DNA of 54,018 nt, from positions 1-54,018 of the forward strand of contig NW_021833931.1 of NCBI RefSeq assembly GCF_006345805.1, written 5' to 3'. Positions 1-54,018 of this stretch are shown in pieces. The notes under the pieces were generated by a model. That model ran no database searches. It was given only the letters and a program-made list of their open reading frames with translations, and was not told where the DNA came from. The position numbers were made by a program, and so were the translations under genes. Each line of letters opens with the position of its first letter. Position 1 is the stretch's first letter. This stretch comes from Octopus sinensis (taxonomy: Eukaryota).

Positions 1-10
1 TATATATATA

Positions 11-48
<38 letters not shown>

Positions 49-54
<6 letters not shown>

Positions 55-788
55 AAGTAGATAATGAATTTTCTTATTACGGATTATTCAAATGATAACC
101 GACACCTGGGTAGCAAAAAATCACAACAGAAAAAGCACGGTTGAGTTACGACCATGGGGCCTAAAATCCGTGCCTTAGTGCGGAAATTTGCTGCTGTCAG
201 CAGCACTGTATCCTCCCATGACCATTGTTGACAACCCCCTCTCTCTATCAACTGGTTACAGACGAACACACAGACACAGTCTTTTCTGTTGCTTGACCAT
301 TAATACCAGCTATATCTCTCTCCCTTGCTGCCTTCTACACACTGCCACACATACATAGACGCACACACATACATGAAAGCAATTCTCACACTCAAACACT
401 CTAGCACTCATTCTTAAAACAATTCAAATATTAACACCAGTCATACAGAAACATTCACACTCTTTGATGTTCCTGTACTCCCCTTCTGTTACCGGATTTT
501 GACCTTGAATTATCTCAACGGACTTTCTCGTCGGCTTTCACCCAGCTGCGTCAAACGCATATTGAGAGACAGTTTGTGCCATTTATTCCATGGGCTCCTC
601 GTGAGCGTTTGTCGAAAAGCTTGCTGTGCATTTTGTTGGAGAATTAAGTTCCTGGATTTTCCTGAAGAGAAGGCTGCAAAATGGACTCCTTATTCAATCC
701 GAATTAGGGACTTTGCAGCCTTGAAACATATGTAGAAAATAATAAAAAGGAATTTTGTTAAATCTTCGTTCAGCTCCATTTCTTCCTA

Positions 789-791
<3 letters not shown>
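49..791 (+). mobile_element. Non-coding PLE-like (pseudo-LTR-type) element embedded in (TA)n, carrying a hammerhead ribozyme
   Basis: Non-microsatellite block bounded on both sides by (TA)n; hammerhead motif at 656-740 directly followed by AATAAA (741-746); no credible ORF. Confidence 0.55.
656..740 (+). ncRNA. Type I hammerhead ribozyme (predicted)
   Basis: Stem I ATTTTC(656-661)/GAAAAT(735-740); core CTGAAGA(662-668); stem II AAGGCTGCAAA(670-680)/TTTGCAGCCTT(712-722); GAAA(723-726); palindromic stem III ACATATGT(726-733); GUA cleavage triplet ending at 734. Confidence 0.8.
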
Positions 792-825
<34 letters not shown>

Positions 826-827
<2 letters not shown>

Positions 828-1340
828 GTTTTAATAAAATAGAACATATGCATATATATAAACATATATGCACGTACATACCTCTACATGTACATATACA
901 CGCATATATGTGTACAGGACACCAAAAGACGTCGAACAACATGAGAGACGAAACACATAGACACAAACCAGGAACAGACAAGAAGCAAAAAAAAGAGAGA
1001 TACGGGACAATAAGCACAACGAAAAATCCCCTTCTTCAGTCGCTAAGGTTCATCTACTAAACGTTTCGAAGGAAAAAGCGAGACGTATACTTCGAAGAAA
1101 ACTTCCTTCCCGCGAAAAGCAAATCAATTAAAATTCTGAGATCTTTTCGCAGAGGGGTAAAAAAAAGCAAGACGGTAACGACAGTACAAACATATAACAG
1201 TAAAATATATATATATAAACAGTGGAAAAATAAATATATAACAGTGAGAGACAGGACAAGGAGAACAAGATAAGAAGGGCTGTTAACGCCAGACGAAAAA
1301 AGTATTGCAAACGCTGGATATCGTGGACGACGAGAGAGAG
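826..1340. mobile_element. Interspersed non-coding repeat, copy A (same family as 38241-39225), flanked by TA tracts
   Basis: Collinear similarity to 38244-38810, e.g. CCCCTTCTTCAGTCGCTAAGGTT and AAAAGCAAATCAATTAAAATTCTGAGATC. Confidence 0.75.
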
Positions 1341-1463
1341 TATATATATATATATATTATATATATATTTATGTATAATACATGTATATATGTATATATG
1401 CAATATATATATTTTTTTATTTATATTATTATATGATTGAGCTCCACGCATCCATTTCATGTA

Positions 1464-1509
<46 letters not shown>

Positions 1510-2126
1510 CACACCTTACATGCCCATATATATGACACCTCAGCATGGCGACAAATTTTAGGTTGGAGTGCATAATAAAAAAATGTACTTATTTATGCAT
1601 ATATGTGTAACAAATATATATTATATATTTACACACACATACATGCATAAACACATACATAAATGTGAATGAGTGTGCGCGTGTTTGTGTGTATGTGCGT
1701 GTGTGTGTATGTGCGTGTGTGTTTGTGTGTGTGTGTTTATGAACACTTACGTACTCATGCAACGAGAGGAAGAACGATTGCGAGACGATGGTGTTCTGTT
1801 TTTATGGCATCGATTATACAGCTCATAATAACTCGAAAGTTGGATATATGCCATGCATATATGGATATATCATCATCTGGATGAAACTTAGAAATTCACG
1901 CACATCTGCAACCGATGTTCACTTTCACAAGAACTGATGTACAAAGAACAACCAGCTGTTTTTATATGATGTCACTATAAATACTTTCATCCATTCATTT
2001 ATACATGCATGCAAATACATGCATACACACACACACGCACACACCTATGCATGTGCATACATATGTATGTGTATGTATGTATGTATGTATGTGCCTATGT
2101 AAGTATGTATATATATATATATATAC

Positions 2127-2509
2127 GCGAGAAAGAAGCAACAAGAATGGATAGGTTTTTAGTACAATCGTTTCATACAAGGACAGGCTTTATTAAATGT
2201 TGCAAAAATTACAGCATACAAACGCGTCCCGTACTCATCAGCTAAAATACATGTGAGTTCTCTAGAGAGTATTTTAGCTGATGAGTACGGGACGCGTTTG
2301 TATGCTGTAATTTTTGCAACATTTAATAAAGCCTGTCCTTGTATGAAACGATTGTACTAAAAACCTATCCATTCTTGTTGCTTCTTTCTCGCTTATAATC
2401 ACCCCACATTACTGTATTGTTAAAACAGTATAGTTTTTTTTGGTGCATCTAATTTAGGTACATATTCAAGTAAATTCATTTAAATTAACTTGAATCTTTA
2501 TTGCTTTTT
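2127..2509 (+). mobile_element. Small non-autonomous PLE-like element with a perfect 124-bp inverted duplication, inserted in (TA)n
   Basis: 2127-2250 is the exact reverse complement of 2269-2392 (18-bp spacer); unique tail to about 2509; TA tracts on both sides; contains a hammerhead motif. Confidence 0.7.
2272..2362 (+). ncRNA. Type I hammerhead ribozyme (predicted); identical copy on the minus strand at 2157-2247
   Basis: Stem I TTTTAG(2272-2277)/CTAAAA(2357-2362); CTGATGA(2278-2284); stem II GTACGGGAC(2285-2293)/GTCCTTGTAT(2335-2344) with AATAAA in its loop; GAAA(2345-2348); near-palindromic stem III ACGATTGT; GUA triplet ending at 2356. Confidence 0.75.
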
Positions 2510-2820
2510 GATATATATATATATATATATATTCTATCTATATATATATATATTTATTATATATATATGTATAATATATATATATATATATATATATTTA
2601 TCCTTATATATATATTTATATATATATATATATAAGTATATGCCTGTATATTTATATATATGTTTGTATATTACATATATTACAGATATGTTTGCATGAC
2701 ATACATTTATATTATATTATATTATATATCTATGCCTAAATCCATACACACGCATATATATATATATACACCATACACACACACACACACATACATATAC
2801 CTTATATATATATATAATAT

Positions 2821-2857
<37 letters not shown>

Positions 2858-2983
2858 ATATATATGCATATAGATGTACATGTCTCACACTTCGTCAATT
2901 ACAACGACGAGTGTTCAGGGTGTGGTGGTGAAATTTACATGCAAATGGCTGAGTAGTCCACTCCCTCTCTCTCTCTTTCTTCT

Positions 2984-3042
<59 letters not shown>

Positions 3043-3139
3043 CGCACATACATACACACCTATATACGTATATTTTATATGGGTGTATCTAGAGCAAGAT
3101 AGATAAATAGATATTCCTGTATATATGTACATATATATG

Positions 3140-3170
<31 letters not shown>

Positions 3171-3356
3171 ATATGCATGTATAATTCAGGGAGTGACGTA
3201 TAGCTGTAATAATATATTAAGTGCACTTTATGTACATGGGTATACTTAAAATTTTATTGTATTACATCAGGGAATGGGCTAAATCTGTCAAATGGGTTGC
3301 TTTTTTACAAAACTCACACTTGCCTCTTTAATTGATAAATTACTATATTTCAGTGA

Positions 3357-3990
3357 AAGGCGCGAGCTTGCAGTAGTGCAGTATTTCGTTTCACACTTAG
3401 CGGTATTTCGTCTGTCTTAACGCTGTGAGTTCAAATTCTGCCGAGGTCGACTTTGGCTTTCATCATTTCGAGGTCGATAAATTAAGTACCAGTTCCGTAC
3501 TGGTGTCGATTTACTCGACTGGCCCCCTTCCCCAAAATTTCGAGGCCTGTGCCTAGAGCGGAAAAGCATATTTCTTTCAATGAAATCAGTGAGGTGGCAG
3601 AATCGTGAGCACGTCGTGCGAAATAGTAGCATTTCGCCCGTTTTCACATTCTGAGTTCGAATTCCATCAAGGTTGACTTTCGAGATCGATAAAATAAGTA
3701 CCAGTTAAGCACTGGAGTCGATGTAATCAACTTACACCCACATGCGAAATTGCTGGCCGTGAGCTAAATTTTTAATCAATATTTCTTTCAAAAAAGGTGG
3801 AGACCTGGCAAAATATTTGGCCCGCCGGACGTAATACTAAGCAGCATTTTGTCCGCCTGTACGATAGGAATTCATATTCTGCCGAAGTTGGTTTACTTTT
3901 CACTCTTTCCGGATCAAGAAAGTAAGTACCCGATGTAACCGTTTTACCCCGCTCCGAACTTGCTAACGTGATGCCAAAATTTGAAATGAA
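3357..3990 (+). mobile_element. Three head-to-tail degraded copies of tRNA-derived SINE family B
   Basis: Recurrent GAGTTCAAATTC B-box-like motif and GTCGACTTTG(C/G)CTTTCATC...GTCGATAAATTAAGTACCAGTT core in units starting at about 3357, 3586 and 3794. Confidence 0.75.
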
Positions 3991-4783
3991 TTTCTCTTTC
4001 GATGGCTTTGATAGTAACCATGATATTTCTATAACATCTCTCCTACTTTGTGACAACGTTGTTGTACAGCTTGTGTATGGTACTACTAATATAAAATGTC
4101 CACATTATAACAAATTGCAAGGTATAATACGAAGGTATGTAATCATATCTCCACATTGTTGATACGGAAGTTATCTAATGTGCAGACATTTTTGGAGTAT
4201 GTAAGCCGATTCTTAAACTTGTATTTCCTCACAGCAAGTCTAGTGCATGTAAGTTTTACCCCCAGCCTCTCCCTACCGATAACCCGATGACTCTTAGCAA
4301 CGGTTCTGTTAGTTAAGTATCACAGTTAAGTGTAGCACTGCAGTCAATGCTGTGAATATTCATTTACTTCACATTACCAATGCAGCATCTTGAATAGGAT
4401 GCCTCTTATCCTTTCTCAAGTAGGATATGTTAGGACTCCATTGTGCTAGCTGTTCTATCAGTTCTGTCTTTGTATCTGTTGTGTATATTTAATATTTCAT
4501 TTCGAACGTATGCAGTTTATGCCTGCTAAAATTTATTCACAAAGTATTAATCATCACGAGGCTATGTAAGAAAATATTTGGGTAAGACGGTGCGCAACGC
4601 CATTTATTCCTGAACCGTGTGGTTGAGAAACATGCTTCTTGTTATTCTGTGTGGTCTTATTTTTCAAATGTTGTGTACTAGTTAAAATATGTATTAGATT
4701 ATATTGTTATAATTGATTCAAAACTTTTTTCCATGTTTTTGAATGTGATGGCTAACAACAAGCGCATATTAACTGAAAAGAGT

Positions 4784-5173
4784 GGAGGCGCAATGGCCCA
4801 GTGGTTAGAGCAGCGGACTCGCGGTCATAGGATCGCTGTTTCGATTCCCAGACCGGTCGTTGTGAGTGTTTATTGAGCAAAAATACCTAAAGCTCCACGA
4901 GGCTCCGGCAGGGGATGGTGGTGATCCCTGCTGTACTCTTTCACCACAACTTTCTCTCACTCTTACTTCCTGTTTCTGTTGTACCTGTATTTCAAAGGGC
5001 CGTCCTTGTCACTCTCTGTGTCACGCTGAATATCCCCGAGAATTACGTTAAGGGTACACGTGTCTGTGGAGTGCTCAGCCACTTACACGTTAATTTCACG
5101 AGCAGGCTGTTCCGTTGATTCGGATCAACCGGAACCCTCGTCGTCGTAAACGACGGAGTGTTTCAATCCATCC
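4784..5173 (+). mobile_element. Full-length tRNA-derived SINE family A
   Basis: tRNA-like head GGAGGCGCAATGGCCCAGTGGTTAG...GTTTCGATTCCC (A and B boxes); TSD ATTAACTGAAAAG(A/G)GT at 4768-4783 and 5174-5189; second copy at 26898-27281. Confidence 0.92.
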
Positions 5174-6879
5174 ATTAACTGAAAAGGGTTTACTTAAGCG
5201 TGAAATTATACTGAAGTGAAATTGTACTGAACTTATGAGAGTCATTCAGTTTTGGAGATGATAGTTACTTCTTCAAACACTGATAAATGACAAAATTAAG
5301 AATATCTCATGAGAATTATAAGAAAGGCGAAAATAATAAGAAAGGAGGTAATACTAAAATACATTAGGCCTTCAAAAAATCAGATAAATAGCTTTACAAG
5401 TCTATATGTTCTGGGTATAGTGATATCATTGACGTAAACACTTAAATGAAAAATCGATTAAATAATTCTCCGGTGTGAAAATCTATTTTCTAAAATTCAT
5501 TCCAAATTCAGCTTTTGATTTCGGTTACTGAATATTAGCCTAGTTCCATTATTTTTCTATATCAAAGAAATGATACACTGTTATTAAATCAATAAAAGTC
5601 GGCTAAAATGTATAAATAGCTTTAATATAAAGCTATTAAAGTATTTATAGTTATACCAGAGATTAAATACATTAATCAGTAAATTATGTTTAAAGTCAGT
5701 CATATGCCCTATATCTTACACGATACTATTTTAAATGTTTTAAATGTTTTCAAATGAGAGGCACAACACTATAATGGATCATTTAGGAAGAGTGCTTTGA
5801 AACAAATTAAGAACTTATACAGTATATTTACATATAATACACCAAAACAAACAAACAAAAAGAAAGAAAAGGCGTAGCAGAATTTCGTTTGGTTTCATCA
5901 ATCTTGGTGTATCCTATCAGGTGACTCAAATAAGCGTACTAAGTTTGTTTGCCGTACAGTCATAGGACATCCGTAAAATATTTCTGATAGATCTGCAATT
6001 AGCGCATATTAGCCAGAAGTAAATTTATTACAGAAACCTTATGAAGTATAGTACACAGTAATTGCAAGCATGTGTAAAAGAAATCACACGTACAAATGAA
6101 TATAATAGTTATTATTTGTACACAGACTATATGTTATATATTTATGTATATAGGTATAAGTAACCCTGAGTATCAGTGGCTGAATAAGTAACAATAGAAA
6201 TGTAATTCTGAGTTATCTATGTTAGTAGGTATAATCTTCTATAAATGTATGAATGTATCTACTATAAGAATACTCTTGTGTTTTTCACCGTCACAGCATA
6301 TGAATGAGAAAGGAAGGGGTAATAGATGAATGAGAAAGGAAGAGGAGTTAGATGAATGAGGAAGGAAGGGATGATAGCAAAGTGGTATTGGGATGATGGA
6401 AATACTACGGTGAATAAAAAAAATCAAACAGCATTTCAACTCAATGTGAGTATATGTGTGTTTATGTAAAAGGGAGGTATATGAATGTTTGTGTGTGTGT
6501 GTGTGTGTTTGTGTGTGTGTACAATGAAAATTGGGATGGTGAACATTCAACACTGAAAAGAAAAATCAAAGAGTGTTTCAACTCTGTGTGAGTATATGTG
6601 TATATGTGTGTACGTGTGCAAGGGAAGTATGTGAATGTTTGTATGTGTGATTTTTATGTACCTTATTTTATACCTTACCTAAATATATATATATATAGGG
6701 GGTGCGTGTGTATTTGTATATATGAATATATATATATATATAATATATATTATATATATATATATATATAATATATATTTATATTAGTGTTTCTTTTGTT
6801 CTTTTGCCAAACAAGCGAACGTACTATATTATTGTGCATGTGTGTGTATGTTTTTTGTATGTGTGTGTGTGTGTGTGTG

Positions 6880-6915
<36 letters not shown>

Positions 6916-7120
6916 TATCTGTTTGTGATTTTACAACAACATCGCTTGACAACTAATGTTGGTGTATCTGCGCACCAGTAAGCTAGCGGTTTGGCAAAAG
7001 ACACAGGTAGGATAAGTACTAGATTCACATAGAATAAATCTTTTGATCGATTTGCTCGACAAAAGGCGGTGCTTCAGCATGGCCACAGTCACATGACTGA
7101 AACAAGTAATACAATGAAAA
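6916..7120 (+). mobile_element. 3' half of SINE family C
   Basis: Matches 46980-47184 (CGCTTGACAAC...AAAGGCGGTGCT...TGACTGAAACAAGTA). Confidence 0.8.
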
Positions 7121-7311
7121 ACCATGCCATTTTAATCCCGAGCAAGGTCGGGTATCTCTGCTAGTTTATGTATAAAATATTACAAATAGCCGTTATTTTT
7201 GAGGGCACGAGGCCAGCTAGAGTACGTATAATACTGGCTGTTTATCTGTCTATATGTATGTGTGTAGCAATATGCATACGTATACATGTCTGAGTATACA
7301 TATAAAAATAT

Positions 7312-7640
7312 TTTATATCAACCCGAAACTAAGAAAGACAAAATCGACCTCGGCCAAATTTGAACTCAGAACGTAAAGACATGAATTGCCGCTAAACATT
7401 TTACTCGGCGTGCTAAACACAGAGGGGACAAACAAGGGGATAAACACAGAGGGGATAAACAAGGAGAGACGAATGGATTAAGTCGATTACGTCGACGCCA
7501 GTGCCTAACTGGTACTTAATTTATCGACCCCGAAAGGATGAAAGGCAATGTCGACCTCGGCGGAATTTGAACTCAGAACGTAACTGCAGATGAAATAACA
7601 CTAAGCATTTCACCCGGCGTGCTAACGAGTCTGCCTCCTT
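7312..7640 (-). mobile_element. Two adjacent SINE family B copies, one partial
   Basis: Reverse complement of the family B core (TTTATCGACCCCGAAAGGATGAAAGGC...GAATTTGAACTCAGAACG); the head region is present twice. Confidence 0.8.
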
Positions 7641-8126
7641 AAAAATTATTGAGAAACTGTAGCTGTGAGAATTGGAAGTGAAATATGTGAGAGTACGTAT
7701 GTATGTACGTATGTTTGTATGTATGTATGTATGCATGAATGTATGTATATATGTATGTATGTACGTATGTGTGATATTTCTGTATGTACTTGCATTGGTC
7801 CAATGGCTAATTTAGGCGGTTTCCAGTATCGTAATACGCTGGATAAATTTAAATTGTCTTCCACCATTACACTCAATACTTTTCACCCATTTATCAAAAC
7901 GTCTGAGCGTAGAACATTGAAAAAACCATTGATTTCGTAAAATTTTCCACAGTTCCTTAACTTTAATTGAACCAGTGAAAAATTATTTACGTTCCTTATA
8001 TAGAGTTACCTCATAACTTCTTCGTATTTTAACCAATAGCCAAATTCAGACACTTCTCCTTTTACCTTGTGTGTATATGTGTTTGTGATTGCATGTGCAT
8101 ATATATAGTAATGTACATCCACAAAC

Positions 8127-8170
<44 letters not shown>

Positions 8171-8695
8171 TTACAGACAGCTATTTGCAGCTTAGAAGTT
8201 GTTTTGGCGGCTAATCAGGTTTCGTTCTGTTTTTTTTTCTTTATGTAGATGTACCTGTTAACTTCCAGCTTAGATTTCAGGAAATGTATCGTAATAAACG
8301 TTTAACTAATTATCCCAATAATTAGACACGTTGCACGTAACTGAGTGCAGCGGAAAAAGTGACTGCATTTCATGAAGCAACGGAGAGACAGCGAATGTTA
8401 TGATGAAGGCAGAGCACGGACATTTTTGCAATGTAATACAAAATTGTAGATACGCAGATACATACAAGCATCTATTAGGAAGAAAGAGAGAGAGAGAGAG
8501 AAACAGAGAGACAGAGAGAGAAAGAAAGAAGGGTGAGTGAAGGGGTGTGTTGTCATGTATTCGTACATCAATACGTCTTCTTTGTATATACGTGTGCATT
8601 TGTGAGTGGGCGTGTGTGTGTGAGAGAGAGAGAGAGTGAATGAAAGTGAGTGAATGTGTGTTCTCATGTATATGTAAGTGGCAATCTCTCTCCCC

Positions 8696-8731
<36 letters not shown>

Positions 8732-8816
8732 TACATACATACATACATGTCCATTTCATATACACGTTCATACATCTTCCACTTTCTCCTCTCTTTCACT
8801 TTAAAAACAAAAGTAA

Positions 8817-8881
8817 ATAAAGCGATGCTCCAGAATGGCCGCAGTCAAATGACTGAAACAAGTAAAAGAGTAAAAGAGTAA
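8817..8881 (+). mobile_element. 3' tail fragment of SINE family C
   Basis: GCTCCAGAATGGCCGCAGTCAAATGACTGAAACAAGTAAAAGAGTAAAAGAG matches the end of the 46770-47184 copy. Confidence 0.75.
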
Positions 8882-9097
8882 ATATCAAAAATGTTTACGG
8901 AAGTTAACGAACAAAACCAGCTGATCGGGTGACTGTTCTCAAAGTCAAAGTGACAGTTCTGAGAGTCAAATCGAAAGATCAGCCCAATGGAATACCATTA
9001 CAAAACTTTTTTCGAGTGCATTCAACGTATCTCAGTTGCAAAAAAATTGGCTGCTATTTCTTGCACGCCCTGCTACCACGTAACATCTATTTGTGTT

Positions 9098-9329
9098 AAG
9101 GCGGCGAGATGGCAGAAATGGTAGCACGCCGGGCGAAATGCGTAGCCGTATTTCGTCTGCCGTTACGTTCTGAGTTCAAATTCCGCCGAGGTCGACTTTG
9201 CCTTTCATCCTTTCGGGGTCGATTAAATAAGTACCAGTTACGCACCGGGGTCGATATAATCGACTAATCCGTTTGTCTGTCCTTGGTTGTCCTCTCTGTG
9301 TTTAGCCCCTTGTGGGTAGTAAAGAAATG
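9098..9329 (+). mobile_element. Full-length SINE family B
   Basis: AAGGCGGCGAGATGGCAGAA head, B box GAGTTCAAATTCC, tail TAAAGAAAT; TSD TATTTGTG(T/A)TA at 9088-9098 and 9330-9340. Confidence 0.9.
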
Positions 9330-9883
9330 TATTTGTGATAACGGACCCGAAAAACCTGTTACCTGGTAGAAGGGCGTGCAAGAAATAAGAGCCAAATTTT
9401 GCTTTCTGGGGAAAGGAGCTGTTTACGCTTGGTTTCGATGTCACATTCGTTGAAAGCATGCGAAATAACCAGGAGAAGGAAAAAAAATCATGAAACAAAA
9501 CTCCGTTGTAGCGAAACTCAGACTTTCCAGGTAACCCATCGGGTCATGGGTAGTCTAGTCTAGTATAGACACACATACACACTCACACACACACACATGC
9601 ATATATACCGACATTTGCGCCTCTAATGAACAACCCAACTTTAGAATTTTCCCCTGTATAAATTTAGGGACAATGCAACTTATAATTAGCGCAAATAATA
9701 AGTTATCGCAAAATATATACTTCTTTTGAATGCTTCCCCCACAGATAACACTACTACAAGGATCTTAGAATAATACCCACGCAAATATTACAAACGATAG
9801 ATATATTAAAAACAGTCGCTACCCATGAATTTATTTAGAACAGTTCCTACCACTACTACTACAACCACAACACTTTCTAACTT

Positions 9884-10459
9884 CTTTCTAACTTCGTATA
9901 CTAGTAGAATATGTCATATAAAACATCTTTTACTCTTAGCGTTTTTGAGAAAAGTTTATGTTTAGGAAATTATTTCGTGTTAAACTTCACCTATTTCGGT
10001 AACTTTAACCAATCAATGACGTGTATCCAGCTGAATAAAATTACTACTATTGTTTGTCAGAAACTATCGGCAGTGTATATTTCATTTGTTACTGTTATTT
10101 ATGACATATTTCATCTCAGTTATGCTTTTAAAACCCTAACCCTAACCCTAAAACCCTAACTCTAACCCTAAAACCCCAACCCTAACCCTAAAACCCTAAC
10201 CCTAACCTAAAACCAGTACAAACGCACAAACGATGTCATAAATAACAGTGACAAACGAAATACACACCGCTGATAGTTGCTGTTGACAAACAATTGCAGT
10301 AATTTTATTCAGCTGAATACACGTCATTGATTGGTTGAAATTACCGAAATACGAGAACTGTAACACGAAATAACTTCGTAAACATAAACTTTTCTCAAAA
10401 ACGCTAAGAGTAAAAGGTGTTTTATATGACACATTCTACCACTACACGAAGTTTGAAAG
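9884..10459. mobile_element. Fold-back/MITE-like element: about 225-bp inverted arms around a telomere-like (CCCTAA)n core
   Basis: 9884-10107 is the imperfect reverse complement of 10233-10459 (also visible as paralogous ORFs 9911+ and 10432-); CCCTAA/AAACCCTA array at about 10129-10214. Confidence 0.85.
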
Positions 10460-10491
10460 TATTTAGTTACAAAAAATTATATATATATATA

Positions 10492-11160
10492 TAGTGTCAT
10501 TCGATAAATAATACAGTTTTGTTCTTAACTTTTTATTTTTCAAAATTACGATAAACAAAGTTCTTTTTTAATCTAAAGTATACTCTCCTTCATTTTCTAC
10601 AACGCTCTTCCATCTATCTGGAAGACTTGCATCCCTTCCAAAATTCACTTATCCGTTACGAAAAATACTCCTCCAGTATTGTTCTGACCTCGTCTACAGA
10701 ATTCATATTTTCTCCGTCCAAATAATTTTGAAGGCTTCAGATGTGGCAATGTCCGGTGAATATGGTGAGTGGGGCATCATTTCTCGTTCAAGCTGTTCCA
10801 GGCTTTTGAATGTCATCCTCGCTGTATGAAGTCGAGCGTTATTCTGATGGAAGAACACCTTTCATCTTGAAACCAAAGATGGTCGTTTTTCTTCTAGTGC
10901 TGACATAAGCCGCTCAAGCTGCTCGCAGTAGATCTCCCTTGTTATTGTTTCGTTTGGCTTTAAAAGTTCAAAGCGGACTAAACCTTTCATATCCCACCCA
11001 ACACATAACAATACCTTACATGGGAGAAGACTTTTATCTTGCGGTGCTGGTGTTTCTCTTTTCCTACCCTTTGTCTTCGGCTCTTGACATTTTTATAGAG
11101 AACCCATTTCTAGTAACCAGCCACTATTCGGTCGAAAAAGGGTTCATTGACCCAACACCG
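10492..11160 (-). pseudogene. Decayed Tc1/mariner transposase (catalytic domain and right end)
   Basis: Minus-strand pieces DRIVAGY*KWVLY (like DRIVTGDEKWV), YCEQLERL, FHQNNARLHTA (like HDNARPH) and PHSPYSPDIA (like YSPDLAP); stops and frameshifts; abuts a TA run. Confidence 0.85.
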
Positions 11161-11694
11161 GAGTAGGATGAATCGTTCCATGATTGACTCTTTTCTTTGT
11201 GAAATTATGCGGAGAAGGAGATACGAGAAAGACAATTTATTTTATAAAATCCTAGAGTGTACTGCAAACATCCATTTTATACTTTAAAAAATCTTTCTAA
11301 AGGTTTCGACAAGCACTGACGATAACCACAAACGTTCAACAATACAAAATTTAACACAAAAATATAACGTGAAGGCGAGGACAGTGCGATGTTACAAAGG
11401 GTCATTAACAGTAAAGTTTCAGAACAGAAGTACAATGGAATAACAACAAACCGGAGATGATTTTCAAAATGTAAGCATAAGCTGCAAAAGATGGATAATT
11501 GGGAGTCGTGTCTAGCAGGAAGTGAGGGAAAAGGACAGAAAAGGAAATGATCAGCAGCAGATCATGGGGCAAAATAAAAGAAGGAAGCTAGGCAGTAGAA
11601 TTAGAATATTAGGCAGACGAATGCATTTTGGGGAAGTTAAACTCAGTCAGTGAATGTGAAGAGGGAGATGAGCAAGATGGAGAGAATGGACACA

Positions 11695-11745
<51 letters not shown>

Positions 11746-11754
11746 ATATATATT

Positions 11755-11872
11755 TATTCGTGTGTCTGTGTTTGTCCTTCACTACTACTCTTCTTTTTAT
11801 GCCCCTGTAACCTAGTATTTCGGTACAAGACGGTACCCCAGCATGTCCGCAATCAAGTGACTGAAACAAGAT

Positions 11873-11878
<6 letters not shown>
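11755..11878 (+). mobile_element. Degraded 3' fragment of SINE family C
   Basis: TTTATGCCCCTGTAACCTAG...CCAGCATGTCCGCAATCAAGTGACTGAAACAAG. Confidence 0.6.
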
Positions 11879-11933
<55 letters not shown>

Positions 11934-11972
11934 TATAATATACACACGCATACACACACACTCACACGCAAC

Positions 11973-12015
<43 letters not shown>

Positions 12016-12101
12016 GCATACATACACATATATATACACACGAGGATACATACCCCAAAACACAACACACCCATATATTTAGAGATAGGAAGATAGATAA
12101 G

Positions 12102-12142
<41 letters not shown>

Positions 12143-12469
12143 CTCTATGTGTATGTCTGTATACGTGCTTGCGTGAGTTCCATAATAAATCAAAGATAGC
12201 AGCGTCGTTTTTGTTTTCATTGATGGTTAGACATTTCTTATATTTTCAAAGGCTTTCACAAAAAATAATATCGATATTGCGATGTTAAATTCTTTACACA
12301 ATACACACGAACGGTGTCCGCAAGGGAAATAACATAATGTACAAATTGTGTATTAGCAGCGACACGCAGTAGTATCTTTGATAGACTACAGTATATTAAT
12401 TGGGCATATTTCATCCCTTGAAAGTCATAAAAGGCAAAGTAGATTAAGAAGCACACGCGTAGACACGTG

Positions 12470-12950
12470 CCTGCATACATATAAAACATACATACATACA
12501 TACATACATACATACATACATACATACACACATACATACATTCATACATACATGCACACATACATACACGCATACATACGTACATACATACATACATACA
12601 TACATTCATACATACGTACATTCATACATACATGCATACATACGTGCATACATACATACACACATACATACACACATACATACGTACATACATACATACA
12701 ACATACATTCATACATACATACATTTATACATACATTCATACATACATACACACATACATACACACATACATACATACATACATACATACATACATACAT
12801 ACATACATACATACATACATACATACATACATACATACATACATACATACATACATACGTACATACATACGTACATATATTCATACATACATGCATAGAT
12901 GCATACATACATGCATACATACATACATTCATACATACATACATATACTC
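12470..12950. repeat. Long imperfect (TACA)n microsatellite
   Basis: Direct reading; source of the spurious HTYI/MYVC ORFs. Confidence 0.95.
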
Positions 12951-13026
12951 ACGTATACAGATACACTTTCTTACTTTCATAAGCTATCTCTTTATCAGTT
13001 GACCTATACACATATTGGTGTATATA

Positions 13027-13060
<34 letters not shown>

Positions 13061-13147
13061 ACACAAAAATACACTCACAGAAGTACACACATACTCACAC
13101 GCACACATGCAAACACATACACCTGGGAGAGTGTGCTTGTGAGCGTG

Positions 13148-13178
<31 letters not shown>

Positions 13179-14610
13179 TGTGTGTGTGTGTGCGAACATT
13201 TATTCAATATTGAGCCAAGGTGAGTCACAAGGATAGGCCTACATGAAACCAGGTGTGCAAGTTTAATTCATCTAAGGGAGATATCTAATCACTGAAAGTG
13301 CAGGAAAACTCAACAGGTAGTCTTGACTGTGATATTTGAAATTCTATGAGAATTAAACAATCGGAAGGAATGGACTTCAAATATTATGTACAAAGCGTAT
13401 GAGAACGAGAATGTGGGTATGTGTGTATCCGTATATTTGTTGATATGTACGAATGGAACACGAGCACACTGAATAATGTACTCCAAGATACAAAAGGTGA
13501 TAACTGATTGAATGATATTGCACATTGGTCTACAGTTATAAGTTTCAGCTTCAGCTAGCCAACAACAACAACACACACATTTATGAACACAATTATATAA
13601 ACACACAGAACATAACTATATGCATAATACGTGTGGAATTCGGTTAGTACACTTTTTGCGAATATAAGAGGAGTGGGTTCGCTTCTCATGCGTACTAATA
13701 CCCACTGTATTACATCGAGGGTTTATATGCACCAATATTGGCTATTTTCTTTAGGCAGTGCTAGGTGATTGCGTATAAAATTAAACCTTATAATAATTAT
13801 TAGTATTATTTACTCATACCATATACATAATATATGCATACATACATACATACAGGCGTTGAAAATGGAGTTTCTAAACGATCTTCTACACCTGTATTTG
13901 TATTTATGGGATTGTGTGTGTGTATGTATATCAGTGTTCAGTTTTATTTTAAGATTTCATTCTCCATTGACAAGAAAGCTAGAAATAAACTGAACAAGGA
14001 CATAAGTACATACACACACTCATATGTATAAACATACAGGTGCAAAGGACCGTTTAAAAAGTTCGTTTTGAATAACCTTCCTCTAGAAATATGTTGATTT
14101 CTCCAGCCTAAATGGGTAACTGTTTTATCTGTCCAATAATTAATAAGAGAAACACTTTTTACTTCCCAACGTAGCGTTATCCTGAACAGATTTTAAAATA
14201 TATATCTACAACACGTGGAATTTCGCTGATGCGATTATGACTAAAACTATCACCACCACAGATGAAAATAACAATGTCACCAGCGATGCAACATTGTACG
14301 AGTTGGCAGTAAGCTCCTCAAGAAGTACTCTCTTTCTGATGACCTCTTATCTGGATAGTTCGTACAAGTGCAATTTGAGAATGGAATAGTATAAATATGC
14401 AAGACTTTTGTCAAGTTCCGCAGGTGAATTTGTTTGTTTTAACTGCATTCCAAAGATGGAACCTTGTATCTTTGTTGGAAACCGGCTCCCGGCTCTGTGA
14501 AAGATTTATAATAATTAAAATATAGAAGAGATATACATACACACGCATACGTAGATAAATATAATTCATACACACACACACATACATATGTAAGAATGAA
14601 AATGCACATT

Positions 14611-14689
<79 letters not shown>

Positions 14690-15031
14690 CATACATAGAC
14701 ATAGATAAAAAGACAGACAGTCAGACAGACAAATACATAGATAGATATCTAAAATAATAAGGGTGAAAAATTAAATATAATTTGATTAATATCAATTTAA
14801 AACTGGTATATTTTGCATATTTTTATTTGTCTTCCTCGCTTACGTTCTGGCGTTTGCTAAATTTTCTTGAGAACATTCGTTTCTTAGTGGTAAAACCATA
14901 GGGGGTCGACTTCTAGCATAATGGATGTCCACTTAGCAGTCATCCTTCTTATATATAGATAGATACATAGATATATACATGCATACATACATACATACAT
15001 ACATACATACATACATACATACATACATACA

Positions 15032-15062
<31 letters not shown>

Positions 15063-16037
15063 GAGTGTGTATGTGTGGGATTGCATTCAGGCAAAGCAAA
15101 TTGGTTATGAGGTGTACAATCATGATGTTTCATTTTTGATCTTCATCAAATTTATTTTAGGTACTCGCATGTTTAACATATCGTCTGCTTAATGTGAATT
15201 TCGCAAGTCAGACAAACATCACCGAAGAATCACATTACCGACATTTGCAGCCGACACGTAGGAGTATAATACCATTTCCTTTCTTATTTATTCGCGAGAT
15301 ATTACAAAGACATCTTCTGCAATTAGATTGCAAAAGTGTTGAACGCATAATGTGAAGTTATGAAGCGGCCATGAGTCCAAGGTAGGCTTCACTTCAAGTA
15401 TCGTGTTCATTTTCAAGATTATGCTAAATAGAATCGTGCTCAGTTTTTGTGGTATTCAAAGTAATTTTCTCTCACTGGTCTTTGCTGAGATACGTCAGTC
15501 CTTCATATCTAGGCTCATATGTCAGATCATCTGGAAGCAAGTGTTTCTGTAGAATTCATTTTCCATGCGCACTATGCTATTCACTTCGTTTTTGCACAAT
15601 GACGGTCATGACTTGTATAATTATGAGTATTAAACACGGATTTTCTTGTGAGTGAAACCAGTCATAGGGAAGCGGTACAATCTTAAAACGTGAATGAGAA
15701 GAGCTGCACAGAGTAGTGTGAGCTATGGTAGGAACGCTATTGTAGCAGGAATGCGTTAAAGTGCATGTGACATTCTATCTAACTATATATATATATATAT
15801 ACAAACATATATATATATTTTATCGCATATATATATATATATATATACATGTACCATATAAATATATATATATATACACATATACATATATATATATATA
15901 TATATACTTAAACACATATACATACACATATACATATATATGCGTATATTCATATATATATATATACGTGTATATATGTATATATATATTCACGTATATA
16001 TATACATACACGTATATATATATGTATGTATATACAC

Positions 16038-16089
<52 letters not shown>

Positions 16090-16525
16090 ATACATATGCA
16101 TATATAGTCATATGTATATATATATATGTGTGTAATATATATGTATGCATACATATATATGCATACATATACATAAAAGACTTAAGTATGTTTGCTTATT
16201 ATATGTGTTGACGATATATAAATAACTATTTATGTATAGTATGCAGAAGGGACTGTTATTTGTAAGAGGAAATGTGTGAGTATGTGTCCATGTGATTGTG
16301 TGCGTGTGACTGTGCATGTGTATGTACGTGTACGCATGAGCATCTGATTGTATGGACGTGTTTGTACTTAGGTGTTCAAACACCAATTTAGTAGTGATAT
16401 ATAAATTTTATACTGCTGAATAAAACCACTAGAGCAGCTCTCTCTCTCTCTCACACACACATACAGACACACCCACACCCACCCACACTCACACACACCC
16501 ATATACATATATATATATATACATG

Positions 16526-16557
<32 letters not shown>

Positions 16558-18149
16558 TGTATGTATATGAATATATATATACCTACATACAAACATGTAC
16601 ATACGCGCTCGCACATACATTAGATTCCTGAAGAACACCTAATTATAAAGTCTTCTGCAAAAGCCTTTTTATAACCATATAAGCTATTAGAGTGACAATT
16701 ATATTAAAACTATTAGTAAAATGCTGAAGAATAACGTGCCAAAAGCAAATTCCACTGAAGAGAATTGATACTAGATTGTTGACAATGTAAATATAATTAT
16801 AAAACCATTAAGCAATTTATTGAGTAAATGGAAAAGGGTACAGTACAGGGAATTAATATTTCACGATATTTTTACACAAACATCGCAAAAGTTAGCTGAA
16901 AGAAATGACGAAAGAAATTATGTTTCTTTTTTTTTTATTTATTGTAGGGATAGGTAGTGGAGGAATACTGATATAGAAGTATCAATAAATGGAAATTTTA
17001 CTAAATGGATCAACAAATACAAAAATAATAGATACTAACTACGGATATTGCTGTCATAAAGCCATAAAACTTATAATAGATAACACATTTTAAATTATAT
17101 ACGTTCATTTCCCCATAGAAAAATCGAATTTTAATGGAGTTAAATTGCAGTTCTCATCTATCAAAGCTATAGTTATAATTTTTTGAAATTACTAGATTAT
17201 CAACAAGAGACATATTAGATACCTAATCTACATCAAATTCGTAATGACTACCATAAAACTGTAATTTATAGTTTTAAAAGTAAATAAATTGAAATATATA
17301 TTCAAATACATTAATGATCTAATCAAAATTAATAATCTACTTTTACACAAAACGTACAATGAAATGAATATACTTCATACTGAATAAATTATTGGCACTT
17401 TCCGCTTGTGCTCGATCACCTAGAAACCTCTTTCAAATTATACGCTAGTATCTTACAAATAAGGAAATATCTTCGTGCATAATCTAATACAATGTATCAT
17501 ATGATATAATGTAATCTTGCGTACTTTCTAAAAACACAGGTTTCTCTGAACAGGCTTGTATCGTTGGTCTCTTCAAACAGGATTGACTAGTATAACTAAA
17601 CAACAAAAACAACACCCTTTATTATAGTAACAACAAAACTAGTTTCAACTTATCCAGGACTAATTATATTTCAATATTTGAATGTCAGTATAAAACTAAC
17701 TCACCAATGTATTTATAATACAATGAGAAAAACGAATTATTATTATTGCTTCAATGTATGAAAAAAAACCTACTTTGGTGCTTTGGTTTTAAATGAAGAA
17801 AATATCTGATACAAGGGACTACGTTGCCGGTCACTAAGCCTAGTATATACACTTACACTTACTTCTTTTGTTAACTCTCCTGCCTGTTCTCTCTTTCTCT
17901 GAATGTCTTTATTTTCTCGCTATAATACAATGGAGAAATCAATCAACCAACAAAAGTTTCTGTCGGATACATATACGTGTGTGTATATGTGTGTGTGTGA
18001 GTATGTTATGTGTGTATGTGTGTGTGCGTAAATCATTTTTATAAAGTATTGTGGCAGAGCAATGTATCAAAGAATTGATTATGACTACTCTTGAATGGAA
18101 TGACTGCCTATAAGGTAAGCAACTCATAAAATGTCCACTGTGTTCGACC

Positions 18150-19250
18150 TTATTTTGTACAATATTTTAGCAATTCAAATCTATGGATCTTTTCAACCAG
18201 CAAAACCACAGCCTTTAATCATGGATATATAAGAATCACTGGCAGAAGATCAAGATAAATCTGTTCGGTTTAATATCAATTACGTGAGCCGTAAGGTATT
18301 TGCGTGGTTGATGTCCATAAGCTTATAAAGTAGCTGGTTATCGCTTGGTCTAAGATTAGTGCAACTAACCATGAAGTTGTTTCATACCAGAAAATGGGGC
18401 TGTTTTCTCGTCGCTGTAATCAAGGCAAACATTGACTAGATTAATGCATTCCAGGTTTTTCGGACGATTAGCATAATTAAAATACATTTATGTATCCTGT
18501 ACGAAATACAGGACGCATAAATAAGAAATCTATTTATGAATTCCAAATAGAAGTCCTCGTTGCTTAATACAGTTTTGTTTTCTATTATCGAAGCAGCTAT
18601 GCCATCGTTTAGATATTTAAGGATTAATAACAAGATATTTCCGAACATATACATATATACGAAGGTACGCACATCATCACATATATTATGTATCAATAAC
18701 ATCAACATTATTCTGACAAGCATTCCAACACAGTTCGTGGACAATGTTTAAGTATTCTATATAAGTATTTCAACGCGGACTTGAATGAAATCGCTGAAGT
18801 TTTGCCAAGTCTGTACATCTCCTGTGATTTCTCCTCCAAGTGATCTAACTGCAATTTAAAAGAGACCAAACCGTTCTATACTCCCAATTCTTTATTTAGT
18901 TATTTCTTTATCGAATTATCTCTTCTCTTTAATGTTGTTATGAGGAACTCTCTGAGGCATAATCTTGTTATTTAAGCAAACTAGTGTAATATGCAAATTG
19001 TGGATAATTTCAAATGATGAAAGGACTTATTGACACGTAAGACTGTCCCGCATCGAATATGATAATATTGCCTGTATATTTACACGTAAAATGTCAGTAA
19101 CGCCATTGTTAATCATTTCCTCCTATCGCTGGCTGCGGCAGATTGCGCAGAATGATGAGATCGATCCTTCCACAGTATTCGATTTTTGGCAAGAACATTC
19201 CAGGAAACGATGTCAAGACCTATTCATACTGAGATGTTATCTCTCCATCT
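18150..19250 (-). pseudogene. Possible highly decayed L1/Tx1-type reverse transcriptase remnant
   Basis: ORF 18436-18744 has ICDDVRTFV (like YADDxTxF) followed at plausible spacing by GIAASIIENKT (like SGLKINxxKS); weak. Confidence 0.3.
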
Positions 19251-19699
19251 CTTCGGTTGCCGACGTCTGTTTTTCTATACATTGTTAAGATATCTTACAT
19301 TTTTTACTTTTAAAATAAAATGACCCTAATGAAATAAACAGGCAGATCAACGGCATAAATGTTGATAAATAATTTAGGGGATGATGTACTGAATGAGGTA
19401 AGCGAGAATTCCCAAATTTTCCGGGTAATTGAAATTTACTCATTAGTTGCAGAAAGAGTCAAAAGTTAAGTGTAAATGTTAGTGACACATAATGAAAATG
19501 GGAGATAATTTCCTGAAATTAGATGCAAAATTCACCGGTGGTACTGCGATATTGGGTTCGGAATACTATGGAGCGAAGTACGAACAAAGAATATTGTCTG
19601 CTACCAGAAATATCCAAAAGGTCGATGAAACAGTAATAGAATTCGAGGACAGAAATAAGGGTGACAGGATAAATGAAGGATGTTGGAATTAAGAACGTT

Positions 19700-20482
19700 G
19701 GTTACTGCTGACAACCAGGGACGAATAACAAAGAGTGCTTCTGTAGACTCTGGAAAATATGGAACTCAGTACTGTCTACATTTAACAAGGCCATGTCTTA
19801 CATAGCAGTGTCTGTGCTAGTACAAACATTTTGATTAATGGACTACACTCGATGAGATACACAACCTGGACATCAAAACCAGAAAGTTACTGATCACTGC
19901 TGGTAACTTCCACATTCACAGCGACACCGATAGACTCTATGTGAGACAAACTGATGGATGTAAAGGCATAAGTTCCGTCCAAACATTATATAGTTCAAAC
20001 AATACATGCTAAAACGGCAAAGAAAGAGTATATTCCATGCAGAGATGGAGAACTACTGTGTAGGTCAGTGCTTTTCAACCGTTTTGCAGGAGCGGAACCC
20101 CAAGGAAACATTCCACTGGCTCGAGGAACCCATGTGCAATAATTTAATAGTCTTATGCACACGTATCTGCACAGGAGACTTACAAATTACTGCCGATTGT
20201 AGCAGTTTTGGTAACTTGCGGAACCCCTGGACTGTACAGGCGGAACCCTAAGGTTCCGCGGAACCCTGGTTGAAAACCACTGGTGTAAGTAATCTGAGAG
20301 CACAACTATCTCATGTGCCCAAAGTGCAGCTGGACTGACCTACCTATATAGAAATTGACACTCTAGGCATAACACTAACTTGAACTTCTAACTTGTTGTC
20401 TCTTGAGGTCTCTGAGTGAGACTTGCTGTCAGCTTGTACAAAATAAAAAGCAAAAATACTAAATAAAAAGCAAACATCAAAC
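19700..20482 (+). mobile_element. R4/Dong-clade non-LTR retrotransposon remnant (RT thumb region and 3' end), interrupted by a hAT MITE
   Basis: About 19850-19990 translates EIHNLDIKTRKLLITAGNFHIHSDTDRLYVRQTDGCKGI (like LDRKTRKLL...HPKSDVDRLY...GGRGL); the 3' part runs into a (TAA)n tail at 20483. Confidence 0.7.
20066..20282. mobile_element. hAT (Charlie/Buster-type) MITE
   Basis: TIRs CAGTGCTTTTCAACC / GGTTGAAAACCACTG; 8-bp TSD GTGTA(G/A)GT at 20058-20065 and 20283-20290; subterminal GGAACCC repeats. Confidence 0.9.
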
Positions 20483-20586
20483 ATAATAATAATAATCATA
20501 ATAATAATAATAATAGTAATAATAATAATAATAATAATAATAGTAATAATAATAATAATAATAATAAAAATAAAAATAATAATAAC

Positions 20587-20647
<61 letters not shown>

Positions 20648-20656
20648 TAATAATAA

Positions 20657-20955
20657 AGGCCCTGATACAGTAAGAGGCAGTGGCTCTCTATTGTTCATGT
20701 CAGTAAGCTCAGTCTTGCTGAGTTCTCTCATAGTATCTTTTGCTTCTATGATCTTCTCAAATTCTGTCATATCCATTCTGGTGTTCTTGAGGTAGGTCTA
20801 CTTTCTCCTCGTTTTCGGCATATCTCTTCTTCGCTATTCTTTCTTCAGCTTCTTCTATGGGATGAACTGCTCGTACACTGGCTTCTGTGCATCTGTTACC
20901 TATTTCCTTTGCATTGCTGCTGTTTTCATTTGGTCTCTCATGGGATGTTCCTTTC

Positions 20956-20958
<3 letters not shown>
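20657..20958 (-). mobile_element. 3' end of a non-LTR retroelement (possibly RTE-like) with (ATT)n tail
   Basis: Minus-strand terminus GAGAGCCACTGCCTCTTACTGTATCAGGGC then (ATT)n, nearly the same terminus as the 21230-21786 element; decayed coding-like sequence upstream. Confidence 0.55.
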
Positions 20959-21019
<61 letters not shown>

Positions 21020-21128
21020 GTTGTTGTTGTTGTTGTTGTTGCTGTTGTTGTTGTTATTATTGTTATTGCTGTTGTTGTTATTATTATTATCATCGTCGTC
21101 ATCATCATCATCATCATCCTCATCATCG

Positions 21129-21183
<55 letters not shown>

Positions 21184-21185
21184 TA

Positions 21186-21217
<32 letters not shown>

Positions 21218-21229
21218 CATTATTATTAT

Positions 21230-21785
21230 TGAGTGAGCGAGCAGAGCATGCCATCAAAGTGACACTGGGGTAAAAATATACGAAGCCCAATATACCCATC
21301 ATGATTACCCGTCTGATAAGGGTACACCAGGCACATGCATCACAACCATATGTGCGCGACATGGTGATCTCATATCAAGGTAAACAGCACATGACCTTGC
21401 AGGTGGGGCCCTGTTAGAATTTACTTCAGGTTGAGTAGCCCATCCCGCTCAAAAGGTCCCTGAATAAGGGTTGTTTAAGGATGTTGAAAGAACCACCCAT
21501 GTTTCCAGAGGTGAATTATTCCAACCCCAAAGAATCCCTCTCAATACATGGCTATGATGCTCCCCCACTACTTCTGCTCGTGATCAGAGATGCACATATC
21601 GTCAACCACTAAGGGACATGCTCAACTGGTTAAGATCAAACAACTGACAAGCAAATCTGTGGTATTGAGCAGAATATTTGCTGTAGCCCATCTTTTATAC
21701 CAAGACAAAACAATGTACATGATAACACTTCCAATCAGTTAAGATCAGAAGCCATGAGAGCCACTGCCTGGTACTGCATCAGGGC

Positions 21786-21786
<1 letters not shown>
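21230..21786 (+). mobile_element. Non-autonomous retroelement inserted in (ATT)n
   Basis: About 560-bp complex block between ATT arrays ending GAGAGCCACTGCCTGGTACTGCATCAGGGC(ATT)n; no ORF. Confidence 0.7.
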
Positions 21787-21866
<80 letters not shown>

Positions 21867-21871
21867 CATCA

Positions 21872-21935
<64 letters not shown>

Positions 21936-21955
21936 CATCATCATCATCATCATCA

Positions 21956-21998
<43 letters not shown>

Positions 21999-22021
21999 TA
22001 TTATTATTATTATTATCATCA

Positions 22022-22081
<60 letters not shown>

Positions 22082-22105
22082 TATTATTATTATTATCATT
22101 ATTGC

Positions 22106-22161
<56 letters not shown>

Positions 22162-22166
22162 TATTA

Positions 22167-22198
<32 letters not shown>

Positions 22199-22206
22199 TA
22201 TTATTA

Positions 22207-22242
<36 letters not shown>

Positions 22243-22244
22243 TA

Positions 22245-22279
<35 letters not shown>

Positions 22280-22289
22280 GTTATTGTTA

Positions 22290-22339
<50 letters not shown>

Positions 22340-22915
22340 CTACGGAAACATGCACAGGAGCAAACAATCATGCAACCATACACACAGAGATGCATACACA
22401 TAAACACAGAGATGCACATGTACACTAACACACAGTGAGAAGGCGTATTAGAGACATGGATAGAGATACGAGGAAGAGAGAGAAAGAGAGATGTGAATGC
22501 AAACACACACAACACATAAATCGTTAACTGAATAAATAAGTACACAAATAACTAAATAAATAAATAAATACATTTGTAAATAAATAGATTATGATGAAAG
22601 ATAGAGGGAAACATGTCATGCAATGCAAGCTTCAGAAATAATCAGAGAGAGAGAGAGAGAGAAATGGTGGACGTGAACGAGTACTGGATGTGGTGGGGGA
22701 GACTGTATGAAGTAGAATGGTTGATGCCCTTAGACTTTGATCACTCACAGCTGTGACAGGAATCAGATCTATCGGTACTGAATCACCTCGCATATAATGC
22801 TGCTTCTGGCTTACGTCAAACTAGATTTTATTGAACGCGGGGTCCGTAGCGGTAATGGAAGTTTTGCAAGAGGAAGGTAAGCCAGAAAGGAAAGCTACGA
22901 GGCCTATGTGTAGAG

Positions 22916-22954
<39 letters not shown>

Positions 22955-22967
22955 ACAGCAGCAGCAT

Positions 22968-22999
<32 letters not shown>

Positions 23000-23646
23000 T
23001 TGATGGTGGTGGGGTTGGGTGCTGTTGGTGCTGGTGGTGACGATGGTGGTGATGGTGGTAGTGATGGTGTTGGTGGTACAGAATCGGCAACATCGACAGC
23101 AGCAACGGCAGCAGTGGTGGTGGTGGCGACGGTGGCTGCAGAGCGGTGGAGGGGCGGCAGCGGCAGCGACGACGGGGGTGGCGACGGCAGGGTCTATGGT
23201 GGTGGTGGTGGTAGTGGTGGTCGTTGTCAGCGGCGATGGTGGCGGCGGCGTCAGCGGCAGTGGAAGCTGCGGTAGTAGTCGTGGCGGCATTGATGGCGGC
23301 GGCAGAAGATATACTCCATAAACATTGCCCCTACCAGACCTTTGGTAGGCCAACTAAGAATATTCAGATTATAACTGAGGAAAACAACAAAAAACCATTC
23401 ACTAGTTTGGGCAAATGTAAAATATTGATTACGGAAATTTTCACGAACATTCCTTGAAAAATCATCTGGCAAATGTCTTTCGCAGATCGAGCGAGCGCCT
23501 AGAAGCCACCAGCAAAATGGCACGTATGGCATTGCGGCGATGATCGTGGCAGCTGTGGTCTTCTCGCGGCGGTGTTTCTAATTGTGATGGCGGTGGACGT
23601 TGTTATATGTTTTGGATGACGGTGGATGCCGATGCTGGTGGTCGGG

Positions 23647-23698
<52 letters not shown>

Positions 23699-25576
23699 CA
23701 GCAGCAGCAGCAGCATCAGCAGCAGAGGCGGAGGAGGCGGCGGAGGCGGTGGAGGCAGCGGAGGCGGTAGAGACGGTGGTGGCGGCGGCGGCGGCGGCGG
23801 CGGTGGTGGTAATGGTAGTAGTAGTGGTGGTGGTGGTAGTAATGACAACAACAACAACAATAATAGTAATAGTATTGGTGGTGGTGATAGTAGTAGTAGT
23901 AGTAGTAGTAGTAGCTGTTGTTGACTTAATTGGGTTTTTAGAGATAGTAACGGCGTTAAGTCGTATCGGTAAGAACGCTTCTTGCTTAGAATATTATGGC
24001 GGGGCGATGTCAATGAAGATAGATTGTTTATGAAGATGGCAATAAAAACGGTATAAATGATGATGGATATATGATGGTGGCGGTGATAACATGACGAGAA
24101 TAGTGGTGGTGGTGGTGGTGGTGGTGTTGATGTTACCCCCCCCCATATTTGTCATCTGAAGCTGATGTTGATGATTTGAAATATTCACTGACTGGATGAA
24201 AACTGACAGTAATTGGATGTATTATCAAGGAGATAGTTGTTTGTCATTTAGGCGACAGTAGTAGTAGTAGTAGTAGTAGTAGTAGTTAGTAGTAGTAGTA
24301 GTAGTATTAGTAGTAGTAGTATTGATGGTGGTGGGGTTGGGTGCTGTTGGTGCTGGTGGTGACGATGGTGGTGATGGTGGTAGTGATGGTGTTGGTGGTA
24401 CAGAATCGGCAACATCGACAGCAGCAACGGCAGCAGTGGTGGTGGTGGCGACGGTGGCTGCAGAGCGGTGGAGGGGCGGCAGCGGCAGCGACGACGGGGG
24501 TGGCGACGGCAGGGTCTATGGTGGTGGTGGTGGTAGTGGTGGTCGTTGTCAGCGGCGATGGTGGCGGCGGCGTCAGCGGCAGTGGAAGCTGCGGTAGTAG
24601 TCGTGGCGGCATTGATGGCGGCGGCAGAAGATATACTCCATAAACATTGCCCCTACCAGACCTTTGGTAGGCCAACTAAGAATATTCAGATTATAACTGA
24701 GGAAAACAACAAAAAACCATTCACTAGTTTGGGCAAATGTAAAATATTGATTACGGAAATTTTCACGAACATTCCTTGAAAAATCATCTGGCAAATGTCT
24801 TTCGCAGATCGAGCGAGCGCCTAGAAGCCACCAGCAAAATGGCACGTATGGCATTGCGGCGATGATCGTGGTAGCTGTGGTCTTCTCGCGGCGGTGTTTC
24901 TAATTGTGATGGCGGTGGACGTTGTTATATGTTTTGGATGACGGTGGATGCCGATGCTGGTGGTCGGGGTAGTAGTAGTAGTAGTAGTAGTAGTATAGTA
25001 GTAGTAGTAGTAGTAGTATAGTAGTAGTAGTAGCAGCAGCAGCAGCAGCATCAGCAGCAGAGGCGGAGGAGGCGGCGGAGGCGGTGGAGGCAGCGGAGGC
25101 GGTAGAGACGGTGGTGGCGGCGGCGGTGGTGGTAATGGTAGTAGTAGTGGTGGTGGTGGTAGTAATGACAACAACAACAACAATAATAGTAATAGTATTG
25201 GTGGTGGTGATAGTAGTAGTAGTAGTAGTAGTAGCTGTTGTTGACTTAATTGGGTTTTTAGAGATAGTAACGGCGTTAAGTCGTATCGGTAAGAACGCTT
25301 CTTGCTTAGAATATTATGGCGGGGCGATGTCAATGAAGATAGATTGTTTATGAAGATGGCAATAAAAACGGTATAAATGATGATGGATATATGATGGTGG
25401 CGGTGATAACATGACGAGAATAGTGGTGGTGGTGGTGGTGGTGGTGTTGATGTTACCCCCCCCCATATTTGTCATCTGAAGTTGATGTTGATGATTTGAA
25501 ATATTCACTGACTGGATGAAAACTGACAGTAATTGGATGTATTATCAAGGAGATAGTTGTTTGTCATTTAGGCGAC

Positions 25577-25610
<34 letters not shown>
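22968..25610. repeat. Near-identical 1.32-kb tandem duplication of a GGT/GGC/AGT-rich low-complexity block
   Basis: About 22990-24265 recurs at about 24312-25585 (offset 1320-1322); identical ORF pairs in the track; junctions lie in (AGT)n. Confidence 0.95.
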
Positions 25611-25639
<29 letters not shown>

Positions 25640-25856
25640 TGTAGTAGTAGTAGTAGCAGCAGCAGCAGAGGTAGAGGCGGCGGAAGCAGCGGTGCGACGG
25701 AGGTGGCCGCGGAGGAGGCGATGGAGGCGGCAGAGGCGGTGGTGGTGGCGGCGGTGGTGGTGGTAATGGTAGTAGTAGTGGTGGTAATGGTAGTGGCAGC
25801 AACAACAACAATACTAGTTATAGTATTGGCGGTGGAAATAGTAGTAGTATTAGTAA

Positions 25857-25894
<38 letters not shown>

Positions 25895-25912
25895 CTAATG
25901 GTGGTGGTGGTG

Positions 25913-25948
<36 letters not shown>

Positions 25949-26347
25949 ATGGTAATGATTATAGAAATAGTAGTGGTAATGGTAGTGGTGGTGGTGGTGA
26001 TGGTGTCTGTAGTAATTGTAATAGTAAGTAGTAATGTTGGTGGCAGCAGTAGCAGCAATAACAGTGTTAGAAGTGGTAGTTCCAAAAGGAGACGGGCATT
26101 TGGTTTGTTGTCTGCGATGATCATGAAGAAAAAGAAGAGAAATGATATTGCTGGTGAAAAGAACTGCGACGATTTCTACCATAGTGAGATGATAATGTTT
26201 GTATTTTGGATGACGACATAGTTTCAGATTGTGATGAATACGAATTGGTGTTTGTGGTGGGATGCGATGGAGGACTTGCAGTAATTCAACTTCTAATTAC
26301 TGGGGATGACGTTAAAAGTGGAAGTAGAATGTGAAGTGCTCAGTATA

Positions 26348-26765
26348 TGTTTCTTTATTACCCACAAGGGGCCAAACACAGAGGGGGACAAACTAGGACA
26401 GACAAACGGATTAAGTCGATTACATCGACCCAAGTGCGTAACTGGTACTTAATTTATCGACCCCGAAAGGATGAAAGGCAAAGTCGACCTCGGCGGGATT
26501 TGAACTCAGAACTTAGTAGCAGACGATGTACCTATTTCTTTACTACCCACAAGGGGCCAAACACAGAGGGGACAAACTAGGACAGACAAACGGATTTAGT
26601 CGATTACATCGACCCCAGTGCCTAACTGGTACTTAATTTATCGACCCCGAAAGGATGAAAGGCAAAGTCGACCTCGGCGGGATTTGAACTCAGAACGTAA
26701 CGGCAGACAAAATAAGGCTACGCATTTCGCCCGGCGTGCTAACGTGTCTGTCAGTTCGCCGCCTT
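26348..26765 (-). mobile_element. Tandem (about 1.8-mer) SINE family B inside a single TSD
   Basis: Full copy at about 26530-26765 plus a head-less copy at 26348-26527; perfect 16-bp TSD TGAAGTGCTCAGTATA at 26332-26347 and 26766-26781. Confidence 0.9.
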
Positions 26766-26897
26766 TGAAGTGCTCAGTATAGTTAAGTTATTGGTGATTG
26801 CTGATAAACAGTTATAATGTTTAGACGTCAGAAATTTACGGATTCAACCTACTGTTATGTTTCTTGAAGTTTGGACATTGAGTGTTGATGATCAATT

Positions 26898-27281
26898 GTG
26901 GAAGCACTCCGTCGGTTACGACGATGAGGGTTCCGGTTGATCCGAATCAACGGAACAGCCTGCTCGTGAAATTAACGTGTATGTGGCTGAGCACTCCCCA
27001 GACACGTGTACCCTTAACGTAGTTCTCGGGGATATTCAGCGTGACACAGAGAGTGACAAGGCCGGCCCTTTGAAATACAGATACAACAGAAACAGAAAGT
27101 AAGAGTGAGAGAAAGTTGTGGTGAAAGGGTAAAGCAGGGATCACCACCATCCCCTGCCGGATCCTCGTGGAGCTTTAGGTGTTTTCGCTCAATAAACACT
27201 CACAACGCCCGGTCTGGGAATCGAAACCGCGATCCTATGACCGCGAGTCCACTGCCCTAAACACTGGGCCATTGCGCCTCC
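26898..27281 (-). mobile_element. Full-length SINE family A
   Basis: Reverse complement of 4784-5173; TSD TGATGATCAATT at 26886-26897 and 27282-27293. Confidence 0.92.
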
Positions 27282-27587
27282 TGATGATCAATTACAGCGG
27301 TTCCCACTCAGGGCTGCCAAAGTATATTTTGTAATGGTGATATCAAAACACCAAAAAGCACCAGAGTCAGAATATCAATTTTAAAATCATATAAAATATC
27401 TGAAGTAAAGAAAGATAGATTTAACATCGTTATAAGAGAACTCTATCACCAACTACCCTCTTGATGGATGTCTTCTTTTCTCATAAAAACTTGTGTGTTC
27501 ACAGGCCACGAGACCGGTAAGCTTTATGCGGTTAATGTTCTGTTTAATCAGCTGCATGGTTTGGCAACCATGGCAACCAAGGCAACC

Positions 27588-27819
27588 AAGGCGGTGAGCT
27601 GGCAGAAAAGTTAGCACGCCGGGCGAAATGCTTAGCGGTATTGCGTCTGCGTTACGTTGTGAGTTCAAATTCCGCCGAGGTCGACTTTGCCTTTCATCCT
27701 TTCGGGGTCGATAAATTAAGTACCAGTTACGCACTGGGGTCGATGTAATCGACTTAATACCTATGTCTGTCCTTGTTTGTCCGCTCTGTGTTTAGCCCCT
27801 TGTGGGTAATAAAGAAATA
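27588..27819 (+). mobile_element. Full-length SINE family B
   Basis: Family B head, core and tail; TSD GGTTTGGCAACCA at 27558-27570 and 27820-27832. Confidence 0.9.
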
Positions 27820-28499
27820 GGTTTGGCAACCAGAGAAAAACTTCTAGGCGACTGATGTTCAAGGAAGGAAATACAAGGCTGTGAGGCAATGTGGAGTTAA
27901 GAGTATGAAGAAGAATATAAAACTATAAATCGGCGGTACTCGAGTGATGGACTAACAAAATCAGGTAGCTCCGGAAACAGAGGATATAAGCGACGGAAGC
28001 GGGAGCACGTACGTGAGTTAGAGCTTCAACATATTAGTTTATGATGGAATGTCAATAAGTCAAGCAGCGCGTTTCTGGATGCAGTTGATAATGCCTACGA
28101 GCGCAGAGTAGCACTGATCAATACATGGAAGCAGTAACCTGGAGTGTGCCTCTTGCATTCCTTTACAATGCTTTTGTAGAGGATTCCACATCATGCAGTT
28201 AATGTCTCGGAATAAATTTTGATTTTATGGAGATACTTAAATGTGAAATTTCTCAGAGGCACGATAGTTAGATTTAATTTTGTTGAGTAAGGAGGAAAAT
28301 CTCAGTAGCTACTAAGGAATGAGGCACCATTAGAAATGAATTTTGACAAGAATGACATGCAATATCCATCGCCACGATTTTGATGAAAGCTGTTAAACCA
28401 AAATTTTGTGGGAGGTTTTCTGCTCGACGATTAATGTATCATATGATATCTATTATTGATTTTTTCCAATGTTTTTCAAGGACTAGGTTCAAAAATTTC

Positions 28500-29720
28500 C
28501 TAACAAATAAGATCAGAGATTTTGGCCTTTCCTAAATAAAATTTGTTGGGAGCAATGCCTCAAGTAACTCAAAATTGCCAAACAGTTCACAAGATAAAAA
28601 AAAAGAAAGAAAAGTGCTAAAACATCCATAAAACAGCGTATAACAACGTGGAAACCTGACGTAAAAAATAACGATGACGATGATCTTGATCATAATGGTG
28701 AACACTTCGAGAACGATAAAGCTGATGATGCGCTTAGGACTTGGGCTTAAATATGGAAGCATATTTCTGATTATCTCTTCCAAATAACACTGCAATCCAG
28801 TGCACATTTTAGACGCATACAAGTGCAACGTACGCAGATTTGAGGAAATTCACAATTCAAGCGACATTTGCCTACACCTTTGACTCCTATCATAACACTA
28901 GTATTATAGCTGGAAAATCCATAAAATTTTCGAAGTTGATTTCATAAAAAAAAAAATAAATAAAACATTAAAAAATACTCTTTACAAGAGATAAATTCCG
29001 AAAGATGTTGGATAACTTCCCAGAGATGAGTAATTAACTTCCATTAGATATCTGTACAGACTATTGTAATTTCAATATCATAATATCTAAGCCACAACAA
29101 TAACTTGTTTGAGATTAGAAATATCTCTTGCCTGATCAATAAGATGAGAAAATTCCGTCACCTTCAGTTTGGATACAAGTTTATTAAAGATATGTTCACT
29201 GATCATATTAGAAAATAATTAGCTTCCTTTGGTCCTAACACACTGGATATTCTGTTCTATTTTTGGCTTGAGACAAACAGGGGCTGCGATGATAACCTAA
29301 CAGAGGTAAATAACCTAAGAGAGAAAACAGTAAATTGTGTTCTGTAATAAATCGACATAGCTTAATTTCAGCAGCAATGTCTATACTGAAGGAAGAGGGG
29401 ATTGACAAAGTGACACAAAAATCAGATAATTTGAAGTGTTTTATTGATTTTAGATTTATTTGATATTTTTCTATTACTGTAAATCCTTCAATTTGACTTG
29501 GACTGACAGAATTTGCTGACAATGTCAAAGAGAAAATTTTTTCATGTGTAAACAATTAACAATCAAGATGATGCTTTTCTGTGGAAAAAACTACGAAATT
29601 TGCTTCTTTTATAGAAGTGTTATCTTTATCATTCTCGTTGTTGTTTAAGAAAATATCTTTATTGCGTCTAGGGAGAGTCACTACGTCAATATTAATAACA
29701 CACTGATGGGATAGAAGACA
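28500..29720 (-). pseudogene. Decayed hAT-superfamily transposase
   Basis: Collinear minus-strand pieces AAEIKLCRFITEHNLLFS, CTDISNG (like DESTDIS), HLYASKMC...EEIIRNMLPYLSPSPKR (CxxH region) and LRQVST (like LRHVxTRW); a possible hATC-like scrap (FLP*TSVA*KFFS) lies at about 27835-27875. Confidence 0.6.
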
Positions 29721-30900
29721 CAGACAATCCCTAGATGAACAATCTGTAAAATGAAATATTGGCGTAATGACTCGCTCAAGACACAACAAAATTTGTTTCA
29801 ACACACGACTTCACATAAAGAATCAGGTAAACAAACAACAAAAACAAAGTAAAATATCTTTATTTATCATCGTTATTTCTGTCGTTCACATTGCTCGAAA
29901 TTTTAGTTTTCTATCTAAATTTACGGACAATTATCAATGTCCACAAAGATATGGTTATATTCATTGGAATTACTGGGATGAGGGATATAAACCCGGCCGC
30001 CTATTTGCTAATTTACAAGAGACAGAAAACAATAACAACAGTTGCAGTATTAGTGTCACTGATGCTCTTGTCTGTGTATTTTGCCGTATGAGCTGTTGCT
30101 GTTGTGGTGATCGTACCGGTAGAGATGGCGTATGTTACAACAAATATGATACACTGACTTTCTGCCTGTAACTGCTACGTACAGTTTTGAGTTGCCTGTC
30201 AGATTGATCAGGTCTTAAAAGTATTCCATACTTCATGAACCGCTAGAATCAATAGTTCGATATTCTAACCCAATTCGATTTGCTTCTGCAGCCTCTGGGA
30301 TTCTAGAATGAGAGTGATGTATTTTATGTCGAAGACAACTGCCGTCACCAATCAGAAGATATTTATTTCTGGGTGCACATTGAAATTATTATACTTATTA
30401 TTCTACTGTATCATATTTTACACCAAAGTGACATATGTTTTTGTGCCTCAAATCTATCTGAGGTTCTATTCTATTCGCTTCTGTGATGTTTGGGCTGTTT
30501 TCCGGTTGTGTTTTCCTATTGTTCTATAAGTTACTAATTTGTTGCCCATTGAATTCATGGAACTAAATAGTATCGGCTAGATCTTGTAACAAAGTTTATA
30601 GTAATTTTTAATTCTTGAGACGTTATCTTAACGGTAATTTTAGTGGAAATGGATTAGTAGGCTACATCGACCCCAATACTCGATTAGTACTTTATTTCTC
30701 CGACTCCAAAAGGATGAGAAGCATCTTACCGACACGGTACTTCAGTCGATGTCACACTGGTCGCAAGCCATTCCCATTTTGCTTGTAAATAAGAACCGTC
30801 GCAGTTTCTGCTGAATAAATATTTGTGATGGTGGTGGTAGATATGCTGTTGCTACTGGTGATGGTGGTGGTTGTGGCAGTGGTAGTGTCTTTGCTAATTT

Positions 30901-31124
30901 AAGGCGGCAAGCTGGCAGAAACGTTAGCACGTCGGGCCAAATGCGTAGCCGTATTTCGTCTGCCGTTACGTTCAGAGTTCAAATTCCGCTGAGGTCGACT
31001 TTGCCTTTCATCCTTTCGTGGGTCGATAAATTAAGTACCAATTACGCACTAGGGTCGATATAATCGACTTAATCCGCTTGTTTGTCCCTTCTGTGTTTAG
31101 CCCCTTGTGGGTAGTAACGAAATA
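30901..31124 (+). mobile_element. Full-length SINE family B
   Basis: Family B sequence; TSD GGTAG(T/A)GTCTTTGCTA at 30881-30896 and 31125-31140. Confidence 0.88.
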
Positions 31125-31565
31125 GGTAGAGTCTTTGCTAGTGTTGTTATTGCTTCTGAGTGACACTGTTCTATCTTGTTCATGTGATGGTGATAGTGGT
31201 GTGAAAAGTTTTAGCAACGGAAATTTAGCTTCAAATTTTCCCTGTACCGTGTTGTTGTTACTGTTACTGTTGCTTTGCTGTTCCTGCTGCTTCTGCTCTC
31301 ACTGGATTTTACAATTTCACTGAGCTGTTTTATAGAGAGCTGGCTGTTCTTTTCAGCGGATGAACAATCCCCGTCCGCATTTTCAATTTTTTAACAAAAA
31401 TTGAGGTGTAGTTTTCCTAAACAACCCTCAATTTACTCATTATGTGCTACAGATTTTAAAAGAATTAAATAACTCACTAAGTTCTTGGTTAGTTTATCCA
31501 AAAACGACGAAAATTTCAGTATATAGTTTTGCGTAGCAATAATAACAGCAAACATTGGAAGCGAT

Positions 31566-31940
31566 ACATTATTTACATTTGACGGATAGTTGTCCTCATC
31601 TTTTTTGTTGTTAACACTTTCGGCTGAATTATCCACGGGCATACGTCGTTGTGGTTAAGAGCGCAGGCTACAAACCCCAAAATTCCGAGTTCGATTCCAA
31701 GCAGTGACCTGAATAACAATAACAACAACACTACAACAATAATAATAATATTTATAACAACAGCAACATCGAAAAATACCTTAGGAATGAGAACCCAGGT
31801 TCGAAATTTCCTCAAGACACTGGAGGGTATATCAGCCGAAACGTTGTGTTAACAACAAATAAGATGAGAACAAATATCCGTCAAATGTAAATAATGTAAA
31901 TAATTTACATAATTCCTCATCCCTTAAATATAGAACTGTA
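31566..31940 (+). mobile_element. tRNA-containing short element with terminal inverted duplication and a hammerhead remnant
   Basis: 31566-31627 is inverted at 31832-31897; tRNA-like 31637-31710 (TGTGGTTAAG, B box GAGTTCGATTCC); ACAC...CAGCC-GAAA-CGTT-GTGT at 31817-31849. Confidence 0.7.
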
Positions 31941-31975
31941 TAGAGAGCGATGTGCAAAACGTGTCAATAGCACAA

Positions 31976-32092
<117 letters not shown>

Positions 32093-32416
32093 GTAGTAAT
32101 GGTGGTGGTGGTGGTGGTGGTAGTAGTAGTAGTTGTAGTAATGTATAATCGTAATAATAATGGGATCGCCTGGTGTACAATTTCTGCTTAACACTTGGGT
32201 TATCTTGTCAAACATAGTTAACTCCATGGATTTTATAAATAAATCATTATTTTCTATTAACTACCATCATACGTTATCTGGTTTCTTTCAGTAGACATAA
32301 CCATATTGATAATGTAGTGTAAGCGAATAGATCATTAAGCCTGAACATAAGACTCTAATCTCGTCGTTATTATTGTTGTGGTTGCTGTTGCTAGTGGTGA
32401 CTGTATAATGAATAAT

Positions 32417-32496
<80 letters not shown>

Positions 32497-32529
32497 TTAC
32501 TACTACTACTACTACTACTACTATACTAC

Positions 32530-32567
<38 letters not shown>

Positions 32568-32779
32568 GAAAGGATCGAATGTAAATGGATATTGTGAGAA
32601 GCTAAGGAAGCTTCAACAACCAAGGGATGTGATATCCGTAGAGATATTTTAAGTGTTTTCGATGTAATGATATTTTGTAATCTATACACTATAATTGCTG
32701 TTTAGTTAGATATCTAATACTAGTTAATGTTACGTTGCTAAACACACTGCTACTGGCACACTCCTTCTCTACCTCACTC

Positions 32780-32850
<71 letters not shown>

Positions 32851-32879
32851 TGAAACAAATATATATAACATAAAAAATA

Positions 32880-34990
32880 CAAAAATCTAGTAGTATCCAA
32901 ACTGAATAATGAAGAACACTACGAAAAAATGAATGAATACACCCCACCAAAAAATAATAGTATACCTCTTTTCACTAATCCAAACCCACGGAAAAGACCT
33001 AACAAAAAAAAATAGACTATTTAACAAAATTTCAATGTAACCCCAGCCTATTCTATGGTCTACCGGAAATACACAAAATTCAAGCTATAAACGAAGCCAT
33101 AAAAAAATCACCAAAGGCATACATACATACACCAGCACCAGGAAACCTAAAGTTACTGCCCATTATATCTGAACCATCCTGTGAAACTTGCCTCATGGAC
33201 ATCCTCCTGAAACCATTTCTAAAATACATCAAAAGTTACATTAGAGATGACTTAGATATGCTAAATTACCTACCAGAAGAAGTCAACGAAGAAACAGCCT
33301 TGGTTTCATTTGTGATAAAACTATACTCTAATATACTCGATAATTATTGAACAAAAGCTATCCGGTTCTGGATGGACAAATATCCAGAAGAAGTACCAGA
33401 ACGGATCAAAAGAGATTTCATAATCGAATCAATAAAATCCGTCCTTCAAACAACCATTTCATGTTTGACACCACTGTTTATCGCCAAAAATTCGGAATTG
33501 ACATGGGAACCAGGGCAGCCCCGATCATTGCCAACCTAACAATGGACTATTTAGAAATAAGAATATATCAGTATTTATTTTCAAAATTTGGAAACCCTCT
33601 TTCCCAATACATAAAAGAAAATTAGAAAAGATTTTTAGTTGACTGCTTCATCCTTTGGAATGAAAACATAGATAAACTCCTGGAGTTCAAAGGACTCCTT
33701 AATAGTGCACTATTTACAATGGAACACAACCAAGAGGAACTCCCATTCCTAGACATAGTGGTTTAAAAAATGAGCAAAAGAAGAAACGGACATTTTTTTA
33801 CAAAACTACAGATGCTAAACGATATCTATTATTTAGGTCATGCCATTCGAAACATACCAAAGCAAATATCCCCTCTAACTTTGCAAGAAGGATTTGCATC
33901 ATAGAGTCCAAAAATACCAAAGAACTACGATTGCAAAAACGTACTCCCGGACAGACTCTACCCAATTTAACTCATAAATGAAGGGATTAAACGTGCAAAA
34001 TCGATTGACATAAAAATATTAAGAAAGGACGAAACAGTAACACACCTACTCTAAAATCACTACCTTATGTTTTCACATATAACCCCAGAAACAAAGAAGC
34101 GTTTAACATCATTGTCCAAAATTTCCCAATACTCCATAAGGACCCCAAACTGAAGGAAATTCTACCTACCCATAAAATCCCTGAAAACAGTAAACAACCA
34201 AAGCATTCAATAAGGTCCTCACAAATGCAAAGTTATTCTCAAGCATAACAGACGCCAGAGTAAAATAGTGTGGTCCTCCTAACTGCAGAACATGTGCAAA
34301 TCTTTTGGAAGGATCAGAGTTCCATTTTAGATAAGGGCAAAAATTCAAAATTAAATCCAACGTCACTTGCGCCTCTGAAAACCTCATTTATATAATCAGA
34401 TGCTCGGGCTGCCATGCAAACTATGGTCGACAGAAATGTCGGTCATTCGGAGAAGTACAGTCCACAGACAATAGATATATTCCCCATAATATCATCAGAT
34501 ATATCTTAGTGAATACATTGACAGATGTGCAGAACAACTGCAACCACAATACCTAATCTTCCCATTTTATCAATTTTCTGTTTGAACCTCAATGCAAATA
34601 TGACTAAATAAAGAGCCCTTATTTATCGAAAAATATAAGCCAGAATTAAATATAAATCCATACTGAAAATGAAACATTTATCATATCAATTGTAAAATAT
34701 AAGCCAGAATCAAATGTAGACTAAAATTAAAAATTACAGGTTTACACCCACTTTACTGAAAAATACATTGCTTACCAATTATCGTCCTAGTAGACAAAAT
34801 GTCTAATCCAGAATTGCATCCAAAATTCAAAATTTGAATAGTGATAATGAAACGGGTTATTATGTTGGAAGAAAAATATCTTATTTTTTTACAATATTGC
34901 ATAATACTTTTGCTATTATGATTCTAATATATTCTTTTGTCTTGTAAAACAAATCTTCTGTGTTTTTCGTATATATTCAACCACGTGTAA
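32880..34990 (+). mobile_element. Decayed Penelope-like element (Neptune-type; RT + GIY-YIG), 5'-truncated, between TA tracts
   Basis: FYGLPEIHK, YRQKFGIDMGTRAAPIIANLTMDYLE, KRFLVDCF (degenerate YLDD), LPFLDI, CGPPNCRTC and TCASENLIYIIRCSGC; many stops and frameshifts. Confidence 0.9.
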
Positions 34991-35028
34991 TCATACCATA
35001 CTTTCTACCTTATATATACATACATACA

Positions 35029-35076
<48 letters not shown>

Positions 35077-36809
35077 CTGCTGGTAGTATGCCCAGTTATT
35101 CATACCCAAGTGCTGGTTATTGCTTGGCAATCTCGCAATTGAGTGTTACATATGGGTGGGGATAAAAAGCGGTTTACACTTTATTTATACGGCCATTCTT
35201 TCTATTTCTATTACACTTTATATTGATAGCATCCTTTTTTATCTCTCAAATGAAAATAAAAGTCAATACATGCAATTTAATATTGTCACGGTTTCATAAT
35301 GCTTTTGTTTCGTGCTCAAAGAGAAATAATGACAGGATTTTTTTCTTTATCTTTTTATCAGGAGGAAAGCTAGTATCGAGGGCTCTTTGTTGGACGTCTG
35401 CGTCTGGTGAGAATGAGGTATGTATTTGCAAAACGGTCTTTTCTGCTATCTGTCAAGCCGGAGACGAATTAAGGCTTCCCTCAAATACGCTATGTGGAGA
35501 TTTAAACACAATGAATTGGAACAAGTACCGCAAAGCATTTAGTCTGACGCTTTGGCAATTCTGCCAGTGAATCGCTTGCTCTGGTTTTGGTCCATCCAAG
35601 TATCAGATTCTGAGAGAAGGGGATAAATAGATACCAGTATTTGACTAGTAATTTACTTAGCACCTCGAAGTATAAAACTCGTATTTGACTTCAATGGGAT
35701 TTGAACTTACAGCCGCACACTGTTATGGTAGGATGTAAGTGGTGCTATGGATTAAGAGAATCGTTACTGTGTTAGAGTATCTTGCCCATTTTGTTCCGGC
35801 TCTTTCTAAATATTTATTTCGTGGAGGTCAAAGTTGCCTGACATCGTTTGGAAGTTGATGGAATAGAATAACTCTTAAATGTCGTGGAGTCGGTGTAATT
35901 AACTAAATGTTCTCCTCGAAAATGTTTTCCCTGTGCCTCAATCAGAAGTAATTAAATTAGGAGATTAAATTTTGTGTTGTGCATGAAACTAAAAGAGTGA
36001 TTTCTTGGTTGATGATTGAATGAATTTCAAATGCAGCAGGTTTATAGAAGCAAGTGCCGCTAGTGACATGAATTTTTAAAGACGGAAACGGAAAAACAAA
36101 CAAAAAAATATATATACAAACCATGTTGGCTACTCTAGGTTTTTTTGTGAGCTCGAAGAGTTGCAAGACTAATTTAACCACGGCCAGAATTATGTATTAT
36201 GTGATTTTTATGAAAGGAAATTGTGTAAAAGCCAAAATATAGAGAAAGCCTCATACTGTTGCTAAAGGCTTTAGCAGAATATCGTTCAACTCCCACCCAA
36301 CCGTCTTAGAAAAAGTAAAAGAACGATAGAATGATTGGAGAGAAATTGTCCCAAAGAACACGAGAGAATTGTTAATGCTACAACGTTTTTGATCAAAGCC
36401 CAGCCTAATTAGAACTGAATGGTGCTAAACAACGTTATGTAACAAATGTAGATAATTTCTTTATAATCGTAAGCAGCATGTGCAACTTATCACTTTCGAT
36501 AAACCCTGTTGTGAAATATCTATGTTTTCTCTTCTTTCTTTTTCTTTCCTTTTGTTTTACAAACACAGCTATACCTAGCATCTAACTTAATTCTACCGTT
36601 TACAAGCAGTGAATTATGTGTGAGTTATCTCAGGCAAGTTTTGTCTAGTGAATGTTTTAAAAAAAGATGGGTGAATGTAGCAAGGATGGCACGTATGAAT
36701 GACGAAGCCACCTTGACTATGATTCTATGAACCGTAAAAATTAATACAGAGAGTTGCTTATTTGCAAAAAAAAGAAAAAAGAAATATAACATGTGACTTC
36801 ATTGACCGA

Positions 36810-37112
36810 GGTTACCGTGGTCTTTTCCGTAGGCTTTTCTTTCCACGGGTAAACCTCACCCGTCCTCCCCTTTACACTTCATATTGACATTTTTGTGATA
36901 ACGTTCCCTATTGAACAATTTTTTTCCTTTCCCGTTTTTTCCTCACCCCCATTTTTAAAAAAATTATTTCCCCCTTTTTTGTCCTCTATCTTTCCCTTTA
37001 CGATCCCTTTTGATCGAAAACCAACCCCCCTTTTTTTACCCCCAAAAGAAAAGCCCTACCTTGTAATTTTGTCCTGTCAGTGTGCAGCCCTGTGTGGCTA
37101 ATAAAGAAACAT
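36810..37112 (+). mobile_element. Probable LINE 3' UTR fragment whose tail resembles SINE family B
   Basis: Ends TTGTCCTGTCAGTGTGCAGCCCTGTGTGGCTAATAAAGAAA versus SINE B TTGTCCGCTCTGTGTTTAGCCCCTTGTGGGTAATAAAGAAA. Confidence 0.45.
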
Positions 37113-37194
37113 ATCTCATTCTATTTAGTAACAAATTAACATATCAGGCTAACAAATAAACATATAGAGAGATTGTGGAACACATCAAAGCAAT

Positions 37195-37555
37195 TTATTT
37201 CATCTTTTATCTTTTACATGTTTCAGTAGTTTGACTACAGCCATGTTGGGGCACCACATTGAAGGATATTTAGTCGAATGAATCAACCCTAGTACTTTTT
37301 TTAAAACTTGATTCTTATAATCTCAATGTCCTTTGCCGAACCAACACACACCAGCACTAGTAGTCAAGTGAGGGTGGGGCCCAAATATAAGGTCGCACAC
37401 ACACACGGACACAAACTTCTTCAGTTTCCCTGTACCAAATCAACTCACACAGCTTTAGTTGGATCGAGGCGTCGTGAGGAGCCATGCAATTGGAATGATA
37501 CTTAGAATAATGTTATTGGGAGGCAAAGTTCTTGCGACACAGACACGCCTGTGGC
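37195..37555 (-). mobile_element. Old diverged SINE family C copy
   Basis: TGTTTCAGTAGTTTGACTACAGCCATGTTGGGGCACC and CTTCTTCAGTTTCCCTGTACCAAATCAACTCACA match the reverse complement of family C. Confidence 0.7.
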
Positions 37556-37834
37556 GATTTTGATAGAATTCCCATAATCTAAGTTTTATATAATGGAATA
37601 AATCTATTTAGCATTTTAAATTAAGTTTTATTCTCATTTCATTGTTCCTATAGTAGACTAGTCAATATTGTATTAGTTTAATTCGGTACATAGAAAAGTA
37701 CGTTAATGTTTCTATAGAGATGTATCTGGTCATAAGAAAAGAACTTCATTCGACGTAAATCAGTATGCGTTTTAAAGAGTGTAATATATTATATTATAGA
37801 TGCGTGAGTGTGTGTGTATGTATGTGTATATATA

Positions 37835-37876
<42 letters not shown>

Positions 37877-38174
37877 TAATATATAATGTTTGTATAATTA
37901 ATATTAATATATACTGATGAGACTGGCCTTAGTAATATATATTTTTTACTGAAATTAGTCATTCCTTTCGAGAATTTAACAGTAATTAGTGGTTTGAGAT
38001 TTCTACTGCTCTTTCTAGCACAAGGCTTTCCTATTTGGAAGCCTCTTATGTGTTTTAATGTACACGATATTTTTTATATGTATGTATGTATGATATATAT
38101 ATATATATATCTATACAATATATATATATGTAAGTGTATGTACTTATGTATGTATATATATGTATATATATATG

Positions 38175-38208
<34 letters not shown>

Positions 38209-38240
38209 GTATATATATATGTATATATATATTATATATA

Positions 38241-39219
38241 TATTAATAAATGAAATAAAACATATGCAATATATAAACATATATGTACGTACCTACCTCT
38301 ACATGTACATATACACGCATATATTAGTACAGACACCAAAGGGACGTCGAACACAAAGAGAAACGAAAACATAGACACAAACCAAAAGAACAGGACATTT
38401 TTTTAAAAACAACAAAAAATGGAGTACAGGACAATTAACACAACGAAAAAACCCCTTCTTCAGTCGCTAAGGTTTCATCTACTCTACGTTTCGAAGGATA
38501 AAAGCGAGACGTATCTTCGACAAGAAACTTTCCTTCCAGCGAAAAGCAAATCAATTAAAATTCTGAGATCTTTTTGCAGAGGGGTAAAAAATGGTAAAAA
38601 AATGGTAAAAAAATGGTAAAAAAACAGGACAGTAACGACAGTACAAAAATATAAACAGTAAAAAAACAGTAAAAAAAAATATGTAAACAGTAAAAAATAT
38701 ATATATAACAGTAAAATACAGGACAGGGAAAACAAGATAAGAAGGGCTGTTGACGCCGAACGAAAAAAGTATTGCAAACGCAGAATTTTTTGTGAACGAA
38801 GAGAGAGCAGGAAAAGTCGTCCAGTTACCTTGAAAGGCAGGCTAGAAAGACAGATAGCAGTCAGGGCGGAAGTATCGTCGCGGATGGACGACGGGAAGGG
38901 GGGAGGAGGAGCAAGAGGAAGGGAGAGAAGAAGGGGAATGGTGCGAGGAGACCATGAAGAATGGTGAGGGGGAGAGAGAGAATGAAGAATGAGAGAGAGA
39001 GAGTAAGAGACAAGTTAAGTGGGGGAAAAGGAAATCAAAGAATAGGGAAGAAAGGTGAAGAGTGCGCGTGAGAGTTAATATCAAGGCGAAACTTGATATA
39101 CAGAACAATCTTACTTAAGAGGGTGCGTGCGTTTTGTCATATAATATATTAATAAATGAAATAAAACATATGCATATATATAAACATATATGTACGTACC
39201 TACCTCTACATGTACATAT

Positions 39220-39225
<6 letters not shown>
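38241..39225. mobile_element. Interspersed non-coding repeat, copy B, with an about 80-bp terminal direct repeat, in (TA)n
   Basis: TATTAATAAATGAAATAAAACATATGCA...CCTACCTCTACATGTACATATACAC at about 38241-38316 and 39147-39222; body matches 826-1340. Confidence 0.75.
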
Positions 39226-39279
<54 letters not shown>

Positions 39280-39387
39280 AGAATAGCCACCAAGGTGAAT
39301 TACTGATATGCTAGAAGATGCTAAATCGGTTTACCACGAAGAATAAGTTCTCAAAAATTTTAGCAAACTTCAGAATGTATGCGAGCA

Positions 39388-39767
39388 AGATAAATGAAAA
39401 GATACAAAATAGAGCAATTAAATCCATACCTTAATATTTCGCTATCAACTATCTTTAGCGTGATCATCCTTAGCTCTTCAGCGAAGTTGTTGCAGGAAAC
39501 ATAGTTCGAGGAGTTAGACACCACTGCAGAGTTCTTTCCGGTTTTGGCGCGCCAAAATGAAAACATTTGTAAAAGAGACACTGATATCTAATTGGCGGAA
39601 CTTTATGCATGTTTCCTGGTAATAGGACATTTTGTTTCTAGTTCCGTGAATTATGATTCCTGCAACGATTTCACTAAAGTGCTACAGATGATCACGTTAG
39701 CGATCGTTGAAAGCGAAATCTAAAGGTATGGAGTTAATTGCTCTATTTTGTAGCTTTTCATTTGTCT
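39388..39767. repeat. 131-bp ungapped imperfect inverted repeat (fold-back element or long hairpin)
   Basis: 39388-39518 versus 39637-39767: 108 of 131 Watson-Crick pairs by hand count, no indels; 118-bp loop. Confidence 0.9.
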
Positions 39768-39768
39768 A

Positions 39769-40060
39769 GATGTGATATGTCTGTTCATCAAAGTCTTAAC
39801 CGATGAAGGACTATCAGTGATTCAAGAAAAACTAGTGATAGACACCTATTTAAAAATTGCACTAGTATAACGATAGGAAACTTGATGGAAATGTTGACCT
39901 TCTGTGTAAAAACTACCTACTTTAGAGTAGATGCTGACATGTATCGACGAGTTGAGGGTGTAGCTATGGGTCCACCATTATGACCAATAATAGCCAATAT
40001 ATACATGAAATACTTTAAGAATTTGGCTTTAGGATCAACACCACTAAAGATAACCCTATG
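39769..40060 (+). pseudogene. Penelope-like RT fragment (different family from the two Neptune-type copies)
   Basis: DVICLFIKVLTDEGLSVIQEKL ... CVKTTYFRVDADMYRRVEGVAMGPPL*PIIANIYMKYF (like GxxMGSPLSPxxANIYM). Confidence 0.8.
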
Positions 40061-40428
40061 GTTTTACTCGGACATATTTGCGAAGTGTTGCATTATTCTT
40101 GAATACTGTCCTGATTCCATATGGACCACATATCATTTGTAAGAAACCCCGTGTTCGGCTTTCTTACGTGTCTTCCTCTATTGTTTCAAATCACATTTGT
40201 TTATATTCGTACGTCCACCCTGTATTGTTTTGTTTGCTCGAGCCCTAATTCTACGCAGATATTGCGGGTGCCACCGATATACTAAATTCCCTGTCTTCGT
40301 ATATCTGTGGGTCCTACGTGTACGTTTTGTTGTATTTAATGCAGTTTTCATTTATTGAGTAAGTGAACGCCACGCATCCCAATTTTGTTAACAGCAGGTT
40401 TTGAAATATGTTTGCGCCTTTATCTATC

Positions 40429-40512
<84 letters not shown>

Positions 40513-41052
40513 CATATTTCTTGAATGAATATATCATATATAAAATATCGTAAAATATCAAATATTATTATTAAGTTTGAAAACAGAGTGATCTAATGGA
40601 AAGAAATCAATTTATTAATTAATTAACATGTTCACCTACAATTCTTTGATTTCACAAACAAAATTAAAGCTACGAAGCATATATAGATATATAATATTGC
40701 ATCTTAAATACCTTGAATGGAAAATTATCAGGGTGCACAAAAGACCATACATGGATTACGTTACGATCCATTGGAACACTCAGAATATCTAGTCATATTT
40801 ATTATATGTATGAATGTATGTCTGCACGCATGTGTTAAACTTATCACTTTTATTTTTAATTCAATAAAAATAATAAAAATAATAATAATAATAGCAATAA
40901 TAATAATAATCATGAATAACGTGCTATAGTATATAATAGTAAAATTACATAATTACTAAAACAAAGTAAAAGTGAAATAAAATATGTTCATGAAATAATA
41001 TAAAATAAGTGAAACAAAATTTATATTGATGTTTGTACACGTGTGTGCGTAT

Positions 41053-41474
41053 ATTCTTTTATTCTTTTATTATTCTATTTATTTCAGTTATTTGACAGCG
41101 GCCATGATGGAGCACCGCCTTTAGCCGAAGAAATCGACCACAGGACTTATTTTTTGTAAGCGTAGTACATATCCTATCGGAATCATTTGTCGAGTCGCTA
41201 AGTTACGGGGACGTAAACACACCAACATCTGTTGTCAAGTGATGGTGGGGGGACAAACATAGACACACACACACACACGCACATATATATATATATATAT
41301 ATATACGACGGGCTTCTTTCAGTTTCCGTGTACGAAATCCCCTCGCAAGGATGTGGTCGGCCCGAGGATATAGGAGAAAACACTTGTCCAAGGTGCCACG
41401 CAGTGGGACTGAACCCGGAACCATGTGGTTGGTAAGCAAGCTATTTACCACACAGTTACTCCTTACTCCTACGC
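41053..41474 (-). mobile_element. Full-length SINE family C
   Basis: Reverse complement of 46770-47184, with internal (TA)/(CA) microsatellite. Confidence 0.88.
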
Positions 41475-41832
41475 TATCCACGCACCCACTCATGCGCCTA
41501 TATATATATATATATATATAAAGCATCATTATGCATGTGTATTCATGTATATATTTTTATGTTACTTATTTAGGTATATAAATTAAGGTATGTAGCAGTA
41601 AAGAAGAAAGAAAAAAAAAATTTTAATGCAATAAAAAATTAAAAAATTAATAAATCTATAATAAAATGAGGTAAAAAAAAATAACAAATTAGATAAAATA
41701 GAATGTAAGAAAGGGAAATGAATTGAAATTCATATTCATGTATCTATACGTGTATGCTTATATATATGTTTAAATTCATATATATACATATTAAACAAGT
41801 ATGGGTATCTTTGTGTATTCTTGTGTGTTTTG

Positions 41833-41902
<70 letters not shown>

Positions 41903-42255
41903 ATTTACCTGTTATTATATTAGTTCTCAAGTGTGCATTCATGTTGGTAAATGGTTATTAAGCTAATTTTATTATCATTTATATTCAGATACAAGATTAT
42001 GTTTAATATTTGCGCGATCGCGTATGTTCATTTGGGCATTACTTGATATTAATATTTATATTTAAAGTCAACAATAATGATGATAATCACCATTAAAGTC
42101 TCTAAGAGTAAAATTAATTGATTAAAATATATCTGATAAAATAAATAAGGAATGAGAAATAAAGAATAAGAAATAATATGAATGAAAATAAAGATAGAAA
42201 TCAAAGTGAAGTAGAAATTGTTTATGTGCCTGTGCATACATACATAATACATACT

Positions 42256-42299
<44 letters not shown>

Positions 42300-42379
42300 T
42301 ATATATATATATATATAATATATATATATATATGAAAAAACAAGTCAAAAATAGAAAATGCTAAGATAATTTTATAGTG

Positions 42380-42431
42380 AATCTTTCAGTACCGGTTTCG
42401 GTCATTTTGAGACTTTTCAACTGTAACGATT
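42380..42431 (-). ncRNA. Minimal hammerhead-like motif with U3:A8 variant core in the PLE 3' terminal region
   Basis: Minus strand AATCGTTACAG-TTGAAAA-GTC-TCAAAAT-GAC-C-GAAA-CCGG-TA-CTGAAAGATT; palindromic stem III ACCGGT; one unpaired C at the base of stem II. Confidence 0.55.
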
Positions 42432-42935
42432 AAATTTAGAAAAATTAGAAGAAAAGTTTTTTTAAAAGAATATTTCTGTAGTAGTGTTCAGATATAAGAA
42501 GCATTCTGCCTTTCTCTGACTCCCTTGTTTGCACTTGTGTGTTCGAGGTCGTTTTGAGTTCTTGGTAGGATAGGTGAAGAATAAGGAGGCTGATGTGGAG
42601 AGGGGGTGGGGAAATCTGGGAATGCCTTAATGGTCGTATTTTGAATGGTCAGTGGCTGACAGTAGTCGCAGTTCAATTCAGGAATTGTTTATGGAATTTG
42701 CGTAGGCGTTATACTGAAAGACATTAATGACAAGGTAAGGGTGGAAGGGGAGAAGTGAGAAGTAGAAGAAGAAGAAGATGACGATGTTGATGATGATGAT
42801 GATGAAGAAGAAGAAGAAGAAGAAAAAAGAAGAAGAAGAAGAAGAAGAAGAAGAAGAAGAAGAAAAGGAGAAGGAGAAGATGGTGGTGATGATGGTGGTG
42901 ATGATGACGACGATGATGATGATAATGATGATGAT

Positions 42936-42968
<33 letters not shown>

Positions 42969-43096
42969 AAAAACAGAGAAGGGAGAATATGAATGGGTGA
43001 AAGTAGATAGATGTGATGGGGCTGATTAGTAATGGATTCTATGGAGTGTAATATTTGTGTGTGTATATATTTCTTTTATTCTGAAGTTGAGGTATA

Positions 43097-43567
43097 TTAA
43101 TTGTTTGTCGTAGACCCGTTAAGAAGTGGCTTGTATTTTGTAATAAAGAGATTTTCTTTACTCATTCGTTGTCTCGAGGTTGTATCGTCCCTAAATTGGT
43201 AGAGGGGGAAAATCCTGAAGTTTGGTGTTTTTTTGTTGGCGCAAGTATCTATGTGTTGGCTAAAAGCTATTTTTCTGTTTTGGGGAATTTTTATCTGGAA
43301 TCTGTGCAGGGCCATTCGTTTACGCAAACCATTTTTTGTTTGGCCTATGTACTGCTCTTGACACCCGGAGCAGGTTAGTGAGTATATTAGGTTCTCCGAA
43401 GCACATGTGAAGTTGCTTTTCACTGTAAACCGTTGTCCCTGTTTGAAGGAGAACTCTGATCCCTCAATTAGATAGTCGCATATCCCGCAATTGGGTCTTC
43501 CACATTTTTTTACTGTCGGCTTCTGTGTTGAAGAGTGAATTCGGGCTTGTGTTAGGAGACTTTTCAT
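43097..43567 (-). pseudogene. GIY-YIG endonuclease portion of the PLE ORF (open segment)
   Basis: LIY-x10-YIG, LRKRMALH, KENLFITKYKPLLN; upstream Cys-rich linker. Confidence 0.92.
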
Positions 43568-45993
43568 GGATCTAGGCTGTCTTTTGCTTTTTATGATCGT
43601 GTGTGTTTGGAGGATTGTGTCATCTGTGGTCTTTTTTTAGGAGGGGTGGTTGTGGAGGATGGTGTCGAAGGCTTCGTTACTGAGAGGGTTGTGTGTGGAG
43701 ATGTATGGTAAGGCTTTTGGTTGTAAGTTTTTCTTTGATTTGGGATGTCTCAGTTCCTTGATGTTAAGTTGAAGGGCACGTTGAATGCACTTGTCAATAA
43801 GTGAAGGTGGATAGTTCCTGGTGATAAGGGTATCTTTTAGTTTTTGTAGTCGTGTGTCTCTGGTGTTTGCGTTAGAGACTATAGTGCATATCCTTTTTGC
43901 TATAGATTGAAGGGGATATTCATCCTGGTGTGTCTGGGGTGGCATGAATTGAATGGAAGATATTGCTTAGAGTCTGTAGGCTTATAGTATATGTGTTTCT
44001 ATTATATTATTAGCTTTCTTAATGAGGATATCGAGGAAGGGGAGTTGTTGCTGGCTATATTCCATCGTGAATTGGATGTTTACGTCCAGTCCGTTTAAAA
44101 TTTCCTGGAATTCTATGAGTTTTTCTATATTTTTATGCCAAAGGATGAAACAGTCATCTAGATATCTCTTCCAGTTGTTTTCTATGTAGATGAAGAAAGG
44201 GCTGCCATATCTTTCTAGAACCTTACGATACAGACTGATCTCTAGGTATCCTATGACTAGGTTGGCAAAGGAGGGGGCCATTCGTGTACCCATCGCAGTC
44301 CCCGATTTTTGTCGGTAGAAGTGTCATTGAAGGCGAAGAAGTTATTTTCCAGGATGAATTAACCCCTTCTATCACAAATTCTTTTTTGATGCGGTGTGGC
44401 AGTTCGTTGGCGTGATTCTCTAGCCAGAATTGGATTGCCTCTAGTCCTAGGTTGTGGGGGATATTGGAGTAGAGGTTGACTACATCGAAGGATACCAGTA
44501 TGGTGTTTTTGTTTATAGTATTCGGTGGTGATTGAGCATATCTAAGTCGTCCCTTATATAGCTTTTGACATGTTTGAGGAGTGGTTTTAACAGGGTGTCT
44601 AAAAAGTTACTGAGGCGGTGGGTTTCGCATGCGGGACCCTGCTATTATGGGTCTCAATTGAGGTCATTAGGATTAGGGACTTTAATTATTTTGTCTGTAG
44701 CTATCTTGCATGCGTTGCTTATTTTTTCACTTTTGTGGATCTTAGGTATACCGTAGAATTGGCTAGTTTTACTTGTGAAATTGGTCATATAATCATATTC
44801 TTTGTCGGTGAGCCCTGCTTTGTATGGGTTTAATATGGATTTTAGTTCCCTCATTATTTTTTGTTGGCTGTAGTTTTGTGCCTTTTCATAGTATGTTGTG
44901 TCTTCCAGCATAGAAAGTACGAAAGTTATGTAAAACGTCGTATCCATTAAGACAACAGCACTCCCTTTATCGGCCTCTTTGATTGTTATTGTTTTTTATC
45001 TTGTTAATTTGTTCAACTCAGCCCATTCTTTTTTGCTGAAGTTTGGTTTGTGTTTTTGTTTGTGCATATGTTGATATGGGTAATTAGATATGTGGTCACA
45101 GAAATCATCAGGTGTTTTGTTCTTACCTTTCGAGGGGGTGTAGTTACTCCTATTTCTGGCTAACGATTCGTCCTCGTTGTATTTATCGTATAGCTCCTCA
45201 GTAAGTCTTAATTTTCTGCAGAATTCTGCGATGTCTTCTTTCATTTCGTTGTAGTTGGGGTGTTGTGGGGTGGGTGTAAACTTGAGTCCTTTGGAAAATA
45301 TGTTTATTTGGTTTGCTGTTAGTTTCTTGTGAGTTAGATTGATAATTTTTATTACTTTTGGTTCCTCCTGCTTGTTTGGGTGCTATCTTGTGTCTCTGTG
45401 TTTGCGTATTGGGTCTAAAAAGAATGCGGTGGTTGGGACGGTAGCTATTATATAGTTTTGTCTTTGTTGATGTGGGGTCTCCTGTTGTGATTTATGGTGT
45501 GTGTTCTTGGAGCAGTATTGAGGAGAGCATCCCGATATCCCATATTCGGGTGTGGTGTTCTAGGAGGCCTTCGTTGGTAATCATTGTAAGTGGAGTGGGT
45601 TTGTTGTGCATGGTTGTTTAACCGGTTTATGGGGCGGAGATTTCGTTAGTAACTCTTTTGGGTGGGGATAAGGTTGCAGTGTCTATGCTGTGGGTGTTGA
45701 TTTATCCTTTCTCTGCTTGAAGTGGGGGTATTCCTGATATTGTAACGCTGGCTGCTTACAGAGTTAGGGTTAGGCCCTGTATTCTTTTTTTGACAGTAGT
45801 GAAGGTTCCGATTTTTAGACAGGTGTGTATCGGTGTTTGGGTGTTGTTTTGGTTTTCTTATTTTCTGGAAAGGGTTGTTGGAGGCGTGCTCTGTTTGAAA
45901 GACGGCTTCATAGTCTGAGAACCAAATGGCGTTTTTCTCCCAGCGTTGGAGAGATTTTAGTTATATATTTTAGATATATATATAGATTTTATT

Positions 45994-46061
<68 letters not shown>

Positions 46062-46085
46062 GTATGTATGGATGTATGTATGCAC

Positions 46086-46259
46086 AGGCACATAGACAAA
46101 TTCTACATGACTGCATGGTGAGGTGCTTGTTTCCCAACTACATGATTCTTGGTACAGTTCCACTCCGTGGCACCTTGAGCAAGTGTTTCCACTATAACTT
46201 TAGGCCGACCGAAGACTGGCGAGTGGATTTGGTAGAAGACTGGAAAAATCCGTCGTATA

Positions 46260-46297
<38 letters not shown>

Positions 46298-46327
46298 ACA
46301 TATATATAGATAGATATATAGATACAC

Positions 46328-46379
<52 letters not shown>

Positions 46380-46625
46380 GTATAAACATACACATATGAG
46401 TGTGTCTGTGTGTATGTATAATTTTGTGTGTGTTTCTATGTTTGTCCCTCTCACCACATAGTTTTACAACCGATGCTGGTGTGTTTATGTGCCCGTAACC
46501 TAGCGGTTCGGCAACATGGCCAATAGAATAAGTACTAGAGTTCCAAAGAAGTTGTCCTGAGGTCAATTTCCTCGACTAACACCCATGGCCACAATAAAAT
46601 GACTAGAACTAATAAAAGAATAAGG
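46086..46625 (+). mobile_element. Diverged SINE family C copy with expanded internal microsatellite
   Basis: GTGGCACCTTGAGCAAGTG core and ACAACCGATGCTGGTGTGTTTATG 3' part. Confidence 0.8.
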
Positions 46626-46769
46626 GTAAATAAAACAATGTAATGTACTCAAAAATGAAGTTACCACCGGTATTTCTATCCTATACATACATGTATGTAC
46701 GTGTGTGTGTATGTGTGTGTGTACGTGTGTCTGTGTGTGTGTGTTTGTGTGTAGGAAAATATGTATATA

Positions 46770-47184
46770 GGCGTAGGAGTGGCTTTGTGGTAAGTAGGTT
46801 GCTTACAAACCACATGTTCCGGGTTCACTCCCATTGCGTGGCACCTTGGGCAAGTGTCTTCTACTATAGCCCCGGGCCGACCAAAGCATTGTGAGTGGAT
46901 TTGGTAGACGGAAACTAAAAGAAGCCCGTCGTATATATGTCTATGTATATGTGTGTATGTGTGTGTGTTTGTGTGTCTGTGTTTGTCTCTCCAACACCGC
47001 TTGACAACCGATGCCGCTGTGTTTACGTCCCTGTAACTTAGCGGCTCGACCAAAGAGACCGATAGAATAAGTACTAGGCTTACAAAGAATAAGTCCTAGG
47101 GCCGATTTGCTCGACTAAAGGCGGTGCTACAGCATGGCCACTGTCAAATGACTGAAACAAGTAAATGAGTAAAGAGTAAAAGAG
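46770..47184 (+). mobile_element. Full-length SINE family C (tRNA head, CORE-like central domain)
   Basis: GGCGTAGGAGTGGCTTTGTGGTAAG...GGGTTCACTCCC head; ACCTTGGGCAAGT resembles the CORE-SINE domain; (GAGTAAA)n-like tail. Confidence 0.88.
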
Positions 47185-47578
47185 AGTATCTGTATATATT
47201 TACATATGTGATTACTGAAGGTATTTCTATGGTTACGTAGTCTTAAATAATTGATTGCCGCCATCCGCTTCTGAGCACTCTACCAAATTCTAGGGAACAT
47301 TTTTTCTTTTCTTCATTCAATACTGCTCTTTCTATGTCGTTCAAAGTTTCTGTAATTCTAACATCCGAAACATTACAAAGCTTTCTCATTCCATTAAAAC
47401 TTTAATCTATAACGTTATTTGTTAAACACCGTTCTTCATGTATTGAAGATTCAATAAAGTCCCTTGTATTTGCACTAAATATATCTCTATCTATCTATCT
47501 ATCTATATATCTATCTATCTATCTATCTATCTATCGATCTATCTATCTATCTATATATATTATATATATTATATATAT

Positions 47579-47628
<50 letters not shown>

Positions 47629-47692
47629 CTATCTATCTCTGCTATATACGCGTAAGTCGGTATGTCTGTTTCTATGTGTTTGTGTGTGAGTT

Positions 47693-47726
<34 letters not shown>

Positions 47727-48447
47727 TATGTGTGTGCGTGTGAATGTGTGTATGTGTGTGTGAGTGCATATGCGCTGTATGTATGCTTTTACACATGCAT
47801 ACCTATGTAAATTTATACACAAACACACACACACACACATACACACATATAATGTAATAAGCAAATAAGCTAATTCTAAAATCTCTGTAAGAGATGAATA
47901 CAGTAGCTGTATGCCGTCACTTCAATATGGCTGTTCCTTTCGAACGGACGTTACTGCGATGATTTAACCCCAAGAGGATATTTCATCTAGCTGGCTAACG
48001 ATGCACACCTGCATCCGTTATATTGTGAGCAGGGGAGTTCCTCCTACCACCTTTTTGCAACGGACCAGTAGATCAGTCTAGTTTCCTGCTGTTTCTGCCT
48101 ATCTTCAGTACTCAACACACCACGTCTGCTAGAGTTGGCAGAAGCCCGCTTCTGTTTCCAATATATTTAAATATAAGTGATATTCAATAATCCCCCACAA
48201 ATATGTTTACCCTCTGTGTAATTCTCAGTCGGAGTCAGGGTGACTATGTTTGAGAAGATTAACGTCAAAATTACAGGTAAAATTCGTCGAATGGGCTTCC
48301 AAACCGTCTCGATTTATTCAATTTCACGCGTAAAATGCGGGTTGACCAGAGTCTATAAAAAATGGCACTTGCTAAATTTAACAAATAGCGAAAACGAAAC
48401 CTCTTGGTTTCGAATCAAACATTTAAACTATACTGCCCATGTCACCT

Positions 48448-48455
48448 TTATCTAT

Positions 48456-48545
<90 letters not shown>

Positions 48546-48562
48546 GTCTGTCTATCTATCTG

Positions 48563-48637
<75 letters not shown>

Positions 48638-48658
48638 GTCTGTCTGTCTGTCTATCTG

Positions 48659-48732
<74 letters not shown>

Positions 48733-48745
48733 ATTCTATCTATCT
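48448..48745. repeat. (TCTA)n microsatellite; others at 40422-40512 and 47487-47555
   Basis: Direct reading; source of the YLSI ORFs. Confidence 0.95.
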
Positions 48746-48866
48746 AGCAATCTGTTTGCATATCCATCTATTTCTCTCTGCGTGTATCTATCTGTCTGTC
48801 TGTCTTTATGTATGTATGCATATATGTATGTAGTGTGTGTGTTTGCATGTCAGCCAGTTTGTGTAC

Positions 48867-48906
<40 letters not shown>

Positions 48907-51472
48907 GAGAGACAGAGAGAACGAGAAAGAGAGAAAGAAAGAGAGGGAGAAAGAGATTCACTGCGTGCTGTCATAAAATGCAGTGGCAGGTAAAAAAAAA
49001 AAGGGCTGATCAAAAAACCACCCAAATCTGGCAAAGTTTGATCTCATAGGATCACATTCAGCCATCCATAAAACACATAGCTGTAAAATTCGACGTGATT
49101 TAAAAATGATAAACTTGCCAACGCCTATTACTGACAACTGCAGAACATTATCTCCGTCTATATCAACTGACTAGGTATTACAAAATATAGGGTAAATTAT
49201 GTTTAAAAAATTAGATGAAAATAAATGAATAAAATATTTTTCACCTCATACTTTTAGTATCTGTCTCGAGAATTTTTTTAATGTTTTGATGAGTAGGACA
49301 TTTGTGCCGGCGCCATCTTTTGTCTAGACATCAAGACTGTTATATTTTAATACTTCTGTGTCTCACAAAATAATTGTATACAATATTTGCTCGTGAATTT
49401 GATATTATAGTGTTGTGTTTCCATTTATGTCATTTTAGTTTCTCTCATATTTTTTTTAGAATAATTATGACTCCCATAAACACACATGTGCGTTGGAATG
49501 CATCGAAAAACATTATTCTTGATGTACTTTATATAAGGTAAATCAACTACATGGACAGTATGGGATTTGAAACAAGCTGTACCGGCTAACAAAATGCGCC
49601 ATTTTTTTCAATTATATTATCATTTAGGATTATTTAAAGAATTTTATATCAATCACAGTAATCAACATAGTAGAAATAACAGCTAACTTACCCTCAATTT
49701 ACACCTTATTGCTTAAGGGAAAGGCGGAATGACTATAGTAGGGCATCTTTTGATCATAAACCTGTTCGTTCAGACCTGGTATAAACAAGAATAATAACAA
49801 TTCCCCAAACACAAACTCCTCGTGTTATTTTCACATATTTTTTGTTTGTTTGTTTTTTTTTTGTCTTTTTTTAGAGTTTTAGACATCTTACTTTTAATGC
49901 GCCTGTTTGAATACATGTAAATTCTCTACTGCCATGAAAAGTATTGATAAAAACATCCAATAATGTTGCTCAAATTTTACAATAATTTCTGTCAATAGAG
50001 TTTATGTCCAAGAAAACGTCGGAACTAACTTAGGGAATAATACCAGATCTAGGAAAATACAGTTGAGATTTTGATTCTGCTGCCGTATAATATGGTCATG
50101 ATAAGGAACTCATATAGGCGTAATGTGACTATCTTATGGCTATCAACGTACAAAAACCATGATGTAAAAAAATATAGTAAAATTTTAATACATTTCTGAG
50201 CTCTAGTACATCGTTTATAATACTATTAAATGGAATTTTTGAATTCTTACGACTAACATTTTCTGTAACAGGTGGTACTATAGAAATAGCCAGGCGTAAA
50301 TTTACGGATCTTGAAATATATTGATCCATTAACAATCTGCTACAAGATATATCTGCTGTTCCGGTGTTCACTAACTTTTCCTAGGACAGGTTTAATGGCT
50401 CAATATACACAAACTTGAATGCGTATGTAGGTATATATGAATGTATGTATATTTAGTATAATTCAGTTACAAATTTCGTACCGTGCATTTACAAGGTCCT
50501 ATGCCGTAATTTGACTACCACATGTTACCCTACACCAGGGTGTATTCCAGGGCTGGATACACAGGTGGAACCCCACTTTGCATTGAATTGATAGAAGAAG
50601 AATACAGTACAGTATATAAATCTTTAATAGCATTCGTTTTTGCACCACATACCAGTTTATTTCTTACAATGGTATTCATATACAATTTTAGATCGTTCGT
50701 TATAATTTAAAATATTTAATTATAGAATAATTATTAAGAATGATCTTCTTTAATGGTATAAAAATATAAACTCAGCAACTTACAGCTGCTGTGCGGTGCA
50801 GAAACATGTGTGTGTGTGTGTGTGTGTGTTGTGTGTGTATTTGTGTGTAATATTTGTAATGTATGAGTAAGTAACAAGATTAAATGATTAATCTTGTAAT
50901 ACATTTTATACATAGATAATAAAGGAATATACATACATATATATGTGTATGTGTACGTGATGCTCTTATGGACATATGCATGCGTAACTGGGATAGGTTT
51001 CTTAGTAAACTATTTACATTTACAAAATTCAGTGACTAAGCTTTACCATTCGCCAGAAGTTTGTCTATTCTTTAACAATTTAGGTATTGAGCTTTCCACT
51101 AGAAGTCAGCTATAGGATGATGTCTCTGTTGAGAGTAATGTAGAGAACTGGAATTCGTTTCTCATCTGTAATTTGCATATATATGTACATATGTGTGATT
51201 GTGTGTATCTGGTAATACGTATGTCAACGTGTGGATGAACAAATAAGGATGTAAGTGCCAGAGTATGATTGTTGATAGTATGTGTATGTCAGAATACATG
51301 TGTTTTCAAGCGTGCGTATGGGTGCCGTTGAACAGGATTGTATGTGCATTCGTGCAAAAAATATAATACTTGCGTGTACCCCTACATTTTCGATTCACAT
51401 TTCCATATACGAGAACTATCATTGTGTTTATATTATATATATATATAACATAAGTCTATAGATGTACATATG

Positions 51473-51520
<48 letters not shown>

Positions 51521-51549
51521 ATATATACAATATATATACATATATATAT

Positions 51550-51580
<31 letters not shown>

Positions 51581-53638
51581 TATATATACTCTCATATAAT
51601 GTACAATCATGTACATACATCTGTGTTCGTGTATATATATATTTGTGTGTGTGTTAGTGTACATTTGTGTGTTTGTGTATATATATATGTGTGTGCGTGT
51701 TAGTGTACATTTGTGTGTTTGTTTGTCTTTATGTATCTACGTATGTATGTATGTATATCGAAGCACATTTTTTGAGTAGACACGAAAACATGCGTGAAAG
51801 AGATAAGATCCATTCTTTTATAGACTTAGCCGAAATAAATCACAATAAGCTTAAATGAGAAATATCTAGTAGATGATATAATTAATGCCTAGAGGGGGAG
51901 AAATTGTGATGTATTCACCGTGAGGGTCGCAGTAAAGTACCATTAATTACACCCTTTTTTATATACGAAGACGCTATTCATGGTTACATACGTTCATACC
52001 TGTGCTTATCTGTGTGAATATGTGAATATATCTACATATATATGCTTGTATGCAACTATATAAAACACACTGGCACACACAATTACACACAAGCAAACAC
52101 ATATCCATTTAGCTATCTAAAAATAGATAGATAGGTAGATAGATATATATATATATACACAGATATTCACATATGAAAGCACCCGTGTCAGGATGAACTG
52201 TCCTAAACAACTGTGCCACAATTACACGTGGGACGCTTTAATATTATTATCTATATTTACAAATTGGTCTCTGACTCACATACATTCTCTCTCTCTATCA
52301 CTCTCTTCTCATTTGTTCATCTACCTCCGTGTGTGTGTGAACGTGTGTATACGTAGGTACACATACACACACACACACACAAATACATATATATACATAT
52401 ATTTATATATATGAATAGCTATATATACATGTGTGTGTACATATATTTATCTATCAAAATATATGTATATATATATATATATATATGCGTATATGTATGT
52501 ACATATACATATATATTTTCTCTATTTAACCAACTATATACATATCCCCTCTTTTTCTTTATGGATACGTACATACATACACACACACACACATATATAT
52601 TATATATATCAACATAAACCCACAAAATGTAGTTATATAATGAACATTTGTGTGCATCAGTGTTTCTGCTTATGAGTGTGTGTAAATATATGTATTTATT
52701 TCCGTTTTGTCTGTCTATCTACATATATAAACATAAGTATATGCATACACTCACAGACACACACCCATATATATATTCATACATACATACATATAAATGT
52801 ATATTGGTATATATATATATATATACATAACATATATATGTACATATATATATCTAAGTGTGTGTGTGTGTTTGTATGTATGTATGTATGTATGTATGTA
52901 TGTATGTATGTATGTATGTATGTATGTATGTACAACTATCCCGCTTCGAAAGATTCTCCTTTCCTTGCTTGCTCGAATCTCTGGTTAGTAACAATAACTG
53001 TGATACTTGTACAATGTAAACTTTCGGGAGTAAAAGCGCAGTTTTAAAAAACTGAAAAAGCGAAGAAAAAGGCATACATAGGCACTAGAGAAAACAAAAA
53101 AAAAAGCTAGATATGAAAAAAAAGCCAATAAAAAAACATGGGAAACATTTTTTCTTTCACATGGGGCAGTGTTAGTAGGAGTAGAAGTCATGACGAAGGG
53201 GTCTAGAAAAATGTTTCGGACGTCATCAGGTATGTATTGTATTCCCGAGAAGACGTTGTCAAACACTTGATTCTGGGATTAAATTCCATTTGTTGTTCTG
53301 TGTCATTATCCCTTTGTGTGCGTTTGTACTGGATATACGCCTTTGGTCATCTCTATCTTACATTTTACATTGCTATTTGCTGTCGTTGTCGTTCATGTTG
53401 TTGCAGTTGTTGTTGTCATCGTCGCTGCTGTTTCTTCGTGCGCTATAGTTGTATGTGTGTATGTATGTACGTATGTATGCATGTATGTATGCATGTACGT
53501 ACGTATAGATGTATGTATGTACCTATCTGTCTATTTATCCGTAAATATATAGATATATATATATATATACATATGTATATGTATATATATAAATAATATA
53601 TGTATATATATATATATATATAATATATATATATATAC

Positions 53639-53683
<45 letters not shown>

Positions 53684-53777
53684 GTATTATATATATATAT
53701 ATATGTATGTTATATACACTACATACATGCATATATATATATATATGTATATATATATTTATATAGATATACATACC

Positions 53778-53820
<43 letters not shown>

Positions 53821-53835
53821 TACTATATATAATAT

Positions 53836-53904
<69 letters not shown>

Positions 53905-54018
53905 TGTATGAATAAATGTGTGTGTTTGTACGTATGTTAGTCTGATTATTGTATTATTGCTATTTATTTTTGTCTTCTGTTTTTCCTTAGCAGTTGTGGT
54001 TTATTTTCTTTATCGTCT

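What the first reader, a model, noticed from the sequence alone, without database searches (positions are those of the whole stretch)
2127..2392. Perfect 124-bp inverted repeat encoding the same hammerhead on both strands
Seen: zero mismatches between the arms, an 18-bp spacer, and a full hammerhead fold in each arm with a polyA signal inside the stem II loop. Known: inverted partial pseudo-LTRs arise during PLE insertion. Inference: very recent insertion. A read-through transcript in either direction makes the antisense arm first, so a 124-bp dsRNA should sequester the ribozyme (self-silencing; ADAR/Dicer substrate), while a transcript starting inside the element could cleave. The DNA could also extrude a cruciform.
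Basis: partly seen in the sequence, partly recalled or inferred. Interest (0 to 1): 0.75.

Follow-up and report, generated by a model that had tools for sequence, protein, structure and literature searches.

The report
Head-to-head Hydra-type Penelope retroelement stub
The mirror-image DNA is one very short copy among hundreds left by a young Penelope-type jumping gene; each mirror-image copy examined has one short end and one tailed end, which likely means the enzyme copied the element twice, once from each cut DNA strand, and the predicted self-cutting RNA motif in each arm is likely a passenger.

Summary
The 124-bp inverted repeat is real: 0 mismatches, 18-nt spacer. It is not a special locus. 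It is part of a 385-bp insertion (2126-2510, including an unnoticed 118-nt one-sided tail) in (TA)n, from a young Hydra-clade Penelope-like family (unit about 4.6 kb; at least 1,017 exact 23-mer hits). All 55 divergent pairs examined, and 22 of 22 in sister subfamilies, have one arm ending at +124 and the other at about +243. Either arm may be the longer, and arms share subfamily variants (42 of 45 loci). This best fits two target-primed cDNAs joined head to head. Zero substitutions is the norm (27 of 45 loci), so it does not single this copy out as very recent. The hammerhead covaries across six families, but its stem III is 2 bp with a palindromic loop (dimer type); the isolated arm is predicted to cleave poorly, so 'self-silencing' is probably moot. 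Inverted PLE copies with hammerheads on both strands and a one-sided tail are in print. The scan found this before on other DNA of this genome. Only the strict end asymmetry and the shared variants add mechanistic value.

The parts
2108..2125 (.). (TA)n target, left side
   Evidence: sequence; (TA)n flanks at all 17 loci printed
2126..2126 (-). extra base at the short outer end (G in element sense; the element itself has T here)
   Evidence: 57 of 74 short ends in subfamilies A/B carry G
2127..2250 (-). short-ended arm: element positions +1..+124 inverted, with hammerhead 2155-2250 (predicted cut 3' of position 2163 on the minus strand)
2251..2266 (-). continuation of the left arm, 16 nt of upstream pLTR
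   Evidence: blastn to natural copy L063; family contigs continue past 2266 with other letters
2259..2268 (.). head-to-head junction: 10-bp palindrome; 2267-2268 are two inserted bases that complete it
   Evidence: junction 23-mer occurs once in the genome
2269..2392 (+). tail-bearing arm, element positions +1..+124
2269..2364 (+). type I hammerhead motif: stem I 2269-2277/2357-2364, core 2278-2284 and 2345-2348, long stem II 2285-2344, 2-bp stem III 2348-2355 with palindromic loop, predicted cut after A2356
2325..2330 (+). AATAAA inside extended stem II; role unproven
   Evidence: kept in subfamilies A-C (8 of 8 rows), absent in three distant families; one of 19 positions with this hexamer per unit
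2393..2510 (+). 118-nt one-sided tail (5' leader of the next unit), two predicted hairpins
   Evidence: same sequence precedes the ORF in L063/L064
2511..2600 (.). (TA)n-rich target, right side

Best explanation
This is a heavily 5'-truncated, head-to-head insertion of a Hydra-clade Penelope-like retroelement in a TA repeat, likely made by two target-primed cDNAs that likely started at two fixed sites (+124 and about +243) of uncleaved element RNA from one source and were then likely joined at their unfinished ends. Shown: family, architecture, strict one-short/one-tailed ends, either arm longer, shared variants, microhomology-type junctions, single-armed copies ending at either site. Inferred: nicking of both (TA)n strands by the GIY-YIG endonuclease, two priming events (perhaps by an RT dimer), one RNA molecule as template. 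The perfect palindrome and the two opposite hammerheads are by-products; a read-through RNA would form a 124-bp duplex, but the ribozyme is predicted to be nearly inactive as a monomer anyway.
For: Family: 42 matches at 98-100% among 40 scored of 509 candidates; 1,008 + 9 exact 23-mers; 1,450 further hammerheads with a sister stem III. Full structure in L063: inverted pLTR, pLTR, RT...GIY-YIG ORF, pLTR + tail, unit 4,590 nt. Ends: 55 of 55 divergent pairs short + tailed, 0 short-short, 0 long-long; 22 of 22 in subfamilies B and C. Of 52 junctions, short arm reaches further 5' in 23, tail arm in 17, within 12 nt in 12; 4 tail arms start downstream of +100, one opposite a 3.4-kb short arm. 33 of 52 junctions overlap by 1 nt or more. 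Arms within a locus differ by 0.58 substitutions against 2.25 between loci, 0 of 3,000 permutations as low; the window's rare two-site variant is in both arms at 5 of 5 loci. Single-armed copies end at either site. No tail arm starts at the predicted cut (0 of 54), and four over-unit-length arms run through the upstream hammerhead. PMC11167929 shows in vitro, for a Poseidon PLE, cleavage and extension of both strands, two internal RT start sites bounding the tail, a predicted dimer, and no need for hammerhead cleavage.
Against: 12 of 52 junctions are symmetric fold-backs (null mean 1.2, 0 of 20,000 permutations), and this locus has a palindromic junction, as self-priming predicts. Shared variants show one source element or cell, not one molecule; 3 of 45 loci are discordant at diagnostic sites. 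PMC11167929 found no difference in start site between strands, so strict pairing is not explained by it. Loci were partly picked as visible pairs (not by end type). The extra G at the short end is unexplained. No biochemistry was done.
Confidence: 0.6

Rival explanations
1. One cDNA folds back and self-primes (or an antisense template self-primes), giving a symmetric palindrome; the outer asymmetry comes from endonuclease resolution or annealing at +124, and later centre deletions make either arm longer.
For: 12 of 52 symmetric junctions; palindrome at this junction; shared variants; proposed in PMC3846280 (self-priming on antisense template) and PMC8557442 (tail from EN-mediated resolution).
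Against: Needs one-sided deletions of up to 3.4 kb that leave 31-44 nt tail arms (L066, L092, L093); single-armed copies end precisely at the short site; two start sites were seen directly in vitro for another PLE (PMC11167929).
Confidence: 0.22
2. Twin priming on two separate RNA molecules from the same source locus, one per RT subunit, possibly held together by the palindromic stem III (dimeric hammerhead).
For: Stem III loop stays palindromic in all 11 aligned rows; intermolecular duplex -5.8 kcal/mol against +2.4 for the monomer hairpin; 3 of 45 loci have discordant arms.
Against: Does not by itself give strict short + tailed pairing or the excess of equal 5' breakpoints.
Confidence: 0.12
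3. One reading: a selected self-silencing device in which the antisense arm switches off an otherwise active ribozyme and feeds ADAR or Dicer.
For: Full hairpin -222 kcal/mol; antisense arm is transcribed first on either strand.
Against: The layout recurs at hundreds of loci with arbitrary spacers (18 nt to over 6 kb); monomer stem III probability about 0.01; only 16 nt of upstream pLTR remain; flanks are microsatellite-rich with no credible host ORF in the window.
Confidence: 0.04
4. Assembly or library fold-back artefact at this locus.
For: Unplaced 54-kb contig with the repeat 2 kb from its start; the two smallest spacers (18, 25 nt) are both on small contigs.
Against: Distinct single-copy flanks on both sides; asymmetric ends identical to 54 other loci, most on chromosome-scale contigs; a read fold-back would mirror flanks too.
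Confidence: 0.02

Closest known systems
Hydra clade of C-terminal EN+ Penelope-like elements (Craig et al. 2021, PMC8557442; seen: passages, sections 11 and 15, supplement part 2 of 59 and two supplement searches), e.g. Penelope-13_HM, Hydra-1_Obim
   Same: RWK, DKT, CxCX5C, CxxC/CxH motifs, no CCHH, (TA)n target, type I hammerhead near the 3' end. Penelope-13_HM is listed with a 5'-truncated inverted copy and the same hammerhead on both strands.
   Different: Unit 4.6 kb against 1.1-3.0 kb listed; Asn-rich inserts and long 3' UTR; stem II region of 60 nt against loops of 3-10 nt; tail 118 nt against the 30-40 bp described for PLEs; four short motifs of this family are not in the held supplement.
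Minimal and dimer-type PLE hammerheads (Cervera and De la Pena 2014, PMC4209133; seen: parts 1-2 of 4)
   Same: Type I, short palindromic stem III; the paper already reports pairs about 100-700 bp apart on opposite strands and no or low monomer cleavage.
   Different: G-U rather than G-C at 10.1-11.1 in this subfamily; much longer stem II.
Poseidon PAc of Anolis (Frangieh et al. 2024, PMC11167929; seen: parts 1-2 of 4)
   Same: Two fixed ends bounding a tail; AT-rich target; hammerhead cleavage apparently not needed for insertion.
   Different: Other clade; sites about 118 nt apart; here both sites abut TATA-like sequence; the parts I read do not link the two sites to the two arms of inverted insertions.
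Inverted pLTR structures of Adineta vaga Penelope (PMC3846280; seen: passages) and L1 twin priming (recalled)
   Same: Head-to-head arms, palindromic junctions, tail on one inverted pLTR, Asn-rich ORF inserts.
   Different: In L1 the inverted piece lies upstream of the direct piece in the RNA (recalled); here both arms are 3'-anchored copies of the same region.

Membership tests
EN+ Penelope-like elements | Single ORF region with RT and C-terminal GIY-YIG endonuclease | tested here: met
   RT motifs (FDINSYY, MGSSDSAE, LYRDD) and VIYKC...YIG in natural copies, as separate open pieces because the copies have frameshifts; RVT_1 only E = 0.005, below cut-off; 158 homologues, intact ones of 700-800 aa with both domains
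EN+ Penelope-like elements | Partial tandem/inverted pLTRs with one-sided tail | tested here: met
   L063, L064, L065; 55 of 55 pairs
Hydra clade | RWK motif and DKT in place of DKG | tested here: met
   RRIRWK and ADKT in L064; DKT invariant in 7 of 7 rows
Hydra clade | CxCX5C linker; CxxC and CxH around conserved E and N; no CCHH | tested here: met
   CKCRIKSKC, CQLC...E...N...CVH, one Cys in the GIY-YIG core
Hydra clade | (TA)n target | tested here: met
Hydra clade | Generally short (<3 kb); descriptive, not diagnostic | tested here: not met
   unit 4,590 nt
Hydra clade | RT phylogeny with published Hydra sequences | not tested
   no named reference sequences were available as tool output
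Neptune clade (first considered) | CX2-5CxxC linker and CCHH motif | tested here: not met
   against PMC8557442 section 11
Type I hammerhead ribozyme | Conserved core with three stems that covary | tested here: met
   core invariant in 11 rows from six families; 96.6% of cells paired, 5 of 8 pairs changed on both sides, 1 of 500 shuffles; stem III never varies; 3 of the 11 rows supply most of the diversity
Type I hammerhead ribozyme | Self-cleavage | not testable with these tools
   folding predicts a weak monomer; no breakpoint at the cut site
Non-LTR retrozymes | Non-coding tandem monomers of a few hundred nt (recalled; abstract of 10.64898/2026.07.22.740005) | tested here: not met
   the repeat is the end of a 4.6-kb coding element; direct repeats are one unit apart
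MITE / DIRS (true terminal inverted repeats) | Fixed-length terminal repeats on a fixed master structure | tested here: not met
   arm lengths vary from 31 nt to 3.7 kb and either may be longer

The most novel reading that the evidence does not exclude
PLE inverted repeats are made by an asymmetric twin-priming reaction: an RT-endonuclease dimer nicks both (TA)n strands, adds a C to each primer, and copies one uncleaved RNA from two obligatorily different sites (+124 and +243), the second cDNA displacing the first. This would explain the one-sided tail, the head-to-head joint and the shared variants in one mechanism, distinct from L1 twin priming.
Probability: 0.35. Interest if true: 0.65.

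Novelty: new member of a known kind. Interest (0 to 1): 0.33.

Why it matters
The locus itself is ordinary. The family matters modestly: PMC8557442 names the origin of PLE tandem/inverted structures as open, and a young family with hundreds of near-identical insertions gives exact predicted start sites, a first added base and an arm-pairing rule that can be tested in the existing in vitro PLE assay. It also supplies hundreds of potential long-dsRNA loci for editing and small-RNA surveys in this animal.

Tried and rejected
Rfam: no hammerhead hit among the rows shown for the window (150 of 202) or for five family loci; miRNA hits over the junction are generic hairpin matches. Pfam missed the endonuclease and gave only a sub-threshold RT hit; the endonuclease-region homologue search gave 0 of 88; PDB gave one maturase at E = 0.69. 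Public runs: no RNA holder listed. No listed contig bridges the window's junction in the runs laid (all contigs, tables cut), so presence in reads and polymorphism stay open. No second haplotype with an empty site is in the assembly. An apparent fixed 5' end at 2.6 kb was an artefact of the reference copy. I first read the linker as Neptune-like; section 11 of PMC8557442 corrected this to Hydra. A mis-indexed stem II and an off-by-one comparison were redone; the redo could not tell which pLTR templated the inverted arm of L063. A cap-templated C was considered for the extra outer base and rejected on strand logic. Rows dropped: of 55 pairs, 1 lacked a mappable short arm (54), 2 more had gaps over 500 nt (52), and 45 had both arms covering at least 110 of 124 nt. 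Literature searches for twin priming in PLEs (with 16 and 56) listed no paper that, in what I read, states the strict pairing; subscription papers and bioRxiv supplements were not searchable.

Full report
Observation. The arms 2127-2250 and 2269-2392 are exact reverse complements with an 18-nt spacer and no extension either way. The window is a whole 54-kb contig of a 2.7-Gb genome, rich in microsatellites. A cephalopod host is my inference: the best-scoring named homologue is from Argonauta hians at 43% identity.

What it belongs to. The arm has 42 matches at 98-100% among the 40 candidates scored of 509. An exact 23-mer of the majority variant occurs 1,008 times and the window's variant 9 times. 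A sister stem III pattern gives 1,450 more. On contig C1, 69 exact hits form 47 loci: 19 divergent pairs, 0 convergent, 3 direct, 25 single. Of 14 such singles inspected, 8 had a truncated or mismatched partner. By extrapolation there are roughly 500 twin loci in this subfamily (estimate). L063 shows the full layout: (TA)n, inverted truncated pLTR, pLTR, RT and GIY-YIG ORF, 3' UTR, pLTR with tail, (TA)n; unit 4,590 nt. The ORF pieces carry RWK, DKT, CxCX5C, CxxC and CxH and lack CCHH, the diagnostic set of the Hydra clade. The unit is longer than the listed Hydra families, and no tree was built.

Anatomy of this copy. Taking 2269 as +1, the left arm covers -15..+124 inverted and the right arm +1..+242. 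It has the smallest spacer between complete 124-nt cores in my sample; a sister locus with other flanks has 25 nt. Both flanks are single-copy and the junction is unique.

Family-level rules. All 55 divergent pairs have one short and one tailed end, as do 22 of 22 in two sister subfamilies, one about 72% identical. Queries lay inside the shared core, so selection did not depend on end type. Among 52 clean junctions the short arm reaches further 5' in 23, the tail arm in 17, and 12 are symmetric within 12 nt against 1.2 expected; 33 show an overlap of at least 1 nt. Arms of one locus differ by 0.58 substitutions per 124 nt against 2.25 between loci; 27 of 45 have none and 19 are perfect; diagnostic sites agree in 42 of 45; the rare window variant is in both arms at 5 of 5 loci. 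Single-armed copies end at either site. Short ends carry G in 57 of 74 cases where the element has T, and tail ends mostly end in G too; this is unexplained.

Mechanism. A simple fold-back of one cDNA cannot give both cases: a tailed first strand cannot template a longer short arm, and a short first strand cannot supply the tail. Two primings from opposite target strands can. This agrees with the in vitro behaviour of a Poseidon PLE: both strands cut and extended, two internal starts bounding the tail, a predicted dimer. One source is shown by shared variants; one molecule is only inferred from strict pairing and the excess of equal breakpoints. Fold-back followed by centre deletion remains a real rival, and self-priming was proposed in print.

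The ribozyme. The core is intact, the predicted cut follows A2356, and stems I and II covary across six families. Stem III is 2 bp with a self-complementary loop: +2.4 kcal/mol as a monomer hairpin, -5.8 as an intermolecular duplex; the hammerhead fold lies 3.9 kcal/mol above the MFE. Such motifs were reported inactive or weak alone or protein-assisted and dispensable for insertion. No tail arm begins at the cut site (0 of 54), and four over-unit-length arms cross the upstream hammerhead, so the copied RNA was uncleaved there or religated. AATAAA is kept in three close subfamilies, absent in three distant families, and frequent in the unit; no copy printed ends in poly(A). Read-through would indeed form a -222 kcal/mol hairpin, but that follows from the insertion geometry, and transcription of the locus is not shown.

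Age. The family is young. Perfect arms are its norm, and this copy's tail has one private substitution (1 of 54) and one private deletion, which may be mutation or assembly error. 'Very recent' cannot be claimed for this copy in particular.

Prior knowledge. Inverted truncated copies with a one-sided tail, hammerhead pairs on opposite strands and a Hydra element with the same hammerhead on both strands are published. I found no statement of strict short/tailed pairing or arm concordance, within the library's limits. Earlier notes of this scan reached the same reading on other DNA of this genome; my reading was written down before I saw them, and they are not independent support.

Verdict. Real, explained, a new family of a known clade; interest 0.33, carried by the mechanistic footprint and not by the locus.

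Noticed in passing
family-wide; window 2126 and 2510: Both outer ends usually read G then TATATA; at the short end the G is not in the element (57 of 74). Both ends lie just downstream of a shared TTGCT motif and just upstream of a TATA-like stretch, in two subfamilies.
   Followed up: partly
L041, L054, L075, L063, L060, L076 and others, element positions -147 to -96: Cluster of 5' breakpoints and symmetric fold-backs in a stretch of short palindromes; may mark a transcription start or RT stall.
   Followed up: partly
window 43097-43636 (-): 179-aa open piece of a different PLE endonuclease with a CxxxxCxxC linker and LIY...YIG core (Neptune- or Naiad-like, by motif only).
   Followed up: no
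window 9877-10466: 183-bp inverted repeat at 90% around a (TAACCC)n-like telomeric array at 10129-10214; MITE-like.
   Followed up: no
window 37914-37955: CTGATGA...GAAA directly after a TA run; possibly a decayed hammerhead of another family.
   Followed up: no
window about 22900-25200: Direct duplication with period about 1,322 nt of a trinucleotide-rich block.
   Followed up: no
window 4784-5164 and 26901-27281: 381-nt interspersed repeat in opposite orientations, 95% alike, SINE-like.
   Followed up: no
L133:1553-1665, L134:1507-1601, L135:1541-1641: Three more hammerhead families share the CGATCG stem III with unrelated long stem II sequences.
   Followed up: partly
L067:1-839 and 8233-9587: The same family junction occurs twice 8.7 kb apart: local duplication or misassembly.
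   Followed up: no
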